In this document: piece after piece, positions 1 to 64,000 of the stretch
Numbering within the stretch: the first letter of the stretch is position 1
Layout: every line of letters begins with the position of its first letter
Assembly: GCA_015059285.1 (NCBI GenBank)
Contig: SVAS01000001.1
Coordinates: 68,217-132,216, forward strand
Length of the DNA stretch: 64,000 bases
DNA from: Bacillota bacterium
GTDB taxonomy: Bacteria > Bacillota_I > Bacilli_A > RF39 > UBA660
Reading direction: 5' to 3'
The notes under the pieces: model-generated
What the model was told of the DNA's origin: nothing
What the model saw: only the letters and a program-made list of their open reading frames with translations
The model's database searches: none
Translations under genes and position numbers: made by a program

Positions 1-38
1 AATGTTTGGTATAATGCTAATAGATAAGTGGTGATTTT

Positions 39-395
39 ATGAAAGAAGAAGAATTAGAATATTTAGCAAACACATTATATGAACAAGAGCGTGAAAGAAT
101 TAATAATGCTCATTGGGCTGATTTAACGTTAGATGAAATGGAATTAATTGAAGATAAAAAGAAAAAGGTAGAGTATAAAAAAGAACAAAGAAAATTTCAT
201 ATTCATATTATTAATCCCTTAGCTAATTCAGTACCCCGAAAATTCAAATTTTCTGTACCCGATGAAAGTCTAACTTATCGTATTATGATGAATGATTATA
301 TGAAATTTTTCTATGGTAAGGGAATGACAAGAGACCAAATTATTGAAATGATGATTAAAAATAGAACTATTGTTAGTCGTAGAAAGAATAAATAG
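39..395 (+). CDS. hypothetical protein (118 aa, charged, Lys/Glu-rich)
   Basis: ORF with GGTGA RBS about 6 nt upstream and a TATAAT -10 box at positions 11-16; no recognisable motif. Confidence 0.4.
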   Translation: MKEEELEYLANTLYEQERERINNAHWADLTLDEMELIEDKKKKVEYKKEQRKFHIHIINPLANSVPRKFKFSVPDESLTYRIMMNDYMKFFYGKGMTRDQIIEMMIKNRTIVSRRKNK

Positions 396-1487
396 ATGAA
401 AAGTGCATATATTCATATACCTTTTTGCCATTCTATTTGCTCTTATTGTGATTTTTGTAAATTATATGACAATAAAGTGTGGATTAAAAAATATCTAGCT
501 TCTTTAGAATTAGAAATAAAAGAAAAATATCATAATGAAGCATTAGATACAATTTATATTGGCGGTGGAACGCCTAGCTGCTTAAGTATTGAATCTTTAA
601 AACAATTATTTTTAAGTTTAAATATTTTAAAGAAATCACCTCAAATTGAATTTACTTTTGAGTGTAATATTGAAGATATTAACTTAGAAAAAATAAAAAT
701 CCTTAAAAATAATGGGGTAAATCGTATTAGCATTGGTGTTCAAAGTTTTATACCTAAAAATATTAAATTATTAAATCGTCATCACACTAAAGAAGAAGTT
801 TTTGAAAAAATAAAATTATTAAAAGAAAACGGGTTTGAAAATATTAATATAGATTTAATATATGCTATTCCAGGAGAAACAATAGAGGATTTAGAATATG
901 ATTTAAATTGTTTTTTAGAACTTGATATTGCTCATATTTCCACATACTCTTTAATTATAGAAGAAAATACTAAATTATTTATTGATGGTTATACTGAAGT
1001 AGATGAGGAACTAGATTTAGAAATGTATAAATTAATTAATCAAAAACTATCTAATTATCATCACTATGAAATTAGTAACTTTGCAAAACCAAAGTATGAA
1101 TCAAAACATAACTTAACCTATTGGAATAATGACAGTTATTATGGATTTGGTCTTTCGGCTGTTGGTTATGATGGTATGTATAGATATTCAAATACTAGAA
1201 ATTTAAACAAGTATTTAGCTGGAAATTGGTTACAAGAAAAACGTGTAGTTGATGAAACTGAAAAAATAGAAAATGAGTTTATCTTAGGTTTTAGAAAGAT
1301 CGATGGTATAAATATAGAAAAGTTTAATCAAAAATATAATATAGATCTTGACACATTAAAAATGGTTAGTAAATTAATAAATGAAGGGAAGCTTATTAAA
1401 AATGGTAATTATATTAAAATAAGTGATGATTATATATATACATCTAATGATATTTTAGTTGAATTTATAGGAGGTAATTATGAATAA
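396..1487 (+). CDS. hemW: radical SAM heme chaperone HemW (HemN-like family)
   Basis: N-terminal radical SAM CxxxCxxC (IPFCHSICSYCDFC), GGGTPS motif, HemN-type C-terminal domain. Confidence 0.85.
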   Translation: MKSAYIHIPFCHSICSYCDFCKLYDNKVWIKKYLASLELEIKEKYHNEALDTIYIGGGTPSCLSIESLKQLFLSLNILKKSPQIEFTFECNIEDINLEKIKILKNNGVNRISIGVQSFIPKNIKLLNRHHTKEEVFEKIKLLKENGFENINIDLIYAIPGETIEDLEYDLNCFLELDIAHISTYSLIIEENTKLFIDGYTEVDEELDLEMYKLINQKLSNYHHYEISNFAKPKYESKHNLTYWNNDSYYGFGLSAVGYDGMYRYSNTRNLNKYLAGNWLQEKRVVDETEKIENEFILGFRKIDGINIEKFNQKYNIDLDTLKMVSKLINEGKLIKNGNYIKISDDYIYTSNDILVEFIGGNYE

Positions 1488-2058
1488 GCATGAAGAATTT
1501 AAAGTAGAAATAAACTACATAAAAGATGAAAATTATAAAAATAATATTAAAATATTATTAGATTTATTACCTGATTATTTTTATGAAGTAGCAGCTAGTT
1601 CTACTGGTAAATATCATCCTAAATATACTTTAGGTTTAGGAGGATTAGTAAGACATACTAAAGCTGCTGTAAAAGTAGCATATGATCTTTTAAATAATCA
1701 AATTATAGGTTCAAAATTTGCTCCAAGAGAGAAAGATTTAATGATAATGTCTTTACTAGTTCATGATGGATTAAAACATGGAATTACAAAATCTACTTAT
1801 GCTGTTTTTGATCATCCTTTAATTATGGCTAGTTTTATAAGAGAAAATAAAAATAAATTAACACTATCCAATGATGATATTGAATTTATGGCTAGTGTAA
1901 TAGAAACCCATATGGGTGAATGGAATACTAATCCATATTCTAACGTTATATTGCCACTTCCAAATAATAAATATCAAAAATTTGTTCATATGTGTGATTT
2001 CTTAGCAAGTAGAAAGTTTGTTAATATAAATTTTGAAAATAACAATATTGTTGAGTAA
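1480..2058 (+). CDS. HD-domain phosphohydrolase
   Basis: HD motif (SLLVHDGLKHG), GGAGG RBS, start overlaps hemW stop. Confidence 0.65.
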   Translation: MNKHEEFKVEINYIKDENYKNNIKILLDLLPDYFYEVAASSTGKYHPKYTLGLGGLVRHTKAAVKVAYDLLNNQIIGSKFAPREKDLMIMSLLVHDGLKHGITKSTYAVFDHPLIMASFIRENKNKLTLSNDDIEFMASVIETHMGEWNTNPYSNVILPLPNNKYQKFVHMCDFLASRKFVNINFENNNIVE

Positions 2059-2069
2059 GGAGATTTTTT

Positions 2070-2753
2070 ATGAGAGGAAAACTAATTGTAATTGAAGGAA
2101 CTGATTGTTCGGGTAAAGAAACTCAAACAGATTTACTTATGAGAATACTTGAAAATAATGATATTCCTGTTACTAAATTTTCTTTTCCTAACTATGATAG
2201 TCCTACTGGTAAAATAGTTGGAGGCCCTTATTTAGGAAAAAATTATATTGATAAAAGTTGGTTCTATGAAGGAGCAAGTAATGTTGATGCAAAAGTAGCT
2301 TCCTTATATTATGCAGCTGATCGTAAATATAATTTAAAAGAAATAGTTAAAGCTTTAGATTATGGAATTAATGTTGTTTTAGATAGATATTCGTACTCTA
2401 ATATGGCACATCAAGGTGGAAAACTAGAAACTAAATTAGAACGTGAAGAATTATACGATTGGATTGAAAAGTTAGAATTTGAACTTTTGGAACTTCCTAC
2501 ACCAGATATAAGAGTTTTTTTGCATATGCCGTATAAAGGAACTATGATTTTAAAAGGAAATCGTAGTGAAGATACTATAGATGAACATGAAAAAAATGAA
2601 GAGCATTTGAAAAGAGCAGAGATGGCTTATTTTGAAATAGCAGATCGCTTTGATTTTCATATTATTGAATGTATGGAAAATGATAAAATAAAACGCATTG
2701 ATGAAATTCAAGAGGAATTATCTGATTTCGTATTAAAAGAAATAAAAAAATAA
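2070..2753 (+). CDS. tmk: thymidylate (dTMP) kinase family protein
   Basis: P-loop IEGTDCSGKETQ and DRY motif (VLDRYSYS) typical of Tmk; AAGGAG RBS. Confidence 0.6.
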   Translation: MRGKLIVIEGTDCSGKETQTDLLMRILENNDIPVTKFSFPNYDSPTGKIVGGPYLGKNYIDKSWFYEGASNVDAKVASLYYAADRKYNLKEIVKALDYGINVVLDRYSYSNMAHQGGKLETKLEREELYDWIEKLEFELLELPTPDIRVFLHMPYKGTMILKGNRSEDTIDEHEKNEEHLKRAEMAYFEIADRFDFHIIECMENDKIKRIDEIQEELSDFVLKEIKK

Positions 2754-2771
2754 TAAATGTCAAAAATATGT

Positions 2772-2799
2772 AAAGAGTAAAAAATACTCTTTTTATTTT
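2772..2799 (+). terminator. rho-independent terminator
   Basis: hairpin aaagagtaaaaaatactcttt followed by T-run. Confidence 0.6.
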
Positions 2800-2876
2800 G
2801 TTAATATTTTTTAAAATCTTTTATTTTTCCTTTTAAAATAATAAGCTTAATGATATAATTAATAATAGGTGATAGT

Positions 2877-4292
2877 ATGAATAAGACTAAAATAATCGCA
2901 ACCATAGGTCCAGCTAGTAGTGATAAGAATATTTTGAAGAAAATGATACAAACTGGTATAGATGTTGTACGTATTAATTTAAAGCATACTAATTATAACT
3001 TTTGTAAAGATATAATTAAAAAAATAAATGAATTAAATGCTGAATTAAAAACTAGTGTAGCTGTTATGTTAGATACAAAAGGACCTGAAGTTAGAATAGG
3101 AAAATTTGCAAGCGGACATGCTTATTTAAAAAAAGATTCTAAAATTAGAGTTTATATGGAAGAATTAGTAGGTGATAGTACTAAATTTTCTGTTAATTAT
3201 TCTGGTCTTATTAATGATGTTAAATATGATACTATTTTAAAATTAGATGATGGTTTAATAGAATTAAAAGTTTTAGATAAAGGTGATGGATATTTATTAT
3301 GTCAAGTTTTAAACGATGGCATGATTAGCGACAACAAAGGAATGAACATTCCAGACATTCATTTAAATATTCCTTTTTTATCAGACAAAGATAGAGAAGA
3401 TATTAAATTTGCTTGTAAAAATAATGTTGACTTTTTAGCGCTTTCTTTTGTAGAGAATGCTGAAGATATATTAGAAGTTAACGATTTACTAATTGGTCAT
3501 GGTAATGATCATATAGGAATAATTGCTAAAGTAGAAAACAGTAGAGCTTTAGATGATATTGATGAAATTATTAGAGTTAGTGAAGGTGTAATGGTAGCTA
3601 GAGGGGATTTAGGAGTAGAACTTCCACTTGAACGAGTTCCAGGTATTCAAAAGGCTATTATTAATAAGTGTCATTTAGCTGGAAAAGTTAGTGTAGTCGC
3701 AACTGAGATGTTATCATCTATGGAAAATGTTGTAAGACCAACTAGAGCAGAAGTATCTGATGTTGCTAATGCAGTACTTGATGGTGCTGATGCTGTTATG
3801 TTAAGTGGTGAAACTACAATTGGTAAATATCCAATTGAAACATTAGAAACAATGGAAAGAATAATTAGAGCTGCTGAGGTAGATATAGATTATTTAGATT
3901 TATTAGAAAAAATGATTAAAGTTGAAAAGCAAGATGTTACAGGAATTCTTTCTTATAACGTAGCGGAAACGGCAACTAGACTTAATTGTAAAGCTATTAT
4001 AACTCCAACAGTAAGTGGTTATACTGCTAGAAAAATTAGTAGATTTAGACCAAAATGTCCAATTATTGCCTCAACTCCTAATTATGAAACCGCAAAATCA
4101 TTAATGCTTCATTTTGGGGTTTATCCAATAATTATAAGTGAACTTAAAAACTTTGATAAAATAATTGATCATTCAAGAAAAATTACTAGTGATTTACTTG
4201 ATATTAATAAAGGAGATAAAATCATTATTACAGGTGGTTATCCTTTTAAAGAAGTAAAACATACTAATTTTATGGAAATAGAAGAATTATAA
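2877..4292 (+). CDS. pyk: pyruvate kinase
   Basis: IIATIGPAS..., MLDTKGPEVR, full PK barrel and C-terminal domain (471 aa, lacks PEP-utiliser extension). Confidence 0.9.
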   Translation: MNKTKIIATIGPASSDKNILKKMIQTGIDVVRINLKHTNYNFCKDIIKKINELNAELKTSVAVMLDTKGPEVRIGKFASGHAYLKKDSKIRVYMEELVGDSTKFSVNYSGLINDVKYDTILKLDDGLIELKVLDKGDGYLLCQVLNDGMISDNKGMNIPDIHLNIPFLSDKDREDIKFACKNNVDFLALSFVENAEDILEVNDLLIGHGNDHIGIIAKVENSRALDDIDEIIRVSEGVMVARGDLGVELPLERVPGIQKAIINKCHLAGKVSVVATEMLSSMENVVRPTRAEVSDVANAVLDGADAVMLSGETTIGKYPIETLETMERIIRAAEVDIDYLDLLEKMIKVEKQDVTGILSYNVAETATRLNCKAIITPTVSGYTARKISRFRPKCPIIASTPNYETAKSLMLHFGVYPIIISELKNFDKIIDHSRKITSDLLDINKGDKIIITGGYPFKEVKHTNFMEIEEL

Positions 4293-4319
4293 AAGAATAA
4301 AAGAAAAGGGGTGAAGCTT

Positions 4320-6731
4320 ATGTACAATTTAGGTGAACAATTTAAGTTTGATTATGAAAAAGCTAAACCAAATAAAGATTGTGTTTTTCAAGGAAATAAA
4401 TATCGTATAACAGTTTTAACGGAAAGGTTAGTAAGACTAGAATATGATGAAAATGGTTTTTTTGAAGATAGACCAACAGAGTTAGTTTGGTATCGTAATT
4501 TACCTAAACCAGAGTTTAAAGTAAATGAAGATAATCGCTTTTTAGAAATTACTACTAAATACTTTACTCTGACGTATGCTAAAGGGAAAAACTTTTATGG
4601 TGGAAAAGCTAATCCTACAGGGTATTTAAAAATATCAGTAAATAATTCTGATCGTTATTGGTATTATAAACATCCTGAAGTTAGAAATTATGGTTCACCA
4701 TCTTTAACTTTAAGTGAAAATGGGAAAGTCAAATATCATAAAAGTTTATACTCTATAGATGGTTTTACTAGTATTGATGATAGCATGAGTAAAATTATGA
4801 CGCAGACTGGAGAAATAGTTGAAAGAGATAATAAAGAAATAGATACTTATGTTTTTATTTATTTAAAAGATTTTTATGAGTGTTTACAAGATTATTTTAA
4901 GATTACAGGTTCGCCTGCGTTAATTCCTAGATATGCTTTAGGAAATTGGTGGAGTAGAAATAATACCTATAATGATAAGCAGTTATATGATTTAATAGAC
5001 CAATTTGAAAAAAAGAAAATACCTTTATCAGTTTTAATGCTAGATAAGGATTGGCATATTAGAAATTTTAAAGATAAAAAGAAATTAAAAACAGGGTTTA
5101 CATTTAATAAGGAATTATTTGCATCGCCTTATGAAATGATTTCTTATCTTCATTCAAAAGGCATTCGTTTAGGACTTAATGTAAATCCAACTGAAGGAAT
5201 TTATCCGACAGAAGAATTATATAAAATTATTAAAGAATATTTGAATGCTTTAGAAGATGGAGTTATTCCATATAATATTTATAATCCTAGATTTATTGAT
5301 GCTTATTTAAAAATATTAATACATCCTTTGGATGCCTTAGGAGTAGATTTCTTTTGGATTGACTATTTTGATAAAGCTAAATTGGAAGAGATATTTTTAC
5401 TTAAACATTATCATTTTTATGATATGATGCGTAATTATAAAAGAAGACCGATGGTATTTGGATATAATACTAATATAGGAGCGCATCGTTACCCAGTTTT
5501 ATATTCTGGTAAAACAATTGTTAGTTGGGACACATTAAAATTAATTCCACTTCATAATTTAAATGCTAGTAATAGTGGTGTTACTTGGTGGAGTCATGAT
5601 ATTGGTGGGTATTTTAAAGGGATTGAAGATAATGAACTTTATATTCGTTTTGTTCAATTAGGTGTATTTTCACCAATATTAAAATTTGGTGCAGATGTTG
5701 GAAAATATTATAAAAGAGAACCTTGGAGATGGAGTATTAAAACATATAGTATTGTAAAAGACTATTTAACACTTCGTCATCGTTTAATACCTTATATTTA
5801 TACAGAGGCTTATAAATATCATAAAGAGGGAAAACCTTTAATAGAACCTGTATATTATCGTTTCCCTGAAATGTATGATGATCCTCTTTATAAAAATGAA
5901 TATTATTTTGGAAGTCAGCTTTTTGTCTCACCAATTGTTAAACAAAAAGATTATGTTATGAATCGTGTTATTCATAAATTCTTTATGCCAGATGGTATGT
6001 GGTATGATATTGTAACAGGTAAAAAATTTCCTGGTGGAAGAAATTATGTATCTTTCTTTAAAGATCAAGATTATCCTGTGTTTGCTAGAAGTGGTGCTAT
6101 CATTCCGTATGGGGATAATGAAAATATTAATGATACAACCCCACCAAAAGACTTAGAAATTCAAATTTTCCCAGGTAGAAGTAATACATACCATTTGTAT
6201 GAAGACGATGGTTTAAGTGATTTATATAAAAAAGGTTATTATTTACTAACTTCAATTGATTATAATTATTTACCTAATAACTATACAGTAATTATAAGAG
6301 CAATTGAAGGAAAAAGTGGTATTGTACCAGAAAAGCGTAATTATAAAATTACTTTTAGAAATACAAAACGTGCTAATGATGTTATTGCTTATTTTAATAA
6401 TGATAAAATTGAATATAACGCGTATGTAAATGGTCCTGATTTTATTGTTGAACTTAAAAATGTACCAACTATTGGGCAAGTAACTTTAAATTGTAAGGGA
6501 AAAGATATTGAAATAGATGCTGTAAGAATAATTAATGAAGATATTGAAACTATTATAAGTGATTTACAAATAACAACAGAATTAAAAGAAAAATTAGATA
6601 AAATATTATTTAATGCAGAACTATCTATTAAGAAAAAAAGAATAGAAGTTAGAAAACTTAAAAATGTTGGTTTAGAAAGTAAATTCGTAAAATTATTCTT
6701 AAAATTACTTGAATATATTAACCAAGTGTAA
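4320..6731 (+). CDS. glycoside hydrolase family 31 (alpha-glucosidase/alpha-xylosidase-like)
   Basis: GH31 catalytic signatures (DFFWIDYF, WWSHDIGGY); ATG at 4320 preferred over GTG at 4311 because of RBS spacing. Confidence 0.8.
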   Translation: MYNLGEQFKFDYEKAKPNKDCVFQGNKYRITVLTERLVRLEYDENGFFEDRPTELVWYRNLPKPEFKVNEDNRFLEITTKYFTLTYAKGKNFYGGKANPTGYLKISVNNSDRYWYYKHPEVRNYGSPSLTLSENGKVKYHKSLYSIDGFTSIDDSMSKIMTQTGEIVERDNKEIDTYVFIYLKDFYECLQDYFKITGSPALIPRYALGNWWSRNNTYNDKQLYDLIDQFEKKKIPLSVLMLDKDWHIRNFKDKKKLKTGFTFNKELFASPYEMISYLHSKGIRLGLNVNPTEGIYPTEELYKIIKEYLNALEDGVIPYNIYNPRFIDAYLKILIHPLDALGVDFFWIDYFDKAKLEEIFLLKHYHFYDMMRNYKRRPMVFGYNTNIGAHRYPVLYSGKTIVSWDTLKLIPLHNLNASNSGVTWWSHDIGGYFKGIEDNELYIRFVQLGVFSPILKFGADVGKYYKREPWRWSIKTYSIVKDYLTLRHRLIPYIYTEAYKYHKEGKPLIEPVYYRFPEMYDDPLYKNEYYFGSQLFVSPIVKQKDYVMNRVIHKFFMPDGMWYDIVTGKKFPGGRNYVSFFKDQDYPVFARSGAIIPYGDNENINDTTPPKDLEIQIFPGRSNTYHLYEDDGLSDLYKKGYYLLTSIDYNYLPNNYTVIIRAIEGKSGIVPEKRNYKITFRNTKRANDVIAYFNNDKIEYNAYVNGPDFIVELKNVPTIGQVTLNCKGKDIEIDAVRIINEDIETIISDLQITTELKEKLDKILFNAELSIKKKRIEVRKLKNVGLESKFVKLFLKLLEYINQV

Positions 6732-6789
6732 TATAATAATAAATAATTATTTAAAAACGAAGAAAAAGAGTAGTAATAAGTAACTTTAT

Positions 6790-6948
6790 TTAAAGAGAGA
6801 AAGTGGTTGGTGAAAACTTTCATTAAAGTCTTATGAACTTGCTTTGGAGTTTGATCCGCTTGTAGCGTTAAAACATTTGAGTGCATAAGTATTATGAAAT
6901 AAGGTGGTACCACGGGTAAAACTCGTCCTTATACATAATACTTTTTTG
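6790..6948 (+). promoter_or_regulatory. T-box riboswitch leader (Leu specifier CUU) upstream of leuS
   Basis: Stem I start agagagaaagtggttggtgaaaac, T-box motif aaggtggtaccacgg at 6901-6915, downstream U-run; candidate specifier context gaaCUUg/gtCUUa. Confidence 0.8.
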
Positions 6949-6964
6949 TATTTAAGGAGGATTT

Positions 6965-7306
6965 ATGGAAGAAGTTTTATTTAGTTTAGGTATATTTGTT
7001 TTATTATATTTATTTTATTTAATAACTGTAATTTGTAGAAAACAAAAATTAGATAAATTTATGGAAGGTGCTGAAGTAACTTATTTAAAAAGAAGATATA
7101 ATTTATCTTTAAAAAAAGTTAGTAAAAAACTTTTAGCAAACATTATAGCTTTAACTAATTCATTTGTTATTAGTTTAACTTGTTTATCTTTAGTTTTAAT
7201 TAAAAATTATATTTTAAAATTAATGGTAGCGTTTATAATATTAGTTCCTTTAATAATTATTTCTTATCATATAATTGGAACTATATTAAAAAGAAAGGAA
7301 AGATAG
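6965..7306 (+). CDS. small Leu/Ile-rich membrane protein (113 aa, about 3 TM helices) between T-box and leuS
   Basis: Starts in the same aggaggatttATG context that follows the pheS and alaS-operon T-boxes; hydrophobic helices; no homolog recognised. Confidence 0.5.
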
Positions 7307-7307
7307 T

Positions 7308-10127
7308 ATGTTTAATCATAGTGAAATAGAAAAAAAATGGAGAGAATATTGGGAAGAACACAATACTTTTAAAACTGATGTATGGGACTTTTCTAAACCA
7401 AAGTTTTATGCATTAGATATGTTTCCATATCCATCAGGAGTAGGTTTACATGCAGGACATCCTGAAGGATATACCGCAACTGATATTGTGTCTCGTATGA
7501 AAAGAATGCAAGGATATAATGTACTTCACCCAATGGGATTTGACTCTTTTGGTCTTCCTGCTGAACAATATGCAATAAGCACTGGAAATCATCCAGATGG
7601 ATTTACTAACGATAATATTAAAACTTTTAAAGAACAATTAAAATTATTGGGTTTATCTTATGATTGGGATAAAGAAGTATCAACTTGTGATCCAAATTAT
7701 TATAAATGGACACAATGGATATTTAAAAGGTTATATGAAGATGGACTTGCTAAATACGTTGATATGCCTGTAAACTGGTGTGAAGAATTAGGAACTGTAC
7801 TTGCTAATGATGAAATCATTGATGGTAAAAGTGAAAGAGGAGGATATCCTGTTGTTCGTAAAAATATGAAACAATGGGTTATAGATATACCTAAATATGC
7901 TGAAAAACTATTAGATGGTTTAAATGAAATTGATTGGCCAGAATCAACTAAAGAAATGCAAAGAAATTGGATTGGTAAAAGTATAGGAGCACATGTTAAA
8001 TTTAAAGTAAAAGATACTGATAAATCATTTACAGTATTTACTACTAGATGTGATACTTTATTTGGTGCTACTTACTGTGTTTTATCACCAGAACATGAAC
8101 TTGTAGATTTAATTACAACTAGTGATAAAAAAGAAGAAGTAGATGCTTATAAAAAGGTATGTGCTACTAAATCAGAAATGGAAAGAACAGAGCTCAATAA
8201 AGAAAAAACAGGTGTATTTATAGGAGCATATGCTATTAATCCTGTTAATAATAAAGAAATTCCTATTTGGATTTCAGATTACGTTCTAGCAACCTATGGA
8301 ACAGGAGCTATTATGGCAGTTCCTGCTCATGATGAAAGAGACTATGAATTTGCTAAAAAATTTAATATTGATATTATTCAAGTATTAGAAGAAGTTACAG
8401 GAACTCCTCATGAAAACGAATCTACAAAAAATAGTATCGTAGCTATTTTATATGATGAAAAAAACAATAATTATTTAACAATCAATTGGGGTAATTTAGG
8501 TGGTAGATTATTTATTGGGGGAAGCATTAAAGAAGGTGAAACACCTTTAGAATGCGCTATTAGAGAAGTAAAAGAAGAAACAGGCTATGTAAATATAGAA
8601 TTATTACAAGAATTACCTAAAATTAATCATCATTATTATGCTTATAATAAAGATAAATATTTTAATATTGAAAGTACTGGTTTTGTTTTCAAATTAGTTA
8701 ATGATGAAAAAATAGAACAAAACTTAGATGAAGATGAAAAATTCACTGTAGAATGGGTTTCAGAAGAAACAGTAAATAAAGAAATTACTGAACAATTACA
8801 TAAAAAGACTTATGAATATTATTTAAATAATGGTGCTATGTGTGGAGATGGTATTCACATTAATTCTGACTTTTTAAATGGTTTAAATAAAGAAGATGCT
8901 ATAAATAAAATGACTGAGTGGCTAGAAGAAAATAAGTTTGGTAATAAACAAATAAATTATCGTTTAAGGGAATGGATTTTTGCCCGTCAAAGATATTGGG
9001 GAGAACCAATACCAGTAGTTCATTTTGAAGATGGAACAAGTGCATCCATAGACGATTCTGAATTACCTTTAGTACTTCCAGAATTAGAAGATTATAGTCC
9101 AAGTAAAAGTGGAGCATCTCCACTTGAAAAAGCAACTGATTGGGTAAATGTAGAAATAGATGGTAAAAAAGCAAAAAGAGAAACTAGTACAATGCCTGGT
9201 TCAGCGGGTTCTAGTTGGTATTTCTTAAGATATATTGACCCACATAATGAAAATGCAATAGCAGATAAAAAACTATTAGAACATTGGTTACCAGTAGATC
9301 TTTATGTAGGTGGACCAGAACATGCAGTAGGTCATTTACTTTATTCTAGAATGTGGAATAACTATTTATATGATATAGGAGTTGTTCCAGTAAAAGAACC
9401 ATTTAAAAAATTAGTACATCAAGGAATGATATTAGGTGAAAATGGAATTAAAATGGGTAAAAGATATCCAGAATTTGCTGTTAACCCTAATGACATTGTA
9501 AAAGAATATGGTGCTGATACATTAAGGCTTTATGAAATGTTTATGGGACCTTTAGAAGCTGATAAACCATGGAGTAAAAAAGGTGTTGAAGGAGCTAGAA
9601 GATTTTTGGATCGTATATATAGACTATATACAGAAGAAAATAAAATTCAAGAAACACAAAATACAAATTTAGAAAAAATCTACAATCAAACAGTTAAAAA
9701 AGTAACAGAAGATTATGAAACATTAAACTTTAATACAGCAATTAGTAGTATGATGATATTCGTAAATGCAGTTTATAAAGAAGACATATTCCCAAAAGAA
9801 TATGCAGAAGGATTTGTTAAATTATTAAATCCAGTAGCCCCTTACTTAGCTGAAGAATTATGGAACTTATTAGGTCATAATGATACAATTGCATACGAAT
9901 CTTGGCCTACTTATGATGAAACTAAAATTGTAGATGAAACTTATACTATGATTGTACAAGTTAATGGTAAAGTACGTGGAAAAATAGAAGTTTCTACTGA
10001 TACAACAAATGACCAAATGGAAGAACTTGCTAAAACAAATGAAAATGTTATTAAAAATATTGAGGGAAAAGAAATTGTTAAAGTAATTGTTGTTCCTAAA
10101 AAATTAGTTAATATTGTAGTAAAATAA
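7308..10127 (+). CDS. leuS: leucyl-tRNA synthetase with inserted Nudix hydrolase domain
   Basis: Aligns end to end with B. subtilis LeuRS ([12 protein letters not shown] motif, KMGKR KMSKS motif), but about 145 extra residues lie between FEFAKKF and [14 protein letters not shown] and contain the Nudix box [23 protein letters not shown]. Confidence 0.95.
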
Positions 10128-10152
10128 ACACTAGAAAATCTAGTGTTTTTTA
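10128..10152 (+). terminator. leuS terminator
   Basis: hairpin acactagaaaatctagtgt followed by T-run. Confidence 0.7.
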
Positions 10153-10159
10153 AATTTTT

Positions 10160-10212
10160 ATTTATGTTGTACTTCTGTTCTAAATAATAAAAGTATGTAT
10201 AATAAAACTTGT
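10160..10212 (+). promoter_or_regulatory. conserved promoter of pilin-like paralog 1 (extended -10 TGTATAAT)
   Basis: tttatgttgtacttctgttc...gtatgTATAATaaaacttgttagaataggagtg is nearly identical to the region upstream of paralog 2. Confidence 0.6.
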
Positions 10213-10230
10213 TAGAATAGGAGTGAGTTT

Positions 10231-11307
10231 ATGAAGAGAAAAGGATTTACCTTAATTGAACTGTTAGCAGTAATAGTAATACTAGCAATTATAGCGCTTA
10301 TTGCAGTGCCAGTTATTATGAACATTATCAGCAGTGCAAGAAAGAGTGCATTTGAGGATACAGCATATGGATTAATAAGTGCAGGGGAAATGTACTATGC
10401 AAACAATATATTAAGTGGAGCCACTTCTGATGATGTAGAATTTACAATTACAAATGGAGAATTTGTAGGAGAAAACAAATTAGAAGTAAAAGGTTCATTA
10501 CCAGCAAGTGGGAAAGTAAAGGTTACAAAAGATGGAAAAGTTGCAATTGCTGTAAATAATGGAAATTATTGTATAACAAAAGCAACAAGTGAAAGCAAAA
10601 TACAAACAGAAGAACTTGCAGGAGAATGTACTTATAGAAAGGTATTAAATCCAATAGTCACATCAACTGAGGCATGTATTACAAATGTAAATGAAATATG
10701 TGGTGATGATGTAATAAAAGCAGGAATCGCTGTTCAAGTAAAAGTAAATGATAAAGAAGAAGCAAAAACATTCTATGTGGTAAAAGATAATGCTACAACA
10801 GGAACATTAACATTAATCATGGATAGAAACATAGATCAAACAACAGTAGCGTGGATAACAAAAGAGGAATATTTAAGTGCAGGGGGAACAGAAGCAGAAT
10901 GGAGTTATGATGCTTATGGTTTTGGCACAGAAGGAAACTCTAATAAAGGTCCAATCACAGCGTTAAATTATTTAGAAAGCAAAACAGCAAATTGGACAAA
11001 CATTCATACTAAAAATTATACAGTTTCTGATGAACACGGAAAGTATATAGTAGAAAGAACAAACGCAAGGGCAAGAATGCTTTCAAAAACAGAAACATTG
11101 AGTTTAGGTTGTGTAATGTATGATGCAGGATGTCCAGTTTGGTTATATAATGGAATTGGATACTGGTTAAGTACTTCTGATACAGATTTCCCTATAACTG
11201 ATGCTTTAAATATGCCTAGTAGTGGTTATGTATCTGGTCTACCAATCTATCGCGATGATTATAGAGGTGTACGCCCAGTAATAGAAATACCTAAAACTAT
11301 AATATAA
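10231..11307 (+). CDS. type IV pilin-like protein paralog 1 (358 aa): prepilin N-terminus plus conserved C-terminal domain
   Basis: MKRKGFTLIELLAVIVILAIIALIAVP class III signal (G/F cleavage site, Glu at +5); C-terminal motifs TLIMDRNI, GPITALNYLE, ARARML, CPVWLY, GVRPVIEI. Confidence 0.85.
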   Translation: MKRKGFTLIELLAVIVILAIIALIAVPVIMNIISSARKSAFEDTAYGLISAGEMYYANNILSGATSDDVEFTITNGEFVGENKLEVKGSLPASGKVKVTKDGKVAIAVNNGNYCITKATSESKIQTEELAGECTYRKVLNPIVTSTEACITNVNEICGDDVIKAGIAVQVKVNDKEEAKTFYVVKDNATTGTLTLIMDRNIDQTTVAWITKEEYLSAGGTEAEWSYDAYGFGTEGNSNKGPITALNYLESKTANWTNIHTKNYTVSDEHGKYIVERTNARARMLSKTETLSLGCVMYDAGCPVWLYNGIGYWLSTSDTDFPITDALNMPSSGYVSGLPIYRDDYRGVRPVIEIPKTII

Positions 11308-11315
11308 TAATATAA

Positions 11316-11343
11316 AGTCTCAATAATTATTGAGATTTTTTTA
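11316..11343 (+). terminator. terminator after pilin-like paralog 1
   Basis: tataaagtctcaataattattgagatttttttattt hairpin plus T-run; resembles the pheT terminator that precedes paralog 2. Confidence 0.7.
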
Positions 11344-11388
11344 TTTATTTATGATAAAATAAAATTGATGTAACAATGGAGGGTTTTT

Positions 11389-12777
11389 ATGTATGATGTA
11401 GTAATTGTTGGGGCAGGACCTGCTGGTATGTTTTCTGCTTATGAATTAATGGAAAATAATCCTAAATTAAAAGTATTATTAATAGATAAAGGTAAATTCG
11501 CATCTAATCGAGTTTGTCCTATGAAAAAAACAGGTAAATGTGTTAATTGTAATCCATGCGGAATATTATCTGGTTATGGTGGTGCTGGTACTTTTTCAGA
11601 TGGTAAATTAAATTTTATACCTAAATTAGGTAAATCAGATTTATTTAAATATATGAGTATTAGTGATGCTAATAAATTAATAGATGATACAGAAAAAATA
11701 TTTAATAAATTTAATATGGATAGTGATACTTATCCTACTAATATGGAAGAAGCAAGAAAAATAGGAGAAAAGATTGCTAAAGAAGGTGCTAATTTATTAA
11801 TTATAAAACAAAAACATTTAGGTTCGGATAAACTTCCTACTTATATTTCTGATTTTACTAATTATTTAAAAGAAAAAGGCGTAGAAGTTTTAGAAAATGC
11901 TGATGTGATTGATATTGAAGAAAATATTAATTATATCGTAAAATATAAAGAAAATGGTATTGATAAAGAAGTAAAAGCTAAATATGTTGTAGTAGCACCT
12001 GGTAGAACAGGAGCTAAGTGGGTACAAGAACTTGCTGATAAATATAAAATACCATATACTTCTCAAAGTATAGAAATAGGGGTTAGAGTAGAAGTTAGAA
12101 AAGAAGTTATGAAAGATTTATGTTCTATTATTTATGATCCTACAATATTTATTAAAACAGATACTTATAATGATCAAATAAGAACTTTTTGTACTAATCC
12201 AGAAGGTTTTGTGGCTAAAGAAAATTATTATGGATATATATGTGTGAATGGGCATGCTTTAAAAGATATTAAATCTAATAATTCTAATTTTGCATTTATT
12301 TCTAAAGTAGATTTAACTCATCCTGTAACTAATACTAGAGAATACGGTGAATCAATTGCTAAAATTGCCAATACACTTGGAGATGGAAAACCAATTGTTC
12401 AATCATTAAAAGATTTAAAAATGGGTAGACGTTCTACTATTGAAAGAATTAGTAGAGGTTTTATAGAACCTACTTTAAAAGATGTAGTAGCTGGAGATTT
12501 AGCATTAGTTTTACCTCATCGTATTATTAAAAATATTTTAGAGGGCTTAGAAACATTAGATAAAATTATTCCAGGTGTTAATAATGGAGAGACTTTATTA
12601 TATGGCCCTGAAATTAAATTCTTTAGTAATGAAATAACAACTGATAATAATATGAAATTAGAAGGTCATAATATTTATTTTATAGGTGATGGTGCTGGTA
12701 AAGCAGGAAATATTGTAGCTGCGGCCGCAACTGGACTTATTGCTTCTCGTGATATTTTAAGAAGGGAACAAATATGA
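11389..12777 (+). CDS. FAD-dependent oxidoreductase (COG2509-like)
   Basis: N-terminal Rossmann fold VVIVGAGPAGMFSA, Cys cluster CPMKKTGKCVNCNPCG, C-terminal GDGAG. Confidence 0.7.
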   Translation: MYDVVIVGAGPAGMFSAYELMENNPKLKVLLIDKGKFASNRVCPMKKTGKCVNCNPCGILSGYGGAGTFSDGKLNFIPKLGKSDLFKYMSISDANKLIDDTEKIFNKFNMDSDTYPTNMEEARKIGEKIAKEGANLLIIKQKHLGSDKLPTYISDFTNYLKEKGVEVLENADVIDIEENINYIVKYKENGIDKEVKAKYVVVAPGRTGAKWVQELADKYKIPYTSQSIEIGVRVEVRKEVMKDLCSIIYDPTIFIKTDTYNDQIRTFCTNPEGFVAKENYYGYICVNGHALKDIKSNNSNFAFISKVDLTHPVTNTREYGESIAKIANTLGDGKPIVQSLKDLKMGRRSTIERISRGFIEPTLKDVVAGDLALVLPHRIIKNILEGLETLDKIIPGVNNGETLLYGPEIKFFSNEITTDNNMKLEGHNIYFIGDGAGKAGNIVAAAATGLIASRDILRREQI

Positions 12778-13394
12778 TAGATTTATATGAGTATGAAAAT
12801 AATTTATATGCACAAAATATTAATTATATAGGTGGCGTTGATGAAGTAGGGAGAGGCCCTTTAATTGGTCCTGTTGTTGCATCTTGTGTAGTGCTTCCTA
12901 AAGATTTTATATTGGAAGGTTTAACTGATTCTAAAAAACTAAGTGAAAAGAAAAGAGATAAATTTTATTCTTATATTATAGAAAACGCTTTAGCTTATGG
13001 AATTGGTATTATAGGTCCTGAAATTATAGATCAAGTAAATATTTATCAAGCTTCTAAATTAGCAATGCTTGAAGCAATTAAACAGGTTAAGGAAAAGCTT
13101 CCTTTAGAACATGTATTAATAGACGCTATGCCTCTTGATTTAGATATTCCTTCAACTTCTATCATAAAAGGGGATAGTAAAAGTATTTCTATCGCTGCTG
13201 CAAGTGTAGTAGCAAAAGTCGTACGAGATAAAATGATGTATGATTTAGATTTAAAATATCCAGAATATGGATTTGCTAAACATAAAGGTTATCCTACTAA
13301 ATTACATTTAGAAAAAATAAAAGAATATGGACTTATTGATGGTTACCGTAAAACTTATGGTCCTATTAAAGAGTTAATGGAGGAGACAAAATGA
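12774..13394 (+). CDS. rnhB: ribonuclease HII
   Basis: GVDEVGRGPLIGPVV catalytic motif, correct size. Confidence 0.85.
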   Translation: MIDLYEYENNLYAQNINYIGGVDEVGRGPLIGPVVASCVVLPKDFILEGLTDSKKLSEKKRDKFYSYIIENALAYGIGIIGPEIIDQVNIYQASKLAMLEAIKQVKEKLPLEHVLIDAMPLDLDIPSTSIIKGDSKSISIAAASVVAKVVRDKMMYDLDLKYPEYGFAKHKGYPTKLHLEKIKEYGLIDGYRKTYGPIKELMEETK

Positions 13395-13633
13395 GTGATT
13401 TATTTTTTAGTAAAAATAAATTTGTAAATAATGAACCAGCAAAACTTGCTAAACCAATTGAACACGATCCTACTAAATTAGGTAGAAGAACAGTTGATGA
13501 TATTAAATTTGATATGCATATAATGAATAAACCTGAACTAAAAAAAGAACCTATTAAGGTTCAACCTACTAGAGCTAATCAAAATAATCAACTGGGTTCA
13601 TTAAAAGCATTTAAAGAGTGGAATAGAAAATGA
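13391..13633 (+). CDS. hypothetical protein (80 aa)
   Basis: translationally coupled ORF between rnhB and an MBL hydrolase; no motif. Confidence 0.4.
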   Translation: MSDLFFSKNKFVNNEPAKLAKPIEHDPTKLGRRTVDDIKFDMHIMNKPELKKEPIKVQPTRANQNNQLGSLKAFKEWNRK

Positions 13634-14151
13634 TTGTTGATACTTTTGTGCTAGGACCTTTACAAACAAATACTTATTTAATAAAAAAAGATAATAAGTG
13701 TTTAATAGTAGATCCGGCTTACGATTTTGAATTTATAAAAAGCCAAATAGGTAATTTAAATCTAGAAGCTATTTTAATTACTCATTATCACTTTGACCAT
13801 ATTGGAGCTTTAGACGTTTTAAAAAATTATTATAAAGTTCCTATTTATGATTATAGTACTAGCGAAAGTAACTCTAGTTTTAATTTCAAAATTATTCATA
13901 ATCCAGGACACACTTTAGATTCTGTTTCTTTTTATTTTGAAGAAGACAAGATGATGTTTGTAGGAGATTTTTTATTTAAAGGTTCTATTGGAAGAACTGA
14001 TTTAGATACTGGAAATGATTTTGATATGACAAATAGTTTAAAAAATATTATTAAGTATAATGATGATATTATTATTTATCCAGGACATGGTGAAAAAACA
14101 GTTTTAGGTTTTGAAAAAGAAAATAACCTATATTTAAAAAGACAAAAATAA
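13630..14151 (+). CDS. MBL-fold metallo-hydrolase
   Basis: HYHFDHIG (HxHxDH) metallo-beta-lactamase motif. Confidence 0.75.
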   Translation: MIVDTFVLGPLQTNTYLIKKDNKCLIVDPAYDFEFIKSQIGNLNLEAILITHYHFDHIGALDVLKNYYKVPIYDYSTSESNSSFNFKIIHNPGHTLDSVSFYFEEDKMMFVGDFLFKGSIGRTDLDTGNDFDMTNSLKNIIKYNDDIIIYPGHGEKTVLGFEKENNLYLKRQK

Positions 14152-14182
14152 TTGAGTACAGAATTAATTTATTAAACGTCAA

Positions 14183-14428
14183 TTACATTTTTGTCTTTTT
14201 GTTTTGTTCTTTATAGTTTTTAATATTAGTTCTTCCTACTATGTAATCTAAAGAAACATTATAGATATTTGATAAAGTAATAATATATTCTAATGGCATT
14301 TCTCTTTTACCAGATTCATATAAAGAATATTGTTGTTGAGTAATATGCAGAATTTTAGCTATGTCCGTTTGCGTCAAATCACGATCTTCCCTTAAATCTT
14401 TAATCCTTTGTAGATACATATTTATCAC
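14183..14428 (-). CDS. XRE-family helix-turn-helix transcriptional regulator
   Basis: LTQTDIAKILHITQQQYSLYESGKR HTH_3 pattern. Confidence 0.75.
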   Translation of the reverse strand: MINMYLQRIKDLREDRDLTQTDIAKILHITQQQYSLYESGKREMPLEYIITLSNIYNVSLDYIVGRTNIKNYKEQNKKTKM

Positions 14429-14633
14429 CCATAATTATTTTTTCATATGTTTGAGTTAATTTGGGTAATTTACATTTAAAAATGTGTATAAATGTGCCAA
14501 ACTTAGCTTCATATGTTTAAAAAAAAGCTTTTTATGCTTAAAAATATTATGGCTAATTTTTAGTAATTATATAGATATTCTTTATTTTTTATAAAATTAA
14601 TTGTATAATTATATTAGAATAGGGGCGAAAGTA

Positions 14634-15896
14634 ATGAGTGGCTTGAAAATTCCAAAATATAAAGAAATGTCAATGAAACATAAATTAAATGTTTATAGTA
14701 AACCTAAATATGTGTATATTCCTTTAATAAGTAGTAATGATGAAAATATCACAGTTTTAGTGAATATTGGTGATTATGTTTTTAAAGGTAGCCAAATAGG
14801 AAGAAGAAAAGGTAATTTTAAAACACCTATTTTTTCTAGTGTTAGTGGTAGTGTTATTGGTTTTGAAAAACGCACTATCTCTAGCGGAAAAAGTGTTAAA
14901 TGCGTTGTTATCGAAAATGACTTTAAAGAAAAAATAGAAAAAGGTTTTAAACAAGTTAAAAAATTAAATAATATAACAAAAGAAGAATTTGTTGAGACTA
15001 TAGAAAATTGTGGCATTGTTGGATTAGGTGGTGCTGGATTTCCTACATATGTAAAATATAGTACTCATCAAAAAATTCATACTTTAATTGTAAATGCGGT
15101 TGAATGTGAACCATATATTACAGCTGACTATTTTATTATTAAAGAAAAATGTGAAGAAATATTAGAAATGATAGATGCTATATTAGAAATCAACAATATT
15201 GATAACTGTATTATAGCTATTAAAACAACTAATAAATCTTTGATGACAATTTTTAACAAATATATAGGTACTTATTTAAAAATAAAAGTAGTACTAGTTC
15301 CAAACATTTATCCTATGGGATGGGAGAGAAAACTTATTAAAGAAGTAACTGGTATTACTTATGAAAAAATACCAAGTGAAAAAGGAATTATAGTAAATAA
15401 CGTTTCAACTATATATGCTATGTATCAAGCTTTAAAACTTAATAAACCAATGATTGAAAGAATTGTAACGTTTTCTGGATTTGGACTAAAAAAACCTCAA
15501 AATGTTTTAGTTAAAGTAGGAACTCCAGTAGATGAAGTAATTAATTATATTGGTGGTAGTTATAAAACTAAAAAATTGGTTATGATTGCTGGAGGACCCA
15601 TGATGGGTACTAAAGTAGATGATTTAGTTATTACTCCTGAGGTAAATTCTGTTTTAATTATGGAAGATGATTTTGAGTGTGACGTACAAGAATGTTTAAG
15701 ATGTGGAAAATGTATAAATGTATGTCCTGCTAATATATGTCCTGTTTTAATTAAAGATAATATAGATGATACTAGTGCTTTAAAGAGTATGAATGTAGAT
15801 AAATGTATTAGTTGTGGACTTTGTTCTTATATATGTCCTGCTAAAATAAATGTTAGAGAATATGTTAGTATAGCTAAAGAAAAGGTGGGTAAATAA
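14634..15896 (+). CDS. rnfC: Rnf complex subunit C
   Basis: GLGGAGFPT NADH-binding motif plus two CxxCxxCxxxCP ferredoxin motifs; ATG at 14634 preferred over 14601. Confidence 0.85.
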   Translation: MSGLKIPKYKEMSMKHKLNVYSKPKYVYIPLISSNDENITVLVNIGDYVFKGSQIGRRKGNFKTPIFSSVSGSVIGFEKRTISSGKSVKCVVIENDFKEKIEKGFKQVKKLNNITKEEFVETIENCGIVGLGGAGFPTYVKYSTHQKIHTLIVNAVECEPYITADYFIIKEKCEEILEMIDAILEINNIDNCIIAIKTTNKSLMTIFNKYIGTYLKIKVVLVPNIYPMGWERKLIKEVTGITYEKIPSEKGIIVNNVSTIYAMYQALKLNKPMIERIVTFSGFGLKKPQNVLVKVGTPVDEVINYIGGSYKTKKLVMIAGGPMMGTKVDDLVITPEVNSVLIMEDDFECDVQECLRCGKCINVCPANICPVLIKDNIDDTSALKSMNVDKCISCGLCSYICPAKINVREYVSIAKEKVGK

Positions 15897-15897
15897 C

Positions 15898-17322
15898 ATG
15901 GATAAAATAAAAGGTCCTTATATGAAATCTAAAAATACTACTAATAAAATGATGATGCATTTAGTTATTTCTTTAATTCCAATTATTTTATTTAGTTTTT
16001 ACAAAAATGGAATACTTCCATATTATCACAATAAAACAACTTTATTAGGTATGTATTATCCATTAATATTTATTTTAATTTCTACTTTCGCAACAACTTT
16101 ATTTGAAGGATTGTACGCCAAAATATTTTTAAAAGAAAAAAATTTAAAAAAATATTCAATTAACTCTTATAGTTTTATACCAGGTTTATTTTTAGGACTT
16201 ATTTTACCTATAAATACTCCAATATCTATTTTAATATTTGGTTCAATGGTTGCTAGTATATTAGGAAAAATGTTGTTTGGTGGATTTGGTAATAATATTT
16301 TTAATCCTGCTTTAATAGGTAGATTATTTATTATATCTACTTATGCGATAGTAATAACTAATAATGGAGGATATTTAAATAGTTATGAAGTAGATACAAT
16401 TAGTAAAGCAACACCTTTATCAAATGTTGCAACTGTTACTGGAATTGGATCTTATGAAACTTTAGTAGAACCATATGGAAGTTTAACTGATTTTTTCGTA
16501 GGTACTATTCCAGGCGCAGTAGGTGAAACTAGTGCATTATTATGTATTATTGCTTTTATTTATTTAACCATTACTAAAACAATTAAATGGCGAATTCCAC
16601 TCTTTTATATAAGTACAGTGTTTATAATGACTTTATTAATAGGATCTATTAATAAAGTAGGTATTTGGTATCCATTATTTCAAATATTTAGTGGAGGATT
16701 AATGTTTGGAGCTATATTTATGGCAACCGATCCGGTAACTAGTCCTACTACTAAAATGGGACAAATAATATATGGGTTATCTTTAGGTATTTTAACAGTT
16801 GTATTTAGATATTTAACCCCTTATCCAGAGGGTGTTTTAACAAGTATTTTAACCATGAATATGTTAGTATTCATTATTGATAAAATTGGTTTAAAGGCTA
16901 AAATGGATTATAAAAAAGCTATTTTACCACTTATATTCCTTGCTATTTTAATTATTGAATTACCAATTTCTATCTCTACTAGATATAAAGTAGAAGATGT
17001 AGGAGATCCTAATTTTAATATTATTAGTAGTAAAGAAGAAAATAATAATGTAATTTATGTAGTTACTCAAAAAGGATATGTAGGAGATATAAAAGCTCAA
17101 ATTACAATTAATAATTCTAAAATAACTTCTTTAGAGATTTTAGAACAAAATGAAAGTTTCTATCAAAAGATAGTGGACGCTAATTATATTAATAAGCTAT
17201 TAAATGAACAAAACAATATAGATAATGTTGATACTGTAAGTGGAGCAACTATTACTTCTTCTGCTATTAAAAAAATGGTTATAAATACTTTAGAAGATTA
17301 TGGTGAAAAATATGAAGGATAA
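15898..17322 (+). CDS. rnfD-rnfG: Rnf subunit D fused to Rnf subunit G (FMN-binding)
   Basis: RnfD core (FGGFGNNIFNPA, MATDPVTSP), then an extra TM helix and an FMN-binding domain with SGATITS. Confidence 0.8.
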   Translation: MDKIKGPYMKSKNTTNKMMMHLVISLIPIILFSFYKNGILPYYHNKTTLLGMYYPLIFILISTFATTLFEGLYAKIFLKEKNLKKYSINSYSFIPGLFLGLILPINTPISILIFGSMVASILGKMLFGGFGNNIFNPALIGRLFIISTYAIVITNNGGYLNSYEVDTISKATPLSNVATVTGIGSYETLVEPYGSLTDFFVGTIPGAVGETSALLCIIAFIYLTITKTIKWRIPLFYISTVFIMTLLIGSINKVGIWYPLFQIFSGGLMFGAIFMATDPVTSPTTKMGQIIYGLSLGILTVVFRYLTPYPEGVLTSILTMNMLVFIIDKIGLKAKMDYKKAILPLIFLAILIIELPISISTRYKVEDVGDPNFNIISSKEENNNVIYVVTQKGYVGDIKAQITINNSKITSLEILEQNESFYQKIVDANYINKLLNEQNNIDNVDTVSGATITSSAIKKMVINTLEDYGEKYEG

Positions 17323-17406
17323 AATAAAAGGTATAATTGTTTTAACTTTAACTGCTTTAATTTGTTCTAGTATACTTTATATAATTTTAAAAAGTGTAGG
17401 TGAAAT

Positions 17407-18051
17407 ATGAAAACAATAGTAAATGGAATAATAAAAGAAAATCCTACTTTTGTATTACTTTTAGGATTGTGTCCAGCATTAGCAGTTACTACAAAAGTAG
17501 AAAATGCTTATTTAATGGGATTATGTGTATTAATAGTTTTATTGATATCTTCATTAATTGTATCAATTATAAAAAAGTTAATACCAGAGAGTGTAAAATT
17601 ACCAGTATATATTTTAATAATTGGAACTATTGTTACAGTATTAGAAATAATTTTAAAAAACTATATTCCAGTATTACATCAAATACTAGGTATTTATTTA
17701 CCGTTAATTGTTGTTAATTGTATTGTTTTAGGTAGAATAATTTCCGTGTCATCTAAAGAAAAAATAGGTTATAGTTTAAAAGATGCATTAGGAATCGGAT
17801 TAGGTTTTACTCTAGCAATTACCGTAATAGCACTATTTAGAGAAGTGCTTGGAACTGGTTTAATTACTTTAATGGATGCGACAAGTTCAATAACAGGTTA
17901 TAGGGCAATTTACCAAATAATTCCTAGTAATAATCTTTTACCTATATCTATTTTAACTACTCCTGCAGGAGCATTCTTAATACTAGGTTTATTAATACCA
18001 CTATTTAATTATATAAAAGATAAAGGGGGTAAGAAAAGTGAACTTAATTAG
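17407..18051 (+). CDS. rnfE: Rnf subunit E
   Basis: NPTFVLLLGLCPALAVTT signature of the RnfE/NqrD family. Confidence 0.85.
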   Translation: MKTIVNGIIKENPTFVLLLGLCPALAVTTKVENAYLMGLCVLIVLLISSLIVSIIKKLIPESVKLPVYILIIGTIVTVLEIILKNYIPVLHQILGIYLPLIVVNCIVLGRIISVSSKEKIGYSLKDALGIGLGFTLAITVIALFREVLGTGLITLMDATSSITGYRAIYQIIPSNNLLPISILTTPAGAFLILGLLIPLFNYIKDKGGKKSELN

Positions 18052-18607
18052 TTTGTTTATTACCGGAATGCTCACTGAAAACGTTATTTTATCTAAGTTT
18101 TTAGGATTGTGTCCTTTCTTAGGAAGTTCTAATAAAGAAAAAACTGCTTTATATATGGGTAGTAGCGTAACTATTGTTGTAACTTTATCTAGTATTTTAA
18201 CATATTTAATTTATCATTATATATTAGTTCCAACTAACACCACTTATTTAAGAACTTTAATGTTTATTTTAATTATTGCATTTTTAGTTCAATTAGTAGA
18301 ACTTATATTAAAAAGATTTCTACCAAATATTCATAAAAGTTTAGGTATTTATCTACCGCTTATTACAACTAATTGTGCAGTACTTGGTATCACATTATTA
18401 AATATTAATAATAGTTTTACTTTCTGTGAAATGTTAGTATATAGTATAGCTTCATCTTTAGGGTTTACACTTGTTATTTATATTTTCGCAACTATTCGTG
18501 AAAGATTAGAAAAGTGTAAAGTGCCTAAATACTTTAAAGGTATTCCTATTGCTTTAATAACAGCTTTTATTATGTCGCTTTTATTTGGAAGGTATATACC
18601 AAGTTGA
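18038..18607 (+). CDS. rnfA: Rnf subunit A
   Basis: NVILSKFLGLCPFLG signature of the RnfA/NqrE family. Confidence 0.85.
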   Translation: MNLISLFITGMLTENVILSKFLGLCPFLGSSNKEKTALYMGSSVTIVVTLSSILTYLIYHYILVPTNTTYLRTLMFILIIAFLVQLVELILKRFLPNIHKSLGIYLPLITTNCAVLGITLLNINNSFTFCEMLVYSIASSLGFTLVIYIFATIRERLEKCKVPKYFKGIPIALITAFIMSLLFGRYIPS

Positions 18608-18704
18608 TAGCATTTATCTTACTTATCATTTTATTTAGTTTAACTTGCTTTTTATATACTAAAAATAAAAATCATAATTGTTTAAATTGCAAGGGGTGTA
18701 AAAA

Positions 18705-18956
18705 ATGATAGGAATATTAATATTAACAATCACGGCCTTCATTTTAAGTATTATTCTAGTGCTTTCAATTGAAGAAAGTAAACTAGATGATAAAGAAATA
18801 CTTAAAAATTTGCCAGGTTTAAACTGTGGAACATGTGGCTTTGGAAGTTGTAAAGGAATGGTAGAAGCTATAAAAGAAAATAAAGATAATTATTTAAAGT
18901 GTCGACCTTTAAGAGGAGAAAAGAAAGAAAACTTAGAAAGAATATTAAATAAATAG
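18705..18956 (+). CDS. rnfB: minimal RnfB (83 aa; TM helix plus N-terminal Fe-S domain only)
   Basis: LPGLNCGTCGFGSC-x16-C matches the RnfB N-terminal C-x2-C-x4-C-x16-C cluster; no ferredoxin domains follow. Confidence 0.65.
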   Translation: MIGILILTITAFILSIILVLSIEESKLDDKEILKNLPGLNCGTCGFGSCKGMVEAIKENKDNYLKCRPLRGEKKENLERILNK

Positions 18957-19003
18957 TGGACAAAATAAATTAATTTATAAAAATCATATTCTTAATTAGG
19001 AGT

Positions 19004-19708
19004 GTGATTTTTTTGTTTAAAAAAATATTGAAGTTATTATTTAAAGATTTTTATTTGTTTTCTGCGGCTTATTCTAATAATCTTTTTCCAGAACCTTTGA
19101 CAAAAGAAGAAGAGAATGAATGTGTTAAAAAAGCTAAATTAGGAGATAGTGAGGCTAGGAACAAACTTATTGAACACAATTTAAGATTAGTCGCTCATAT
19201 TGTAAAAAAATATGATCATAAAAAAGAAGAAATTGATGATTTGATTAGTATAGGAACTGTAGGTTTAATAAAGGGAGTTGATAGTTATTCTTATAAACAT
19301 GGAACCCGTATTACAACGTACTGTGCTAGGTGTATTGAAAATGAAATATTAATGTATTATCGTAGTGATAAAAAAAATAATAAAAATATAAGTATAAATG
19401 AATCTATTGGTTTTGATAAAGATGGTAATGAAATAACTTTTTTAGATATATTAAAAACACCAAAACCAGATTTCGCATTAGATATTCATAAGCAGAATAA
19501 TATAGAAGCTTTAAAAGAGTATTTTAATGTTTTAAATGAAAGAGAAAAAGAAATTATTATTAAAAGATATGGACTTAATAATGAAGATGAAAAAACACAA
19601 AAAGAAATAGCTTCAGATTTGGGTATTTCTAGAAGTTATGTATCGCGTATTGAAAAAAGAGCTTTAACTAAAATGCTTAAAGAATTTATAAAAAACAAAG
19701 ATAATTAA
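19004..19708 (+). CDS. sigK: sporulation-type sigma factor with pro-sequence (SigK-like, SigE/SigK family)
   Basis: LFPEPLTKEEE...NKLIEHNLRLVAHIVKKY...LISIGTVGLIKGVDSY...CIENEILMYYR closely matches B. subtilis pro-sigma K; the start may be TTG at 19013 rather than GTG at 19004. Confidence 0.75.
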   Translation: MIFLFKKILKLLFKDFYLFSAAYSNNLFPEPLTKEEENECVKKAKLGDSEARNKLIEHNLRLVAHIVKKYDHKKEEIDDLISIGTVGLIKGVDSYSYKHGTRITTYCARCIENEILMYYRSDKKNNKNISINESIGFDKDGNEITFLDILKTPKPDFALDIHKQNNIEALKEYFNVLNEREKEIIIKRYGLNNEDEKTQKEIASDLGISRSYVSRIEKRALTKMLKEFIKNKDN

Positions 19709-19753
19709 AAGTATAAATTTTTGTTAATTGTGAATAATAAAAATGGTGATAAT

Positions 19754-20302
19754 ATGTCAAGATGTTTAATTGTAGTAGGATCTAGAAGAGATGGTAACTC
19801 TTTAAAACTTGGTAAAAAAATAAAAGAAGAATTAAAAAAAGAAAGAATAATAAGCAATATAATTGTGCCTGGTAATCAAAAAATATATGTGTGTACTGGT
19901 TGTATGGATTGTGACCAAAATGGTGTTTGTGATTTTTATGATGATATGATTTCTAATATAGATAAAGTAAATAAAGCAGATACAATTATTTTTATAACTC
20001 CAACTAGATGGAATTTACTTTCAGGTGATATTAAAATATTTATGGATAGATTAAATCCATTATATGTTCCTAAAAAATTAGAAAATAAAAAAGCAATAGC
20101 AATTGCTATAGGAAGTTCATCTAAAGAAAATTTTAGTACAAATGGAGCTCTTAGTTCTATAGATAGTTTTTGTGAAAATGCTAAAATGAAATTAATATTA
20201 AAATATCAGTTTAATAATTGTTTAGATAGTGATGATATTTTAAGTAAAACAGAAGATATTAATAAAATGTTAAACGAAATAAAGAAAAAATTAAAAAACT
20301 AG
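19754..20302 (+). CDS. flavodoxin-like NADPH-dependent FMN reductase / iron-sulfur flavoprotein family
   Basis: MSRCLIVVGSRRDGNS flavodoxin-like fold N-terminus; GGTGA RBS; ATG at 19754 preferred. Confidence 0.55.
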   Translation: MSRCLIVVGSRRDGNSLKLGKKIKEELKKERIISNIIVPGNQKIYVCTGCMDCDQNGVCDFYDDMISNIDKVNKADTIIFITPTRWNLLSGDIKIFMDRLNPLYVPKKLENKKAIAIAIGSSSKENFSTNGALSSIDSFCENAKMKLILKYQFNNCLDSDDILSKTEDINKMLNEIKKKLKN

Positions 20303-20317
20303 ATATTTATTTTTTAA

Positions 20318-20343
20318 GAAAAGAAGATATCTTCTTTTTTTTG
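20318..20343 (+). terminator. rho-independent terminator
   Basis: aagaagatatcttctt hairpin plus T8. Confidence 0.7.
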
Positions 20344-20379
20344 TTACTAAAATATGGTAAAATATATTTGGTGATTTAA

Positions 20380-21156
20380 ATGGATAATATTCAAAAATTA
20401 ACAGAATCATTTCAAGCTAATACAAAGATTGATGAAAATACTAAAGGAAACTTAGAATACTTAATAAGTGTTTTTCAAAAACGTTTTCCAAGCGTATCTT
20501 TAGATAATTTTTGTGAAAGATTAAAAACATTGCAAGTTGTACGTGGTAGTAAATATGTATTTGAAGAAGCTACTCAATATAATCCTAAAGATAATACCAT
20601 CGTAATTAATCAAGGATTATTACAACAAGAAAAAGTTGATGCACGTCATAGTATGATGAAAACTTTATTATCAATTATAACTGCTAAAGATTTGAGTTAT
20701 GGTTTTGCAACTAATAGAAGTTTAGAAGCTTTAAATGTAGGTTTTTGTGAAATCGTTGCAAATAACTTAGTTGGTAATGAAGGTGAGAGTAGTTATGAAG
20801 ATGAACAAATACTTGTAAATTCTATAGGTAGTTCTATTGGTTTAGAACCATTTATTGATGCGTTTTTCACTAATAATTCAGATTTACTTATAACAAAATT
20901 ATTTGCAAGATGTGGATCTTCTGTAGCTTTAGATAAATTTTTAAGTCAAGCAAACCATAATATGCATACAAGAAAGCAAATGGGTACTAGTAGATTATTT
21001 GCTTTACAACAAGATGCTTATTTAATGTTTGGTTCAGGTTATGATTTTATAATGAATAAAAGAACAATGGAAGAAACAATAGGTTTAAAATATCCAGAAA
21101 GTGAAAAATTAGAACAATTATCCAAAACAGATTTAGTTGAAACAATGAAAAGGTGA
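20380..21156 (+). CDS. hypothetical protein (258 aa)
   Basis: ORF immediately upstream of gltX with 4-nt spacing; no motif recognised. Confidence 0.4.
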   Translation: MDNIQKLTESFQANTKIDENTKGNLEYLISVFQKRFPSVSLDNFCERLKTLQVVRGSKYVFEEATQYNPKDNTIVINQGLLQQEKVDARHSMMKTLLSIITAKDLSYGFATNRSLEALNVGFCEIVANNLVGNEGESSYEDEQILVNSIGSSIGLEPFIDAFFTNNSDLLITKLFARCGSSVALDKFLSQANHNMHTRKQMGTSRLFALQQDAYLMFGSGYDFIMNKRTMEETIGLKYPESEKLEQLSKTDLVETMKR

Positions 21157-21160
21157 TAAA

Positions 21161-22585
21161 ATGAAAGTAAGAACAAGATTTGCACCAAGTCCTACAGGAT
21201 TTATGCATATAGGTAATTTAAGAACAGCTATATTTGAATACTTAATTGCTAAAAAAAATGATGGTGACTTTATTTTGAGAATTGAAGATACTGATCAAAC
21301 TCGTAAAGTAGATGGCGCTATTGATTTTATTTATAAAACATTAGAATTATGTAATTTTAAAATAGATGAAGGACCTAATAATGAAGGTAGTGTTGGTCCT
21401 TATATTCAAAGTGAAAGAAAAGATTTATATCGTAAATATGCTATGGAATTAGTTGATAAAGGTGCAGCGTACTTCTGCTTCTGTACCGAAGAAGATTTAG
21501 ACCTCATGAGAAAAGAAGCAGACGAAAAGAAAATAGCATTTTTATATGATGGTAGATGTAGCCATTTAACAAAAGAAGAAATAGAACAAAAAATTAATAA
21601 TGGTGAAAAATATGTTATAAGACAAAAAATGCCAAAAGAAGGAACAACTACAGTAAATGATTTAGTTTATGGCAATGTAGTAATAGAAAATAAAATATTA
21701 GATGATCAAATTCTTCTTAAATCTGACGGTTATCCAACTTATAACTTTGCTAATGTAGTAGATGATCATTTAATGAAAATAACTCATGTTATAAGAGGTC
21801 ATGAATATTTAGATCAAACAGCTAAATATAATTTACTTTATGAAGCATTTGGTTGGGAAGCACCAACTTATATCCATGTTGCTATGGTACTTGGAGAAGA
21901 TGGTACTAAGCTTTCTAAGCGTAATGGGGATGCATCATTTATGGATTTATATAATGATGGATACTTGCCAGAAGCAATCGTTAATTATTTAGTATTATTA
22001 GGATGGAGTCCAAGTACTAATCAAGAATTATTTACAATGGAAGAACTAATTAAAGAATTTGATCCAAGTAGAATTAGTAAATCTTCTAGTCAATACGATG
22101 TTAAAAAATTAAATTGGATGAATTCACATTATATAAAAAAATTAGATATAGATGCTTTATTAAAAATAACATTACCTCATTTAAAAGAAACTTACGATTT
22201 ATCTAATAAATCAGATGAATGGATAAAACACTTAGTATCTATTTATAAAGACCATATTAGTTATGGTAAAGAAATAGTAGCATGTACTGAACTTTTCTTT
22301 AAAGATGAAATTGATATTACAGGAGAAGCTTTAGAATTTATGAATGATGAAACTATTCCAAATACATTAAAAGTATTTAAAGAAGAAATAGAAAATATTA
22401 ATGATTGGACTGTAGAGAATATAAGTAATGCAATTAATAGTACTAAAGAAAAAGCAAATGCTAAAGGTAAGATGTTGTATATGCCGATAAGAATTAAAGT
22501 TAGTGGTATTATGCATGGGCCAGAACTTCCAGATACTATTTATTTACTAGGTAAAGAAACAATTCTTAATCGCTTAAGTAAATAA
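21161..22585 (+). CDS. gltX: glutamyl-tRNA synthetase
   Basis: RFAPSPTGFMHIGNLRTA (HIGH motif), KLSKRNG (KMSKS motif). Confidence 0.95.
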   Translation: MKVRTRFAPSPTGFMHIGNLRTAIFEYLIAKKNDGDFILRIEDTDQTRKVDGAIDFIYKTLELCNFKIDEGPNNEGSVGPYIQSERKDLYRKYAMELVDKGAAYFCFCTEEDLDLMRKEADEKKIAFLYDGRCSHLTKEEIEQKINNGEKYVIRQKMPKEGTTTVNDLVYGNVVIENKILDDQILLKSDGYPTYNFANVVDDHLMKITHVIRGHEYLDQTAKYNLLYEAFGWEAPTYIHVAMVLGEDGTKLSKRNGDASFMDLYNDGYLPEAIVNYLVLLGWSPSTNQELFTMEELIKEFDPSRISKSSSQYDVKKLNWMNSHYIKKLDIDALLKITLPHLKETYDLSNKSDEWIKHLVSIYKDHISYGKEIVACTELFFKDEIDITGEALEFMNDETIPNTLKVFKEEIENINDWTVENISNAINSTKEKANAKGKMLYMPIRIKVSGIMHGPELPDTIYLLGKETILNRLSK

Positions 22586-22692
22586 TTTACAAAAATAAAA
22601 TAATGTGCTAAAATGTATATAGATGAAGTTATCTTCATAAAATAAAAAAGGAATACTTAACTTCGCTTGTTGGGTATCTACCTAAAATTGGT

Positions 22693-22735
22693 GAGACACT
22701 TTATTACGAAAGTAATTGGGTGTCTATTTCTTTAT
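22693..22735 (+). terminator. probable gltX terminator, overlapping the 3' end of a convergent small ORF
   Basis: gagacac...gtgtct stem with nested hairpin, followed by atttctttat. Confidence 0.45.
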
Positions 22736-22813
22736 AATTAAAACTAACAATGTAATAATTAGTAAAGTGATAATAAAAAGAAGTATGAATACAAGTAAGT
22801 CTTGTTTTCTCAT
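22724..22813 (-). CDS. 29-aa hydrophobic peptide, candidate type I toxin (MRKQDLLVFILLFIITLLIITLLVLIIKK)
   Basis: Strong AGGAGGT RBS 7 nt upstream of ATG; single TM helix with a terminal KK; extended -10 TGGTATAAT on the minus strand at 22878-22886; 14-bp inverted repeats at 22669-22682 and 22843-22856 pair the mRNA 5' and 3' ends. Confidence 0.45.
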   Translation of the reverse strand: MRKQDLLVFILLFIITLLIITLLVLIIKK

Positions 22814-23029
22814 TATTATTACCTCCTCTCTATAAGAGATTTGGTAGACACCCAACAGTTAAATATTTCTAACAACATTATACCACTTGTCTATGTTCAA
22901 GTGAATTAAAATAGTTAATTATTTGTGAAAATATTAAAATACAAATTGGTATTTCAATATTTGTAAAATTGTGTTATAATATAAGCAGTTTAAAGGCAAA
23001 GACGAAGAAGTAGTAATAAAATTAATTAT

Positions 23030-23212
23030 TTAAAGAGAGTTAGTGGTTGGTGAAAACTAATAATAATATTTTATGAATTCATCTTCAGAGCTTTATATAC
23101 TAAATATATAACGGTAACGCGTTACAGTTTTAAGGCAAGTTGATAGACTTGTAAATTAAGGTGGTACCACGTAAACACGTCCTTATTGGATTGTGTTTTT
23201 TTTAATAATTAG
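23030..23212 (+). promoter_or_regulatory. T-box riboswitch leader (Phe specifier UUC) upstream of pheST
   Basis: agagagttagtggttggtgaaaac stem I start, gaaUUCa specifier context, T-box aaggtggtaccacg at 23158-23171, T-run; extended -10 TGTTATAAT at about 22968-22976. Confidence 0.8.
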
Positions 23213-23220
23213 GAGGATTT

Positions 23221-24264
23221 ATGAAAGATTTAGAACAAATTTTAATTGAAGTAAAGGAAAAATTAGAAAGTATTACAGATTTAAATGAACTAAATAATTT
23301 AAAAGTAGAATACTTAGGTAAAAAGGGTAGTATTAGTTTACTTTCTTCTAAAATTGCTACTTTACCAGTAGAAGAAAAGAAAATTTTTGGAGCAGAAATG
23401 AATAAGCTAAAAACAGAAGTAACTACTTTAATAGATGATAAAAGATTATTTTTGGAAAATAAAAAATTAGAAGAAAAATTAAAAAATGAAAAAATAGATG
23501 TTACTTTACCAGCAACCAAAATTCAAGTTGGTTCACCTAATATTTTAGAAAAAATAATTGAAGAAGTAGAAGAAGTATTTATGAGTATGGGTTATGATGT
23601 TGTAGATGGTCCTGAAATAGAAGAAGATCGTTATAATTTTGAACTTTTAAATATCCCTAAGGGACATCCTGCTAGAGATGCACAAGATACTTTCTATATT
23701 AAAGATGAAGAAATTTTATTACGTAGTCAAACTAGTCCAGTACAAGTTAGAACAATGCTAGATGCTGGTGGTGAAGAACCAATCAGAATGATTTGTCCTG
23801 GTAAAACCTATAGAAGAGATGATGATGATGCAACTCATTCACATCAATTTATGCAAATAGAAGGTCTTTTAGTTGATAAAGATATTAGTTTATCTGATTT
23901 AAAAGGAACTTTTGATACGATTGCTAAAAGATTATTTGGTGAAGATTGTGTTACTCGTTTTAGACCAAGTTATTATCAATTTACAGAACCTTCAGTAGAA
24001 ACAGATATTTCATGCTTTAAATGTAAAGGTGAAGGATGTAGTTTATGTAAAAACACTGGATGGATAACTGTATCTGGAGCTGGTATGGTTCATCCTAATG
24101 TTTTAAAAAATTGTGGTTATGATCCAAATATTTGGACAGGGTTTGCCTTTGGTTTTGGTGCTGAAAGACTAGCTATGCTTAAATATGGCATTAATGACAT
24201 AAGAACATTTTATAATACAGACTTAAGAGAACTTAAAGAATTTGATAGAAAGGATTGTGAATAA
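23221..24264 (+). CDS. pheS: phenylalanyl-tRNA synthetase alpha subunit
   Basis: class II motifs, FRPSYYQFTEPS, GFAFGFGAERLAML. Confidence 0.95.
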   Translation: MKDLEQILIEVKEKLESITDLNELNNLKVEYLGKKGSISLLSSKIATLPVEEKKIFGAEMNKLKTEVTTLIDDKRLFLENKKLEEKLKNEKIDVTLPATKIQVGSPNILEKIIEEVEEVFMSMGYDVVDGPEIEEDRYNFELLNIPKGHPARDAQDTFYIKDEEILLRSQTSPVQVRTMLDAGGEEPIRMICPGKTYRRDDDDATHSHQFMQIEGLLVDKDISLSDLKGTFDTIAKRLFGEDCVTRFRPSYYQFTEPSVETDISCFKCKGEGCSLCKNTGWITVSGAGMVHPNVLKNCGYDPNIWTGFAFGFGAERLAMLKYGINDIRTFYNTDLRELKEFDRKDCE

Positions 24265-24265
24265 T

Positions 24266-26641
24266 ATGATTAGTTTAAATTGGGTAAAAGATTATATTGA
24301 TTTATCTGGTGAAGATTTAAAAGAATTAGCTGTTAAAGTAACTAAAGCAGGCGTTAATGTTGAAAAAGTTATTACTAATCATATTGACAATTTAGTAGTG
24401 GGACATGTACTTGAATGTAGACCACATCCAGATAGTGATCACTTAAATATATGTCAAGTTGATGTTGGAACTGACGTTCGTCAAATTGTTTGTGGAGCAT
24501 CAAACGTTAGAAAAGATTTAAAAGTAATAGTTGCACTTCCTGGTGCTATTCTTCCAGGAAACTTTGAAATTAAGGCAGGACGTATTCGTGGTGAAGAATC
24601 AAATGGTATGATTTGTGCTTTATTTGAATTAGGTTTAGAAGAAAAAACAGAAGAAAATTATAATAAAGGTATAACTGAATTAGAAGAAAATGCTCCAGTT
24701 GGCATAGATGCCTTAGACTATTTAGGATTAGATGACACATTATATGAACTAGATGTTCATAAACATCGTAATAATGATTGTTATTATCATATTGGTTTTG
24801 CTTATGAAATTGGTTCAATTATTGATAAACCAGTAACTTTACCTATTTCTGATTATAGTGAAATAGAAGATAATATTAATAATCATTTTAGTTTAGAAGT
24901 AAATACTGATAAGTGTCCTTACTATTTAGCTAAAATGGTAAAAGATATTAAAATAAAAGAATCTCCTGATTTTATTAAAAAAAGATTAATATCTGCTGGT
25001 ATGAGACCAATTAATAACGTAGTGGATATTTCTAATTATGTAATGTTAGAATATGGTCAACCTATGCATTTTTTTGACAAAGATAAATTAGGAAATAAAA
25101 TAGTTGTAAGAGATGCTTTAGAAAATGAAGAAATTATTACTTTAGATGGTAAAAATAGAGTTTTAAATACAAATGATATTGTTATAACAGATGGAATGAG
25201 GCCTGTTTGTATAGCTGGTGTTATGGGTGGAGAAAATACTGATGTAGATGAATCTACAAAAAATATTTTAATTGAAAGTGCTATTTTTGATGCTGTTAGT
25301 ATTAGATATACAGCTAGTAAACTAAATTTAAAAAGTGAAGCAAGTATTCGCTACGGTAAAGGTTTAAATTATGAATACACTTTAAAAGCTATTAATAGAG
25401 CTTGTCACTTACTTGAAAAATACGCAGATGCTAAAATATTAACTGGTATAGTTACTCATGATAAAGTTGATAAAACACCTAAAGTAGTAGAATTCAAAGC
25501 TAGTGAAGTTAATAAATTATTAGGTATTACTATAACTGATCAAGAGATGGAAAAAGAATTAGATAGATTAGGTTTTGAATATAAACTTGATAAAGATAAA
25601 TTTATAGTTACTATTCCAAATAGAAGATTAGATATGGACCCTAATATTGCTGATATAGCTGAAGAAATAGGAAGACTTTACGGATATCATAATCTAGTTT
25701 CTACACTACCACGTGTAAAAACTAGAAGAGGAGTATATGTAGGAGATGTATTATACCGTAAAGAAGTTTCAAAAAGACTTAGAACATTAGGTTTAAATGA
25801 AGTTAAAACATATACATTAACTTCACCTGAAATGTCTAAATTATTTAAGTATGGTAATTTAGAAAACATTGTTTTACCAAATCCTATGAGCGCTGATAAA
25901 TCAGTTATTAGAACATCTATCTTGCCATCACTTTTAAATGTTTATGACTATAATAAAGCAAGAAATATAAAAGATATTAATATTTATGAAATTAGTAAAG
26001 TATATGATATTAATTATAATGAAGAAATAAAAGTTTCTGCATTAATGAAAGGTAATTATATAACTAATAATTGGAATAATTCAACTATAAAAGTAGATTT
26101 CTATATTGTAAAAGGAATAATTGAAAATATTTTAAATTATTTAGGATTTAAAAATAGATATGAATTTGTAGTAAATGAATTAAATGATATGCATCCAGGC
26201 ATGAGTTCAGAAATATTAGTAGATAGAGAACCAATTGGATTTTTAGGAAGAATTCATCCAACATTAAAAAAAGATGAAATTTATGTATTTGAATTTAGTT
26301 TAACTAAATTAATAAATAAAAAAACAAAACCACTAAAATTCAAAGAAGTATCTAAATATCCAGAAGTTAATAAAGATTTAGCCTTTATTGTTAAAAAAGA
26401 AGTTACAGTAAAAGAAATAATGGATCAAATCAAAAAATCAGGAGGAAGATTACTAACAAATATTGATGTATTTGATGTTTATGTTGGAGAAAATGTAAAA
26501 GAAGATGAAAAATCAATAGCATTCTCACTTACATTCTCAGATCCAACTAAAACATTAAGTGATGAAGAAGTTACTCTTGTATTTGATAAAATTATTAAAG
26601 AAGTTGAAACCAAATTAAATGCTCAATTAAGAAGTAAATAA
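24266..26641 (+). CDS. pheT: phenylalanyl-tRNA synthetase beta subunit
   Basis: N-terminal tRNA-binding domain, B3/B4, B5 and FDX-ACB domains; ATG at 24266 directly after the pheS stop. Confidence 0.9.
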   Translation: MISLNWVKDYIDLSGEDLKELAVKVTKAGVNVEKVITNHIDNLVVGHVLECRPHPDSDHLNICQVDVGTDVRQIVCGASNVRKDLKVIVALPGAILPGNFEIKAGRIRGEESNGMICALFELGLEEKTEENYNKGITELEENAPVGIDALDYLGLDDTLYELDVHKHRNNDCYYHIGFAYEIGSIIDKPVTLPISDYSEIEDNINNHFSLEVNTDKCPYYLAKMVKDIKIKESPDFIKKRLISAGMRPINNVVDISNYVMLEYGQPMHFFDKDKLGNKIVVRDALENEEIITLDGKNRVLNTNDIVITDGMRPVCIAGVMGGENTDVDESTKNILIESAIFDAVSIRYTASKLNLKSEASIRYGKGLNYEYTLKAINRACHLLEKYADAKILTGIVTHDKVDKTPKVVEFKASEVNKLLGITITDQEMEKELDRLGFEYKLDKDKFIVTIPNRRLDMDPNIADIAEEIGRLYGYHNLVSTLPRVKTRRGVYVGDVLYRKEVSKRLRTLGLNEVKTYTLTSPEMSKLFKYGNLENIVLPNPMSADKSVIRTSILPSLLNVYDYNKARNIKDINIYEISKVYDINYNEEIKVSALMKGNYITNNWNNSTIKVDFYIVKGIIENILNYLGFKNRYEFVVNELNDMHPGMSSEILVDREPIGFLGRIHPTLKKDEIYVFEFSLTKLINKKTKPLKFKEVSKYPEVNKDLAFIVKKEVTVKEIMDQIKKSGGRLLTNIDVFDVYVGENVKEDEKSIAFSLTFSDPTKTLSDEEVTLVFDKIIKEVETKLNAQLRSK

Positions 26642-26649
26642 CATATATA

Positions 26650-26679
26650 AAGTCTCTAGATTTTCTAGAGATTTTTTTA
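26650..26679 (+). terminator. pheT terminator
   Basis: tataaagtctctagattttctagagattttttt hairpin plus T-run. Confidence 0.75.
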
Positions 26680-26740
26680 TTTGCAATTTATGTTGTACTT
26701 CTATTCTAAAAAGTAAAAGGATGTATAATAAAACTTGTTA
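26680..26740 (+). promoter_or_regulatory. conserved promoter of pilin-like paralog 2
   Basis: atttatgttgtacttctattctaaaaagtaaaaggaTGTATAATaaaacttgttagaataggagtg is nearly identical to the region upstream of paralog 1. Confidence 0.6.
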
Positions 26741-26756
26741 GAATAGGAGTGGGAAA

Positions 26757-27863
26757 ATGAAGAAAAAAGGTTTCACGTTAATTGAACTATTAGCAGTAAT
26801 AGTAATACTAGCAATAATAGCGCTTATAGCAGTACCAGTAATAATGAATATTATAAGTAGTGCAAGAAAGAGCTCGTTTGAGGATACTGCATATGGAATA
26901 ATTAGTGCCGGTGAATTATACTATGCTGAAAAGTTGCTTGAACCAAATGGAATGACTAGTGATGCAGAATTTACATTTACAAATGGAAGAGTTACTCCAA
27001 CAGGATTAAATGTAAAAGGTTCATTACCAAAAAGTGGTTCAATGGTAGTAACAAAAGAAGGAAAAATAGCAATCGCAATAACTAATGGAGAATTATGTAT
27101 AACAAAAGGATATGATGATAGCAAAATAGAAACATTAGAAGAATTTGAAAGTTGTGACTTACCAGCAAAAAAATTAAGTGAGCTTGTAAAAACAAATGAT
27201 TTTGCGGAAAGTGTAGATGCGTGTGCGACGAGCGGAACATGTTCATCAGGAACGCCATTTGCAATCGAAGTAGCCCCTGGAAATATTCAAAATTTCTATG
27301 TAATCAGTGATGTAAATAATGTAGTAACACTAATTATGGATAGAAACATTGGTAATACAGTGGCTTGGATTACTCAAGGTGATTATAATGACGATGATTC
27401 TTGGGAAGTTTGTTATGAAGAAGGTACTATAGAAGAGTGGTGTGAATATGGAAATAGTAATAAAGGACCAATAACAGCATTAAATTACTTAGAAATACAA
27501 ACATCAGGATGGACAAATATAGAGGCAAAGAATTACACATTAACAGATGATAATACAACACCAAAATACACAATTGAAAGAACAGGAGCTAGAGCAAGAA
27601 TGTTAACCAAAACAGAAGCGTTAGCAGTAGGATGTAGTGGATGGTATGACGGAGATGAAGCTACATGTCCAGACTGGTTATATGGTAATTTAGATGATAA
27701 TGCAGTTCCTTGGGGTTACTGGACAAGTTTTGCTGATGCGGACACTACTCACCTCGTTTGGTTTGTAGAAAATGATGGTTCTATGAACTTAACCGACCCG
27801 GAATATGGCTACTATGATGGCTACTACTATGGTGTGCGCCCAGTTATTGAAGTTTCAAAATAA
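26757..27863 (+). CDS. type IV pilin-like protein paralog 2 (368 aa)
   Basis: MKKKGFTLIELLAVIVILAIIALIAVP; C-terminal motifs TLIMDRNIGNTVAW, NSNKGPITALNYLE, GARARMLTKTE, CPDWLYGNL, YGVRPVIEVSK. Confidence 0.85.
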   Translation: MKKKGFTLIELLAVIVILAIIALIAVPVIMNIISSARKSSFEDTAYGIISAGELYYAEKLLEPNGMTSDAEFTFTNGRVTPTGLNVKGSLPKSGSMVVTKEGKIAIAITNGELCITKGYDDSKIETLEEFESCDLPAKKLSELVKTNDFAESVDACATSGTCSSGTPFAIEVAPGNIQNFYVISDVNNVVTLIMDRNIGNTVAWITQGDYNDDDSWEVCYEEGTIEEWCEYGNSNKGPITALNYLEIQTSGWTNIEAKNYTLTDDNTTPKYTIERTGARARMLTKTEALAVGCSGWYDGDEATCPDWLYGNLDDNAVPWGYWTSFADADTTHLVWFVENDGSMNLTDPEYGYYDGYYYGVRPVIEVSK

Positions 27864-27873
27864 TAAATTTATA

Positions 27874-27904
27874 AAGAATAGTAAAATTTACTATTCTTTT
27901 TTTA
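27874..27904 (+). terminator. terminator after paralog 2
   Basis: agaatagtaaaatttactattct hairpin plus T-run. Confidence 0.75.
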
Positions 27905-27989
27905 TTTAGAAGGAATTTATAAATAAAAGATGTATATTATTAGTAACATATTTTCACAACTCCCTTAATAAAATTATAGGGGTGAGACT

Positions 27990-28229
27990 ATGAAATTAAT
28001 TAATAGTTTTAGAAACTATATTTTAGATGAAGAATTTAAAATTAATATTTATAAAGATAAAGTAAATATAGTTAATTATACTGATATAGTTAATTTCACC
28101 TCTAAAGAAGTGGTTGTTAAATATGAAGATGGGCATGTCTTTGTGTTTGGCAAAAATTTATCTATTTCAAGATTATTAATTGATGAAGTATTAATTTCTG
28201 GAGTAATTGAAAAAATAGAGCTAAGGTGA
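27990..28229 (+). CDS. yqfC: YabP/YqfC-family sporulation protein
   Basis: 79-aa protein with YabP-like pattern, immediately upstream of a yqfD homolog as in B. subtilis. Confidence 0.6.
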   Translation: MKLINSFRNYILDEEFKINIYKDKVNIVNYTDIVNFTSKEVVVKYEDGHVFVFGKNLSISRLLIDEVLISGVIEKIELR

Positions 28230-28233
28230 TAAT

Positions 28234-29412
28234 GTGAATAATATAGAATACAAATTAAAAAGTAAAATTAGGATAAAGGTAACAGGAAGAAAAGTAGAAT
28301 ATTTTTTAAAAAGATTAATGTCTTATAAAATAGAATTATTAGATATTAAAGTTATTAATAGTAAAGAAGTTATTCTTTTAATTTATAAAAGAGATTATGA
28401 AAGATTGGAACAGCTAAAAAGTATTTATGAATTAGAAATAGTTAATTATGAAGGAATATTAAAGTTAAAGCAAATTATTAATATAAATAAATTTATTATC
28501 TTATTTAGTCTTTTAGGACTAGCCATATTAATATTTTTAAGTAATATAATTTTTAAAGTAGAAGTAGTTCATAATGATAAGAGTATTAGAACACTACTAA
28601 TTAAAGAACTAGCTAATTATGAAATAGAACCTAAAAAATTAAAAAAAAGTTTTAAAGAAATAGAAAAAATAAAAAAGAAGATACTTGAAAAACATCGTGA
28701 AAAAATAGAATGGTTAGAAATAGAAAATATAGGAACAAAATATATTGTTAAAGTAGAGGAAAGAAAAATTATTGATATAAAAAAGGACTATATTAAACAA
28801 AATGTAGTTGCGAAAAAATCCGCAATTATTAAAAAAGTTTTTGCTAAAAATGGAGTAATTGTTAAAAATGTTGATGATTATGTTAAAGCAGGAGATGTTA
28901 TTATAAGTGGCGAAATTTTACTTAATGAAACCATTAAAGATACAATAAAAGCAGAAGGGGAAATATTTGGCGAAGTTTGGTACAATATAAAAGTAGAGTA
29001 TCCATATATTTATAGTGAGAAAAAAATGACTGGTAAGAAAAATAATGTATTTGCTATTAAGTTTTTAAATAAAACACTAGAATTATTTAATTTTAATAAA
29101 TATAAAGATAAAATTATAGATGAGGAAATTCTTTTAAATCATATATTTTTACCTATATCTTTTGTTAAACAAAAACCAAAAGAAATTGAAATAATAGAAT
29201 ATGTAGCAACTGAAGAAGAAGCAATCAATAAAGCTTTAGAAAAAGGACGTATGCAAATAAAAAGTCAATTAAATGACAACGAATACATAATAAGTGAAAA
29301 ACAATTGAAAGTTGATATAAAGGAGAGTAAAATAGTATTAGATATATTTTATGCAGTATATGAAAATATAACAGATTATATGGAAATAAAAGAACAAGTA
29401 TTAGAAGAATAG
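28234..29412 (+). CDS. yqfD: YqfD-family stage IV sporulation protein
   Basis: N-terminal region (IRIKVTGRKVEYFLKRL...YKIELLDIKV) and single TM helix typical of YqfD; conserved synteny. Confidence 0.65.
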   Translation: MNNIEYKLKSKIRIKVTGRKVEYFLKRLMSYKIELLDIKVINSKEVILLIYKRDYERLEQLKSIYELEIVNYEGILKLKQIININKFIILFSLLGLAILIFLSNIIFKVEVVHNDKSIRTLLIKELANYEIEPKKLKKSFKEIEKIKKKILEKHREKIEWLEIENIGTKYIVKVEERKIIDIKKDYIKQNVVAKKSAIIKKVFAKNGVIVKNVDDYVKAGDVIISGEILLNETIKDTIKAEGEIFGEVWYNIKVEYPYIYSEKKMTGKKNNVFAIKFLNKTLELFNFNKYKDKIIDEEILLNHIFLPISFVKQKPKEIEIIEYVATEEEAINKALEKGRMQIKSQLNDNEYIISEKQLKVDIKESKIVLDIFYAVYENITDYMEIKEQVLEE

Positions 29413-29422
29413 GAGATGTAAT

Positions 29423-30034
29423 ATGTTTCGTAATAGTATTTTAGAAATTTTTTCACAAACGTGGCCTATGATTTTGATATGCACTGTAATAATTGTTTCA
29501 ATGCGCATTATATATATTATCAAAAACAAAAAAGAATTTATTTTTTATAAAGAGATGATGATGTTATTATTTATTATATATGTTATGTGTATGTTCTATG
29601 TGGTAACATTTCAAGATGTTAGTTGGTCTAGTTCTAACTATATTCCGTTTAAAGAAATGTTTAGATATGAATTTGGAAGTCGCTTATTTTTTAAAAATGT
29701 AATTGGTAATATGATTATGTTTTTACCATATGGATTTTTTGTAAGTTATTTTCTTAAAATAGATAAGAAAAAAATGATTTTAATTTTATCAGTAATTACT
29801 TCTTTTACAATTGAATTTACACAATTAAAAATAGGAAGGGTTTTTGATATTGATGATATTTTATTAAATGTATTAGGTGGTATGATAGGATATTTCCTTT
29901 ATATTTTCTTAACTAAAGTCCAAGATAGACTTCCTAAATTCTTGAAAAAGCCTATTTTTTATAATATAATGGTACTAGCAATATTGGTTATTTTTATACT
30001 TTATTTAACCAATTATTTAAAGTTAGGAGTATAG
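29423..30034 (+). CDS. VanZ-like membrane protein
   Basis: 4 TM helices, NVIGNMIMFLPYGFF and NVLGGMIGY motifs. Confidence 0.55.
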   Translation: MFRNSILEIFSQTWPMILICTVIIVSMRIIYIIKNKKEFIFYKEMMMLLFIIYVMCMFYVVTFQDVSWSSSNYIPFKEMFRYEFGSRLFFKNVIGNMIMFLPYGFFVSYFLKIDKKKMILILSVITSFTIEFTQLKIGRVFDIDDILLNVLGGMIGYFLYIFLTKVQDRLPKFLKKPIFYNIMVLAILVIFILYLTNYLKLGV

Positions 30035-30035
30035 A

Positions 30036-30482
30036 ATGAATAATATAGGTATATTTAATGAAACTAATAAGGAAATTAAAGAATTAAATAAGTTAAAAGA
30101 AGTTATTGATAAGGCTATAGAAATAGAAAAAGTAAATAATATTGAATTTAATATTATTATTGTGGGTAATGAAAAAATACATGAAATTAATAGAGAATAT
30201 CGTCATATAGATAGACCTACAGATGTAATTAGTTTTGCTTTAGAAGATGATGAAAGTTTTCCAGGAATGGAAGTAAGAGTCCTTGGAGATATTTATATTT
30301 CAATTGATAAAGTTTATGAACAAAGTGAAGCTTATGGACATTCATTTTTTAGAGAATTAGCATTTTTAACTGTTCATGGTTTTTTACACCTTTTAGGTTA
30401 TGATCATATAAAGTTAGAAGATGAAAAAGAGATGTTTAGTCGTCAGGAGTTGATTTTAAGTGAAGCCGGTATTAAGAAATAA
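30036..30482 (+). CDS. ybeY: rRNA maturation endoribonuclease YbeY
   Basis: HGFLHLLGYDH metal-binding motif. Confidence 0.9.
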   Translation: MNNIGIFNETNKEIKELNKLKEVIDKAIEIEKVNNIEFNIIIVGNEKIHEINREYRHIDRPTDVISFALEDDESFPGMEVRVLGDIYISIDKVYEQSEAYGHSFFRELAFLTVHGFLHLLGYDHIKLEDEKEMFSRQELILSEAGIKK

Positions 30483-30858
30483 AGATAAGGGGACTATTTT
30501 AGAAAGATACTTTAAAAGTTTTATTCATGCTTTAGAAGGAATTGTGTATGCTTTTAAGTATGAACATAATATGATTATAATAGGGCTTGCTGCAATTGTT
30601 GCTATACTAGCAGGATTTATTTTTGGAATATCTAGTGCAGAATGGTTTTTTGTATTAATTATCATTGGTTTAATTGCAGCAACAGAAATGATTAATACAG
30701 CAATAGAAGCTTTAGTTGATTTAGTTACAACTAAAACTCATCCACTTGCTAAAATAGCTAAAGATACAGCTTCTTCTGCAACTTTAATTTTATCAATGAC
30801 AGCATTCGTTGGAGCGCTTGTTGTATTTGTACCTAAAATAATAGAACTTTTAAAGTAG
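30460..30858 (+). CDS. dgkA: diacylglycerol/undecaprenol kinase family protein
   Basis: 3 TM helices, EMINTAIEALVD motif. Confidence 0.75.
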   Translation: MKPVLRNKDKGTILERYFKSFIHALEGIVYAFKYEHNMIIIGLAAIVAILAGFIFGISSAEWFFVLIIIGLIAATEMINTAIEALVDLVTTKTHPLAKIAKDTASSATLILSMTAFVGALVVFVPKIIELLK

Positions 30859-30867
30859 GAGGTTTTT

Positions 30868-31251
30868 ATGAAAGAAAAATTATTAAAACTTTTAGAAAAT
30901 TCATATTCTCCATATTCTAATTTTCCAGTATCTGCTATCGTAGTTATGAAAGATGGTAAAGAATTTAATGGAGTAAATGTGGAAAACGCTTCTTATGGAG
31001 CAGCTATATGTGCAGAAAGAAATGTTTTTACAACTGCTATTGCATATGGATATAAACCTAAAGATTTTGAAAAATTATATATAATGACTAAAGGTAATGT
31101 TAGTACACCTTGTTTTATTTGTCGTCAGTTCATTACAGAACTATTTGATAAAGATAAAGAAGTTGTTTGTATGAATGAATTAGGTGAAGAAAAAGTATAT
31201 AAAGTAAGTGATTTGTGTCCGTATCCATTTAATGAGGATGATTTAAAATGA
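30868..31251 (+). CDS. cdd: cytidine deaminase
   Basis: CAERNV and PCFICRQF zinc-binding motifs. Confidence 0.85.
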   Translation: MKEKLLKLLENSYSPYSNFPVSAIVVMKDGKEFNGVNVENASYGAAICAERNVFTTAIAYGYKPKDFEKLYIMTKGNVSTPCFICRQFITELFDKDKEVVCMNELGEEKVYKVSDLCPYPFNEDDLK

Positions 31252-32132
31252 GAAGTGGTTTTGTTAGTTTAATTGGAAGACCTAATGTAGGTAAATCCAC
31301 CTTATTAAATAGTATTGTTGGTAAAAAAGTAGCGATTACTTCAAATAAACCTCAAACAACAAGAAACATAATTCAAGGTATTTATAATGAAGAAGACACA
31401 CAAATTGTGTTTGTAGATACACCAGGTATACATAAACCTAATCATAAATTAGGTAAATATTTAAATAAACAAGCTTATTATTCAATTGATGATGTAGATG
31501 TTATTTTATTTTTAGTAGATGCTTCTTTAGGTTTAGGTGCAGGAGATAAATACATTATTGAAAAATTTAAAAAAGTTAATAAACCCGTTATTTTAATTAT
31601 TAATAAAATAGATAAATTAAGTAAAGAACAAATCCTACTTAAAATAAATGAATATAAAGATTTATATAACTTTAGTGAAATTATACCGGTTTCTGCTTTA
31701 AAAAAAGACAATGTTAAAACTGTTGTTAATGTACTTAAAAAATATTTACCTGATAGTGTTAGGTTTTATGGTGAAGAAGAAATTACTAATAAACCAATGC
31801 ATTTTTTAATAGCAGAAATGGTTAGAGAAAAAGTATTTAATTTAACAGAAGAAGAAGTTCCTCATTCTATTACTTGTTATGTTGAAAATATTGATAACAA
31901 AAAGAATAGCTGTAATATCAATGCCGTAATAGTAGTAGATAGAGAAGCTTTAAAAAAAATTATTATAGGGGCTAGAGGAAGTAAAATAAAAGAAATAGGA
32001 ACTCTTGCTAGAACTGATATAGAAAATTTATTAGGTAAAAAAGTATATTTAGAATTGTTTGTTAAAGTCATTAAAAAATGGCGTGATAAAGAAAAGTATT
32101 TATCAGAGTTTGGTTTTAATGAGTTTGAATAA
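31248..32132 (+). CDS. era: GTPase Era
   Basis: GRPNVGKST P-loop, DTPG, NKID, C-terminal KH domain. Confidence 0.95.
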   Translation: MRSGFVSLIGRPNVGKSTLLNSIVGKKVAITSNKPQTTRNIIQGIYNEEDTQIVFVDTPGIHKPNHKLGKYLNKQAYYSIDDVDVILFLVDASLGLGAGDKYIIEKFKKVNKPVILIINKIDKLSKEQILLKINEYKDLYNFSEIIPVSALKKDNVKTVVNVLKKYLPDSVRFYGEEEITNKPMHFLIAEMVREKVFNLTEEEVPHSITCYVENIDNKKNSCNINAVIVVDREALKKIIIGARGSKIKEIGTLARTDIENLLGKKVYLELFVKVIKKWRDKEKYLSEFGFNEFE

Positions 32133-32250
32133 AAATAAGTTATATTGACCACTATATAATTAGGTGATAATATGACTAGAAAAATGTTATGGGATTTATT
32201 TACTCATACTGGAAAAATTGAATACTATATAAAGTATAAGGAGTTAGAAA

Positions 32251-32493
32251 ATGAGGCAAATAGAAGTAGGAAAAAAGTATAGACATTTTAAAAATAAATT
32301 ATATGAAGTAATTGCTATTGCTTATTACCATGAATCTGCTAGTGATAATTTAAAAAAAGTAGTAGTATATAAAGCTTTATATGGTGACTGTGATATTTGG
32401 GTTAGAGATTATGATGATTTTGCTTCAAAAGTAGATAAAGAAAAATATCCAGAAGTAAACCAAGAGTATAGATTTGAATTAGTTGATGAATAA
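32251..32493 (+). CDS. DUF1653-like small protein
   Basis: YRHFKNKLYEV...VVVYKALYGD...WVRDY...EKYPEVNQEYRFEL pattern; located between era and recO. Confidence 0.5.
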   Translation: MRQIEVGKKYRHFKNKLYEVIAIAYYHESASDNLKKVVVYKALYGDCDIWVRDYDDFASKVDKEKYPEVNQEYRFELVDE

Positions 32494-33236
32494 TGATTGA
32501 AAAAATAGAAGGTATAGTAATTAATGAACGAGATTTTAGTGAAACAAGTAAAATTATAAATGTTTTAACTAAAGATCGTGGCATAATTGGTATTATGTGC
32601 AAAGGGGCTAAAACTTTGAAAAGTCCTTTTAGAAGTGTTACTGGGAAACTTACTTACGGAGTATTTAATGTTTACTATAAAAAAGATAAATTATCTACTT
32701 TAATTAGTGTTGATATAATTAATAATTTTAAAAACATAAAAAAAGATATTGAAAAAATTAGTTATGTTAGTTTTTTATTAGAACTATCTGAACAAGTTAC
32801 TAAACAAAGTTATAATAACGATATTTATAATTTACTTATAGATGGACTTGTAAAAATAGATGAAAATTTTGATCCTTTAATTATTACAAATATTATTGAA
32901 TTAAAATATTTAGATTATTTAGGAGTTATGCCTGTTATTGATAGATGTAGTATTTGTGGTAGTGTTAATTCTATCGCAACACTTTCTTCAACTAAAGGTG
33001 GATATGTTTGTAACAGATGTCTAACAACTGAAAAAATAGTTAATGAAAAAACAATTAAATTAATAAGAATGTTTTATTATGTAGATATTAGTAAAATTAC
33101 TAAAATGAATATAAATCCTTTATCTAAATTGGAAATAAATTCTTTTTTAGATGAATATTATGAACAATATACAGGATTATATTTAAAATCAAAATCATTT
33201 ATCAATGATTTAAAAAAAATAAGTATTAAGGAGTAG
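32493..33236 (+). CDS. recO: DNA repair protein RecO
   Basis: N-terminal OB fold, CxxC...CxxC zinc motif (CSICGS...CNRC). Confidence 0.85.
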   Translation: MIEKIEGIVINERDFSETSKIINVLTKDRGIIGIMCKGAKTLKSPFRSVTGKLTYGVFNVYYKKDKLSTLISVDIINNFKNIKKDIEKISYVSFLLELSEQVTKQSYNNDIYNLLIDGLVKIDENFDPLIITNIIELKYLDYLGVMPVIDRCSICGSVNSIATLSSTKGGYVCNRCLTTEKIVNEKTIKLIRMFYYVDISKITKMNINPLSKLEINSFLDEYYEQYTGLYLKSKSFINDLKKISIKE

Positions 33237-33239
33237 AAT

Positions 33240-33683
33240 ATGAAAGATTATGTATATTTATTAGTGCCATTTACATCACTTGTTTTAGCTCAAATAATTA
33301 AATTTACAATTGAATCAATAAAAGCAAAAAGATTAGTTTGGGAAAGACTTTTTAATGGAAGTGCTGGTATGCCAAGCAGTCACGCCTCATTTAGTTTTTC
33401 ATTAACAGTTATAATTTTATTTATTCATGGACTAACTTCTCCTTTATTTGCAATTTCACTTATTTTTTCTTTTATTGTAGCATATGACTCTATGGGAGTT
33501 AGAATGGAAAGTGGGAAACAAGCAGTAGCGATTAATACCATTGTTGGTGAAATGGTTGAAACAAATTCTAAAATTACTATAGCTAAACTCAAAGAAAAAC
33601 TAGGACATAAACCTTTAGAAGTACTTATGGGAATGTTACTTGGAACAATTGTTGGTCTTATTTACTTTTATATTTTATTTTAA
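33240..33683 (+). CDS. divergent PAP2 / DUF212-family membrane protein
   Basis: GMPSSHASFSF phosphatase-like motif, 3-4 TM helices. Confidence 0.5.
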   Translation: MKDYVYLLVPFTSLVLAQIIKFTIESIKAKRLVWERLFNGSAGMPSSHASFSFSLTVIILFIHGLTSPLFAISLIFSFIVAYDSMGVRMESGKQAVAINTIVGEMVETNSKITIAKLKEKLGHKPLEVLMGMLLGTIVGLIYFYILF

Positions 33684-33689
33684 AATATA

Positions 33690-33718
33690 TTGACTAATAA
33701 CTATTATTTATATATAAT
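33690..33718 (+). promoter_or_regulatory. sigma-A-type promoter of glyQS (TTGACT-17-TATAAT)
   Basis: perfect spacing, seen directly in sequence. Confidence 0.6.
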
Positions 33719-33724
33719 ACTAGT

Positions 33725-33838
33725 ATCAATGCGATGACGGATGTGGAAAATCCAGAGCAATATATATTAAAGCTGATCTTCTAGATAAGTAAGGTGGAAC
33801 CGCTCAAAAGAGTCCTTACATTTCTAGGAGATTTTTAT
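33725..33838 (+). promoter_or_regulatory. probable short T-box leader of glyQS
   Basis: aaggtggaaccgc T-box-like motif at 33791-33803, GA motif gcgatgac, possible GGA specifier, U-rich tail; shorter than the other four leaders. Confidence 0.45.
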
Positions 33839-33852
33839 TTAGGAGGAATAAT

Positions 33853-35223
33853 ATGGAAAAAATTACAATGGAAAAAATGGTTAATTTATGTAAACAATAT
33901 GGTTTTATATTTCAAGGTAGTGAAATATATGATGGACTTGCTAATACTTGGGATTATGGACCTCTAGGAACTCGTTTGAAAAATAACATTAAAGATGCTT
34001 GGAGAAAAAGATTTATTCAAGAAAGAAAAAATAGTTATGAAGTAGATGCTGATATTTTAATGCATCCTCGTGTTTGGGAAGCTAGTGGACATGTTTCTTC
34101 TTTTAGTGACCCATTACTTGATTGTAAAGAATGTAAAACAAGACATAGAGCAGATAACTTAATTGATGATTTTGATGAAAACGCTCATGCTGATGGTATG
34201 ACACAGGAAGAAATGCTAACTTTTATTAAGGAACATAAAATACCTTGTCCAAAATGTGGGAAATCAAATTTTACAGATATAAGACAATTTAATTTAATGT
34301 TTCAAACATTTAGAGGGGTAACTAATGATTCTAAAAGTATTATTTATTTAAGACCAGAAAATGCTCAAGGTGAATATGTTAACTTTTTAAATGTTCAAAG
34401 AAGTATGAGAGCAAAACTACCATTTAGTATTGGTCAAATTGGTAAAGCATTTAGAAATGAAATAACACCAGGTAACTTTACATTTAGAACAATAGAATTT
34501 GAACAAATGGAATTCCAAACATTCTGTAAAGAAGGGACTGATTCTGAACTTTATGCATATTTTAAAGAATATGGTAGAAAATTTTTTATGGATTTAGGTT
34601 TAAGTGAAGAACATTTAAGATTCCATGATCATGAAAAACTTGCTCATTATGCGAAAGAAGCTTGTGATATTGAATATAAATTCCCATTTGGTTGGGGAGA
34701 AATTAATGGTACTCATAACCGAACTGATTTTGACTTAACCAGACATCAAGAATATAGTGGAAAAAGTCAAGAATATTTAGATCCTGAAACAAATGAAAAA
34801 TTTATTCCATATATTATTGAATCAACTTATGGTTTAGATAGAACATTCTTAGCTGTAATGTTTGAAGCTTATGATTTAGAAACATTAGCTGATGGAACTA
34901 CTAGAGAAGTATTAAGATTAAGTCCTGCTTTAGCTCCTTATAAAGTAGCAATCTTACCACTTATGAAAAAATATCATAGTGAAAAAGCTTTAGAACTTTA
35001 TGAAACATTATCTAAACATTTCATGGTATCTTACGATGAAACAGGAAATATTGGTAAACGTTATAGACGACAAGATGTTATAGGAACACCTTTTTGTATA
35101 ACTATTGATGAAGAAACATTAAATAATAACACTGTTACAGTAAGAGATAGAGATACAATGGAACAAGTTGTAATTAAAGTAGAAGATATTGAAAAATATA
35201 TCTCTGAAAAGATAAAATTTTAA
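33853..35223 (+). CDS. glyQS: glycyl-tRNA synthetase (dimeric GlyQS type)
   Basis: class II motifs, GLANTWDYGPLG, FRNEITP; era-recO-glyQS synteny. Confidence 0.95.
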   Translation: MEKITMEKMVNLCKQYGFIFQGSEIYDGLANTWDYGPLGTRLKNNIKDAWRKRFIQERKNSYEVDADILMHPRVWEASGHVSSFSDPLLDCKECKTRHRADNLIDDFDENAHADGMTQEEMLTFIKEHKIPCPKCGKSNFTDIRQFNLMFQTFRGVTNDSKSIIYLRPENAQGEYVNFLNVQRSMRAKLPFSIGQIGKAFRNEITPGNFTFRTIEFEQMEFQTFCKEGTDSELYAYFKEYGRKFFMDLGLSEEHLRFHDHEKLAHYAKEACDIEYKFPFGWGEINGTHNRTDFDLTRHQEYSGKSQEYLDPETNEKFIPYIIESTYGLDRTFLAVMFEAYDLETLADGTTREVLRLSPALAPYKVAILPLMKKYHSEKALELYETLSKHFMVSYDETGNIGKRYRRQDVIGTPFCITIDEETLNNNTVTVRDRDTMEQVVIKVEDIEKYISEKIKF

Positions 35224-35237
35224 TAAATATATAAAAA

Positions 35238-35274
35238 AAGAAAACATTTAATAAAAATTGTTTTCTTTTTTTTT
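35238..35274 (+). terminator. glyQS terminator
   Basis: gaaaacatttaataaaaattgttttc hairpin plus T9. Confidence 0.7.
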
Positions 35275-35327
35275 CTTTTGTGATAGAATTATATATAGAG
35301 TGTAGACATAAAGGTAGGAGGATAACA

Positions 35328-35744
35328 ATGGGTTTAAATATTAAAAAATGGTTTAAAGAAGAAGATGAAGATGTTTTTGCAGCTAATAGTTTAACGGATC
35401 AATATTACAATATAGAAACAGAAGAAGCCTTAAAAGAAAATGATGGTAACAGTAAAATGATTTTGCTTGAGCCTCGTGCTTATTCTGAATCTCAACAAAT
35501 AGCAGATCATTTAAAAGCTCGTAATACAGTAGTAGTTAATTTAAAAAGAGTAACTTCTGATCAAGCTAAAAGAATAGTAGATTTTTTAAGTGGAACTATA
35601 TATGCAATCGGTGGAGATTTACAAAAAATTGGCGGTGGAATATTTTTATGTACACCAAATAATGTAAATATTCAAGGTAAAATAACTGATGAAAAAGAAG
35701 GTAAAGATATCCACGATAATAATGATATAAACATTGAATGGTAA
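35328..35744 (+). CDS. sepF: cell division protein SepF
   Basis: [19 protein letters not shown]...VVVNL...[23 protein letters not shown] matches SepF/DUF552; AGGAGG RBS. Confidence 0.85.
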
Positions 35745-35749
35745 AATAC

Positions 35750-35778
35750 TTGATAATATTAAAAAACTGTGCTACAAT
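35750..35778 (+). promoter_or_regulatory. sigma-A-type promoter (TTGATA-17-TACAAT) upstream of the divIVA-domain gene
   Basis: seen directly in sequence. Confidence 0.5.
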
Positions 35779-35800
35779 ATGTAGCGCCTAGAGGTGAGTT

Positions 35801-36259
35801 ATGGAGAAATTTAATCGAACACTTCGTGGCTATGATCCAGAAGAAGTAAATGCTTTTGTAGATCAAGTCATTGGCCAAGTTGAAAAGATGGTTAGTGAAG
35901 GTAAACTTAAAGATGCTAAAATAAAAGAACTAAAGTCTTTAGAAGTAGAAAATGTACGTTTAAAAGAAAAAATTGCACAATATGAACGTATGGAAGGAAC
36001 TTTAAATAAAGCTATATTAATGGCCCAAAAGACTTCTGATCAAATAAAGACTAATGCTCATAGAGAAAGTGAAATTATTTTAGAAGATGCTAAACGAAAT
36101 GCTAGTCGTATTGTTAATGAAGCTTTACTTAGAGCTGAAAAAACAGAGATGGAAGCAAATATGTTAAAACGTAATATTAATATATTTAAACGTCGTTTAA
36201 GAAGTATTATCGAACAACAACTTGAAATGGTTAATGATATTGAAAAAGTAGATTTTTAA
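35801..36259 (+). CDS. divIVA: DivIVA-domain protein
   Basis: FNRTLRGYDPEEVNAFVDQV N-terminal DivIVA motif, coiled coil. Confidence 0.8.
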   Translation: MEKFNRTLRGYDPEEVNAFVDQVIGQVEKMVSEGKLKDAKIKELKSLEVENVRLKEKIAQYERMEGTLNKAILMAQKTSDQIKTNAHRESEIILEDAKRNASRIVNEALLRAEKTEMEANMLKRNINIFKRRLRSIIEQQLEMVNDIEKVDF

Positions 36260-36294
36260 AACAGATGATAGAGACGATATACAAATTAGTCTTG

Positions 36295-36462
36295 CTAGAG
36301 AGTTAGTGGTTGGTGGAAACTAATGAAGAAGGTTGTATATAGATCACTCTAGATGTTTCTAATATAGAACGGTGACGCGTTATAGTTTTGAGTGTATAAT
36401 TTTTATAAAATAAGGTGGTACCGCGGGTAAAACTCGTCCTTAATTGGATGAGTTTTTTTGTT
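36295..36462 (+). promoter_or_regulatory. T-box riboswitch leader (Ile specifier AUC) upstream of ileS
   Basis: agagagttagtggttggtggaaac stem I start, tagAUCa specifier context, T-box aaggtggtaccgcgg, terminator actcgtcc/ggatgagt plus U7. Confidence 0.85.
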
Positions 36463-36493
36463 TTAAAAATATAATTATAATAGGAGGGTTAAT

Positions 36494-39400
36494 ATGAAAA
36501 AATTTGAAGAATTAGATAAAAGACAAGTGAGTGAAGTAGAAGACAGTATATCTCAATCTTGGGAAAGTATTAATGCAATGCATGATGCTCAAGTGAAAAA
36601 GAATGAAAATAATGAAACATTCGTTTTTTATGATGGACCAGCATTCGCTAATGGTTTTCCAGGATTACACCATATGGTTTCTAAAAATTTAAAAGACTGT
36701 GTAACTAAATATCATGTAATGAATGGTAAAAAAGTTATTAGAAAAATAGGATGGGATACACATGGATTACCAATTGAAAACCATGTTGAAAAGAAATTAG
36801 GAATTTCATCTAAAAAAGAAATTGAAGCTTTAGGTGTTGAAAAATTTAATGAAGAATGTCGCAAAAGCGTAAGAGCAAATGAAGATGCCTTTACAGACTT
36901 AACTAGTAAAATGGGACAATTCTTTGATGTTGAAGATCCATATTTAACATATAAAAATGAATATATTGAAACTGAATGGTGGATTTTAAAACAAATGTTT
37001 GAAAGAAATATGTTCTATGAAGGAACTAGAGTTGTACCATATTGTCCACATTGTGGTACTGGTCTTGCTACTCATGAAGTTGCGCAAAATTATCAAACTG
37101 ATACAGCTTTAACAGTTTATGTGCCATTTAAATTAAAAGATAAAGATGAGTATTTCTTAGTATGGACAACAACACCTTGGACATTAATTGCCAATGTTGC
37201 ATTATGTGTAAATCCAGATGAAGAATATATAAAAGTAGAAAGTCAAGGTTATAAATTTATACTAGCTTCTTCTTTAGCGCATAAAGTATTAGGTGAAGAA
37301 TATGAAGTTTTAGAAACTTATAAAGGAAAAGATTTAGAATACACTGAATATGAACAATTAATACCATCATTTGAAGTAGATAAAAAAGCATTCTTTGTAA
37401 CATGCGATACTTATGTAACTATGGAAGATGGAACAGGTATTGTACATATTGCTCCAGCGTTTGGTGAAGATGATGCTAATGTAGGTAAAAATTATGATTT
37501 ACCTTACTTAAATCCAGTTGGTAAAGATGGCTGCTATGTTGGTGGAATGTGGGATGGAAAATTTGTTCATGATGTAAATGAAGAAGTAGTAAATTATTTA
37601 AAAGAAAATGATAAATTATTCAAAAGACAAAAAGTTGCTCACGAATATCCACATTGTTGGAGATGTGATACTCCACTTTTATATTATTCAATGCCAAGTT
37701 ATTATATAAGAGTAAGTGAAATGACAGATAAGTTAGTAGAAGCCAACTCTAAAGTTAATTGGTATCCTGCTTATGTAGGTGAAAAAAGATTTGCTAACTG
37801 GTTAGCTAATGCTAGAGATTGGAATGTATCTCGTAGTAGATATTGGGGTAGTCCAATTCCTTATTGGAAATGTGATTGTGGACATAATCACATGGTTGGA
37901 TCAATAGCTGAATTAAAAGAAATGGCTATAGAAAAAATTGATGATGATTTTGATTTACATAAACCATATATTGATAATGTTCATTTAAGATGCGAAAAAT
38001 GTGGAAAAGAAATGACACGTATTCCAGATGTACTTGATTGCTGGTTTGACTCAGGTGCTATGCCATTTGCTCAATACCATTATCCATTTGAAAATCAAGA
38101 ATTATGGGATGAACAATTCCCAGCTGATTTTATTTGTGAAGGAATTGACCAAACTCGTGGATGGTTCTATACATTAATGGTAATTTCAACATTCGTAAAA
38201 GGTTGTTCACCATTTAAAAACGTATTAGTAAATGACTTATTATTAGATGCCGAAGGTAAAAAAATGAGTAAATCTCGTGGTAATATAGTTGAACCATTTA
38301 CAACTATAAAAGAATATGGAGCAGATACAGTAAGATTTTATTTACCATATGTATCTCCAGTATGGACACCACTTAAATTTGATATGGAAGGATTAAAAGA
38401 AGTTTATTCTAAATTCTTTAATCCACTAAAGAATACATATAGCTTCTTTGCTATGTATGCCAATATTGATAATATTGATACAAATGAATGTCAAGTAAAA
38501 TATGAAGATAGAGAAGAAATAGATTTATGGTTATTATCTAAATATAATAAATTAGTAAAAAATGTAAGAGACTCATTTGATGAATATGATTTAAATAAAG
38601 TAGTTCATTATTTATCTTCATTTGTTTCAGAAGATTTATCTAATTGGTATATTAGAAGAAATAGAAATAGGTTCTGGGGTAGTGAATTGAATACTTCTAA
38701 GAAAAGTGTTTATATAACAACTTATGAAGTATTAGTTGGTTTATCTAAATTAATAGCTCCAATTACACCATTTATATCTGAAGAACTATATCGTAAATTA
38801 ACTGGTGAAGAATCAGTACATTTATCTGATTATTCAACTTGTAATGATAGTTTAATTAATGAACACATTGAAGCAAAAATGGATTTAGTAAGAAATTTAA
38901 TTTCTATTGGTAGATATGTTCGTGAAGAAACTAAAATAAAGGTACGTCAACCAATAAGTGAAGCATTACTTGATGGTAAAAATAAAGAATTAATTTCTGA
39001 TTTAGTATCACTTATTGAAGAAGAATTAAATATCAAAAAAGTAATGTTTGTAGATGACTTAAATGAATATATGAACTTATCTGTTAAACCTAACTTTAAA
39101 GTAGTAGGTAAACTATTTGGTTCATTGATTAAAGAATTCCAAAGTAAATTAGAAAATTTAACAGAACAAGAAATAACTTCATTACAAAAAGGTGATAGTA
39201 TTACTATGAATATTGGTGATGAAACTAAAGAAATCACAAGTGACATGATAGAAATTAGAATATCTTCTAAAGAAGGCTTTAATGTTGGTATGGAAAATAA
39301 TAACTTCATTATTTTAAATACTGAACTTTCGGAAGAACTTATTATGGAAGGTATTGCTCGTGAAATGATTTCTAAAGTTCAACAACTTCGTAAAAATAAT

Positions 39401-39595
39401 GACTTTGATATTGTTGATCGTATAAACATTTACTATCAAGGAAATGAAGATTTTGAAAAAACACTAAATAAATACGTAGATTATATTAAAAATGAAACAT
39501 TAGCTATTGAAATCGTATCTAAAGAGGGATTAACTAATAAATTTGATTTAAATGGCTTAGAAGTTTACTTAGATGTTGAGAAAAATAATCAATAA
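36494..39595 (+). CDS. ileS: isoleucyl-tRNA synthetase, type 2 (eukaryote-like) form
   Basis: FANGFPGLHH HIGH region and KMSKS motif, 1033 aa; the N-terminal signature resembles type 2 IleRS rather than the Bacillus type 1 form. Confidence 0.9.
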   Translation: MKKFEELDKRQVSEVEDSISQSWESINAMHDAQVKKNENNETFVFYDGPAFANGFPGLHHMVSKNLKDCVTKYHVMNGKKVIRKIGWDTHGLPIENHVEKKLGISSKKEIEALGVEKFNEECRKSVRANEDAFTDLTSKMGQFFDVEDPYLTYKNEYIETEWWILKQMFERNMFYEGTRVVPYCPHCGTGLATHEVAQNYQTDTALTVYVPFKLKDKDEYFLVWTTTPWTLIANVALCVNPDEEYIKVESQGYKFILASSLAHKVLGEEYEVLETYKGKDLEYTEYEQLIPSFEVDKKAFFVTCDTYVTMEDGTGIVHIAPAFGEDDANVGKNYDLPYLNPVGKDGCYVGGMWDGKFVHDVNEEVVNYLKENDKLFKRQKVAHEYPHCWRCDTPLLYYSMPSYYIRVSEMTDKLVEANSKVNWYPAYVGEKRFANWLANARDWNVSRSRYWGSPIPYWKCDCGHNHMVGSIAELKEMAIEKIDDDFDLHKPYIDNVHLRCEKCGKEMTRIPDVLDCWFDSGAMPFAQYHYPFENQELWDEQFPADFICEGIDQTRGWFYTLMVISTFVKGCSPFKNVLVNDLLLDAEGKKMSKSRGNIVEPFTTIKEYGADTVRFYLPYVSPVWTPLKFDMEGLKEVYSKFFNPLKNTYSFFAMYANIDNIDTNECQVKYEDREEIDLWLLSKYNKLVKNVRDSFDEYDLNKVVHYLSSFVSEDLSNWYIRRNRNRFWGSELNTSKKSVYITTYEVLVGLSKLIAPITPFISEELYRKLTGEESVHLSDYSTCNDSLINEHIEAKMDLVRNLISIGRYVREETKIKVRQPISEALLDGKNKELISDLVSLIEEELNIKKVMFVDDLNEYMNLSVKPNFKVVGKLFGSLIKEFQSKLENLTEQEITSLQKGDSITMNIGDETKEITSDMIEIRISSKEGFNVGMENNNFIILNTELSEELIMEGIAREMISKVQQLRKNNDFDIVDRINIYYQGNEDFEKTLNKYVDYIKNETLAIEIVSKEGLTNKFDLNGLEVYLDVEKNNQ

Positions 39596-39597
39596 TT

Positions 39598-39628
39598 TAA
39601 AACGCTCTCATTTTAGAGCGTTTTTTGT
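39598..39628 (+). terminator. ileS terminator
   Basis: aaacgctctcattttagagcgtttttt. Confidence 0.8.
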
Positions 39629-39685
39629 TTGCTATTAACTACAAATAAATTAACTAATATCATATGATATTGTAGAGGTGATAAA

Positions 39686-40021
39686 GTGTTAGATATTAAT
39701 TTAATTAAAAATATATTAATTGTATCAATTGCTACAAGTATTATTACAACCGCATTTGTACAAAAAGTAAAAGAAACTATTAAATTTAAAAAAAGTAATC
39801 GTTTAGTATTTGTTTCTTTTATTGTTTCTATGATTTTAGGTCCATTATTTTCTCTTTCTTTTAGTAATGTCAGTATAATCAATTCTTTATGGGTTGGTTT
39901 GATTTCATTTTTAGGTGCTGATATGCTTTATAAAATGTTTGAAGAAAAAGTTTTTACTCCTTTCAGCAAGATCTATGAAGATGGTACCATTGAAATTCCT
40001 AAAGAAAATGAAATTAGGTGA
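39686..40021 (+). CDS. phage-type holin
   Basis: 111 aa, 2-3 TM helices, charged C-terminus, directly upstream of a peptidoglycan hydrolase. Confidence 0.6.
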   Translation: MLDINLIKNILIVSIATSIITTAFVQKVKETIKFKKSNRLVFVSFIVSMILGPLFSLSFSNVSIINSLWVGLISFLGADMLYKMFEEKVFTPFSKIYEDGTIEIPKENEIR

Positions 40022-40024
40022 TTT

Positions 40025-40867
40025 ATGGCAACAAAATGTAGAATTTTAAAAGGTGGTTATTGTGAAATCACACAATATTATGGTGGAGAAAATAATCATT
40101 TGGGAATTGATATAGTTGGGAAAAATTATACTATTGATACTGTACTTGCTCATACTTCTGGAACAGTAGTTTTAATTCAAACAGGTCAAGTAAATAATCA
40201 AGGCTCAACAGGGAATGCTAGTTATGGTAATTTTGTAAAAATAAATCATGGTAATGGATATTATACATTGTATGCCCATTTGAATAATGTAAGTGTAAAA
40301 ATAGGAGATAAAGTAAAAATTGGTCAAGAATTAGGTGAAATGGGTAATACTGGTAATAGTTATGGGTCGCACACTCATTTTGAAGTTTTTAAAAATAATG
40401 TTAGAGTAAATCCTTTGGAATATTTAGATAAAGATTTGTTTAATAGTGTTACTGAAAGTGTTACTAGAGATGAAAATAAAAACCAATTGAGAGTTAATGT
40501 TGATAATCTAAGAGTGAGAAAAGAAGCGTCTATTAATTCTGAAATTATTGGAGCTGCTAAACAAAATGCCATTTATAACTTTTATGAAAAAGTAAATAAA
40601 GATGGTTACACATGGTATCGTATTGATGATAACGAGTGGGTTGCTAATAAAGATAATTGGCTTACAATTTATGACATAAATAGTAATAGTGATAATAATG
40701 AAATCCAAATATTAAAAGATAAAATTACTTTATTAGAAAAAGAAAATCAACAATTAAAAGAAATGAATAATCAGTTCAATACTTTTGTAGCAAGTAAAAC
40801 AGATTTTTATTATATAAAACTGAGTGAGAATGAAAAATTAATATATAAAAGAATTTCTGAGGAATAA
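40025..40867 (+). CDS. M23 peptidase (lysostaphin-like) with SH3b-like domain; endolysin-type
   Basis: HLGIDI...HxH zinc motif (YGSHTHFEV), C-terminal GYTWYRIDDNEWVANKDNWL SH3b pattern, coiled-coil tail. Confidence 0.8.
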   Translation: MATKCRILKGGYCEITQYYGGENNHLGIDIVGKNYTIDTVLAHTSGTVVLIQTGQVNNQGSTGNASYGNFVKINHGNGYYTLYAHLNNVSVKIGDKVKIGQELGEMGNTGNSYGSHTHFEVFKNNVRVNPLEYLDKDLFNSVTESVTRDENKNQLRVNVDNLRVRKEASINSEIIGAAKQNAIYNFYEKVNKDGYTWYRIDDNEWVANKDNWLTIYDINSNSDNNEIQILKDKITLLEKENQQLKEMNNQFNTFVASKTDFYYIKLSENEKLIYKRISEE

Positions 40868-41006
40868 CAAATTTTATTGATTTGTTATTCCTTTTTTTAT
40901 AAAACCAAAAAATTGTAATAAATAAACTAAAAAAATAAATATATTTTAAGATCTGTTTTTAATATTTTGTCATTAGCTTTAATCTTTTACATTTGCTATA
41001 ATTCAT

Positions 41007-41902
41007 GTGATTTATATGAAAGGAGTATATATGAAAAATAAAATTACCATTAAGATTAATGTAAAAGATAATTTGATAGGTATTATGAGAATTAATAATA
41101 AGGATTATATTTCTTTAACAGATTTGGCTAGATACAAAAACAAGTTAAATCCAGGAGATGTTATAATTAAATGGATGAGCAATAAAAATTCTTTTGATTT
41201 CTATTGTTTATGGGAATAGTTATTTAATGAAGATTTTAAACTAGCGGAATCTCGCGAGTTTAAAAATGATTCCGCAAATCAGGCTTTTACAATGATCCCG
41301 TCAAGGTGGATTAATATGACAAATGCAAAAGGTTTTGTAAGTAAAAGAGAAAAATATGATGGGGGGTACTTTTGCACATCCGGATATTGCTCTTGAATTT
41401 GCTTCTTGGCTTGATCCTGCCTTTAAACTGTATTTGATACAAGAGTTTGAAAGACTAAAATACAATGAAAATTACCAGGAACAAATTGAATGGTCTGTAA
41501 GAAGAAGTTTATCTAAAACAAATTTATAAAATTCATGTAAATAGTATTAAAGAGAATATAGTACCAGAATTAACTGAAAGTCAAAAGAATTTTATTTACG
41601 CTAGTGAGGCAGATATTATAAATGTCGCACTTTTTGGTATGACAGCTAAAGAATGGAGAGAACATAATCCTAATTTGGAGGGTAATATTAGAGATTATAT
41701 TGACATATTACATTTAGTTGTACTTAGTAATTTGGAAGTTTTAAATGCTAGTATGATAGAAAATAATATAAGCCAAAAGGAAAGATTAGAAAAATTAAAT
41801 AGCACAGCAAAAAAACAATTGAAAATTCTTATTAATGATAAAAATATTATGGGAATAGAAAAATATTATAACAAACCAAATGTAATAGGGAATAAAAAGT
41901 AG
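41007..41902 (+). pseudogene. degraded phage antirepressor (KilA-N N-terminal plus Bro/KilAC C-terminal), split into about 4 frames
   Basis: ISLTDLARYKN...FYCLWE then TAG at 41217; GGTFAHPDIALEFASWLDPAFKLYL becomes readable only after a +1 shift at the G6 run at 41361-41366; the C-terminal part ...IYASEADIINVALFGMTAKEWREHNPNLEGNIRDY is again in another frame. Confidence 0.75.
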
Positions 41903-41904
41903 TA

Positions 41905-41935
41905 CAAGTATTATTTTCAAACAAAAAAACTGCTA
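41905..41935 (-). terminator. rpmB terminator
   Basis: minus-strand agctgcttaatagcag hairpin plus T-run. Confidence 0.55.
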
Positions 41936-42118
41936 TTAAGCAGCTATTTGATTTTGTTTTTTCATTGTTCTTAAATCTCTTGCAGTAACTACAACTTTAG
42001 TACCATCTACTAAAGTAACTTTTTGATAGTTTGGTTTTTGTGCATGTCTTGTAGCATTACAAGCATGACTTCTTCTATTTCCAAATAATGGAGTTTTATT
42101 TGTCATTTTTTTAGCCAT
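41936..42118 (-). CDS. rpmB: 50S ribosomal protein L28
   Basis: 60 aa, GNRRSHACNATRH motif. Confidence 0.85.
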   Translation of the reverse strand: MAKKMTNKTPLFGNRRSHACNATRHAQKPNYQKVTLVDGTKVVVTARDLRTMKKQNQIAA

Positions 42119-42248
42119 AATCCATTTCCTCCTTTAATACTAGTATATTTCCTTGCTTTATAACTTTATCATATTATTTAAAATAAGTCAATTTTTTTCT
42201 TTGAAAAACCATTATTTTATAGTAAAATTATATTAGGGAGGCGAAACT

Positions 42249-45161
42249 ATGTACACACCACTTTATATTAAAACGAATAATTCATTACTTACTAGTATGA
42301 TAAAAATAGATGAACTAGTTAGTTTCGCTAAAACAAATAATATTAAATCTTTAACTATAACTGATAATACGATGTATGGGGTTATGGAATTTTATAAAGT
42401 TTGTAAAAAAGAAAATATTAAACCAATTATTGGTTTAGAAGTAGAATTAGATACTACTATTGTATTATACGCTAAAGATTATGATGGTTATAAAAATTTA
42501 ATTAAACTATCTACACTACAATCTGAAAGAACTTTAACTTTAAATGATTTGAATAATTATAGCAGTAATTTAATTTGTATTGTCCCATATGATAGTTTGA
42601 GTCTATATAATGATTTAAATAAAATATATGTTGATATATTTAAAGGATATTCTAATAAAACAGAACGAAATAATTTAGATGGAGATAATTTAGTATACAT
42701 TAAACCAATTTATTATTTAGAACCATCTGAAGAAGAATATATTAGATATTTATTAGCAATTAAAAAAGGGGTTACTGTTGATAATATTATTATGAATGAA
42801 AATAATAACTTTTTAGTTTTAGAAAATGTTATTGACAAATACTTTCATGAAGATATGCAAAATAATAAAAAAATTACTGATATGTGTAATGTTGAAATAG
42901 TTTATCAGCCAGATTTACTTCCAATTTATGATACACCCAATAATATGGATAGTTATTCTTATTTAAAGGAACTTTGTAAAGAAGGATTAAGACGTTTATT
43001 TGGTAGTACAGTTCCTAGAGTTTATGTTGAACGTTTAAAATATGAATTAGAAATTATTAATAAGATGGGATTTTGTAATTATTTCTTAGTTGTTTCTGAT
43101 TTTGTAAGCTATGCTAAAGATAATAATATTTTAGTAGGTCCAGGAAGAGGCAGTGCGGCTGGCTCTCTAGTTTCATATCTTTTAAATATTACAACAATTG
43201 ATCCTATAAAATATAATTTATTATTTGAAAGGTTTTTAAATCCTGAACGTGTTACTATGCCAGATATTGATATAGATTTTGAAGATATATATCGTGATAA
43301 AGTTATTGATTATTGTATTAAGAAATATGGCATTAAAAAAGTTGTTCCGATTATTGCCTTTGGTACACTTGGTAGTAAGCAAGCTATTCGCGATGTTGGA
43401 AGAGCTATGGATATTGATTTAAAAACTGTTGATAATATATGTAAATTAATTGATTCTAAATTATCTTTAAGTGAAAACTATAATAATCCAAAATTAAAAC
43501 AATTATTAAATAGATCTGATGAGCTTAAAAAAATGTATGATATTGCTTTAAAATTTGAAGGATTAAAAAGACATACAACTATTCATGCTGCAGGTATTGT
43601 TATGTCTAATAAAGATATAGATGAAATTATTCCACTTGATAAAAATCATGATAATTTTTATACAACAGCTTATTCTATGGATTATTTAGAAGAATTGGGT
43701 CTTTTAAAAATGGACTTTTTGGCTATTCGTAATCTTACGATAATAAATAATATTCTTAAAGAAATAGATAGTGGAATTACTTTTGATAATATTCCTGAAA
43801 ATGATAAACTTGCACTTGATATATTTACAAATGTTGATACTTTGGGAATATTCCAATTTGAATCAGCTGGTATGATGAACTTTCTTTCTAAATTTAAACC
43901 TAATACTTTTGAAGATATATTTGCAGCTTTAGCGTTATTCCGTCCAGGACCTATGCAAAATATTGACTCTTATATAAAAAGAAAACAAGGAAAAGAAAAA
44001 ATAGATTATATAGATCCGTCGTTAATGAATATCTTAAAACCAACTTATGGTATTATTGTATATCAAGAACAAATTATGCAAATTGCGAATATTATGGCTT
44101 CTTATTCGTTAGGAGAAGCAGATATTTTAAGAAGAGCTATGAGTAAGAAAAAAGCAGATGTTTTGATTAAAGAAAAAGAAAAGTTTGTAAGTCGTAGTAT
44201 AAAAAATGGTTATAGCGAAGATGTGGCTATCAAAGTTTATGAATTGATTTTAAAATTTGCTTCATATGGCTTTAATAGATCTCACTCTGTAGCGTATGCT
44301 TTCGTTGCTTATAAAATGGCTTACTTAAAAGCACATTATCCTCTAATATTCATGAAAAATTTATTATCTAACTTTTTAAATAATGAAAGTAAAACTAGAG
44401 AGTATATATATGAATGTAAATTAAAAAATATTAATGTTTTAAAACCAGATATTAATTATAGTATGTCTTATTATAATATTGAAAATGATAGTATTAGATA
44501 TCCTTTAACAGGAATAAAAGGGATAGGAGAATCTTTAGTAAAACAAATAACAGAAGAAAGATTAAAAGGAAGTTTTAAAGATATATATGATTTCTTTGCT
44601 AGAACATATAAAATAGTTAATAAAAAAATAGTTGAAAACTTAGTATATGCTGGTTGTTTTGATAGCCTAAATATAAATAAAAAAACTATAATAGAGAACA
44701 TGGATGTTTTAATTAATTATGCTGAACTAGCATCTTTCTTAGATACAGAATATGCTTTGAAACCAGAATTAGTAAATTATCAAGAATATTCTAAAAAAGA
44801 ATTAATGGCACAAGAATTAAATGTTTTTGGTTTTTATTTAAGTAATCATCCAGTAACTGAATATAAATTAAAAAATAATAATATTATGCATTTAAATGAA
44901 ATAGACAAATACTTTGATAAATTTATGAATACTGTAATCTTAGTAGATAAAATAAGAGAAGTTAATACTAAAAATAATAGTAAAATGTTATTTATCAGTG
45001 GTAGTGATGAATTAACCACTATTGATTTAGTATTATTTCCAAAAGTTTACGAAAAATATAATAATATAGAAAAAGGTATGGTTTTATTAATTAATGGTAA
45101 AGTAGAAAAAAGATTTGATAAATATCAAATAGTTGTAAACGATATAAAAATATTGAATTAA
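42249..45161 (+). CDS. dnaE: DNA polymerase III alpha subunit (DnaE type, 970 aa)
   Basis: N-terminal PHP domain, palm motifs (GPGRGSAAGS, MPDIDIDF), OB fold. Confidence 0.9.
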   Translation: MYTPLYIKTNNSLLTSMIKIDELVSFAKTNNIKSLTITDNTMYGVMEFYKVCKKENIKPIIGLEVELDTTIVLYAKDYDGYKNLIKLSTLQSERTLTLNDLNNYSSNLICIVPYDSLSLYNDLNKIYVDIFKGYSNKTERNNLDGDNLVYIKPIYYLEPSEEEYIRYLLAIKKGVTVDNIIMNENNNFLVLENVIDKYFHEDMQNNKKITDMCNVEIVYQPDLLPIYDTPNNMDSYSYLKELCKEGLRRLFGSTVPRVYVERLKYELEIINKMGFCNYFLVVSDFVSYAKDNNILVGPGRGSAAGSLVSYLLNITTIDPIKYNLLFERFLNPERVTMPDIDIDFEDIYRDKVIDYCIKKYGIKKVVPIIAFGTLGSKQAIRDVGRAMDIDLKTVDNICKLIDSKLSLSENYNNPKLKQLLNRSDELKKMYDIALKFEGLKRHTTIHAAGIVMSNKDIDEIIPLDKNHDNFYTTAYSMDYLEELGLLKMDFLAIRNLTIINNILKEIDSGITFDNIPENDKLALDIFTNVDTLGIFQFESAGMMNFLSKFKPNTFEDIFAALALFRPGPMQNIDSYIKRKQGKEKIDYIDPSLMNILKPTYGIIVYQEQIMQIANIMASYSLGEADILRRAMSKKKADVLIKEKEKFVSRSIKNGYSEDVAIKVYELILKFASYGFNRSHSVAYAFVAYKMAYLKAHYPLIFMKNLLSNFLNNESKTREYIYECKLKNINVLKPDINYSMSYYNIENDSIRYPLTGIKGIGESLVKQITEERLKGSFKDIYDFFARTYKIVNKKIVENLVYAGCFDSLNINKKTIIENMDVLINYAELASFLDTEYALKPELVNYQEYSKKELMAQELNVFGFYLSNHPVTEYKLKNNNIMHLNEIDKYFDKFMNTVILVDKIREVNTKNNSKMLFISGSDELTTIDLVLFPKVYEKYNNIEKGMVLLINGKVEKRFDKYQIVVNDIKILN

Positions 45162-45175
45162 TAAAAGGAGAGTTT

Positions 45176-45805
45176 ATGGCATCAGCAATCATACATATAG
45201 CAGTCGCAAATGAAGTTAATAAAAAATTAAAAAGAGATAGTTCTAAATTACTTATCGGTTCTATCGCACCTGATTTATCTAAATTAGTAGGTCAAAATAA
45301 AATAGCTTCTCACTTTTTAGATAATGAAACAGATATTCCTAATATAGATTTATTTTTAAATAAGTATAAAAACTATTTAGATGATGATTTTGTTTTGGGA
45401 TATTATATTCACTTGTACACAGATTATTTATGGTTTAAATATTTTGTAACAGAAATAATAAATAATGATTATATTACTAAAAAAGATGGTACTATAGTTA
45501 AATTAAATGGAAATATGAAATGTCTTTATATTTATAATGATTATACTAATTTAAATATTCAGTTAATTGATAAATATAATTTAAATTTAAAAATATTTTA
45601 TAATGAAATTCCAACTTTAGAATATATTATTGAAGAAATACCAATGGAAAAATTAAATTTATTAATTAATCAAGCAGGTGTTATTATAGAAAATTCTAAA
45701 GAAAACAAAAACTTTATTTTTGATATTAAAAATGTAAGTAAATTTATTGAAACTTCTACAAAACTAATTTTAGCTGAAATAGAGAAAATTAATTCAAATA
45801 ATTGA
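45176..45805 (+). CDS. hypothetical protein (209 aa)
   Basis: ORF with GGAG RBS; no confident motif. Confidence 0.35.
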   Translation: MASAIIHIAVANEVNKKLKRDSSKLLIGSIAPDLSKLVGQNKIASHFLDNETDIPNIDLFLNKYKNYLDDDFVLGYYIHLYTDYLWFKYFVTEIINNDYITKKDGTIVKLNGNMKCLYIYNDYTNLNIQLIDKYNLNLKIFYNEIPTLEYIIEEIPMEKLNLLINQAGVIIENSKENKNFIFDIKNVSKFIETSTKLILAEIEKINSNN

Positions 45806-45867
45806 TAACTAAAAACTTGCACACAAATTTAGAATATATTATAATAAATGTATGAAAGGATGAATTT

Positions 45868-46410
45868 ATGGAAAATATATTAATGGAAGCAGAAATGAAG
45901 ATGGAAGCATCTATAGAAAATATGGAAAAAAGATTACTTAATATTAGAGCTGGTAGAGCAAATCCAGCTATATTAGATAGTGTAATGGTTACTTATTATG
46001 GAGCACCAACACCACTTAAACAACTTGCTACTATTTCTGTTCCTGAAGCACGTCAACTATCTATTAAACCTTTTGATCGTTCAACAATCAATGATATTGA
46101 AAAAGCTATTTTTGAAGCCAATATTGGTTTAACTCCAAATAATAATGGGGAAGTAATTATATTAAATATTCCTGCTCTTACTGAAGAAACAAGAAGAGAA
46201 TATGTTAAACAAGCAAAAGGAATTGCTGAAGAATGTAAAATAGCTTTAAGAAACATTCGTCAAGACAGTAATAACGATATTAAAAAACTTGAAGTTCCAG
46301 AAGATAACATTAAAAGTGGAATGGATGAAGTTCAAGAATTAATTAATAAATATAATAAAATAGTTGATGAAAAATTAAAAGTTAAAGAACAAGAATTAAT
46401 GACAGTATAA
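45868..46410 (+). CDS. frr: ribosome recycling factor
   Basis: RAGRANPAILD...VTYYGAPTPLKQLA matches Frr. Confidence 0.9.
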   Translation: MENILMEAEMKMEASIENMEKRLLNIRAGRANPAILDSVMVTYYGAPTPLKQLATISVPEARQLSIKPFDRSTINDIEKAIFEANIGLTPNNNGEVIILNIPALTEETRREYVKQAKGIAEECKIALRNIRQDSNNDIKKLEVPEDNIKSGMDEVQELINKYNKIVDEKLKVKEQELMTV

Positions 46411-46444
46411 GGGAGTAATCCCTTTTTTATGTAGGAGAGATTTT

Positions 46445-47101
46445 ATGAATAAATTAAAAATATGTTTATTTAGTATAGTTGCACTAATTATATGCATAAT
46501 AACTAGTATGTTTATTATAAATTTTTATGTAAAAGAAAGTACTAAAGATCAAATTAAAAATATTAATGAATTAAAAGATATTGAAGCTATTGTAGTACTG
46601 GGTGCTAGTATTAGAGAAGATGGTAGTTTAAGCCCTATGCTTAAAGATAGGCTAGTAACTTCAGTAGAAGCCTATAATTCTTCAATTTCTTCTAAAATTA
46701 TTATGAGTGGAGATCATACAACTAAGAATTATGATGAAGTAACAGCTATGAAAAATTATGCAATAGATAATGGTGTTTCTTCAGAAATTATTTATTTAGA
46801 CCATGCAGGAATTTCTACTTATGATAGTATATATCGTATGAAACATATTTTTAAATTAAAGAAAATTGCTATTGTAACTCAAGAATATCATTTGTATAGA
46901 GCTTTATATATAGCTAATAAATTAGGAATAGAGGCATATGGAATAGATGCTACTAAAGCTATATATAGCGGTCAAGGTTATCGTGATATTAGAGAAATTC
47001 TTGCTAGAAATAAAGATTTCATTAAAGTTTTATTTAAACCAAAATCCAAGTATTTAGGAGATCCTATTGATATAAATGCAAGCGGTGATTTAACTAATTA
47101 A
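46445..47101 (+). CDS. DUF218 (SanA/YdcF/ElyC-family) protein
   Basis: N-terminal TM helix, AIVVLGASIREDGSLSP...IIMSGDH DUF218 core. Confidence 0.7.
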   Translation: MNKLKICLFSIVALIICIITSMFIINFYVKESTKDQIKNINELKDIEAIVVLGASIREDGSLSPMLKDRLVTSVEAYNSSISSKIIMSGDHTTKNYDEVTAMKNYAIDNGVSSEIIYLDHAGISTYDSIYRMKHIFKLKKIAIVTQEYHLYRALYIANKLGIEAYGIDATKAIYSGQGYRDIREILARNKDFIKVLFKPKSKYLGDPIDINASGDLTN

Positions 47102-47133
47102 ATATATAATAGCGTAAGTTAGATATAAGTACT

Positions 47134-47165
47134 AAAAAACTTCTAGAATTTCTAGAAGTTTTTAT
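47134..47165. terminator. bidirectional terminator between convergent genes
   Basis: near-perfect palindrome aaaacttctagaatttctagaagtttt. Confidence 0.7.
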
Positions 47166-47178
47166 CTATTTAAAATAT

Positions 47179-48045
47179 TTAAGCCCTCTTTTTATTTTTT
47201 ACTTTTTCAAATACTACTATTAATATACATCCTATTATAAACATTAAAGTAGAAGATAATGTGTTTATTAAAGAGTAACCATTAGTAGGTAAGATAATAA
47301 TAGAACTCATTATTATTAAACCAATAATAAAACTCATAGTATTTTGTTTGAAATTTTTTAGTAAGTAGCTAGTTATTTTAGCACTTAATATAATTCCAAG
47401 GCCAACTCCAATTGCAATGAATACAAGTGGAATAAGAATATTTAATTCAAAAGTTGTTAAATTAGCTACATATCCTTTAAATAAATGATATTTACCTATA
47501 ACTAGTAAAACCATTGAACCAGAAATACCTGGAAAAATCATAGTAGCACCACTAATAGCTCCAATTCCAATTAATGATAAAAGATAAGTTAATCCTAATT
47601 TTGTATTAAGTAAAGTTTCTAATTTTACAATATTACCGCTTTCACCAGGATTTAAAAAAGCAATAATTCCAATTAGTAATATACCAAGTATAAAATAAAT
47701 TGGTTTAATTTTACTATTATCCATTTCCTGTTTTTTTAACATAGGTACACTAGCAATTATTAATCCTGCAAAGAAAAATAGTGTTTGCATTTCAAATTTA
47801 ACAAATAAGAATTCTAAAACTTTTGCAAATCCAACTAATCCAATCACTAGACCAATTCCTATTTGCATTAAAAATGTCAAACATTTTAATCTTTCTTTAA
47901 AACTAACTTTAATTTTAAATAAAGTTGAAATAGAGTTCATAACTTTATCAAATAAACCTAAAATGACAATAATAGTACCACCTGAAACCCCAGGAATTAT
48001 ATTTGCAATACCTATTAATATACCGCCTATTAAATTTTTAATCAT
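47179..48045 (-). CDS. polytopic membrane protein with duplicated PGxSGxxxxV motif (DUF368/UppP-like)
   Basis: 8 or more TM helices; internal repeat IPGVSGGTIIV / FPGISGSMVLLV. Confidence 0.5.
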   Translation of the reverse strand: MIKNLIGGILIGIANIIPGVSGGTIIVILGLFDKVMNSISTLFKIKVSFKERLKCLTFLMQIGIGLVIGLVGFAKVLEFLFVKFEMQTLFFFAGLIIASVPMLKKQEMDNSKIKPIYFILGILLIGIIAFLNPGESGNIVKLETLLNTKLGLTYLLSLIGIGAISGATMIFPGISGSMVLLVIGKYHLFKGYVANLTTFELNILIPLVFIAIGVGLGIILSAKITSYLLKNFKQNTMSFIIGLIIMSSIIILPTNGYSLINTLSSTLMFIIGCILIVVFEKVKNKKRA

Positions 48046-48193
48046 GATATCACCAATAAAATTATATCACATTTTAAACTAGTATTGTAAATTAAAATTA
48101 GATTATACAAATTGTTTACGGATAATAAAAGCGCATTCAAAAAAATATTTACTTTAAAAGGGGTAAATGCTATAATGAAACTAGAGGTGACTT

Positions 48194-49336
48194 ATGAAAA
48201 TACTTAAAAAAGATAATCAAGAACTTGACGTAAAAAAAATTAATGAAGTTGTTGGAGTGTCTAAAAGGATTCTTAAAATAGCTTATATTTTGTTTATTGT
48301 TTTAGCTATCTATGTTTTTATTAAGGTAAGCAAAGAACTAAATATAATGAATTTTTTAATAACACTTTTGAAAATAGTTTCACCACTATTTATTGGTATT
48401 GTTATAGCATGGCTATTTAATCCGATTGTTACATATTTACAAAAAAAAGGTATGAGAAGAGGTTTAGGAGCAACACTTTCATATTTTGCATTAGTTGGTT
48501 TATTAACTATTGTAATTTGGTCTATAGTGCCAACCTTATCTGAACAAATAAATGATTTTGCTGGTATGATACCACAATTATTCGATACTATAAAGGAGTG
48601 GATTGATACTATTTTTGAAGGATTAAATAATATTGAAAGTTTTGATGCTCTTGCTATCAAATCCGATTTATTTAAAGCCATTGAAGAATTTGGGGTTAAT
48701 TTAACTAATTCACTTCCAACGATGGTAGTTAATATTATTAGTTCATTGTTTTCAGGACTTGGTACAATTTTAATTGGGTTAGTGATAGGATTTTATTTAT
48801 TAATTAGTGTTGATGGAACTGATAATCTAATTAATTTATTACCTAAGAAGATGCAAGAGACAACTCGTGATTTATTAACTGAAATAGATGGTTCTTTTAG
48901 AAGTTTTGTTCAAGGGGCGCTTTTAGATTCAACATTCGTATTTATTATTACATCTATTGGATTTTCTTTAATAGGATTAAAAGCACCACTATTCTTTGGA
49001 CTTTTCTGTGGAATTACTAATGTTATTCCATATGCAGGACCTTATATAGGTGGGGCACCTGCTGTTATAGTAGGTTTTTCACAAGGAATTCCAACAGGAA
49101 TATTAACTTTAGTGGTAATTGTTTTAATTCAATTTTTAGAAGGTAATTTCTTACAACCTTTAATAATGAGTAAAACAACTAAATTACATCCTGTTACAAT
49201 CATGTTAGGTCTTTTAGTCTTTGGTTATTTCTGGGGAATTATTGGTATGGTTATTTCAACTCCAATAATTGCTGCTTCTAAAGCAATTTTGATGTTTTTA
49301 GACGAAAAATATGATATACTATCATTTAGTGATTAA
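48194..49336 (+). CDS. AI-2E family transporter (UPF0118/PerM)
   Basis: 8 TM topology and conserved Gly-rich C-terminal half typical of AI-2E. Confidence 0.7.
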   Translation: MKILKKDNQELDVKKINEVVGVSKRILKIAYILFIVLAIYVFIKVSKELNIMNFLITLLKIVSPLFIGIVIAWLFNPIVTYLQKKGMRRGLGATLSYFALVGLLTIVIWSIVPTLSEQINDFAGMIPQLFDTIKEWIDTIFEGLNNIESFDALAIKSDLFKAIEEFGVNLTNSLPTMVVNIISSLFSGLGTILIGLVIGFYLLISVDGTDNLINLLPKKMQETTRDLLTEIDGSFRSFVQGALLDSTFVFIITSIGFSLIGLKAPLFFGLFCGITNVIPYAGPYIGGAPAVIVGFSQGIPTGILTLVVIVLIQFLEGNFLQPLIMSKTTKLHPVTIMLGLLVFGYFWGIIGMVISTPIIAASKAILMFLDEKYDILSFSD

Positions 49337-49371
49337 AGCGATGAAGAAAGAAAGTAGAATAATTTGTTTTT

Positions 49372-49530
49372 AAAGAGAGTTAGTGGTTGGTGGAAACTAA
49401 TAAATAAATTATTTGAAAGCTACTTTCTGAGTATAGTAAAAACTATCGGAAAAATCCGTTATCAAAATTAAGAACAAATTAGGATGGTACCACGGTTTTT
49501 TCGTTCCTAGAAAATAACCGTGGTTTTTTT
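49372..49530 (+). promoter_or_regulatory. T-box riboswitch leader (Ala specifier GCU) upstream of the dNMP-kinase-like/cmk/alaS operon
   Basis: agagagttagtggttggtggaaac, gaaaGCUa specifier context at 49429-49431, T-box ggatggtaccacgg, terminator ccacggtt...aaccgtgg plus U7. Confidence 0.85.
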
Positions 49531-49542
49531 ATAGGAGGATTT

Positions 49543-50094
49543 ATGGAGTTTAATAAAAGAAATACTAAAATTTACATCTTATCTGGTAAAGCTAAAAGCG
49601 GTAAGGATTTAGTAAGTAAAATTATCACTAATTATTATCGTGATAAAAAATGTATATGTCTTTCATATTCATATTATCTTAAAGATTATATAAAAAGAAT
49701 TACTGGATGGGATGGTAGTGAAGAGAATAAACCTAGAGAAATGTTACAAAAGGTTGGTATTGAACTTATAAAAAATAAAATAAATAATAAGCTGTTTATA
49801 AATAGATTATTAGAAGATATTGATGTTTTTTCTTATTTTTATGATATTATAGTAGTCACCGATGCAAGGTTAATAGAAGAAGTTGAAATACCAAAAGAAA
49901 AGTTAGATAATGTTATAACAATTAGAATTAATAGAGATAATATTGATAATAATTTGACAAATGAACAAAAGAGTCATTTAACAGAAATAGCTTTAGATAA
50001 TTATTCTAATTTTGACTATATTATTGATAATAATAAAGATTATAGTTATTTAGAAAATAAAGTAAATAAGATATTGGAGGGTAATTATGAGTAA
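49543..50094 (+). CDS. phage T4-type deoxynucleoside monophosphate kinase-like P-loop protein
   Basis: Walker A LSGKAKSGKD with Asp after GK, as in T4 gp1 dNMP kinase (LSGVKRSGKD); 183 aa. Confidence 0.55.
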   Translation: MEFNKRNTKIYILSGKAKSGKDLVSKIITNYYRDKKCICLSYSYYLKDYIKRITGWDGSEENKPREMLQKVGIELIKNKINNKLFINRLLEDIDVFSYFYDIIVVTDARLIEEVEIPKEKLDNVITIRINRDNIDNNLTNEQKSHLTEIALDNYSNFDYIIDNNKDYSYLENKVNKILEGNYE

Positions 50095-50737
50095 AATAGT
50101 TGCGATAGATGGTCCTGCTGGAAGTGGTAAAGGAACAGTTGCTGAAATACTTTCAGAAAAATGTAATTTAATCAATATTGATACAGGAGCTACTTATAGA
50201 TGTGTAGCACTAGCCGCCTTAAATAATAATTTAACTTTAGATAATGTAGATGAAATAGTAGAATTATCTGGTAAAATCAAAATAGAATTTACACCTGATA
50301 AACGTGTTTTATTAGATAATAAAGATGTAACTGATGCAATTAGAAGTAAAGAAGTAACTAGTATAGTGTCTCCTATTTCTAGTATTTTAAAAGTTAGAGA
50401 AAACATGGTTAAACTTCAAAGAGAAATGGCAAAAAACTATGATGTTGTAATGGAGGGAAGAGATATTACAACAGTAGTTTTACCAAATGCTAATTATAAA
50501 TTTTATTTAGATGCCACATTAGAAGAAAGAGCAAATAGAAGATATAAACAATATCAAGAAAAAGGAATTGATATGACTTTAGAAGAAATAAAAGAAAATA
50601 TATCAAAAAGAGATTATAATGATATGCATAAAGAAGTGGGTTCACTAATTAGAACAGATGAACAAGTATATATAGATTCTACTAATATGACGATTGAAGA
50701 AGTAGTAAATAAAATGATAGAAGTAATTGAGGAGTGA
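50087..50737 (+). CDS. cmk: cytidylate kinase
   Basis: IAIDGPAGSGKGT, full Cmk fold. Confidence 0.9.
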   Translation: MSKIVAIDGPAGSGKGTVAEILSEKCNLINIDTGATYRCVALAALNNNLTLDNVDEIVELSGKIKIEFTPDKRVLLDNKDVTDAIRSKEVTSIVSPISSILKVRENMVKLQREMAKNYDVVMEGRDITTVVLPNANYKFYLDATLEERANRRYKQYQEKGIDMTLEEIKENISKRDYNDMHKEVGSLIRTDEQVYIDSTNMTIEEVVNKMIEVIEE

Positions 50738-50741
50738 TATA

Positions 50742-52490
50742 ATGAATTTAAAAGATTTATATATTGATTTTTTTGTTAGTAAAGGGCATAAACAAATACC
50801 TTCTGCGCCTGTAATACCTGAAAATGACCCTTCAGTGCTATTTAATACAGCAGGTATGCAACCTTTAATTCCATATTTAATGGGTCAAGCTCATCCATAT
50901 GGAAAAAGATTAGTTGATTATCAAAAATGCATTAGAACTAATGATTTAGATAGTATTGGAGATACAACTCATCATACTTTTTTTGAAATGTTAGGTAATT
51001 GGAGTTTAGGCGATTATTTTAAAAAGGAAAGTATTTCTTGGAGTTTTGAATTTTTAACAAGTGTTTTAAAAATACCTGTTGAAAAACTAGCTGTAACAGT
51101 ATTTGCAGGTAATAATGATATCCCTGAGGATACTGAATCTATTGAAATTTGGAAAAGTTTAGGAATAAAAGAAGGAAGGATTGCTAAAACAGTAGAAGAT
51201 AATTTTTGGATTGCAGGTGAAACAGGACCTTGTGGACCAGATACTGAAATATTTTATTTCCGTAGTGAAGATGAAATTCCTGAAATATTTGATCCAGAAG
51301 ATAATCGTTGGGTAGAAATTTGGAATAATGTTTTTATGCAATATAATAAAAGTTTAGATGGAAGTATTTCTGAACTTCCAAATAAAAATGTTGATACAGG
51401 AATGGGTGTTGAAAGAGTTGTAGCAATATTAGAAGGTGTTAATGATAACTATACAACTTCTATTTGGAAAGATGTTATAAATAAAATTGAAGAATTATCA
51501 AATATTAAATATGAAGAAAATAAAGAAAGTATGCGTATTATAGCGGATCATTTAAGAACAGCTGTATTTATCTCTGCTGACCCAACTGGTATAAAACCTT
51601 CTAATACTGACCAAGGCTATATTTTAAGAAGATTAATTCGTAGAGCTATTAGACATGCTAAAAAATTAAATATAGATATGAATAGTGATTGGGAACAAGA
51701 GATAGCTTTAATTATTTTAGATAAATATTCAAAATATTACAGTGAATTAGAAGCTAATAAACAAGTAGTATTAGAAGTATTAAAAAATGAAAGAATTAAA
51801 TTTAATCGTACTTTAGAAAAAGGTTTAAGAGAATTTGAAAAAATAGCTAGTAATATTACAGATGGAAAACTAAATAAAGATTTAGCTTTTAAACTTTATG
51901 ATACTTATGGTTTTCCAATTGAACTTACAGTAGAACTAGCAAGTGAATTAAATTTATTAGTAGATGTAGATGGATTTAAAGAAAAATTTAAAGCACATCA
52001 AGAACTTTCAAGAGCAGGAGCTAGTGCTAAATTTAAAGGTGGTCTAGCTGGAGATGGAGAGGCTGAAACTAAATATCATACAGCAACACATTTACTTAAT
52101 GCTGCTTTAAAAGTTGTTGTAAATGAAGATGTTCATCAAAAAGGAAGTAATATTACATCTGAAAGGATGCGTTTTGACTTTTCTTGTGACCATAAATTAA
52201 CAGCTGAAGAAAAACAAAAAGTAGAAGAGTTAGTAAATAAGTGGATTAAAGAAGAAATTCCTATAACTAAGGAAGAAATGAATAAAGAAGAAGCTTTAAA
52301 ATCAGGTGCTGAGTGTATGTTCATAGAAAAATATCCAGATGTTGTAACAGTATATAGTATTGGTAATATTTCTAAAGAATTATGTGGTGGACCACATGTA
52401 GAAAATACTAAAGAATTAGGTGTTTTTGAAATTAAAAAAGAAGAAGCTAGTAGTGCTGGTGTAAGAAGAATAAAAGCTATTTTAAAATAA
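50742..52490 (+). CDS. alaS: minimal alanyl-tRNA synthetase (583 aa: catalytic, tRNA-recognition and editing core; no beta-barrel, no C-Ala)
   Basis: FNTAGM, FEMLGNWSLGDYFK, GVERV class II motifs; the editing HTATHLL ... CGGPHVENT ... AGVRRIKA follows directly after AKFKGG. Confidence 0.85.
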   Translation: MNLKDLYIDFFVSKGHKQIPSAPVIPENDPSVLFNTAGMQPLIPYLMGQAHPYGKRLVDYQKCIRTNDLDSIGDTTHHTFFEMLGNWSLGDYFKKESISWSFEFLTSVLKIPVEKLAVTVFAGNNDIPEDTESIEIWKSLGIKEGRIAKTVEDNFWIAGETGPCGPDTEIFYFRSEDEIPEIFDPEDNRWVEIWNNVFMQYNKSLDGSISELPNKNVDTGMGVERVVAILEGVNDNYTTSIWKDVINKIEELSNIKYEENKESMRIIADHLRTAVFISADPTGIKPSNTDQGYILRRLIRRAIRHAKKLNIDMNSDWEQEIALIILDKYSKYYSELEANKQVVLEVLKNERIKFNRTLEKGLREFEKIASNITDGKLNKDLAFKLYDTYGFPIELTVELASELNLLVDVDGFKEKFKAHQELSRAGASAKFKGGLAGDGEAETKYHTATHLLNAALKVVVNEDVHQKGSNITSERMRFDFSCDHKLTAEEKQKVEELVNKWIKEEIPITKEEMNKEEALKSGAECMFIEKYPDVVTVYSIGNISKELCGGPHVENTKELGVFEIKKEEASSAGVRRIKAILK

Positions 52491-52491
52491 C

Positions 52492-52513
52492 AGATTTTAT
52501 ATCTGTTTTTTTT
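52492..52513 (+). terminator. alaS terminator
   Basis: cagattttatatctg hairpin plus T8. Confidence 0.7.
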
Positions 52514-52519
52514 GTTTGT

Positions 52520-52640
52520 GATTTATGTTATAGAAACCACTTTAATTATAGTTTTATGTATAATAAAAATGTCAACGATAGCAAAATAAAACATAATGTT
52601 ATTGACAACAAAATATTTATGTTATAAAATTATTTTAGAA
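52520..52640 (+). promoter_or_regulatory. conserved dual promoter and long leader of pilin-like paralog 3
   Basis: extended -10 TGTATAAT at 52557-52564; TTGACA-16-TATAAA at 52602-52629; repeated tTATGTTATA motifs; about 85% identical to the region upstream of paralog 4. Confidence 0.6.
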
Positions 52641-52718
52641 CAATATGTTATACAAGGTAAATAAATGTATAAAAGGATAAAAGGTTGTTCAAAATAAGAA
52701 AGAAGGAGTGGAAAGAAA

Positions 52719-53711
52719 ATGAGACAAAACAAAAAAGGATTTACTTTAATTGAATTACTAGCAGTAATAGTGATACTAGCAATAATAGCACTAATAGCAG
52801 TACCAGTTATAATGAATATAATAAGTAGTGCAAGAGAAAGTGCATTTAAAGATACTGCTTATGGACTTGTGAAAGCTGGAGAGTTATACTACGCAAATCA
52901 ATTACTGACAACAGGTGGGATGATAGAAGATAAAGTTTTTACTTTTGATGATGGAAATGTTGAACCAACAGGTTTAGATATCAAAGGAAATTTGCCAACA
53001 ACTGGTTCAATGACAATTACCAAAGATGGAAGTGTGATTTTAAACGTTTCAGATGGTCAATTTCTTGCAACTAAAAACGAGCATCAAACTGATGTTGTTG
53101 TTATAAAAGGGAATGTTAGCAAACCTATTCCAAATTCAAATATAATCTCAGACAATAAGTGTGCAGTAGATGAAACTCAAATCTGTGCGGAAGGTACTTT
53201 AATAACTTACAAAGTAAATGATAGTCAAACTTATGACTTTTATGTAATAAAAGATACAGGTAGATTATTAACTTTGATTATGAATAGTAATTTAGGATTA
53301 AATGATGTTTCTTGGAATACTTCTGGTTTTGCTAGTGATGGTCCTACTGGGGTACTGAAAGCTTTAGAAGAACGCACGAATAATTGGACAAATGTAAATA
53401 TAATTTCTGAATATACTTATGTAGATACAAATGGAAATAACCAATATTCAGCCTTTACTAAAACTAATGTTAGATCTAGATTATTATCAAGTACAGAATA
53501 TGATATCAGTAAAACTTGGTTAACTTCAAATTTAGTAAATTATGATGCTTGTGGCTGGACTGAAAATGACGCTTGTGGTTATTGGACTGGAGAATCTATT
53601 TCTAATACTCCTGAAGGTTTTGGTTTATGCCTTACTTCTTATGGACCATATACATGTTCTGGAATGTATGGTATACGTCCAGTAATTGAAGTATCTAAAT
53701 TAGCAAATTAA
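52719..53711 (+). CDS. type IV pilin-like protein paralog 3 (330 aa)
   Basis: MRQNKKGFTLIELLAVIVILAIIALIAVP; C-terminal TLIMNSNLG, WTNVNI, CGYWTG, YGIRPVIEVSK. Confidence 0.85.
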   Translation: MRQNKKGFTLIELLAVIVILAIIALIAVPVIMNIISSARESAFKDTAYGLVKAGELYYANQLLTTGGMIEDKVFTFDDGNVEPTGLDIKGNLPTTGSMTITKDGSVILNVSDGQFLATKNEHQTDVVVIKGNVSKPIPNSNIISDNKCAVDETQICAEGTLITYKVNDSQTYDFYVIKDTGRLLTLIMNSNLGLNDVSWNTSGFASDGPTGVLKALEERTNNWTNVNIISEYTYVDTNGNNQYSAFTKTNVRSRLLSSTEYDISKTWLTSNLVNYDACGWTENDACGYWTGESISNTPEGFGLCLTSYGPYTCSGMYGIRPVIEVSKLAN

Positions 53712-53766
53712 GATGTTTATCAAATAGTGTTAGTGAACAATGATTTGATATGGATAACTGTATAAG

Positions 53767-53796
53767 AAAGGATGATAAAAATCATCCTTTTATAAT
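53767..53796 (+). terminator. terminator after paralog 3
   Basis: aaaggatgataaaaatcatccttttat; the same hairpin core follows the dacF-like gene upstream of paralog 4. Confidence 0.65.
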
Positions 53797-53804
53797 GCCT
53801 TTAA

Positions 53805-54030
53805 TCAAGAAAATTCGTGCGATAAAGTAATCATACTTTCTATAACAAAAGGTAATTCTTTTAAGTATTTTAACTTTACAAATTTTTTAACCCCCCATTT
53901 AATAATATTGTTATCAGAATCATTAACAGAACCACAATGTGGACAAAATTTGTGTTTATAGGTTAAAATTGTTTCAATTACCTTATAATTTTTAATAACT
54001 TTTTCTTCAATGTTATTTAAAATAAATAGA
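53805..54030 (-). pseudogene. probable ISL3-family transposase N-terminal remnant (zinc-finger region only)
   Basis: The minus-strand frame gives NIEEKVIKNYKVIETILTYKHKFCPHCGSVNDSDNNIIKWGVKKFVKLKYLKELPFVIE, which resembles the ISL3 transposase N-terminal zinc-finger region; it has no start codon and no catalytic part. Confidence 0.35.
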
Positions 54031-54498
54031 TTAAGATATTTAATATTTAGTAAATTTTATATATAATTATTATTAGATATGTTTCAGTGTTTGTTTTGTT
54101 GCTTACATTGTATCAGACTAAACATCTTTTTTAACAAAAAATAGTTGAGCGAGATTTTCTAACCAACACTATTTATAATACAACCCAAACAAAACTTCAA
54201 GGCTTGTTTTGTTATAATATGAAGAAAGTACTTCTATAGAAAACCTATTATTCACTTAGTAGTAAGTGAATTTAAAGTTACATAAACTAAAGGTTGATGC
54301 AGTGAGTTTAATTTAGGTGAGTTTATATTGAAAGATGAACCAAATAATGATAAGATTTTTTAAAATAGTAAAGGTCAATTAATTATAATAGATTTAAACT
54401 AGGTACATAATAATGTTTTTTTAATAAATACAAATACTAATTGAAAAAAGTTATTATTCGTGATAAAATGTAGGTGTATTCATAAAGTAGGTGAAATT

Positions 54499-54738
54499 AT
54501 GGGTGAAACAAAAATATATAGTGCTGATGAAATTCAAAATGCTTTAATTGCTGATGTTATTAAAGAAGTTGCAAGTATTTTAGAAGAGAAAGGTTATAAT
54601 CCTATAAATCAAATAGTTGGTTATTTGATGAGTGGAGATCCTGGTTATATTTCTAGTTATAAAGATGCTAGAAAAAAAATTTCTAAATTAGATAGAACTA
54701 AAATACTAAATGTATTAGTAAGTGATTTTGTTAAATAA
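54499..54738 (+). CDS. ireB: IreB-family regulatory phosphoprotein (UPF0297, YrzL)
   Basis: KGYNPINQIVGYLMSGDPGYISSYKDARK matches UPF0297; synteny with ruvX-yrzB-mltG. Confidence 0.85.
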   Translation: MGETKIYSADEIQNALIADVIKEVASILEEKGYNPINQIVGYLMSGDPGYISSYKDARKKISKLDRTKILNVLVSDFVK

Positions 54739-55166
54739 TGCGTTATATAGGTTTAGATTTAGGCACAAAAACTTTAGGGATTTCTATTAGTGATGAAACT
54801 AAAACAATAGCTTCACCATTCAAAACAATTAGGTTTTCTGAAAATAATAATGATGAAGTTTTAGATGAATTAAAAGAAATTGTTAAAGAGTTTCATGTGG
54901 AAAAAATAATATTAGGTCTACCTAAAAATATGAATAATACAATTGGAGATCGTGCTTTAGAAACTATGGATTTCCAAAAAAAACTTAATGATTTATTAAA
55001 AATTGATGTTGTTTTGCAAGATGAAAGATTATCTACTGTTTCTGCGCACAACTACTTATTAGAAGCTAATGTTTCTCGTAAAAAAAGAAAAGGTGTTGTA
55101 GATAAGATGGCAGCAAATATCATCTTACAAACATATTTAGATAAAGAGAAAGGAATGTTAAAATGA
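54738..55166 (+). CDS. ruvX: YqgF/RuvX putative Holliday junction resolvase / pre-16S rRNA nuclease
   Basis: MRYIGLDLGTKTLGISISD RNase H-like N-terminus. Confidence 0.85.
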   Translation: MRYIGLDLGTKTLGISISDETKTIASPFKTIRFSENNNDEVLDELKEIVKEFHVEKIILGLPKNMNNTIGDRALETMDFQKKLNDLLKIDVVLQDERLSTVSAHNYLLEANVSRKKRKGVVDKMAANIILQTYLDKEKGMLK

Positions 55167-55453
55167 ACGAAGAAATGACTTTTAAAATGGTTGATGAAAA
55201 TGGTAAAGAAAAAGAATGTGAAGTTTTATTTACATTTGAATCAGATGAAACACATAAAAATTATATAGTATATACTGATAATACTACTGATGAATCAGGA
55301 AATACTAGAGTATATGCTTCAATCTTTGATCCAAAGGATCCTAATTCAAAACTACTTCCAATTGATACTGAAAAAGAATGGTCAATTATTAAAACAATTT
55401 TAGCAGAAATTCAAAACGAAGTTAGAGAAAGTTACGCTAGCGAGCAAGAATAA
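55163..55453 (+). CDS. DUF1292 (YrzB-family) protein
   Basis: 96 aa, acidic, conserved position after ruvX. Confidence 0.6.
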   Translation: MNEEMTFKMVDENGKEKECEVLFTFESDETHKNYIVYTDNTTDESGNTRVYASIFDPKDPNSKLLPIDTEKEWSIIKTILAEIQNEVRESYASEQE

Positions 55454-55467
55454 GCTCGCTTTTCCTT

Positions 55468-56538
55468 ATGAAAAAGTTAATTAAAATAATTATTGCATGC
55501 GTTTTGTTTTTTGTTTTAGTGGTTGGTAGTTTAGTGATATGGTATTTTTCTAGTTTAGGTAGAGTAAATAGTGGTAAAGAAAAAATAGAATTTATTGTGG
55601 ATAAAAATGCAACATTTTCAACACTCGGTCAAAAATTAGAAGAAAGTAAATTAATTAAATCTGAGCTTGCTTATAAGATTTATATTAAGTTATCAAAACC
55701 TGGTAATTTAAAAGCGGGCACTTATGAATTAGATGGTAGTATGGGCGTTAAAAAGATAGTAGAAATATTATCAGAGGGAAATAGTTATAATCCTAATATT
55801 GTTTCTGTTACTTTTAGAGAAGGTTTAAACATGCGTGCTATTGCAGAAATAATAGAAAGTAATACAGAAAACACTTATGAAGACGTTTTTAGACTTTTAA
55901 AAGATGAAGCATATTTAAATGAAGTTATAAATAATTATTGGTTTGTAACTGAAGAAGTAAAAAATAAAAACTTATATTATTCATTAGAAGGATATTTATT
56001 TCCTGATACTTATCAAATAGATAAAACTTGGTCTATTAAGGGTATTTTTAAACTTATGCTTGATCGTATGGAACAAGAACTAGATGTTTATAAAAAAGAT
56101 ATTGAAAAAAGTAATTATAATGTTCATGAACTTTTAACTTTAGCATCTATCATTGAATTAGAAGCAGGAACTAGTAATGAACGAAGTGGAGTGGCAGGAG
56201 TATTTTATAATCGTTTAAGGGATGGTTGGACTTTAGGTAGTGATGTTACAACTTATTACGCAGCTAAAAAATCATTTAAAGAAGATTTGACGTATGCTGA
56301 ACTTAACGATTGTAATTATTATAATACACGTGGAACTTGTTTTACAGGGCTTCCAGTAGGACCTATATCTAATCCTGGTAGTGAATCTATTAAAGGAGTA
56401 ATGAATCCTACAAGTCATAATTATTATTATTTTGTAGCTGATAAAAATGGTAAAACATATTTTAATACTAATAGTTATGGACATAGTGCTACAATAGCTG
56501 AATTAAAGAGTAACAATTTATGGTACGTTTACGAATAA
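55468..56538 (+). CDS. mltG: endolytic murein transglycosylase MltG (YceG-like)
   Basis: N-terminal TM helix, YceG-like domain, conserved position. Confidence 0.8.
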   Translation: MKKLIKIIIACVLFFVLVVGSLVIWYFSSLGRVNSGKEKIEFIVDKNATFSTLGQKLEESKLIKSELAYKIYIKLSKPGNLKAGTYELDGSMGVKKIVEILSEGNSYNPNIVSVTFREGLNMRAIAEIIESNTENTYEDVFRLLKDEAYLNEVINNYWFVTEEVKNKNLYYSLEGYLFPDTYQIDKTWSIKGIFKLMLDRMEQELDVYKKDIEKSNYNVHELLTLASIIELEAGTSNERSGVAGVFYNRLRDGWTLGSDVTTYYAAKKSFKEDLTYAELNDCNYYNTRGTCFTGLPVGPISNPGSESIKGVMNPTSHNYYYFVADKNGKTYFNTNSYGHSATIAELKSNNLWYVYE

Positions 56539-57098
56539 TTGAAGATTATGCTTATGAAAATAATATTCCTATTATGGAAAAAGAAGGAATAGATTTTCTA
56601 ACTAATTACATAAAAGAACATAATATTAAGCATATTTTAGAAATTGGTTCAGCGATTGGTTATTCCGCAATCAAAATGGCTTTAGTAGATAGTAATATTA
56701 AAATTACAACTATTGAAAGAGATGAAAAAAGATATAAAGAAGCTTTAAAAAATATAAAAGACTTTAATTTAGAAGATAGGATTAATATTATTTTAGAAGA
56801 TGCTTTTAATGTAGATTTAGAAGAGTCTTTTGATTTAATATTTATAGATGCTGCTAAAAGTCAATATATTAAATTCTTTGAAAAGTTTAAAAAGAACTTA
56901 AATTTAAATGGTGTAATTATTTCTGATAATTTAGATTTTCATGGACTTGTTAATGGTGATTATGAAACTTATAGTAGAAATGTTAAAGGAATTGTTAGAA
57001 AACTAAAAAACTATATTAACTTTTTAAAAGAAAACGAAGAATTTAAAACGGAGTTTATTAATATTGGCGATGGAATTGCTATAACAAAGAGAAAGTAA
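56520..57098 (+). CDS. class I SAM-dependent O-methyltransferase (YrrM-like)
   Basis: LEIGSAIGYSAIKMA SAM-binding motif. Confidence 0.7.
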   Translation: MVRLRIIEDYAYENNIPIMEKEGIDFLTNYIKEHNIKHILEIGSAIGYSAIKMALVDSNIKITTIERDEKRYKEALKNIKDFNLEDRINIILEDAFNVDLEESFDLIFIDAAKSQYIKFFEKFKKNLNLNGVIISDNLDFHGLVNGDYETYSRNVKGIVRKLKNYINFLKENEEFKTEFINIGDGIAITKRK

Positions 57099-57158
57099 GT
57101 GCTTTCTCTTTTAATATAAAAATGGTATAATATATATTAATTTTAAAGGAAATGTGGG

Positions 57159-58034
57159 ATGTATATGAAATTAATGATAATGCCTAATAGTTTAGATATG
57201 GTAAAAAACATGATTGATAAATATGATGCAGTTATGATAGGTATTGAAAATTTAAGTATCAATATGCCTAAATATTATTCTTATGAAGAATTTAAAGAAA
57301 TGTATGATATCTGTAAACAAAATGGTAAAGAAGTGTTTGTTGCATTAAATAAAAATATGCATAATAAAGACTTAGATTATTTAAAAGAAATAATGTTTAA
57401 ATTAGAATATTTAGATGTTTCTGGAATTATGTATTATGATGTAGCTTTAGTTAATATAAAATTAGAAAACAATTTAAAAACATCTTTAGTTTGGGGACAA
57501 GAACATTTAACAACAAATGCTATAACAAGTAATTTTTGGAATTCTTATGGAGCTGATTATACACTTGTTTCAAGCGAAATCACATCAGATGAAGTACTAG
57601 AAATGCAAAAAGAAAGTAAGTCTAAATTAATAGTAACGGTATTTGGACATTTACCAATGTTTGTATCCGAACGTCATTTAGTTAAAAATTATCTAAAAAC
57701 ATTTGATTTAAAAGATAATTCTGAAATTAATTATATAGAAAACAGTGGTAATATATATCCTATTATTGATAATGATTTAGGTACTATCTCTTATTCTTCT
57801 CATGTTTTAAATGGTATAAATGAAGTTTTAAAATTTAGGGAAATTGGTATTAATTATATTCTTTTAAATCCTTTTTTAATAAGTGATAATGATTTTAAAA
57901 TAGTATTAGATTTATTTAATAGTGTTAATGGTGATAATATAGAAAATTATTCTAAACAAATAGAGGAAATGTTTAATACAGATTATGGGTTCTTTAATAA
58001 AGAAACTATATATAAGGTGAAGAAAAATGATTAA
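57159..58034 (+). CDS. peptidase U32 family protein (YrrN-like)
   Basis: conserved position and size relative to B. subtilis yrrN. Confidence 0.55.
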   Translation: MYMKLMIMPNSLDMVKNMIDKYDAVMIGIENLSINMPKYYSYEEFKEMYDICKQNGKEVFVALNKNMHNKDLDYLKEIMFKLEYLDVSGIMYYDVALVNIKLENNLKTSLVWGQEHLTTNAITSNFWNSYGADYTLVSSEITSDEVLEMQKESKSKLIVTVFGHLPMFVSERHLVKNYLKTFDLKDNSEINYIENSGNIYPIIDNDLGTISYSSHVLNGINEVLKFREIGINYILLNPFLISDNDFKIVLDLFNSVNGDNIENYSKQIEEMFNTDYGFFNKETIYKVKKND

Positions 58035-59259
58035 TGGAATAAATGAATTAAAAAAGAATATAATAAAAAAACCAGAGTTATTAGCGCCGGCTGGTGATAT
58101 AGAAAGATTAAAAATAGCTTTCCATTATGGAGCTGATGCAGTTTATTTAGGTGGCAGTTTATTTGGTCTTAGAGCAAATGCTATTAACTTTAGTTTAGAT
58201 GATATTAAACAAAGTGTAGAGTATGCTCACTCTTTAGGTAAAAAAATATATGTTACTGTTAATATTGCTTTACATAGTAAAGAATTACAAGATTTAGAAA
58301 ACTATTTGAAAGAACTTGATAAGATAAAAGTAGATGCTATTATTGTAAGCGATCCTGCTGTAATTGAAATGGCTAAAAAACATACATCTTTAGAAATTCA
58401 TCTTTCAACTCAAGCTTCAACTTTAAATATTGAAGCCGTTAAGTTTTTTAAAAAACAAGGAGTAACAAGAATTGTTTTAGGTCGCGAAGCAAATAGGGAA
58501 GAAATAAAAAATATTATTGATGAAACAGGAATTGAAATAGAAACTTTTATTCATGGTGCTATGTGTTCTTCAATTAGTGGTAGATGTGTATTATCTAATT
58601 TCTTCACATTAAGAGATTCTAACCGTGGTGGATGTAGTCAAATATGTCGTTGGGATTTTAATTTATTAAATGAAAAAAAGGAAAAATTAGAAGGAGAAAA
58701 ACCATTTACTTTCTGTACTAAAGATTTGTCTCAATTAAAATACATTAAAGACATGATTAATAGTGGTATCGCATCTTTTAAAATAGAAGGAAGAATGCGT
58801 TCAATTTATTATATCGCAACTATAGTTGGAGTTTATAGAAAAGTAATTGATAATTATTGTAACCAAACTATTAACTATGAATATAATTTAAAAGATGAAC
58901 AAATACTTAGAAGTTGTGCTAATAGGGATGCAGTAAGTCAATTTTATGATGGTACTAATGATCATACTTGTCAATACTATAATGGTCGTGAAGAAGTTTC
59001 TAATCAAGACTTTTTAGGTGTCATTTTAGAATATAAAAAAAGTACTAAACTAGCTAAAGTAGAACAACGTAATTATTTTAAAATAGACGATAAAATAGAA
59101 ATATTTGGACCCAATATTGAAGATATTAGTTTTTCTTTAAAAGAAATTTTTGATGAAGATATGAACCCTATAGAAATAGTAAGACATCCAAAACAAATTG
59201 TTTATTTTAAAGTGGATAAAGAAGTATATCCTAACGATTTAATTAGAATTAAAAAATAG
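58027..59259 (+). CDS. peptidase U32 family protein (YrrO-like)
   Basis: LLAPAGDIERLKIAFHYGADAVYLGG, Cys-rich U32 signature, C-terminal DUF3656-like tail. Confidence 0.75.
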   Translation: MINGINELKKNIIKKPELLAPAGDIERLKIAFHYGADAVYLGGSLFGLRANAINFSLDDIKQSVEYAHSLGKKIYVTVNIALHSKELQDLENYLKELDKIKVDAIIVSDPAVIEMAKKHTSLEIHLSTQASTLNIEAVKFFKKQGVTRIVLGREANREEIKNIIDETGIEIETFIHGAMCSSISGRCVLSNFFTLRDSNRGGCSQICRWDFNLLNEKKEKLEGEKPFTFCTKDLSQLKYIKDMINSGIASFKIEGRMRSIYYIATIVGVYRKVIDNYCNQTINYEYNLKDEQILRSCANRDAVSQFYDGTNDHTCQYYNGREEVSNQDFLGVILEYKKSTKLAKVEQRNYFKIDDKIEIFGPNIEDISFSLKEIFDEDMNPIEIVRHPKQIVYFKVDKEVYPNDLIRIKK

Positions 59260-59325
59260 TTGACAAAATAGTAAAAGTGTAGTATTATTTTGTAGATTTG
59301 AAAATTAATAAACGAGGTGGAATAT

Positions 59326-59796
59326 ATGTCAAATACAAAAGAAATTTATTTAACAAATGAAGGTTTAGAAAATTTAAAATCAGAGTTAGATGAACTTAAA
59401 AATGTTCGCCGTCCAGAAGTAATTGAAGCTTTAAAAGAAGCTCGTGCTTTAGGTGATTTAAGTGAAAATGCAGAGTATGATGCAGCGCGTAATGAACAAG
59501 CTGTAATTGAAAATAGAATTAAAGAAATTGAAGTTATGTTAGAAAATGCAACTGTTATTACAGATGTAAAAACTGATAAAGTTGGTATTGGAAATAAAGT
59601 AACGATTGAATATGTAGATGATAATGAAAAAGAAGAATATTTTATTGTTGGAAGTAAAGAAGCTGATCCTTTTGCTAATAAAATTTCTAATGAATCTCCA
59701 ATCGCTAAAGCCATTTTAGGATTTAAAGTAGGAGACGTTAGATCTGTAGATAGTCCTAATGGAAGTTACGATGTAAAAATCGTTGAAATTTGTTAA
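59326..59796 (+). CDS. greA: transcription elongation factor GreA
   Basis: N-terminal coiled coil YLTNEGLENLKSELDELK and C-terminal FKBP-like domain; ATG at 59326 with GAGGTGG RBS. Confidence 0.9.
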   Translation: MSNTKEIYLTNEGLENLKSELDELKNVRRPEVIEALKEARALGDLSENAEYDAARNEQAVIENRIKEIEVMLENATVITDVKTDKVGIGNKVTIEYVDDNEKEEYFIVGSKEADPFANKISNESPIAKAILGFKVGDVRSVDSPNGSYDVKIVEIC

Positions 59797-59816
59797 GCAC
59801 TTATGTGCTTTTTTTG
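59795..59816 (+). terminator. greA terminator
   Basis: aagcacttatgtgctt hairpin plus T-run. Confidence 0.7.
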
Positions 59817-59882
59817 CTATAAAGCTTGTAAAAAAACTTAAAATATTATATACTATATAAGAACTTTGGAAGGAGAATACTT

Positions 59883-61136
59883 ATGGAAAATAAGAATGAA
59901 AGAAAAATAAATATTAAAATTGAAGGAGAAAAATGGCAAGATGCTTTAGATAAAGCTTTTGAAAAAGCAAATAAAAAAGCTAAAATAGATGGTTTTAGAC
60001 CTGGAAAAGCTCCAAAAGATGTATTTTTAAAAAAATATGGAATCGAATCATTATTTATGGATGCAGGAGATTTAGTATTAGAAGATGCATATAAACAAAT
60101 GTTAGAAGAAAATAAGGATGCTTTAATAGTAGCGCAACCAGATATTGAACTTAAATCAATCGATGAAAAAGGTGTTGAATTTACTTTTACACTAACTTTA
60201 AAACCAGAAGTTAAATTAGGTAAATATAAAGGATTAAAAGTTAAAAAAGATGCTGTTAAAGTATCTAAAGAAGAAATTGATAATACTATTTTAGAAATGC
60301 GTAATAGATATGCAGAAAATGTTGTTAAAGAAGATGCTATTGAAAATGGTGATATAGCTATTATTGATTTTGAAGGATTTAAAGATGGTGTTGCTTTTGA
60401 GGGAGGAAAAGGTGAAAACTATTCTTTAACTATTGGTAGTGGAACATTTATTCCAGGATTTGAAGAACAATTAATTGGTCTTAAAAAAGATGAAGAAAAA
60501 GAAATAGAAGTAACATTCCCAGAAGATTATCATAGTGAAGATTTAAAAGGAGCAAAAGCTACATTCAAAGTAAAAATCAATGAAGTAAAACAAATTAGTA
60601 TTCCAGAATTAAATGAAGATTTCTTTGCTGATTTAGGTTTAGAAGGAATTAATGATGAAGAAAGTTTACGTAACCAAGTAGAAGAAACTATTAAAGTACG
60701 TAAAGAAACAGAAAGTGATAATAAATATATTGATGATTTATTAGAAGCGGCTTCAAAAGAAGTAGAAGTTGAAATTCCTCATGCTATGATTCATGATGAA
60801 ATTCATCGCATGATGCATCAATATGAAGAACATTTAAAAATGCAAGGTTTAACTTTAGAACAATTCTATCAATTTACTAATTCTGATAGAAATGCTTTAG
60901 AAGCTCAAATGCATGACGAAGCAGAAAAAAGAGTTAAATATAGATTAATGCTTGAAGAAATTGCTAAAGTAGAAAAAGTAGAAATTTCTGAAGAAAAAGC
61001 TTTAGAAGAAGCTTCAACTTTAGCTGAAAAATATGGAATGGATAAAGATGAATTCTTAAAAGCATTTGGTGGCATTGATATGATTAAATATGATTTAACA
61101 ATGCGTGCTGTAATTGATATCTTAAAAGGCGAATAA
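59883..61136 (+). CDS. tig: trigger factor
   Basis: N-terminal ribosome-binding motif GFRPGKAP, PPIase and C-terminal domains. Confidence 0.9.
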   Translation: MENKNERKINIKIEGEKWQDALDKAFEKANKKAKIDGFRPGKAPKDVFLKKYGIESLFMDAGDLVLEDAYKQMLEENKDALIVAQPDIELKSIDEKGVEFTFTLTLKPEVKLGKYKGLKVKKDAVKVSKEEIDNTILEMRNRYAENVVKEDAIENGDIAIIDFEGFKDGVAFEGGKGENYSLTIGSGTFIPGFEEQLIGLKKDEEKEIEVTFPEDYHSEDLKGAKATFKVKINEVKQISIPELNEDFFADLGLEGINDEESLRNQVEETIKVRKETESDNKYIDDLLEAASKEVEVEIPHAMIHDEIHRMMHQYEEHLKMQGLTLEQFYQFTNSDRNALEAQMHDEAEKRVKYRLMLEEIAKVEKVEISEEKALEEASTLAEKYGMDKDEFLKAFGGIDMIKYDLTMRAVIDILKGE

Positions 61137-61194
61137 TCGTCTTTTTTTGTGCTTTTTTTTATAATCATTTCATAAAGTTTATTAGAGGTGAATT

Positions 61195-62346
61195 ATGAAA
61201 AAGATATTAGTTTTATTACTCATTAGTTTTATGTTTATTCCAAATATAAAAGCAGAGGAGGCAAGTACACTTGCTGAAAATAGCAAAAGTGCTATTTTAT
61301 TAGAACCAACAACAGGTGAAATTATATATGAAAAAAATATTCATGAAAAATTACCTCCTGCTTCTATGACTAAATTAATGTCAATGTTACTCATTATGGA
61401 AAGTATTGATAAAGGAGTTATTAAATGGGATGAAATGGTTACCGTATCCTCAAATGCATCAGGAATGGGAGGAAGTCAAATACTACTTGAAACTGGAGAA
61501 CAAATGACAGTAGAAGATTTATTTAAAGGAGTAGCAATCGCAAGTGGTAATGATGCTGTAGTCGCTCTAGCTGAAAAAATTGCTGGTACTGAAGAAATGT
61601 TTGTTAAAATGATGAATGATAAAGTAAAAGAATTAGGATTAAAAAACACTAATTTTAAAAATCCTCATGGATTAGATGCGGCTAACCATTATTCTACTGC
61701 TTATGACATGGCTATGATTGCTAAAGAACTTATTAAACATGAAAAAGTATTAGAATATACATCTATATATGAAACATATTTAAGACAAAACTTACCAACT
61801 AAAATATGGCTTGTTAATACCAATAGATTAGTACGTTTTTATAGTGGTTTAGATGGACTTAAAACAGGGTATACTGGAGAGGCTGGTTATTGTTTAACTT
61901 TTACAGCTAAAAATGGTAATATGAGATTACTTGGTGTTGTTATGGGAGAACCAACTAGTGATACAAGAAATGAAGAAGTAAAAGAAATGCTTGATTATGG
62001 ATTTGCACAATATGAAGTAGAAACAATGTTATCAACTAAAAGTATTTTAGATACTAAAGAAGTAGATAAAGGTAAAAAAAGATATGTTAATTTAGTACCA
62101 AAAGAAGATATTAATTTTTTAAATAAAAAAACAGATGGCAAAAGAAATGCTAGTTATGAGGTTAAAATAGATAATTTAAAAGCTCCTTTAAAAGTAGGCG
62201 ATAAAGTAGGTACATTAATTATTAAAGAAAATAATAACACTAGGAAAGTAGATATAACTGTATCAGAAAACATAGAAAAAGCTAATATATTAGAATTATT
62301 TATAAGACATTTGGAGGATATAATAACTGGTAATATTAAGTTTTAA
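61195..62346 (+). CDS. D-alanyl-D-alanine carboxypeptidase (PBP5/DacF-like, S11 family)
   Basis: signal peptide, SMTKLM (SxxK), SGN, KTG motifs. Confidence 0.85.
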   Translation: MKKILVLLLISFMFIPNIKAEEASTLAENSKSAILLEPTTGEIIYEKNIHEKLPPASMTKLMSMLLIMESIDKGVIKWDEMVTVSSNASGMGGSQILLETGEQMTVEDLFKGVAIASGNDAVVALAEKIAGTEEMFVKMMNDKVKELGLKNTNFKNPHGLDAANHYSTAYDMAMIAKELIKHEKVLEYTSIYETYLRQNLPTKIWLVNTNRLVRFYSGLDGLKTGYTGEAGYCLTFTAKNGNMRLLGVVMGEPTSDTRNEEVKEMLDYGFAQYEVETMLSTKSILDTKEVDKGKKRYVNLVPKEDINFLNKKTDGKRNASYEVKIDNLKAPLKVGDKVGTLIIKENNNTRKVDITVSENIEKANILELFIRHLEDIITGNIKF

Positions 62347-62372
62347 AGGATGATTAAATTCATCCTTTTATT
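62345..62372 (+). terminator. terminator after the carboxypeptidase gene
   Basis: aaaggatgattaaattcatcctttt hairpin. Confidence 0.65.
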
Positions 62373-62377
62373 TATGT

Positions 62378-62500
62378 TATAGAAACCACTTCAAATAAAG
62401 TTTATGTATAATAAATATGTCAATGATAGTAAAGTAAAACAATATATTATTGACACCGAAATGTTTATGTTATAAAATTAATCTAGAACAATATGTTATA
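62378..62500 (+). promoter_or_regulatory. conserved dual promoter and long leader of pilin-like paralog 4
   Basis: about 85% identical to the region upstream of paralog 3, including TGTATAAT, TTGACA...TATAAA and repeated TTATGTTATA motifs. Confidence 0.6.
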
Positions 62501-62565
62501 CAAACTAAACAAATGCATAAAAGAATAAAAAGTTGTTCAAGATAAGAAAGAAGGAGTGGAATAGT

Positions 62566-63621
62566 ATGAAGAAAAAAGGATTTACATTAATAGAATTACT
62601 AGCAGTGATAGTAATACTAGCAATAATAGCATTAATAGCAGTACCAGTTATAATGAATATCATAAGTAGTGCAAGAGAAAGTGCATTTGAAGATACTGCA
62701 TATGGACTTATTGATGCAGGAGAGATGTATTATGCAAGTTCATTATTAGAAAATGGAATGACTAGTGATGTAGAGTTCACAATTGAAGATGGAAAGTTTG
62801 TAGGAGAAAACAAACTAGAAGTAAAAGGAGCACTTCCAACAAATGGAAAAATAACAGTAACAAAAGATGGAAAAGTTGCTATTGCTGTAAATAATGGAGC
62901 ACATTGCGTAACAAAAGCAACAAGCGAAAGTGCAATCACAACAGTTAAATATGAAGGAAGTTGTGAATATAAAAAAGCAGCAAATCCAATCATCACATCA
63001 ACTGAGGCATGTATCACAAATGCAAACGAAACATGTAGTGAAGACGCAATAAAAGCAGGAATTGCAGTAAATGTTAAAGTAAACGAAAAAGAAGAAGCAA
63101 AAACATTCTATGTAGTAAAAGACGATGCTACAACTAACACATTAACATTAATCATGGATAGAAATATTGGAGAAACAGTAGCTTGGATTAGTGAAAAAGA
63201 CTATGGATGTGGAGAAGCCGGAGATTATTGTTCAACAAACGAAAAAGGGCCACTAACAGCCTTAACTTACTTAGAAAGTAAAACAAGTAGTTGGACAAAC
63301 ATCCCAGCAAAAACATATACATTAGCAGACGATCAAGGACAATACACAATAGAAAGAACAAATGCAAGAGCTCGAATGTTAACACATGATGAAGCAATAG
63401 ATTTGTTAGGATGTGTAGAAAATGACACAGGATGTCCAGCATGGTTGTATGGGAATTTAGGAACTAGTAACCCACCATTTGGCTTCTGGCTAAGCTCTGC
63501 TCCTGCGGACGATGCTTACTTCGCTTGGTTCGTGGGCAGCGGCGGTGGCGTTGACGACGGCGTCATCACTGGCTTCTCCGGTGTGCGCCCAGTTATCGAA
63601 ATCTCAAAATCTATCATCTAG
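62566..63621 (+). CDS. type IV pilin-like protein paralog 4 (351 aa)
   Basis: MKKKGFTLIELLAVIVILAIIALIAVP; about 65% identical to paralog 1; C-terminal SGVRPVIEISKSII; ATG at 62566 with GGAGTGG RBS. Confidence 0.85.
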   Translation: MKKKGFTLIELLAVIVILAIIALIAVPVIMNIISSARESAFEDTAYGLIDAGEMYYASSLLENGMTSDVEFTIEDGKFVGENKLEVKGALPTNGKITVTKDGKVAIAVNNGAHCVTKATSESAITTVKYEGSCEYKKAANPIITSTEACITNANETCSEDAIKAGIAVNVKVNEKEEAKTFYVVKDDATTNTLTLIMDRNIGETVAWISEKDYGCGEAGDYCSTNEKGPLTALTYLESKTSSWTNIPAKTYTLADDQGQYTIERTNARARMLTHDEAIDLLGCVENDTGCPAWLYGNLGTSNPPFGFWLSSAPADDAYFAWFVGSGGGVDDGVITGFSGVRPVIEISKSII

Positions 63622-63715
63622 ACTTAAGTATTTGTAGTAATGTAATACGAAGTTAGAAATAAGGTTTTGAAAAGAATGATAATAAGAGCACGTATGTAAG
63701 CATTCTCTGATTTCT

Positions 63716-63748
63716 TGATAAAAAATACGCTTCGCGTATTTTTTTTGC
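63716..63748. terminator. bidirectional rho-independent terminator
   Basis: aaaaaatacgcttcgcgtatttttttt. Confidence 0.75.
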
Positions 63749-63837
63749 ACTTTTGACATTACACATCAAAAGTAAAGTGTAACTTCAAAAACATTTGAAA
63801 TTTTAATTGATGTATGTTTTTTTGTGAAAAAATATCA

Positions 63838-63867
63838 TTGACCTGACAAGTTGTCAGTGGTATACTT
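63838..63867 (+). promoter_or_regulatory. promoter with palindromic operator for the downstream TetR-family gene
   Basis: TTGACC -35, palindrome tgacaagttgtca, TATACT -10. Confidence 0.5.
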
Positions 63868-63894
63868 AAATAGTGCAACATAGGAAGTGATATT

Positions 63895-64000
63895 ATGCCA
63901 ACAAAAGCTTTTTATAATTTAGAAATTAAGAAGCAAAAACAATTATTAGATGCAGCAAGAAAAGAATTTAGCATTCATTTATTTGAAGAAGCTTCAATTA
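63895..64000 (+). CDS. TetR-family transcriptional regulator (N-terminal fragment, runs off the window)
   Basis: LEIKKQKQLLDAARKEFSIHLFEEASI TetR_N HTH pattern. Confidence 0.6.
   Translation, partial: MPTKAFYNLEIKKQKQLLDAARKEFSIHLFEEASI

Follow-up and report, generated by a model that had tools for sequence, protein, structure and literature searches.

In B. subtilis, the leuS leader runs straight into leuS. In the 64,000-nucleotide stretch of DNA analyzed here (the window), the gene of a conserved 113-aa membrane protein sits between the leader and leuS. The locus raises the question whether this small ORF is a gene at all, whether its translation could regulate leuS, and why it stays where it is. 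The features of the locus are collected in Table 1.

TABLE 1 Features of the small ORF-leuS locus, in window coordinates
Feature	Position	Strand	Evidence
Promoter-like site, TTGAAT-17 nt-TATAAT	6709..6737	+	Consensus scan, 10/12 matches; prediction only
T-box leader, Leu-specific	6751..6933	+	Rfam RF00230, 125.5 bits, E 2e-27
Intrinsic terminator of the Leu T-box	6887..6949	+	RNA fold -21.6 kcal/mol, z = -2.3
Shine-Dalgarno AAGGAGG of the small ORF	6954..6960	+	Read from sequence
Gene for 113-aa 3-TM membrane protein, undescribed family	6965..7306	+	ORF, homologues, dN/dS, AlphaFold2, hydropathy
leuS ribosome-binding site AAGGAAAG, purine-rich	7295..7302	+	Read from sequence
leuS, 939 aa	7308..10127	+	TIGR00396 1041 bits, aligned from residue 3
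Terminator-like hairpin plus T-run, end of the two-gene operon	10126..10148	+	Consensus scan; prediction only

Leader and Predicted Expression Signals

The first-pass annotation of this DNA had read the leuS leader as a T-box starting at 6790 with the probable specifier CUU. The Rfam match covers the full model (positions 1-219 of 219), exceeds the gathering score of 93, and is the highest scoring of the four T-box leaders that Rfam finds within the window. The specifier loop (6835-6841) reads GAA-CUU-G, with CUU at 6838-6840 preceded by the GAA of the S-turn and followed by a purine. The same specifier is kept in eight of nine aligned leaders from relatives, and the ninth has CUA, which is also a leucine codon. 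The full-length match and the conserved GAA-CUU thus bear out the T-box and its specifier, whereas the start has to be moved approximately 40 nt further upstream, to 6751. The T-box sequence GGUGGUACCACG lies at approximately 6903-6914. The terminator is a long hairpin (approximately 6887-6943) that incorporates the 3' half of the antiterminator, and it is followed by a T6 stretch, the U-run at 6942-6947; hairpin and U-run are kept across the nine aligned leaders. Judged by this predicted fold, the leader is a T-box of the transcriptional type. A translational T-box that sequesters the Shine-Dalgarno sequence was rejected, as the predicted structure is that of a terminator with its U-run and leaves the Shine-Dalgarno sequence unpaired. 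The T-box itself is textbook. Like the B. subtilis-type leuS leader (RF00230), it is a full-length T-box with a Leu specifier, a T-box sequence, and terminator/antiterminator alternatives upstream of leuS, and it is probably read by the same mechanism, antitermination by uncharged tRNA-Leu. The promoter-like site overlaps the 3' end of the upstream GH31 gene.

The GGAGG of the small-ORF Shine-Dalgarno sequence is conserved among relatives. It had been noted at first reading that the same start context precedes pheS and the alaS operon, and the match proved to be exact: three copies of the 13-mer AGGAGGATTTATG are present in the window, one at 6955, one ahead of pheS at 23211, and one within the Ala T-box operon at 49533, against 0.14 expected by chance. 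Three of the four T-boxes of the window are followed by this translation start, which suggests a common or duplicated 3' end of these leaders.

The other T-box operons of the window have features of their own. Downstream of the third T-box (36256-36444) lies the gene of a class I synthetase of 1033 aa (region 36256-39595), which has DUF5915 at its C-terminus and looks like an IleRS of type 2. In the fourth T-box (49332-49511) the specifier is apparently GCU (Ala). Its operon (region 49332-52490) consists of a 183-aa dNMP/phosphomevalonate-kinase-like gene (49543-50094), cmk (50087-50737), and alaS (50727-52490), in this order; nucleotide kinases under an alanine T-box are unexpected. The alaS product is short (587 aa, from a TTG start), with the catalytic and SAD domains present and the C-terminal domain absent. 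Large proteins with a prepilin-type N-terminal methylation motif (PF07963) recur beside synthetase operons in this lineage. They are encoded at 10231-11307 and 52719-53711 of the window and at 1-850 of L001 and 2669-3925 of L017, two of the related loci described below.

The Small ORF as a Gene

The small ORF had been described as encoding a Leu-rich protein of 113 aa with about three transmembrane (TM) helices and approximately 18% leucine. It starts with ATG and ends with the stop TAG at 7304-7306. The encoded protein has three hydrophobic helices and contains 22 Leu (19.5%, slightly more than stated at first) and 14.2% Ile, so that the description holds. Genetic code 11, in which UGA is a stop codon, fits the lineage (PMC8629427).

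One explanation of such an ORF is that it was mis-called or arose by chance and is an untranslated part of the leuS 5' UTR. Consistent with this, annotation offers nothing beyond "hypothetical protein" and no family assignment. However, the probability that a frame of 113 codons stays open at A 0.40 and T 0.335 is approximately 8e-6, and none of 20,000 shuffled sequences remained open. The ORF also has a strong Shine-Dalgarno-ATG arrangement identical to that of pheS. Above all, it has hundreds of homologues of conserved length. A word-indexed search yielded 18 close homologues of 104-116 aa with 41-100% identity. An exhaustive profile search over 1.84 billion cluster representatives (clusters at 50% identity) yielded 625 representatives at E ≤ 1e-3 and 262 at E ≤ 1e-10, nearly all of them 105-125 aa long and matching from end to end. 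A second indexed search added 132 members, every one of which was unnamed or labeled "hypothetical protein." Codon-level dN/dS values for pairs with unsaturated dS ranged from 0.09 to 0.40, far under 1. No broken ORF was found in any relative examined, although in-frame stops in close relatives had been proposed as the observation that would speak against the gene. The small ORF is a genuine gene under purifying selection, and the chance explanation has a negligible probability.

The 254 full-length members share a set of signature residues, namely F11 (89%), Y15 (85%), Y18 (98%), Y45 (90%), N65 (92%), Y101 (99%), and G105 (93%). N65 falls in the motif IALTNSFIIS. The gene is single copy in the window, where no second copy or paralogue was found. 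Two further interpretations of the reading frame were rejected. A gene on the opposite strand is not indicated, as no minus-strand ORF of at least 40 aa overlaps 6965-7306. A frameshifted N-terminal extension of LeuRS was also discarded, because LeuRS starts at its canonical N-terminus and none of the 150 best family matches is fused to a synthetase.

Predicted Structure and Family Identity

AlphaFold2 modeled the protein from an alignment of 18 sequences with a pLDDT of 93.8 and a pTM of 0.83. The helices of the model (residues 2-23, 26-33, 36-45, 54-76, and 82-112) form three TM helices and a helical hairpin. Along the sequence, TM1 (approximately aa 4-24) is followed by a basic loop with two short helices (aa 25-55), TM2 (approximately aa 56-76), TM3 (approximately aa 82-108), and a basic C-tail. 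Lys and Arg are absent from the N-terminus, and 11 are present in the loop 25-55 and 4 in the C-tail. From this charge distribution, the N-terminus is predicted to be outside and the C-terminus inside, with the loop 25-55 in the cytoplasm.

No relative of known identity was found. Pfam searches with the window protein, the 18 close homologues, and 58 diverse members gave only scattered sub-threshold matches of TM type, NCBIfam contained no family above its cut-off, and PHROGs gave no match. A profile search of the PDB returned only a designed TM protein and noise, and Foldseek searches against the PDB and BFVD returned nothing below E = 3. The three-TM carriers of the SemiSWEET/PQ-loop type and AzlD/BrnE (PF05437) gave neither a profile match in Pfam nor a match to a solved structure in the PDB. 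Weak matches to NCBIfam SA1362 fell on inconsistent segments and were rejected as noise.

The only consistent likeness, a weak one, was to TIGR01218, the "tandem five-TM protein" of Gram-positive bacteria. Six of the 58 diverse members match this model at E ≤ 0.1; the best score, 20.7 bits, is far below the curated cut-off of 35, so that the family cannot be assigned to TIGR01218. Individual inspection of three of the six (18-21 bits, E 3e-4 to 1.5e-3) showed that the small protein covers, along its entire length, the final three TM helices of the model. Two members match Pfam DUF6773 with E values from 0.25 to 3e-4, also far below the curated cut-off (27 bits). Both TIGR01218 and DUF6773 are families of unknown function, and the likeness to them may be noise from TM composition. 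A literature search returned no description of a small membrane protein associated with leuS and a T-box. The small proteins thus make up a new family of approximately 625 clusters without a relative in Pfam, in NCBIfam, or among known structures.

Linkage to leuS

In the window, the leuS start had been placed at 7308, 1 nt past the stop of the small ORF (TAG-T-ATG), and the TIGR00396 alignment from residue 3 of LeuRS agrees with this position. The leuS ribosome-binding site lies inside the last codons of the small ORF (K-R-K-E-R), 5 nt upstream of the leuS ATG. In the linked relatives, a leuS ribosome-binding site of GGAG/AGGA type is always encoded by the basic K-K-K-E/G tail of the ORF. In ten lineages the leuS ATG is located within the last codons of the ORF, where AAT GTT TAA is also read as ATG TTT AAT (an ATGT[AT]TAA overlap), and the recurrent -N-V end of the small protein results from this overlap. 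Other lineages have TAATG or ATGA junctions or spacers of 1-4 nt. Both marks of a translationally coupled pair, a stop codon near or overlapping the next start and a Shine-Dalgarno sequence within the upstream coding sequence, were found in the window and in the relatives.

The genomic context was determined for 28 distinct members, a non-random sample of the approximately 625 clusters. Their contigs are from metagenome-assembled genomes titled "uncultured Tenericutes," "uncultured Bacilli," and "Bacillales bacterium UBA660" and from gut, rumen, and bioreactor metagenomes; a metagenome scan with the family alignment contributed seven loci. In 24 members leuS was verified immediately downstream. 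One more probably has leuS in the same place (L034, whose contig ends after the ATGTACAATCAT start), and three are stand-alone genes with no adjoining leuS (L013, L017, and L020). The first-pass annotation had proposed a check of related genomes for the same ORF; the gene adjoins or overlaps leuS in 24-25 of the 28 members. In this one group of gut Bacilli the family gene is nearly always found just upstream of leuS.

The linked set takes in members that are only 27-35% identical to the window protein and whose LeuRS is approximately 50% identical. Both flanks of the pair vary. The upstream neighbor may be a GH31 glycosidase, a Mur ligase, an MscS-like channel, an RsmD-like methylase, laminin-G repeat proteins, or an IS605 TnpB, and the gene downstream of leuS also differs among relatives. 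At one locus (L039, 2633-3778), a gene for an IS605 OrfB/TnpB (Cas12f-like) stands directly upstream of the family gene P0212; other contigs with a protein identical to P0212 have a GH31 gene in that place. That the pair stays adjacent down to approximately 50% LeuRS identity while its flanks change is more than unrelated neighbors usually show, and a functional tie between the two products cannot be dismissed.

A NUDIX Domain in LeuRS

The window LeuRS owes its length of 939 aa to an insert, an entire NUDIX hydrolase domain that directly follows the CP1 editing domain. The insert comprises approximately aa 362-505 (nt 8391-8834), matches PF00293 at aa 377-503 (E 1.9e-15), and has an intact Nudix box. 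The LeuRS of L012, L014, L015, L027-31, and L040-42 (943-947 aa) have the insert as well, and it is absent from those of L001, L004, L006, L010/11, L016, L018, L026, L032, L036, and L043 (approximately 790-803 aa). A search with the insert sequence gave few matches. Among solved Nudix proteins only weak generic matches were obtained, with Ap4A hydrolase at the top (E 5e-4). No Nudix-containing LeuRS was found described in the literature.

Loci without a T-box or without leuS

Of the 25 leuS-linked loci, 21 have a T-box upstream of the ORF. The remaining four retain the ORF-leuS pair: in L012, L014, and L036 a plain promoter is found in place of the T-box, and in L032 only a decayed T-box remnant is present. 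The pair therefore does not need the T-box. The L032 remnant (3900-3985) consists of GCGAGCATGACTCGTCCTTATG followed by a T-run upstream of ORF-leuS and has no T-box score even at E ≤ 0.01; it is an apparent snapshot of riboswitch loss.

The three stand-alone copies have their own promoters. The L013 copy is located between greA and trmB. The L017 copy is flanked by a pilin-like gene and polA, and leuS lies 3.5 kb upstream of it. The L020 copy stands beside def and has its own terminator. The K-K-K-E/G tail is missing from the stand-alone proteins of L013 and L017, and that of L020 is still lysine-rich at its end. The dN/dS value for L013 versus L017 is 0.13. Because these copies are under purifying selection, the protein serves a function for which leuS is not needed in cis.

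Leucine Content and Regulation of leuS

It had also been proposed that the ORF is a Leu-rich translated leader, in which the speed of ribosomes over the 22 Leu codons modulates leuS and so adds a second leucine sensor to the T-box. The high leucine content of the window ORF and its position between the T-box and leuS fit this idea, and with its stop abutting the leuS start, its translation could in principle affect that of leuS. However, the ORF starts 18 nt past the U-run of the terminator, and its translation can therefore not affect termination. The protein contains only two LL pairs and no Leu run. Its Leu codons are 21 UUA and one CUU, where UUA makes up 73% of the window background and the specifier is CUU; codon choice follows the background and not the isoacceptor that the specifier reads. 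Leucine content is also not conserved in the family (6.6-23.5%, median 15.6%), with 9.9-12% in L010, L011, and L013, and other hydrophobic ORFs of the window carry 11-18% Leu. What is conserved under purifying selection is the protein sequence, its length, and its predicted fold. Moreover, the pair persists after T-box loss, and the gene is found without leuS or T-box. Stalling at Leu codons would presumably lower the coupled translation of leuS, opposite to the T-box response.

Leader-peptide attenuators such as E. coli leuL, ilvL, and hisL encode 14-32 aa, have runs of regulatory codons, and overlap alternative RNA structures; only the codon run is conserved. The small ORF resembles them in being translated upstream of a leucine-metabolism gene and in having many Leu codons. 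It differs in its length of 113 aa, where attenuator ORFs have approximately 14-35 aa with a codon run, and in its position at 6965, beyond the U-run rather than overlapping alternative structures. Attenuator peptides have no independent life as proteins, unlike the products of the stand-alone copies in L013, L017, and L020. A second, leucine-sensing layer is therefore not supported, and we regard it as very improbable. The leucine richness is best read as the ordinary composition of a membrane protein in an A+T-rich genome, with no leucine-specific role.

DISCUSSION

The first-pass annotation had named an unknown small membrane protein as one explanation of the extra cistron. A conserved family under purifying selection, a confidently predicted three-TM fold, and an operon shared with leuS support this explanation. 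From the geometry alone, we infer that the ORF and leuS are co-transcribed and coupled. Uncharged tRNA-Leu would read the CUU specifier and stabilize the antiterminator; otherwise, transcription would stop at the hairpin and the U-run ending at 6947. The read-through transcript would be translated from AAGGAGG-ATG into the 113-aa integral membrane protein. Ribosomes finishing at the UAG at 7304-7306 could then start leuS at the AUG at 7308, directly or via AAGGAAAG, and both products would be made together by translational coupling.

The reading that we prefer, with a probability of roughly 55%, is that the small protein has its own function and is held in the leuS operon by operon lock-in and is not a regulatory leader. 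The ORF would be locked in with leuS because the promoter, the T-box, and the leuS ribosome-binding site are upstream of the ORF or inside it. As leuS is essential, the two would be hard to separate. A precedent is found in the same window, where the Ala T-box operon carries the kinase-like gene and cmk before alaS; unrelated genes do therefore ride T-box operons in this lineage. A functional tie, to LeuRS or to the supply of leucine, may strengthen the lock-in.

The main competing explanation is that such a tie is the reason for the arrangement. The small protein would be a dedicated partner of LeuRS, for example a membrane tether, or an oligomeric component or regulator of leucine or branched-chain uptake, and co-regulation with 1:1 synthesis would be the point. 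The arrangement itself argues for this: ORF-leuS is the only conserved unit between varying flanks, down to the most divergent linked members, and a Leu T-box heads 21 of the 25 linked loci. Most genes of T-box regulons encode synthetases or serve to make or transport the cognate amino acid (PMC2494555). The conserved polar residues inside the TM helices (Y18, N65, and Y101) and the conserved basic loop, which is predicted to be cytoplasmic, would also suit a partner. Against it, three lineages keep the gene under purifying selection as a solitary copy that neither adjoins leuS nor has a T-box. The protein has no likeness in Pfam or the PDB to any transporter family, including AzlD, BrnE, and SemiSWEET-type permeases, and no fusion of its domain to LeuRS occurs among the 150 best family matches. 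The presence of cmk in the Ala T-box operon of the window makes T-box association weak evidence in this lineage. We therefore consider a dedicated partner possible but doubtful. Slightly less probable still is a LeuRS accessory of these gut Bacilli, which have reduced genomes and depend on amino acids, made one-for-one with the enzyme; it would hold LeuRS at the membrane or would form or control the entry of leucine, so that imported leucine would be charged at its point of entry.

In their survey, Wels et al. (2008) found unannotated "tRNA-ligase related hypothetical" genes and permeases downstream of T-boxes and used T-box specificity to guess function (PMC2494555). The gene described here is similar to theirs in being an unannotated gene under a T-box, with or instead of a synthetase. 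A small membrane protein associated with leuS is not listed in the survey, which does not cover genomes of this lineage (PMC2494555). Unlike in those cases, the linkage of the present family is to leuS itself and outlives the loss of the T-box.

What is new is a sizeable family of small membrane proteins in uncultured gut and rumen Bacilli, nearly always encoded by the first cistron of the leuS operon and predicted to be translationally coupled to it. The arrangement is also a new variation on the T-box-synthetase operon in uncultured Bacilli with reduced genomes. If operon lock-in is all that holds the pair together, the locus would be a clean case of overlapping signals freezing gene order. 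It would also show that T-box specificity is a risky guide to gene annotation in reduced genomes, as the same window has cmk under an alanine T-box. If the functional link is true, the family would represent a previously unknown accessory to an essential synthetase, or else a new small component of leucine uptake in organisms that depend on imported amino acids. A partner of LeuRS would constitute a novel type of accessory subunit for a synthetase, from a family without relatives of known function.

Follow-up and report, generated by a model that had tools for sequence, protein, structure and literature searches.

Aminoacyl-tRNA synthetases (aaRSs) are among the best-studied enzymes, and the bacterial leucyl-tRNA synthetase (LeuRS) is a drug target at the editing site of its CP1 domain. 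The aaRSs also make Ap4A and other ApnN nucleotides, and the asymmetric Ap4A hydrolases RppH/NudH and MutT1 are Nudix enzymes (PMC7705103). Here we describe a leuS gene, located in a 64-kb stretch of DNA analysed as a whole (the window), whose product carries a Nudix domain inside CP1. The preliminary description of this DNA had recognised no such architecture from any described LeuRS, and our searches agree: the searchable literature on LeuRS or aaRS together with Nudix contains no description of it, the seeming matches having proved irrelevant, and a Foldseek search of the PDB with the modelled protein returned ordinary LeuRS only, none of them with an embedded Nudix domain. The presence of a second, apparently active enzyme inside the CP1 editing domain was unexpected.

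The leuS locus and the domain embedded in CP1

The leuS gene is one unbroken open reading frame of 939 amino acids (7308..10127, + strand). The whole protein scores 1041.1 bits against the bacterial LeuRS model TIGR00396 leuS_bact (cutoff 548.4), which places it among bacterial LeuRSs, and its AF2 model (pLDDT 89.3, pTM 0.77) has the E. coli and T. thermophilus enzymes as closest PDB structures, with TM scores of 0.76-0.82. The class I signature is present in the form of HAGH for the HIGH motif of the synthetic site (7449..7460, +), with H48 and H51 invariant in alignments, and of KMGKR for the KMSKS-equivalent loop (9450..9464, +), in which the second lysine, K718, is invariant. A tie between the loop sequence KMGKRYPEF and the insert was considered and rejected, as insert-free relatives have the same loop. 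The N-terminal part of CP1 (residues 221-361; 7968..8390, +) corresponds to profile positions 1-152 of PF13603, the Pfam model of the LeuRS editing domain, and its translation shows the editing motifs TTRCDT (8040-8057, +), GTGAIM (8298-8315, +) and AHDERD (8325-8342, +) intact, that is, the T-rich region, the GTG loop and the conserved aspartate equivalent to E. coli D345. The residues T245, T246, R247, D249, T250, D342 and D345 are invariant in alignments, and the LeuRS motifs are intact alike in insert-bearing and insert-free enzymes. Since all motifs of the synthetic and editing sites are preserved, the host enzyme should still charge and proofread tRNA-Leu.

Comparison with the insert-free relative L050 defines an insert of 151 residues, E362-C512 (8391..8843, +), which replaces a 10-residue CP1 loop (GGDISHEAYI in L050), a net gain of 141 residues; at the DNA level, positions 8392-8843 of the window (452 nt) stand in place of 29 nt. 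The preliminary description was right in counting about 145 additional residues where the B. subtilis-type enzyme has about 9, and the frame contains segments of 36 and 14 residues just as it had described them. Its interval of 8395-8838 lies inside the insert, but the start is one base off frame, the in-frame start being 8394 or 8391. The site itself had to be corrected: rather than the junction of CP1 with the catalytic core, it is within CP1 itself, in its C-terminal part and 17 residues past the editing-site Asp345, in a loop of variable length among bacteria. The PF13603 match is broken there, at profile position ~152, and the C-terminal part of CP1 resumes after the insert with the 14-residue segment (8844..8951, +).

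A Nudix domain in frame within an otherwise canonical LeuRS had been proposed, and profile searches bear this out: Pfam NUDIX (PF00293, cutoff 21.1) matches residues 377-503 (8436..8816, +) with 57.5 bits, or 62 bits for the insert alone, and E values of ~1e-15 to 1e-17 put this membership of the superfamily far above chance. The Nudix box, 23 residues long (8520..8588, +), reads G405-x5-E411-x7-R419 E420 V K E423 E424 T G426 Y427, follows the consensus GX5EX7REUXEEXGU with its catalytic glutamates, and occurs only once in all six frames of the window. It is followed by the conserved motif YYAYNK (8634..8651, +), made of an aromatic pair at positions +16/+17 past the box (Y443, Y444) and the invariant K448, and by the invariant W483 (8754-8756, +). 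The modelled fold is the alpha/beta/alpha sandwich of Nudix enzymes with the box on a loop-helix-loop; the insert is an independently folding, complete Nudix domain. It is lower in GC (0.254 vs 0.301) and GC3 (0.099 vs 0.115), differences that say little about a foreign origin, and inspection of the codon alignment by eye showed no repeats at the junctions.

Upstream of leuS lies a T-box leader (6751..6933, +; Rfam RF00230, 125.5 bits vs a gathering score of 93), whose specifier is CUU (Leu) followed by a purine (...AUGAA-CUU-G... in the alignment). Between the two, a small frame encodes a predicted membrane protein of 113 amino acids (6965..7306, +), for which the Pfam search found no family; its synteny is kept in relatives, with orthologues in the same position of 113 and 112 aa (L083/L084), 115 aa (L086) and 118 aa (L081, 35% identical). 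The leader controls the operon formed by the small frame and leuS. The locus is collinear with that of L050, with 82-84% DNA identity on either side of a replacement that is clean and in frame, and leuS with its insert and the same gene order was independently assembled on 6 contigs. The T-box with its CUU specifier, and the synteny conserved with the insert-free L050, mark the leuS of the window as the housekeeping gene of an uncultured low-GC gut Bacillota, of a MAG lineage labelled Bacilli or 'Tenericutes'. They also lend indirect support to leucine-specific aminoacylation and editing by its product.

Distribution, exchange and selection of the Nudix module

As the preliminary description had advised, we looked for the taxa that share the insertion. 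All of the 120 best LeuRS homologues carry PF00293, and an insert at the same site is found in about 38 GTDB species genomes from Bacilli, Clostridia, Saccharibacteria and Paceibacterota. With only the insert as query, a word-indexed search for homologues gave 14 mostly fragmentary matches and missed the full-length proteins, which were found by an exhaustive representative search and a genome scan. When 1.84 billion cluster representatives were searched for matches to the insert alone, LeuRS-like (class Ia) flanks were present in 89 of the best 150. A diverse alignment of LeuRS-Nudix proteins, used as a profile, retrieved mostly the window's own clade and added a few diverse members (P0282-85, P0302, P0307, P0316); the homologues, from ENA, JGI, NCBI and Logan, number in the hundreds. 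In the sequences collected, this Nudix clade is mostly found physically coupled to class-Ia CP1 domains.

The coupling takes several forms. A second insertion site, at the N-terminal edge of CP1, is known in the clade, and some LeuRSs have two or three copies of the Nudix domain. In an IleRS-like relative (P0222) the Nudix domain occurs together with a His_Phos_1 domain, and in another clade relative (P0181) it is fused to two GNAT domains (one of them Acetyltransf_3) and to an M17 leucyl-aminopeptidase-type domain. Relatives also encode stand-alone proteins of 276-346 aa made of a CP1 remnant and a Nudix domain, in which the editing residues are partly or wholly lost; the remnant has a dN/dS of 0.20, indicating purifying selection. 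In L081, one such gene occupies the syntenic locus, with the T-box on one side and a leuS without insert on the other, and another adjoins, as read by eye, a Ham1/RdgB-like house-cleaning NTPase gene (L040). To our knowledge, no free-standing homologue of the class Ia CP1 domain has been described, and these proteins would be the first. Three natural states, without insert, fused and split, exist at one syntenic locus and form a ready-made experimental series. The module is present in at least four bacterial lineages, including the genome-reduced CPR, in up to three copies and as separate genes under selection, which argues for a specific functional link between the Nudix domain and the editing domain of LeuRS.

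Many close relatives have no insert. The presence of the insert, and even its type, differs between LeuRS genes that are ~90% identical, and the similarity between inserts does not track that between LeuRS bodies; these two observations suggest that the Nudix module has been gained, lost and swapped between lineages. The exchange presumably occurred through homologous recombination via the highly conserved CP1 flanks. A module that is patchy, exchanged and separable shifts the question to why a Nudix domain is coupled to CP1 specifically.

The catalytic residues have been retained. In 25 diverse inserts and in the alignments, G405, E420, E423, E424, G426, Y427, K448 and W483 do not vary and R419 hardly does; the box residues are invariant across 25-29 diverse homologues, and the catalytic REx2EE and the box glycine are kept although inserts are just 22-30% identical. 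The +16/+17 position is aromatic in 24 of the 25 diverse inserts, and a degenerate box was seen in one representative only (P0145). The dN/dS of the insert is 0.03-0.15 in nine pairs out of ten and 0.32 in the tenth, with 0.05-0.12 for the core; in the window's own lineage the values are 0.06-0.12 for the insert and 0.05-0.17 for the core. The insert is under purifying selection as strong as that on the remainder of leuS, and the dN/dS values together with the invariant catalytic residues rule out a decaying pseudo-domain. We are highly confident that it is a real, selected and catalytically competent Nudix module belonging to a CP1-associated clade.

Candidate substrates and competing readings

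Comparison of the domain with Nudix subfamilies gives hints on its substrate. RppH/NudH (NCBIfam PRK00714) is the top sub-threshold NCBIfam match of the insert, at 33.9 bits vs a cutoff of 118, as well as of its nearest free-standing relatives, which reach only 27-42 bits against the RppH models; the MutT 8-oxo-dGTPase model (TIGR00586) gives 29.3 bits vs 97.9. An aromatic residue about 16-18 positions after the Nudix box is said to mark ApnA hydrolases, as Dunn et al. reportedly described in J Biol Chem in 1999, and Y443/Y444 at +16/+17 provide this marker, a weak lead. The pyrophosphatases of ADP-ribose, NADH and CoA have as markers, respectively, a proline at +15/16, an SQPWPFPxS array and an upstream LLTxR...FPGG. 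None of these fits: the insert has H442/Y443 at +15/+16 and FIGG replaces FPGG, and no SQPWPFP array is present in the insert sequence, read directly. The top structural neighbour, 2AZW, has no assigned substrate, and the others are mixed. They include several of Ap4A/ApnA type in fold or sequence (3I7U, 1F3Y, 1VC8, 9CXX). The Aquifex Ap4A hydrolase (TM 0.72/0.79), RppH bound to Ap4A, the Ap6A hydrolase Ndx1 and the diadenosine polyphosphatase Rv2985/MutT1 are PDB neighbours, as are the ligand-sensing NrtR and AraR. The inserts are acidic (mean net charge -10.5, range -2 to -17, pI ~5.1), a charge more in keeping with a small Mg-nucleotide as substrate than with RNA. Further hints in this direction are the Nudix plus His_Phos_1 domains of P0222, which is the architecture of MutT1, and the house-cleaning NTPase gene, as read by eye, beside the stand-alone gene of L040. 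Of the two substrates that the preliminary description had put forward, ApnA/Ap4A would be compatible with these admittedly weak signs, while hydrolysis of the aminoacyl-adenylate by a Nudix enzyme is chemically unlikely, because this compound is an acyl-phosphate and not a nucleoside diphosphate linked to X.

We propose that the module is active and, at LeuRS or in its vicinity, would hydrolyse a nucleoside-diphosphate-X compound in an Mg2+-dependent reaction. Its likeliest substrates would be adenylylated polyphosphates (Ap4A, Ap3A, ApnN, p4A) produced in the synthetic site when Leu-AMP is attacked by ATP or by another nucleotide, so that the synthetase would carry its own asymmetric ApnN hydrolase. 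Taken as a whole, this mechanism has in our estimation a little under an even chance of being right, and the narrower statement that ApnN-type nucleotides are the physiological substrate is made more tentatively still. If the substrate is indeed Ap4A or ApnN, this would be the first synthetase with its own alarmone-clearing activity and would give a direct handle on the role of the dinucleoside polyphosphates made by aaRSs.

In an unlikely alternative, the target of the Nudix domain would be an RNA end, and the module would repair or decap tRNA-Leu or another RNA by processing a pyrophosphate-containing group: a 5'-triphosphate, an Np4- or NAD-type cap in the manner of RppH, a 5'-adenylylated end, or a 3'-pyrophosphate such as toxSAS toxins leave on the CCA end. 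It would account for the persistent coupling to CP1, a binder of the tRNA 3' end. This coupling is maintained in stand-alone proteins too, where CP1 no longer has its editing residues and yet is under purifying selection, and L081 encodes a CP1-Nudix protein within its T-box leuS operon. Besides RppH, the nearest named families include the decapping enzymes Dcp2, AvrM14 and g5R, and functions related to conflict typically show such a patchy distribution with exchange. The toxSAS toxins pyrophosphorylate tRNA CCA ends; FaRel2, a toxSAS, is from Coprobacillus sp. D7 (PMC10565793), and Nudix enzymes can degrade alarmones bearing a 3'-pyrophosphate (PMC9293644). Such a role for Nudix enzymes on tRNA ends is, however, without precedent, the uniformly acidic inserts are unlike an expected RNA-binding surface, and the 5' end of mature tRNA is a monophosphate. 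Cleavage of a 3'-pyrophosphate by a Nudix enzyme would moreover leave a blocking 3'-phosphate, which the histidine phosphatase of the IleRS-like P0222 could remove. A more specific form, which we judge distinctly improbable, is that CP1-Nudix is a previously unrecognised, horizontally exchanged module for surveillance and repair of tRNA ends: the acceptor end of tRNA-Leu would dock on CP1, whether this is active or degenerate, and the Nudix domain would strip a pyrophosphate-linked adduct such as a toxin-made 3'-pyrophosphate, a nucleotide cap or an adenylyl group. Such a function would make carriers resistant to phage effectors or to toxins that target tRNA. It would also explain why the module is gained, lost and swapped like a cassette, why multi-copy variants exist, and why leuS operons can contain a separate CP1-Nudix gene. 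A modified tRNA or RNA end as substrate would mean a new tRNA quality control or an anti-toxin defence.

Differences in presence and type of insert between LeuRSs ~90% identical would also be expected of an immunity or detoxification domain that shields its host enzyme, LeuRS or at times IleRS, against a natural inhibitor or toxin of nucleotide type present in the gut community, in parallel to the acetylation of aminoacyl-nucleotide antibiotics by GNATs, and that is kept only under such pressure. An IleRS with an embedded N-acetyltransferase domain is known (NCBIfam NF040702), and P0181 joins this Nudix clade to GNATs and an M17 domain. Peptidases of the M17 family and GNATs of RimL/MccE type process and detoxify microcin-C-like compounds. 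On the other hand, the P0181 link is a single protein (E = 5e-11), the surroundings of leuS within the window showed neither toxin nor biosynthetic genes, and the known aminoacyl-nucleotide antibiotics lack a diphosphate that a Nudix enzyme cleaves: microcin C, the toxic moiety of agrocin 84 and the sulfamoyl-adenosines have phosphoramidate or sulfamoyl links. We therefore regard this reading as having a poor chance.

The same low chance is given to a non-catalytic domain, either a passenger that a permissive loop accommodates and recombination spreads, or a module with a structural or regulatory role, binding a nucleotide ligand so as to modulate editing or aminoacylation without turnover. 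The host loop does vary in length, from 10 residues here to longer ones in E. coli and T. thermophilus LeuRS, many close relatives thrive without an insert, and Nudix domains that sense ligands exist, as in NrtR and AraR. Sensor Nudix boxes are usually degenerate, however, while here the box Glu and Arg residues are invariant across very divergent inserts with the sole exception of P0145; the dN/dS of the insert (~0.1) equals that of the essential core, and the module is also retained as a separate gene under selection.

Finally, there is next to no chance of an assembly, binning or frameshift artefact or of an intein-like self-splicing element, which the metagenome-type source and the occurrence of inteins in conserved essential genes could bring to mind: the continuous frame, the collinearity with L050, the 6 contigs and the hundreds of homologues rule out the chimeric join about which the preliminary description had warned and make non-contiguous junctions at 8391 and 8843 in the organism very unlikely, and an intein is ruled out by junctions (LE/EVTG and GAMC/GDG) that have neither an N-terminal Cys/Ser nor a C-terminal His-Asn followed by Cys/Ser/Thr, and by a protein without any Pfam match to a Hint/intein domain.

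Comparison with known systems

The enzyme of the window resembles bacterial LeuRSs (4AQ7/4ARC, 2BYT/1OBC) in its full-length match, HIGH motif, KMSKS-type loop, CP1 editing motifs, anticodon-binding and C-terminal domains and T-box(Leu) control, and differs from all solved or described ones by the 151-residue Nudix domain in place of the 10-residue CP1 loop. The insert shares its fold, its box and roughly its size, together with the aromatic residue 16-17 positions past the box, with RppH/NudH and the Ap4A/ApnA hydrolases (E. coli RppH; Aquifex aq_158, 3I7U; T. thermophilus Ndx1), which are its best named neighbours in sequence and fold. Unlike them, it is far under every equivalog cutoff, acidic rather than basic, has its own conserved K448 and W483, and is embedded in or attached to CP1 instead of free-standing. 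The MutT/Nudix protein 2AZW of Enterococcus faecalis, from structural genomics, is free-standing and 21-22% identical, without LeuRS context or assigned substrate. The mycobacterial MutT1/Rv2985, which hydrolyses 8-oxo-(d)GTP and diadenosine polyphosphates, has the same Nudix fold (TM ~0.73), and its combination of Nudix and histidine phosphatase recurs in the IleRS-like P0222; the protein of the window has no phosphatase domain and MutT1 is not fused to a synthetase.

Among synthetases, the NF040702 IleRS is the nearest parallel, being a class-Ia enzyme with an unrelated domain that modifies small molecules, although here the domain is Nudix and not GNAT and the host is LeuRS and not IleRS; the LeuRS of the window scores 65.7 bits against this model (cutoff 1999), and the synthetase part alone matches. 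Like AlaX, YbaK/ProX and ThrRS-ed, the stand-alone CP1-Nudix proteins are homologues of an editing domain encoded by a separate gene, in one case within the operon of its synthetase, but their CP1 editing residues are partly or wholly lost and a Nudix domain is attached. Finally, as with inteins, some close relatives have the insert at one conserved site of an essential gene while others lack it, and its phylogeny is decoupled from that of the host gene. Unlike inteins, the insert has no splicing motifs and no Hint or homing-endonuclease domain, and it stays in the synthetase as a folded enzyme.

The Nudix insert and its locus

The unbroken leuS ORF (7308-10127, + strand) encodes a predicted protein of 939 aa which, judged by its profile matches, is a bona fide bacterial LeuRS carrying a bona fide Nudix-superfamily domain. 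TIGR00396 scores 1041 bits (cutoff 548), and Pfam recognizes tRNA-synt_1, the LeuRS editing domain PF13603 and Anticodon_1. The preliminary description had placed a Nudix domain inside the synthetase, and this is borne out by Pfam NUDIX (PF00293), which matches residues 377-503 with 57.5 bits in the whole protein and 62 bits for the insert alone, for a gathering score of 21.1. The 23-residue Nudix box (8520-8588, + strand) fits GX5EX7REUXEEXGU completely and is the sole one across all frames of the 64-kb window. Since the PF13603 match is split at about profile position 152, the Nudix domain sits within CP1, the editing domain, whose two segments (7968-8390 and 8844-8951, + strand) lie on either side of the insert; the insert starts 17 residues past the editing-site Asp345. 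The motifs HAGH, TTRCDT, GTGAIM, AHDERD and the KMSKS-type loop KMGKR are intact and common to insert-bearing and insert-free relatives. A tie between the KMGKRYPEF loop and the insert was rejected, the loop being a lineage trait unrelated to the presence of Nudix.

The boundaries were set by DNA comparison with L050 (labelled a 'Tenericutes' MAG), which among the species genomes collected is the nearest relative lacking the insert. Both loci run collinear, with 82-84% DNA identity, over the GH31 gene, the leader, the small ORF and both leuS halves, and 452 nt of the window (8392-8843) replace 29 nt of L050; the interval first proposed, 8395-8838, was essentially correct, except that 8395 is one base off frame. 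At the protein level, IIQVIE and GDGLHINS enclose GGDISHEAYI in L050, and IIQVLE and GDGIHINS enclose 151 residues (362-512, from EVTG to GAMC) in the window. Because the insert-free state has a loop sequence of its own at this site, gain and loss both need allelic replacement and not a simple deletion. A second variable spot of the locus lies directly 3' of leuS (10128-12776), where DNA similarity to L050 stops and resumes only at the RNase HII gene that follows. Two proteins are encoded there, one of 358 aa (10231-11307) whose N-terminus bears a prepilin-type methylation motif and an FAD-dependent one of 462 aa (11389-12777).

Upstream, a T-box leader with a CUU (Leu) specifier (6751-6933, 125.5 bits) precedes a 113-aa predicted membrane protein without a Pfam family (6965-7306), and then leuS. 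This small ORF keeps its position in relatives (112-118 aa, down to 35% identity) and is apparently co-regulated with leuS via tRNA-Leu charging. The Leu T-box and the conserved locus thus mark leuS as a tRNA-Leu-responsive housekeeping gene. Three further T-box leaders lie at 22990-23187, 36256-36444 and 49332-49511; the first is 5' of ORFs of 347 and 799 aa, which by size alone suggest PheRS alpha and beta, and the second is 5' of a 1033-aa IleRS with a DUF5915 C-terminal domain (36494-39595). Elsewhere, a 173-aa ORF (13630-14151) has an ortholog in the relative L083 annotated as a metallo-beta-lactamase fold, with a weak match to Anti-Pycsar Apyc1.

Reality, fold and selection of the insert

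An assembly artefact or chimeric join was rejected in view of the unbroken ORF, the collinearity with L050 and the presence of a 99%-identical protein on six contigs, with the same neighbours on the two shown, which come from different samples. All of the 120 top homologues in the databases (ENA, JGI, NCBI, Logan), at 75-100% identity, likewise contain PF00293. AlphaFold2 modelled the whole LeuRS with a pLDDT of 89.3 and a pTM of 0.77 (insert blocks 80-94) and the insert alone with 95.3 and 0.89, in the Nudix order of strands and helices. In a fold search of the PDB, the full model matched ordinary LeuRS structures, all of them devoid of a Nudix-type domain. An intein was rejected by domain search and junction sequences.

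The insert evolves under constraint similar to that of its host: dN/dS is 0.06-0.12 versus 0.05-0.17 for the core in the window's lineage, and 0.03-0.32 (0.03-0.15 in nine of ten) versus 0.05-0.12 in ten other pairs. Among 25-29 homologues with inserts sharing just 22-30% identity with that of the window, no variation occurs at G405, E420, E423, E424, G426, Y427, K448 and W483, and R419 is nearly invariant. These low ratios and invariant box residues led us to reject a decaying passenger. Against the relatives L083, L085 and L086, dS of the insert consistently exceeds that of the core (0.175/0.067, 0.89/0.64 and 0.83/0.64) with similar dN/dS, a pattern that could stem from laxer codon constraint or from the insert having its own history.

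Distribution, stand-alone genes and exchange

When one genome per species was scanned, about 38 species had Nudix at exactly this LeuRS site, and Pfam confirmed it in eight of these loci (42-94 bits). Identity over the region is 53-76% for L001-L027, which are 'Bacilli' MAGs from the guts of rabbits, goats, mice and humans (Hadza), and 31-41% for L028-L037 and L039, labelled Clostridia, Bacillota, Saccharibacteria and Paceibacterota. The insert alone, searched exhaustively against 1.84 billion cluster representatives, gave 512 matches at E <= 1e-3; LeuRS-like (class Ia) flanks were present in 89 of the 150 best, and clearly free-standing Nudix proteins of ~160 aa first appear only near 30% identity. 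Variants include a tandem Nudix pair in the CP1 loop (L028, a Saccharibacteria MAG, 1119 aa; database protein P0283, 1102 aa) and a second insertion site at the N-terminal CP1 edge, between the catalytic core and the CP1 start, giving three NUDIX domains in P0142 and P0171 and two in P0150 and P0156. P0222 (1345 aa) is IleRS-like, with a DUF5915 C-terminus, Nudix and a His_Phos_1 histidine-phosphatase domain. A non-synthetase likewise retrieved with the insert, P0181 (1318 aa), joins GNAT, NUDIX, GNAT (Acetyltransf_3) and M17 aminopeptidase domains.

The module also exists on its own, as proteins of 276-346 aa from Clostridia, Bacilli and other lineages which comprise CP1 or a remnant with Nudix in the same loop and terminate at CP1's end (P0136, P0139, P0144, P0149, P0233, P0274, L038 at 1944-2813 and L040 at 5776-6648). 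To our knowledge, no free-standing CP1 homologue had been known. At L081, in a rabbit-gut MAG (GCA_947625535.1, CANQOR010000004.1), the order is GH31, T-box (5437-5618), 118-aa ORF, CP1-Nudix (6001-6831, 276 aa) and an insert-free leuS (6848-9268, 806 aa), and the Nudix part is 66% identical to the window's; the locus repeats the gene order of the window, the module being split off. Its LeuRS deviates in the T-rich motif (TTCIET), and the stand-alone protein keeps TTRPD and has YHNHKD where AHDERD is expected. The P0144 gene (L090, 5001-5864) lies distant from leuS in a closed 0.87-Mb genome (CP066684.1). Editing residues of CP1 are often lost across the stand-alone family, and the remnants of L038 and L040 are without the T-rich, GTG and Asp residues. 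As both parts are nonetheless under purifying selection in this pair (dN/dS 0.20 for the remnant, 0.10 for Nudix), CP1 and Nudix behave as one functional unit, LeuRS-fused or not.

Exchange was analyzed by distance-based methods, without branch support. With the insert columns taken out, a neighbor-joining tree of the LeuRS core intermingles, at shallow depth, proteins that have the insert and proteins that lack it. The window's LeuRS shares 89% core identity with L050, which lacks the insert, and 90% and 84% with P0004 and P0005, which have it; gain or loss between close relatives is evident from the window/L050 pair alone. Inserts 72-75% identical to the window's occur in LeuRS whose cores are just 54-56% identical, and L029 and P0302, with 90% identical cores, carry at one site different Nudix types (32% identical). 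Across L001-L080, leuS is a mosaic. Two LeuRS body types, with and without a Zn-binding Cys motif, share just 46-51% identity in the N- and C-terminal parts and ~78% in CP1, no lower than within a type, which suggests that CP1 itself is exchanged between lineages. Similarity among inserts correlates better with CP1 (Mantel r 0.49) than with the body (r 0.29). We conclude from these comparisons that the module, sometimes with CP1, is exchanged, presumably by recombination via highly conserved flanks.

The architecture and the evolutionary pattern are solid. NCBI annotates such proteins plainly as 'leucine--tRNA ligase', and no description of the architecture was found in the literature searched; new to the literature and the PDB are the CP1 position, the forms with several copies or a second site, the separate CP1-Nudix genes and the exchange of the module as a cassette, the sequences having stood unremarked in public databases. 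The architecture should surprise synthetase specialists, and the no-insert, fused and split loci form a natural series through which the mechanism is directly testable.

Possible functions of the Nudix domain

By curated thresholds, the insert belongs to no characterised Nudix subfamily. We tentatively propose that it could act as a local ApnN/nucleotide hydrolase at LeuRS. Leads toward adenine dinucleoside polyphosphates are an aromatic pair at +16/+17 past the Nudix box, the uniformly acidic inserts (mean net charge -10.5) and, in a by-eye reading, the Ham1/RdgB-like NTPase adjoining the stand-alone L040 gene. An aromatic residue about 16-18 positions past the box was reportedly put forward by Dunn and colleagues in 1999 as a marker of ApnA hydrolases. 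Aminoacyl-adenylate, suggested initially beside Ap4A, is an unlikely substrate on chemical grounds. A purely small-molecule clean-up is disfavoured, because Nudix is coupled specifically to CP1, also where CP1 catalytic residues are lost, and because the distribution is accessory-like. Weighed together, the leads and these two counter-facts place the ApnN hydrolase first, followed by action on an RNA or tRNA end, then by immunity and a non-catalytic role. That Nudix would process a group joined through pyrophosphate to a CP1-bound end of a tRNA or another RNA seems rather unlikely; in its favour, CCA-pyrophosphorylation of tRNA by toxSAS is documented, and Nudix cleavage of 3'-pyrophosphorylated alarmones is documented as well (PMC9293644). 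Immunity against a nucleotide-type inhibitor and a non-catalytic or regulatory role are both improbable.

Established biochemistry also points toward such substrates. Aminoacyl-tRNA synthetases synthesise Ap4A and other ApnN, and asymmetric Ap4A hydrolases are Nudix enzymes, e.g., RppH/NudH and MutT1, Gram-positives otherwise using YqeK (PMC7705103). The pairing of Nudix with His_Phos_1 in P0222 resembles MutT1 and may likewise point toward adenine dinucleoside polyphosphates.

What the first reader, a model, noticed from the sequence alone, without database searches (positions are those of the whole stretch)
10231..11307. Family of four dispersed, monocistronic pilin-like genes with a conserved C-terminal module
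Four paralogs lie at 10231-11307, 26757-27863, 52719-53711 and 62566-63621. They share an almost identical prepilin leader and N-terminal helix (KGFTLIELLAVIVILAIIALIAVPVIMNIISSAR, a type IV pilin class III signal with Glu at +5). They also share a conserved pilin head ending near VTKDGKVAIAVNNG. At 330-368 aa they are about twice the size of ordinary major pilins. Each carries a second, family-specific C-terminal domain with conserved Cys pairs and the motifs [TL]IMDRNIG, NSNKGPITALNYLE, WTNI, ARARML[TS]K, CP.WLY, GYW and a terminal G[VI]RPVIE[IV]. Each gene is solitary, with its own promoter and terminator, wedged between housekeeping operons. No pilB/pilC/pilD or comG genes are nearby. This looks like a multi-copy surface adhesin or pseudopilin family, possibly under diversifying selection, and not a conventional pilus operon.
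Basis: seen in the sequence. Interest (0 to 1): 0.8.

Follow-up and report, generated by a model that had tools for sequence, protein, structure and literature searches.

The report
Retroelement-diversified pilin adhesin gene family
The four pilin-like genes belong to a family of about 17-25 scattered genes that join a type IV pilin stalk to a lectin-like binding head, and a reverse-transcriptase element elsewhere in the same genome rewrites the tip of that head, which links type IV pilins to programmed hypermutation.

Summary

The last ~35 residues before GVRPVIE form the variable region (VR) of a diversity-generating retroelement (DGR). The cassette (MutS_I-like, bAvd, reverse transcriptase, 104-nt template repeat) sits on another contig of the same MAG, next to a further paralog.

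- **p4** (VR at 63495-63592) matches the template at 65/65 non-adenine positions. It differs at 24/33 adenine positions (P~8e-16) and has two codon deletions. It is also the most GC-rich 90 nt of the window.
- **p2** keeps a degenerate VR.
- **p1 and p3** have decayed VRs.

The DGR is active. Across three metagenomes, all 38 differences in 7 kb fall inside the adjacent paralog's VR. No pilus machinery lies in the window, so display on a pilus is inferred. I rate this a new variant of known kinds (DGR target and modular pilin).

The parts
10231..11307 (+). p1: modular pilin paralog (358 aa). Prepilin leader cleaved after G5, pilin module to ~aa 117-135, lectin-fold module from ~aa 140. Its VR is decayed.
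   Evidence: ORF. PF07963/TIGR02532. Alignment. No template match except GGTGTACGCCCAG. GC3 of the tail is 0.16, the same as the gene body.
26757..27863 (+). p2: modular pilin paralog (368 aa), the protein that was modelled.
52719..53711 (+). p3: the most divergent paralog (330 aa). It lacks the Cys114/Cys133 pair and CP.WLY, and its VR is decayed.
   Evidence: No template match. Tail GC3 is 0.12.
62566..63621 (+). p4: modular pilin paralog (351 aa, = NCBI MBE6144073.1). It is a remote target of the genome's DGR.
   Evidence: p4 is identical to P0306. Template/VR alignment.
63495..63592 (+). Variable region (VR) of p4. It is colinear with the 104-nt template repeat except for two 3-nt deletions.
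   Evidence: 0/65 non-A mismatches and 24/33 A-sites substituted. Hypergeometric P = 8e-16. 63499-63588 is the most GC-rich 90 nt of the window (65.6% against a mean of 26.4%, z 6.7). GC3 is 0.56 against 0.14 in the gene body.
63580..63592 (+). GC-rich 13-mer GGTGTGCGCCCAG, the 3' limit of template/VR homology (IMH-like boundary).
   Evidence: It is shared by the template and by all template-compatible VRs. The template continues ATTTC, while the VRs continue TTATCGAA.
63593..63717 (+). Conserved 3' flank shared almost exactly by the three template-compatible targets at three loci. It runs past the stop codon and is a candidate target-recognition element.
   Evidence: Alignment of p4, P0274 and P0275. 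Absent from p1, p2, p3, P0046 and P0039. An imperfect long hairpin is predicted, z -2.1 to -3.5. The function is inferred.
63720..63745 (+). Intrinsic-terminator-like hairpin followed by a T run, after p4.
   Evidence: Fold of 63715-63760: -9.2 kcal/mol, z -3.9.
27731..27843 (+). Degenerate former VR of p2.
   Evidence: 13/64 non-A mismatches plus 12 gap columns against the template. Tail GC3 is 0.40 against 0.17 in the body.
11266..11278 (+). Remnant of the VR 3' boundary in p1 (GGTGTACGCCCAG, 1 mismatch).
62450..62478 (+). Promoter-like site for p4 (TTGACA-17-TAAAAT, 11/12).
   Evidence: The ~200-nt upstream region is shared with paralog P0046 (89.5% over L004 3806-4961 against window 62370-63529).
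52602..52630 (+). Promoter-like site for p3 (TTGACA-17-TAAAAT, 11/12).
10126..10148 (+). Terminator-like hairpin of leuS, which isolates p1 from the upstream operon. Equivalent hairpins lie at 26649-26675 before p2 and 62345-62368 before p4.
11314..11339 (+). Hairpin followed by a T run downstream of p1. Equivalents lie at 27873-27899 after p2 and 53767-53790 after p3.
   Evidence: DNA folds. For p2 z is -4.8 and for p3 z is -5.7.

Best explanation
The four genes are members of an expanded, dispersed family of modular type IV pilins in an uncultured low-GC Bacillota MAG.

**Architecture.** Each protein has three parts:
- a class III (prepilin) signal peptide and the hydrophobic alpha1 helix;
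- a small pilin head;
- a C-terminal C-type-lectin-fold module, distantly related to Lcl_C/DUF1566 and DUF6273.

**Diversification.** The last ~35 residues of that module, just before the invariant GVRPVIE, are the variable region of a diversity-generating retroelement. One chromosomal DGR lies on another contig of the same genome, beside one paralog. It comprises a MutS_I-like protein, bAvd, a reverse transcriptase and a 104-nt template repeat that encodes SANADNANNAWNVNNDGNVNNNNVNNDNNYGVRP. The template RNA is reverse-transcribed with misincorporation opposite adenines. The cDNA then replaces the VR of target genes, both the adjacent one and remote ones.

**State of the window genes.**
- p4 carries a VR written from this template.
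- p2 is an old, degenerate VR.
- p1 and p3 have decayed VRs that keep only the scaffold.

**Likely function (inferred).** The proteins are cleaved by a prepilin peptidase and inserted, probably as minor or tip subunits, into a type IV filament. The filament presents a hypervariable ligand-binding surface for adhesion to changing glycan or protein ligands in the gut.

**Shown versus inferred.** Shown: the architecture, the fold, template/VR pairing, DGR activity at the adjacent target and the decay gradient. Inferred: pilus incorporation, adhesin function, and the role of the conserved 3' flank in target recognition.
For: **Architecture.**
- PF07963/TIGR02532 hit above cutoff.
- AF2 pLDDT 91 with a 53-residue N-terminal helix.
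- Weak Pfam hits occur in family members: DUF6273 in 32/113 and Lcl_C in 11/113.

**DGR cassette (L093).** MutS_I scores 30.1 bits, bAvd 49.8 and RVT_1 64.3. The template lies at 9537-9640 and the adjacent target is P0275.

**Same genome.**
- P0275 is MBE6144531.1 and p4 is MBE6144073.1, in one accession block whose order follows contig size.
- P0274 lies on the same JGI contig as the p2 locus.

**Template against VR.**

| Gene | Non-A mismatches | A-sites substituted |
|---|---|---|
| p4 | 0/65 | 24/33 |
| P0274 | 0/67 | 21/37 |
| P0284 | 0/67 | 20/37 |
| P0277 | 1/67 | 18/37 |
| P0275 | 2/67 | 19/37 |

The probability that all of p4's mismatches fall on A-sites by chance is 8e-16.

**Activity.** Three samples share 7,065 nt that are identical except for 38 columns, and all 38 lie within 86 nt of the VR.

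**Hypervariability.**
- p4-like paralogs are 93-94% identical in the body but 25-32% in the VR.
- Within 90%-identity clusters 1 and 2 the VR is hypervariable.
- K/E/Q/M make up 17.3% of the body but 4.9% of the VR.

**Relatives.**
- Complete pilin-targeting DGRs occur in related MAGs: L077 and L086/L087.
- PilC and PilD lie next to another modular pilin in L074.
Against: - No prepilin peptidase, PilB/ComGA ATPase or platform protein lies in the window. I could not scan the rest of the MAG, so pilus assembly in this organism is unproven.
- p4's VR shows no variation. The exact protein occurs on 14 contigs. Two alleles with 15 variable body columns have an identical VR. Remote retrohoming is therefore rare or currently off at this locus.
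- p1, the gene actually flagged, and p3 show no template match. For them the DGR link is historical inference from the shared scaffold.
- The window proteins themselves do not hit Lcl_C or DUF6273 at E<=1.
- Assignment of the DGR contig to the same genome rests on MAG binning and accession order, plus the perfect template/VR matches.
Confidence: 0.8

Rival explanations
1. The proteins are DGR-diversified surface receptors that use the prepilin leader only as a membrane anchor or export signal. They would resemble T2SS-like pseudopilins or the archaeal class-III-signal sugar-binding proteins. They are not built into an extended pilus.
For: No pilus genes lie near any of the copies seen. The genes are dispersed and monocistronic. 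Only 1 of 79 related loci carried a PilD motif, and none carried a PilB Walker-A motif.
Against: The full pilin fold is kept: a long alpha1 helix, Glu5 and a beta head. A pure anchor would not need it. A related MAG encodes PilC and PilD beside a modular pilin. Characterised modular pilins (S. sanguinis PilB and PilC) are incorporated into filaments (PMC8179133, PMC9934059).
Confidence: 0.2
2. The C-terminal variability comes from recombination or gene conversion among the many paralogs, as in Neisseria pilE/pilS, together with positive selection. It does not come from a retroelement.
For: There are many paralogs with near-identical 5' ends and shared upstream regions. L006 shows a p4-like gene in a different upstream context.
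Against: Substitutions are confined to template adenines, with 0/65-0/67 non-A mismatches. A template repeat sits next to an RT and bAvd. Same-locus alleles differ only inside the VR. Recombination may act in addition, but it does not explain the VR pattern.
Confidence: 0.04
3. They are ordinary competence (ComG) or type II secretion pseudopilins whose machinery is encoded elsewhere.
For: The N-terminal 25-60 residues hit the ComGC, GspG and PilA models weakly.
Against: Every equivalog score is far below its cutoff, for example ComGC 26-27 bits against 75 and GspG 24-26 against 88.85. The matches cover only the leader and helix. The proteins are 330-368 aa with a lectin-fold module and a DGR VR.
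Confidence: 0.02

Closest known systems
DGR variable proteins of the DUF1566/Fib_succ_major class ('category d', CLec2 VRs; e.g. Legionella LdtA), and Treponema denticola TvpA with its seven remote targets (Wu et al. 2018, PMC5758913)
   Same: The VR is C-terminal in a C-type-lectin fold and ends in a G-x-R-P/C-type motif. The template is rich in AAY codons and substitutions are adenine-specific. The cassette has bAvd and an RT. One DGR serves several dispersed, remote target genes.
   Different: The N-terminal carrier here is a type IV pilin module, not a lipoprotein/TAT signal (LdtA) or a lipoprotein (TvpA). The family is much larger (~17-25 copies). It shows a graded series from active to fossil VRs. 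Codon indels occur in the VRs.
Modular type IV pilins: Streptococcus sanguinis PilB (vWA module) and PilC (ConA-like lectin module) (PMC8179133, PMC9934059)
   Same: A class III signal peptide and small pilin module carry a functional binding module fused at the C-terminus. The architectures IPR012902-IPR011460 (7 proteins) and IPR012902-IPR011871 (40 proteins) are already listed in Dataset S1 of PMC8179133. The mapping of those InterPro ids to DUF1566 and Fib_succ_major is from my memory.
   Different: S. sanguinis modular pilins are encoded in the pil operon in single copies and are not hypermutated. Here the genes are solitary, multi-copy and DGR-diversified.
DGR-diversified type V pilus tip adhesins of Bacteroides (bioRxiv 10.1101/2024.11.15.621889)
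   Same: The logic is the same: a pilus subunit carries a C-type-lectin-fold head whose binding surface is rewritten by a DGR in a gut bacterium. An extra accessory gene accompanies Avd.
   Different: The pilus system is unrelated. Type V pili use lipoprotein precursors and strand exchange in diderm Bacteroidota. The present family is type IV pilins in a monoderm-type Bacillota.
Legionella Lcl C-terminal domain (PDB 8Q4E) and the T. ramosa IgAse N-terminal C-type lectin-like domain (PDB 9QA6; PMC12237041)
   Different: Sequence identity is only 17-18%. Those domains are not hypervariable and are not fused to pilins. The ligand here is unknown.

Membership tests
Type IV pilin (class III signal peptide proteins) | N-terminal cleavage/methylation motif G|F-x-x-x-E followed by a ~20-residue hydrophobic stretch | tested here: met
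   PF07963 scores 32-36 bits (cutoff 21.2) and TIGR02532 33-34 bits (cutoff 16.3) in all four. The motif is KG|FTLIE with Glu at +5.
Type IV pilin (class III signal peptide proteins) | Long alpha1 helix packed on an antiparallel beta-sheet head | tested here: met
Type IV pilin (class III signal peptide proteins) | Prepilin peptidase and filament assembly machinery (ATPase, platform) in the same genome | tested here: inconclusive
   None lies in the 64-kb window or in the other loci of this MAG that I read. PilC (T2SSF) and PilD (A24) are present in a related MAG, L074. The whole MAG could not be scanned.
Type IV pilin (class III signal peptide proteins) | Leader cleavage and incorporation into filaments | not testable with these tools
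   This needs proteomics or filament preparations.
ComG competence or T2SS Gsp pseudopilins | Score above the NCBIfam equivalog cutoffs (ComGC/D/E/F, GspG/H/I/J) | tested here: not met
   All scores are far below cutoff and cover only the N-terminal 25-60 residues.
DGR variable (target) protein | A VR matched by a template repeat with mismatches confined to template adenines | tested here: met
   p4: 0/65 non-A mismatches, 24/33 A-sites changed, two codon deletions, P = 8e-16. Not met for p1 and p3. p2 is degenerate (13/64 non-A mismatches).
DGR variable (target) protein | A DGR-type reverse transcriptase with an accessory Avd protein next to the template in the same genome | tested here: met
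   L093 carries MutS_I-like, bAvd (49.8 bits) and RVT_1 (64.3 bits), then the template at 9537-9640. It is on another contig of the same MAG, not in the window. No RT or template lies in the window.
DGR variable (target) protein | VR displayed on a C-type-lectin (or Ig) fold at the C-terminus | tested here: met
DGR variable (target) protein | Observed diversification of the VR between otherwise identical genomes | tested here: inconclusive
   Met for the DGR-adjacent paralog: all 38 variable columns in 7,065 nt lie in the VR. Not seen for p4: the VR is identical on 14 contigs and in two diverged alleles.
Lcl_C / DUF1566 (PF07603) and DUF6273 (PF19789) | Pfam match at or above the gathering score | tested here: not met
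   None of the four window proteins hits either family at E<=1. Only weak hits occur in 11/113 (best E 1.9e-5) and 32/113 (best E 2.8e-4) family members. NCBI labels several paralogs 'DUF1566 domain-containing'.
Lcl_C / DUF1566 (PF07603) and DUF6273 (PF19789) | Same fold as the solved Lcl C-terminal domain | tested here: met

The most novel reading that the evidence does not exclude
A single chromosomal DGR services a genome-wide library of some 20 dispersed type IV pilin adhesin genes. It recognises remote targets through a conserved ~125-nt 3' element that runs past the stop codon. Genes that lose this element freeze and then decay. The genome would therefore hold a readable series from actively rewritten, through recently fixed (p4), to fossil binding sites (p2, then p1 and p3). 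It would be a pilus-displayed, antibody-like repertoire in an uncultured gut Bacillota.
Probability: 0.45. Interest if true: 0.8.

Novelty: new variant of a known kind. Interest (0 to 1): 0.68.

Why it matters
Type IV pili and DGRs are each well studied. In the literature I could search, nobody has described DGR-driven hypermutation of type IV pilins. There is only a passing list entry for a 'GspG-type pilin' domain in one survey (PMC11661182). Roux et al. 2021 do not mention pili at all. The Bacteroides work concerns the unrelated type V pili.

- **Pilus biology.** This would be a third route to pilus variation, beside pilE/pilS recombination and phase variation. It shows that the 'modular pilin' design can carry a programmable binding site.
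- **DGR biology.** The locus offers a natural multi-target system. It has at least three template-compatible loci with DNA evidence and 24 template-compatible sequences at protein level among the family members I held, from this MAG and related assemblies. It also offers a candidate cis element for remote target recognition, evidence for codon indels during retrohoming, and a within-genome decay series.
- **Genome annotation.** A sharp GC spike at the 3' end of a gene in a very AT-rich genome is a cheap flag for a DGR VR.

Tried and rejected
1. I searched the window for a template repeat or RT with short-word BLAST of the four 3' ends and an RT motif scan. Nothing was found.
2. Two metagenome-contig scans used a 'base-or-A' degenerate pattern built from p4's VR. 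Both found nothing. In hindsight p4's VR has two codon deletions relative to the template, so a gapless pattern could not match. The first pattern also overran the 5' end of the homology.
3. Templates from related organisms (L086 and L089) are not colinear with any window VR. The RT P0206 (L089) co-occurs in an ENA sample with the p2 locus, but it proved to belong to a different template class.
4. A profile search of the family against PDB sequences matched only the pilin N-terminal helix.
6. No classical GC-rich hairpin lies immediately after the VR in p4 or in L087. L077 does have ATCGC-GAA-GCGAT.
7. ComG and T2SS membership was rejected.
8. A prophage or phage receptor-binding-protein origin was rejected, because the genes are flanked by aaRS, cell-division and sporulation genes and T-box leaders.

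Full report
**1. Observation**

The four ORFs exist as described:

| Gene | Coordinates | Length |
|---|---|---|
| p1 | 10231-11307 | 358 aa |
| p2 | 26757-27863 | 368 aa |
| p3 | 52719-53711 | 330 aa |
| p4 | 62566-63621 | 351 aa |

All lie on the + strand. They are 39-62% identical pairwise, with E-values of 1e-48 to 1e-141. tblastn and a prepilin-motif scan find no further copy in the window. The window is 26.4% GC.

All four carry KG|FTLIELLAVIVILAIIALIAVPVIMNIISSAR. This hits PF07963 and TIGR02532 above their cutoffs. Every ComG, Gsp and PilA equivalog model scores far below its cutoff and matches only the first 25-60 residues.

The genes are separated from the upstream housekeeping genes (leuS, pheT, alaS, dacA) by terminator-like hairpins or gaps. 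They are followed by hairpins with T runs. Strong promoter-like sites precede p3 and p4 only. Four T-box leaders and the Pfam calls confirm the housekeeping context.

**2. Family size and organism**

A search with p2 returned 6,286 relatives at E<1e-5. p2 is identical to a protein of a 'Firmicutes bacterium' MAG. p4 is MBE6144073.1 of that MAG.

Sixteen family entries list the same 575,737-bp contig as their longest contig. p3 is a further copy. Eight more lie on contigs of 194,706, 120,087, 105,183 and 74,778 bp that carry the same label. The accession order follows contig size, which fits a single assembly.

Other copies are also solitary and lie between unrelated genes (L004, L092). Relatives occur in MAGs labelled Tenericutes, Bacilli, Mollicutes or Mycoplasmatota from gut and rumen samples.

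**3. Fold**

An AlphaFold model of p2, built with 113 homologues, has pLDDT 91 and pTM 0.82.

Pfam sees only weak DUF6273 hits (32/113 members) and Lcl_C hits (11/113 members). It sees neither in the window proteins.

The C-terminal module alone has 801 relatives at E<=1e-3 among 1.84 billion cluster representatives. Most are ~330-370 aa with a prepilin-like N-terminus. The module can also be duplicated in tandem or combined with Big_2 domains.

**4. The lead**

Close homologues of p4 are 93-94% identical through the body. They are only 25-32% identical in the ~35 residues between W-L-S-S-A and GVRPVIE. The variable positions use almost only residues encoded by NNY codons. K/E/Q/M make up 17.3% of the body and 4.9% of this stretch.

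The corresponding DNA of p4 (63499-63588) is the most GC-rich 90 nt of the window, at 65.6% (z 6.7). Its GC3 is 0.56 against 0.14 in the gene body. p2 is intermediate at 0.40. p1 and p3 are not elevated. Both features are signatures of a DGR variable region.

**5. Finding the retroelement**

No template or RT lies in the window. An RT-motif scan of 79 related loci found DGR cassettes beside pilin-family genes.

- **L077** is a textbook case. A 548-aa protein with a prepilin N-terminus is the target, and all template/VR mismatches fall at template adenines.
- **L086 and L087** came from an RT profile search. The cassette is MutS_I-like, bAvd, RT and a template that encodes the family scaffold. 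A 360-aa family member 2.6 kb downstream has 22/36 A-sites changed and no internal non-A mismatch.

Cluster look-ups then identified paralogs of the window's own MAG that have hypervariable VRs. One of them, P0275 (MBE6144531.1), lies directly downstream of a cassette (L093):

| Element | L093 coordinates |
|---|---|
| MutS_I-like | 7525-7950 |
| bAvd | 7932-8288 |
| RT | 8251-9453 |
| Template repeat (104 nt, 37 A) | 9537-9640 |

Sources.

**6. The decisive comparison**

| Gene | Non-A mismatches | A-sites substituted | Note |
|---|---|---|---|
| p4 (63495-63592) | 0/65 | 24/33 | Two 3-nt deletions |
| P0274 | 0/67 | 21/37 | Same JGI contig as p2, ~25 kb upstream of the window start |
| P0275 | 2/67 | 19/37 | Adjacent to the DGR |
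| P0277 | 1/67 | 18/37 | Adjacent locus in another sample |
| P0284 | 0/67 | 20/37 | Adjacent locus in another sample |
| P0046 | 12/67 | 18/37 | Mostly C-to-T changes |
| p2 | 13/64 | 18/37 | Plus 12 gap columns |
| p1, p3 | no match | no match | p1 keeps GGTGTACGCCCAG |

The chance that all 24 of p4's mismatches fall on the 33 A-sites is 8e-16.

The order p4, then p2 and P0046, then p1 and p3 follows falling GC3. This fits erosion of unused VRs under the genome's AT pressure. That reading is inference.

**7. Activity**

The cassette and its adjacent target were recovered from three metagenomes (L093, L095, L097). Over 7,065 aligned bases, all 38 variable columns lie within 86 nt of the VR. 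The template is identical in all three. One allele carries a 3-nt insertion. Codon indels therefore arise in this system, which makes p4's deletions unremarkable.

By contrast p4's exact protein is on 14 contigs. Two alleles that differ at 15 body positions share its VR. Remote sites seem to be rewritten rarely, or p4 is now fixed.

**8. A candidate cis element**

The three template-compatible targets (P0275, P0274, p4) share a near-identical ~125-nt sequence after the VR. In the window it spans 63593-63717. It crosses the stop codon and then gives way to locus-specific terminators. The decayed paralogs lack it. I infer that it contains the target-recognition signals (IMH plus a structure). 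This is untested.

**9. Function**

The pilin module is complete, so I favour incorporation into a type IV filament as a minor or tip subunit that presents a hypervariable lectin-like surface. Two precedents support this. S. sanguinis PilB and PilC are modular pilins built into filaments (PMC8179133, PMC9934059). Bacteroides diversifies type V pilus tips with DGRs.

No machinery gene is in the window. A related MAG has PilC and PilD next to an LRR-type modular pilin. Whether this MAG has them could not be tested.

**10. Novelty**

These pieces are already known:
- DGRs with DUF1566-class lectin-fold targets and remote targets (PMC5758913).
- Modular pilins, including IPR012902-IPR011460 and IPR012902-IPR011871 entries in a dataset.
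- DGR-diversified type V pilins.
- One survey lists a 'GspG-type pilin' domain among rare VR-bearing domains.

I found no description of a DGR-diversified type IV pilin family. I therefore rate it a new variant of known kinds.

Noticed in passing
window 7308-10127 (+): The leucyl-tRNA synthetase (939 aa) carries a NUDIX hydrolase domain inserted at aa 377-503, directly after the editing domain (PF00293, 57.5 bits). The class I aaRS upstream of the p4-like gene in L006 is 803 aa and lacks the insert.
   Followed up: partly
window 50727-52490 (+): The alanyl-tRNA synthetase is only 587 aa. It has a catalytic domain and a short tRNA_SAD, with no long C-terminal region. It is preceded by a T-box leader at 49332-49511.
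   Followed up: no
window 53712-54459: About 750 nt after p3 hold no ORF of 80 aa or more and no Rfam match at gathering score. Several promoter-like sites are present.
   Followed up: no
L006 4000-5435 vs window 62565-64000: A p4-like gene (96% nt identity, identical VR and downstream region) sits behind a different class I aaRS gene. The homology breakpoint lies exactly at the start of the pilin gene. This is either recombination at the conserved 5' end or a chimeric assembly.
   Followed up: partly
L077 9989-13962: A related Bacilli MAG carries an independent DGR. Its target is a 548-aa protein with a prepilin N-terminus and a different (FGE-sulfatase-like) VR, followed by an ATCGC-GAA-GCGAT hairpin right after the stop codon. 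Pilin carriers have therefore been paired with DGR heads more than once.
   Followed up: partly
L074 774-7586: A related Mycoplasmatota MAG encodes a 770-aa PilC-like protein (T2SSF), an A24 prepilin peptidase and, 2.7 kb on, a modular pilin with BspA-type leucine-rich repeats.
   Followed up: partly
L093 6846-7355 and 11869-20130: The DGR cassette of the window's MAG is preceded by a T4SS_pilin (PF18895) gene. It is followed by Abi_2, Fic, EcoRI-methylase and GmrSD/HNH genes. It may therefore sit in a mobile or defence island.
   Followed up: no
L092 4394-4762 and 12878-14248: On the same contig as the window, ~30 kb upstream of the window start, there is a 122-aa short pilin-like ORF (weak N_methyl hit) that could be a major pilin. 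A 456-aa protein with a weak DUF6273 hit lies next to a NAGPA-family gene.
   Followed up: no
P0280 vs P0275: Two alleles share the 5' half of the VR (SAYADYAGSAWYVGYDGYV) and differ only in the 3' half. This is what partial, 3'-anchored retrohoming would produce.
   Followed up: no
window 62370-62565, 52509-52718; L004 3806-4000, 6750-6958: Paralogs share ~200 nt of upstream sequence at 80-90% identity, including the TTGACA-17-TAAAAT site. The genes were therefore duplicated together with their promoter.
   Followed up: partly

Follow-up and report, generated by a model that had tools for sequence, protein, structure and literature searches.

A probable type I toxin-antitoxin-like module between gltX and the pheS T-box in an uncultured, AT-rich member of the Bacilli

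What occupies the space between gltX and the pheS T-box leader of this chromosome? The gltX gene spans 21161-22585 of the window (i.e. the whole 64-kb stretch of DNA that was analysed, with a G+C content of 26%), and the T-box, at 22990-23187, is the sole Rfam match at gathering level. A sequence-only reading had proposed that a candidate type I toxin-antitoxin locus lies in this gap. That proposal is supported by a conserved ORF, pairing between the 5' and 3' ends of its mRNA, an antisense unit, an insertion relative to sister species and tandem copies elsewhere. There is little doubt, in our estimation, that the cassette is a real gene pair encoding a small protein and an antisense RNA. Going by its sequence, it is probably also a type I toxin-antitoxin-like module, with a toxic peptide controlled by the antisense RNA.

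The whole cassette occupies 22586..22965 (no single strand assigned); in the two nearest species with conserved synteny it is missing from the space that separates gltX from the pheS T-box. The most closely related genomes are MAGs of uncultured 'Bacilli' or 'Tenericutes' recovered from the gut of goat, rabbit and human, and among these only L006 (GltX 88% identical) and L009 (74%) keep the order gltX, T-box, pheS. In both alignments there is a single gap of ~380 nt against window positions 22586-22965. Since both species are without these ~380 nt, the cassette is an insertion or a deletion. GltX was found identically on 23 metagenome contigs (e.g. JGI 3300018493), and the gltX-pheS intergenic region is identical across the three of them that were aligned. 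A search for paralogous copies had been suggested; the 64-kb window holds no paralogue of the locus.

The coding element is present as it was described. On the minus strand an ORF of 29 codons plus a stop codon (22813..22724; feature interval 22724..22813) encodes the peptide MRKQDLLVFILLFIITLLIITLLVLIIKK, a single hydrophobic helix with a core of 22 residues. The strong Shine-Dalgarno (SD) sequence is there too, i.e. GGAGG at 22826-22822, lying 8 nt ahead of the ATG. Only three ORFs of 15-60 aa on both strands of the 64-kb window have a strong SD at the proper spacing; this is one, and another is a frame that we take to resemble ribosomal protein L28. A small (<60 aa) gene for a hydrophobic membrane-helix peptide, as expected of a type I toxin, is thus provided by the ORF. 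It is left uncalled by gene callers on the source contigs.

Two promoters face each other across the cassette. Between 22000 and 23400 just two sequences match the promoter consensus at 10/12 positions, both with an upstream TG, at 22905..22877 on the minus strand and 22586..22614 on the plus strand; the total number of promoter-like matches in this interval is no higher than in shuffles. The first (TTCACT-17-TG-n-TATAAT, 22877..22905, minus strand) would drive the toxin mRNA from a start placed at ~22870. Its extended -10, TGGTATAAT, exists as claimed, although it lies at 22885-22877, one base from the position first assigned. The plus-strand extended -10, TGCTAAAAT, was likewise misplaced by one base and lies at 22606-22614, within a promoter (TTTACA-17-TG-c-TAAAAT, 22586..22614) that begins at the next base after the gltX stop codon. 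In the family of related loci described below the position of this second promoter is conserved, and the -35/-10 pair of the toxin promoter is equally distant from the leader.

The predicted toxin mRNA is ~230 nt long (22639..22870, minus strand), as judged from its fold and from a family-profile match by nhmmer. A predicted 242-nt RNA (22871 to 22630) folds with -62.8 kcal/mol compared with -37.4 +/- 4.0 kcal/mol for shuffles (z = -6.3), with none of 200 shuffles as good, and the long-range 5'-3' structure that had been anticipated is recovered. In the minimum-energy fold a 27-bp helix (P1; 22870-22843 with 22682-22649) joins the first nucleotides of the transcript to the last nucleotides before U6-A-U4 (22649-22639). 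Its 5' arm (22843..22870, minus strand) includes the 5' box GUUGGGUGUCUACC (22856-22843) and is also supported by covariation. The 3' arm (22649..22682, minus strand) includes the 3' box GGUAGAUACCCAAC at 22682-22669, and can alternatively form a weak local terminator hairpin; its counterpart in the family is ACAUUCA...UGAAUGU plus a U-run. The inverted repeats, reported as 14 bp, prove to be longer, extending over 18 nt with 89% complementarity (22668-22685 with 22840-22857), and a second, adjacent pair of arms connects 22649-22662 with 22857-22870. A third box, related in sequence (TTGGGTGTCTA, 22716-22726), lies over the stop codon, where a hairpin of the toxin RNA begins (22725-22694). The 5' box also matches this stop-codon box, and truncated transcripts are predicted to use that pairing.

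The SD is predicted to be paired within a leader hairpin (22821..22840, minus strand), where UCUCUU pairs with GGAGG at 22826-22822 in the minimum-energy fold; the leader UCUCU has an alternative partner in GAGAG. The leader is near-invariant in the family, although this is partly by construction because the leader was the search pattern. It had been claimed that the long-range fold sequesters the ribosome binding site. The 5'-3' fold is upheld, but the ribosome binding site does not lie inside the long-range helix; in fold predictions a local hairpin covers the SD of the window allele, and in most relatives it is covered by an anti-SD that lies within the ORF. Thermodynamic predictions therefore give the highly structured toxin mRNA with an occluded ribosome binding site that is expected of a type I system.

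On the opposite strand the predicted antisense RNA is ~115 nt long (22621..22736, plus strand), with a fold z of -4.8 and a consensus structure that has compensatory pairs. It comprises a stem-loop SL1 (22623-22638), an A-rich linker, a second stem-loop SL2 (22653-22677) and a terminator. A plus-strand RNA from 22620 to 22745 (z = -4.8) forms a 13-bp hairpin (22694-22725) followed by AUUUCUUUAUAAU, and the hairpin with its U-rich tract makes up the terminator (22694..22736, plus strand), whose stem covaries in the family. The terminator overlaps the ORF stop codon and the last codons, and the RNA is complementary to ~95 nt of the 3' end of the toxin mRNA. At the level of sequence, then, the cassette has the antisense RNA gene complementary to the toxin mRNA that is characteristic of type I systems.

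Could all of this be coincidence, such that the plus-strand structures are simply the gltX terminator region, the ORF a chance frame and the repeats incidental? The window at 26% G+C makes hydrophobic chance ORFs common, and after gltX the window has no terminator-like structure other than the hairpin at 22694-22725. The 14-mer count alone is moreover not significant, with three matches (up to three mismatches) against 1.07 expected, and 12 of 100 shuffles reaching three. Comparison between genomes speaks against it. The sister species end or continue gltX without the cassette, the cassette recurs after tmRNA, several tRNAs, tyrS, uvrA and other genes, and the length and sequence of the ORF are conserved with synonymous change. 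We regard chance as barely tenable, and already contradicted by the comparative data that follow.

A second allele occupies the same site in four loci (L088-L091), whose GltX aligns as 100% identical to that of the window though it is a distinct sequence (P0122). The flanks, including both promoters, are nearly identical and the core of the cassette is diverged, encoding the peptide MKNKTFIIKVLKFITIILFLLIILIVVIKK. The paired boxes have changed jointly, from GUUGGGUGUCUACC with GGUAGAUACCCAAC to GUUGAGUGUCUACC with GGUAGACAUUCAAC. The outer helix is wholly different in sequence with its complementarity kept, and the stop-codon hairpin is a perfect 11-bp stem. The second allele folds with -77 kcal/mol (z = -9.3) into the architecture of the window allele.

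The leader common to both alleles (GTCTACCAAATCTC...GAGGAGG) was scanned against metagenome contigs, giving 40 loci in gut and rumen metagenomes of which 39 are genuine; the remaining one (L094) is a GC-rich chance match and was excluded. A profile search of the collected loci adds diverged copies that lie in tandem or nearby (L115, L105, L118), together with a remnant (L126). The window allele matches the family profile by nhmmer with 126 bits (E = 5e-37) over 22873-22644. It is a divergent family member with an N-terminus resembling that of a second peptide subfamily (MNKKDFLIGVLLIIILLLVLLLFIVLI and MKKKDILISSLIIIIFLLLFLLFIVLI), which has its own matching set of boxes. Close species thus differ in whether they have the cassette at all, one species carries it as different alleles, and some genomes have it in tandem.

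The homologous peptides are conserved, with lengths of 27-31 aa; most of the ORFs have 30 codons, and 27 of 31 distinct family sequences have exactly that number. Among 24 distinct ORF sequences the variable sites fall 20/15/27 by codon position, and the mean pS and pN of 0.42 and 0.16 give a pN/pS of 0.38. Replacements are conservative (I/V/L and K/R). The Arg12 codon appears as CGC, CGA, AGA and AGG, which requires multi-step synonymous changes, and Leu11 is encoded by TTA, CTA, CTT and CTC. These substitution patterns indicate that the family ORF is under purifying selection.

RNAalifold with 31 sequences recovers the 5'-3' helix, the UCUC/GAGA leader stem and the stop-codon hairpin, and pairs the SD and start region with codons 17-22 (i.e. 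an internal CUCC anti-SD). Standard pairs occupy 97.5% of the cells of the consensus mRNA structure, compared with 40-49% when the partners are slid by 1-3 columns. A change of both partners is seen for eight pairs (26 cells), where shuffles give 3.5 pairs and 5.3 cells, none of 500 being as high, these shuffle-based statistics being inflated by the relatedness of the family sequences by descent. Columns 32-44 and 58-66 of the alignment are invariant as the search pattern, and the covariation comes from other columns. The repeats are accordingly conserved in relatives as pairing, the 5'-3' helix being kept with compensatory changes across the alleles and the family. The ~40 natural variants, including two alleles at one site, constitute a ready compensatory-mutation series for the control of mRNA folding.

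In those family sequences that reach far enough downstream the antisense promoter has a TTGACA-like -35, a 17-nt spacer and TGnTATTAT. The 5' stem-loop of the antisense RNA covaries, being ATGAAG...CTTCAT or GCAAG...CTTGC, and is succeeded by the A-rich linker, a stem-loop of 9-11 bp and a 13-bp terminator hairpin followed by AUUUUUUUAU (U7). In the antisense consensus 8 of 24 pairs are changed on both sides. Several U.G pairs of the antisense RNA would be C-A mismatches on the toxin strand; the antisense strand has a folding energy of -32.3 kcal/mol compared with -25.7 kcal/mol for its complement, and is the more stable in 27 of 27 homologues. The cis-antisense RNA that had been proposed from the plus strand is borne out in this sense, with promoter, structure and terminator conserved in ~25 distinct homologues. 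Taken over the alignments, conservation and selection extend to the ORF, to both promoters and to both RNA structures.

The two strands constrain one another at the end of the ORF. The U-tract of the antisense terminator is the complement of the toxin sequence ATA AAA AAA TGA, so that the C-terminal Lys-Lys is constrained on both strands. In the second peptide subfamily the U-tract is placed after the stop codon and the terminal lysines are absent. The C-terminal KK had been taken as a hallmark of a toxin; it is there, but it is partly explained by the U-tract, and the sister subfamily does without it. The wider claim, that a hydrophobic helix with a positively charged C-terminus makes the peptide Fst/TxpA/BsrG-like, holds for the helix but not for membership of those families by sequence.

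The genomic contexts of the family are varied. Copies lie after tmRNA (L116, L123 and the L096 group), after tRNA-Thr, -Arg, -Glu, -Met, -Ala and -Lys, after tyrS (opposite rpsD) and after uvrA, and beside aspS, dnaE and a class I aminoacyl-tRNA synthetase gene. That the cassette is polymorphic for its presence and occurs at many insertion sites, with a resolvase near one locus, might suggest a small MITE-like non-autonomous mobile element whose inverted repeats are transposition ends, with the ORF and promoters as passengers. Against this, the repeats are inside the transcribed unit and not at the ends of the cassette, and they covary so as to keep RNA pairing, including G.U-tolerant changes. 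The ends of the cassette are the two promoters, beyond which the flanks diverge. No target-site duplication was noticed on reading the gltX junctions by eye, and the cassette was not found in viral, phage or plasmid collections. We therefore consider a MITE-like origin to be highly improbable.

The searches of mobile elements were made in several ways. A scan of viral contigs with the peptide pattern gave 207 pattern matches of which none was confirmed. Neither viral contigs nor 185,579 species genomes gave a match to two 11-nt boxes placed 105-135 nt apart. When the locus was compared by BLAST with phages and plasmids, only chance matches were returned; one of them, in Enterococcus faecium, lies inside a long annotated hypothetical-protein gene. 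A mainstream family member searched against phages and plasmids gave nothing relevant. The family was thus not found in the phage, plasmid or viral-contig collections searched.

Alternatively, the cassette could be a conserved gene for a small membrane protein that is not a toxin, with a cis-antisense regulator that tunes its level; the protein might, for example, modulate a transporter, a sporulation factor or an envelope factor. Purifying selection is expected of any functional small protein, the peptide is without sequence relation to known toxins, and most loci neighbour housekeeping genes and not mobile elements. Against this, the cassette is missing in sister species and allelic within a species, it is found at unrelated, scattered sites with tandem and decayed copies, and its mRNA is heavily self-closed with an occluded SD. 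Loci that are scattered, tandem, decayed, allelic and self-closed are typical of type I toxins and unusual for a housekeeping small protein. We judge the non-toxin alternative to be unlikely, though it is the likeliest of the rivals. Damaged-looking family copies include one with an ATA start (L112), one with a 1-nt deletion producing a frameshift (L113) and one with an 18-nt in-frame deletion (L103). As read from their sequences, such decayed copies would fit toxin-antitoxin loci, but also a dispensable gene.

Searches for a known family to which the peptide might belong were negative. No toxin-family match above cut-off was obtained for the peptide or its relatives in Pfam or NCBIfam; the best toxin-family match was to the Hok NCBIfam model (9.3 bits against a cut-off of 73, E = 1), with no other at E <= 10. 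PADLOC and PHROG gave nothing relevant for the peptide or its relatives. With phmmer a 30-aa version of the peptide had no matches among 1.84 billion representatives, and exact look-up of ten family peptides found none in a collection of 15 billion proteins. A 43-aa extended frame had neither a contig with an exact match nor a homologue. At the RNA level, Rfam at E <= 10 over 22400-23300 returned only the T-box leader and a sub-threshold match to BsrG (RF01412), the latter scoring 17.3 bits on the window against a gathering score of 55 (E = 0.11), which does not place the RNA in that family. This match rests on a GGGUGUCU...AGACaCCC helix that encloses the ORF. In nine family loci the BsrG model had no matches at E <= 1, and no Rfam model covered their cassettes. 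Going by sequence, no described family includes the cassette, and we take it to be a new family of a known kind. It is well delimited, and comes from uncultured, very AT-rich Bacilli of gut and rumen. If the peptide acts as we suppose, the family would join those small genes of gut microbes that are lethal or membrane-active yet escape annotation.

The closest known system in design is bsrG/SR4 of the Bacillus subtilis prophage SPbeta. Both have a small hydrophobic peptide with a Lys-rich C-terminus. In the bsrG mRNA nucleotides 1-35 pair with nucleotides 232-262 in helix P1, with the SD in a stem, and once SR4 has bound at the 3' end of the mRNA the 5' arm is released, the SD stem becomes longer and decay that depends on RNase III is promoted (PMC3834814). 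The cassette shares the long 5'-3' helix with branching stem-loops and a double-stranded SD (PMC3834814), a resemblance of design and not of homology. It also shares a convergent antisense RNA complementary to the 3' end of the mRNA, i.e. where SR4 binds in freeing the 5' arm (PMC3834814). In contrast, homology of sequence is absent for both RNA and peptide, and the RNAs are shorter (~230 and 115 nt here compared with 294 and 180 nt). In addition the closing helix of the cassette ends flush with the terminator U-run, and so competes with the terminator hairpin. Unlike bsrG/SR4, which resides on a prophage, the cassette is chromosomal and occupies intergenic sites by housekeeping genes.

In Gram-positive type I families generally the antisense gene lies towards the 3' end of the toxin gene, with the end of the ORF inside the overlap (PMC8594479). 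The cassette has this 3'-overlapping layout in common with txpA/RatA, bsrE/SR5 and yonT/SR6 (PMC8594479), but no similarity of RNA or peptide to them was detected and the family peptide is shorter (27-31 aa). With fst/RNAII (par) of Enterococcus it shares a single-helix peptide of ~30 aa, a Gram-positive host, convergent transcription and a shared terminator region; the RNA interaction of the Fst system uses 5' direct repeats outside the overlap (PMC8594479), of which none was noticed in the cassette, and no Fst-family match was obtained at E <= 10 in the Pfam and NCBIfam scans. The Gram-negative systems hok/Sok and aapA1/IsoA1 resemble the cassette in that the full-length mRNA is kept inert by pairing between its distant 5' and 3' parts. 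Other pairings may serve during transcription, here that of the 5' box with the stop-codon box. In hok/Sok and aapA1/IsoA1 the antisense RNA acts on the 5' or translation-initiation region, and the mRNA has to be trimmed at its 3' end to become active; neither is indicated for the cassette.

How might the module work? In the mechanism that we infer, including the transcription of both strands, the toxicity of the peptide, its neutralisation by the antisense RNA and the nuclease involved, a minus-strand promoter of sigma-70 type would produce an mRNA of ~230 nt for the 29-aa membrane peptide. Its first 27 nt would form a helix with the nucleotides that immediately precede the terminator U-run, in place of the terminator hairpin. 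Because the 3' arm is also part of the toxin's own terminator hairpin, one half of the latter has to be displaced by the 5' end once transcription has terminated. The SD would be buried, in the leader hairpin for the window allele and by the in-ORF anti-SD for most relatives. With the transcript closed and the SD buried, the full-length mRNA is predicted to be stable and poorly translated. The convergent plus-strand promoter would give the RNA of ~115 nt with three stem-loops, a perfect complement of the final codons and 3' UTR of the mRNA, with the 3' arm of the closing helix among the sequences covered. If it behaves as SR4 does towards bsrG, the antisense RNA would on pairing open the closing helix, generate a long duplex for RNase III and block synthesis of the peptide. 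Should the supply of antisense RNA drop, the peptide would enter the membrane, and arrest or death of the cell would follow. Comparative data alone suffice to reveal this layout, i.e. two promoters, a flush closing helix competing with the terminator, occlusion of the SD and a U-tract doubling as Lys-Lys codons.

The antisense RNA covers both partner boxes of the 5' box, and its SL2 is complementary to a bulge that is left single-stranded in the closing helix. In folding models the mean unpaired probability of the SD is 0.10 in full-length RNAs and 0.16 with the 3' region blocked, so that a clear antisense-induced switch in SD accessibility, which had been considered, was dropped. The translational part of the mechanism is weak because no clear change in SD accessibility is predicted on antisense binding. 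Since most of the SD is predicted to stay paired whatever the state, the antisense RNA would act mainly through duplex formation and decay.

In most loci the antisense gene is co-directional with the upstream gene, starting 0-100 nt past its end. Its -35 abuts or overlaps the stop codon of gltX, tyrS, an ABC ATPase gene and two unannotated ORFs, and at the uvrA locus there is a gap of <20 nt between the gene and the antisense promoter. At several of the tRNA and tmRNA sites the antisense -35 lies within a hairpin that resembles a terminator. Where the -35 abuts the stop codon a terminator has no room, so that in the window the antisense terminator should also be the end point of gltX transcripts, whose 3' UTR should then carry the complete antitoxin sequence. 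At least five further locus types have the antisense promoter so placed, and their mRNAs should likewise read through the antisense unit, an arrangement that is not universal in the family. One could imagine that repression of the toxin is thereby wired to transcription of the upstream housekeeping gene, the cassette sensing a collapse in the expression of translation-apparatus genes and then releasing a membrane toxin, and that in a subset of loci release might also follow DNA damage via LexA-like boxes in the toxin promoter. We regard this role as distinctly unlikely, and offer it as speculation.

As a minor observation on the promoters themselves, a Cheo/LexA box in the toxin promoter of the window was considered and dropped, there being only a GAAC half-site. 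LexA-like boxes (GAACnnnnGTTT) are seen in the toxin promoters of a subset of the family loci.

In a subset of the family members (i.e. metagenome loci, numbered L, with related cassettes) the toxin promoter contains the sequence GAACnnnnGTTT in its spacer, between the -35 and -10 elements, at a constant position some 20 nt 5' to the -10. The match is exact in L107, L113 and L116, and there are near matches in L098, L118, L119, L097/L106 and L124. This sequence is the form of the LexA box that has been reported for clostridia (PMC4234289), and a subset of the family toxins may be induced in the SOS response. The toxin promoter of the window allele has just a GAAC half-site, with no full GAACnnnnGTTT.

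We note that tmRNA or tRNA genes lie immediately upstream of many of the family copies, with the toxin gene convergent to them. Copies are found downstream of tmRNA in L116 (2341-2719) and L123 (833-1196), and downstream of tRNAs in L112, L113, L127, L129, L130 and L132. A terminator-like hairpin in L113, L116, L098 and L130 contains the -35 element of the antisense promoter, and the U-run of the hairpin forms the promoter spacer.

Three contigs each carry two cassette copies that are tandem or closely spaced, in L115 (2738-2974 and 3096-3328), L105 (3857-4088 and 4234-4459) and L118 (9724-9963 and 10894-11121). The second copy in both L105 and L118 belongs to another subfamily, with 27-aa peptides having a VLI end and with boxes (the paired inverted-repeat segments of the toxin mRNA) built on GUUGGGUGGAGCC.

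The leader of allele 2, the diverged cassette at the same gltX site in L088-L091, has an 8-nt duplication of CTTATACY (e.g. L088 4181-4200, minus strand) that generates a second anti-SD of the CUCUU type; a single base inside this duplication distinguishes L088 from L089. The copies in L112, L113, L103 and L126 are apparently in decay. That in L112 has ATA as its start codon, a 1-nt deletion shortening an A-run has extended the C-terminus in L113, and an in-frame deletion of 18 nt leaves a peptide of 24 aa in L103. L126 retains a remnant lacking the promoter (11859-11970) that adjoins tRNA-Leu.

The 64 kb window contains four T-box leaders, all four on the plus strand, at 6751-6933, 22990-23187 (that of pheS), 36256-36444 and 49332-49511. 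Directly upstream of the pheS T-box there is a promoter-like TTGTAA...TATAAT stretch at ~22960-22985. This stretch lies partly within the inserted cassette segment, so that the pheST promoter may either have come with the insertion or have been displaced by it.

In L113 (79-173, minus strand) Rfam gives a match below threshold to the sRNA n00280 of Clostridioides difficile (45.8 bits against a threshold of 65.2, E = 8e-5); this match is unrelated to the cassette. Immediately upstream of gltX the window has a 258-aa ORF (20380-21156) with no recorded Pfam match, and ORFs of 258-269 aa, likewise without a Pfam match, occupy the equivalent position in relatives. The N-terminus encoded by the window ORF at 26757-27863 is type IV pilin-like (MKKKGFTLIELLAVIVILAIIALIAVPV), and the same motif recurs in a second stretch of the window at ~10264-10329.
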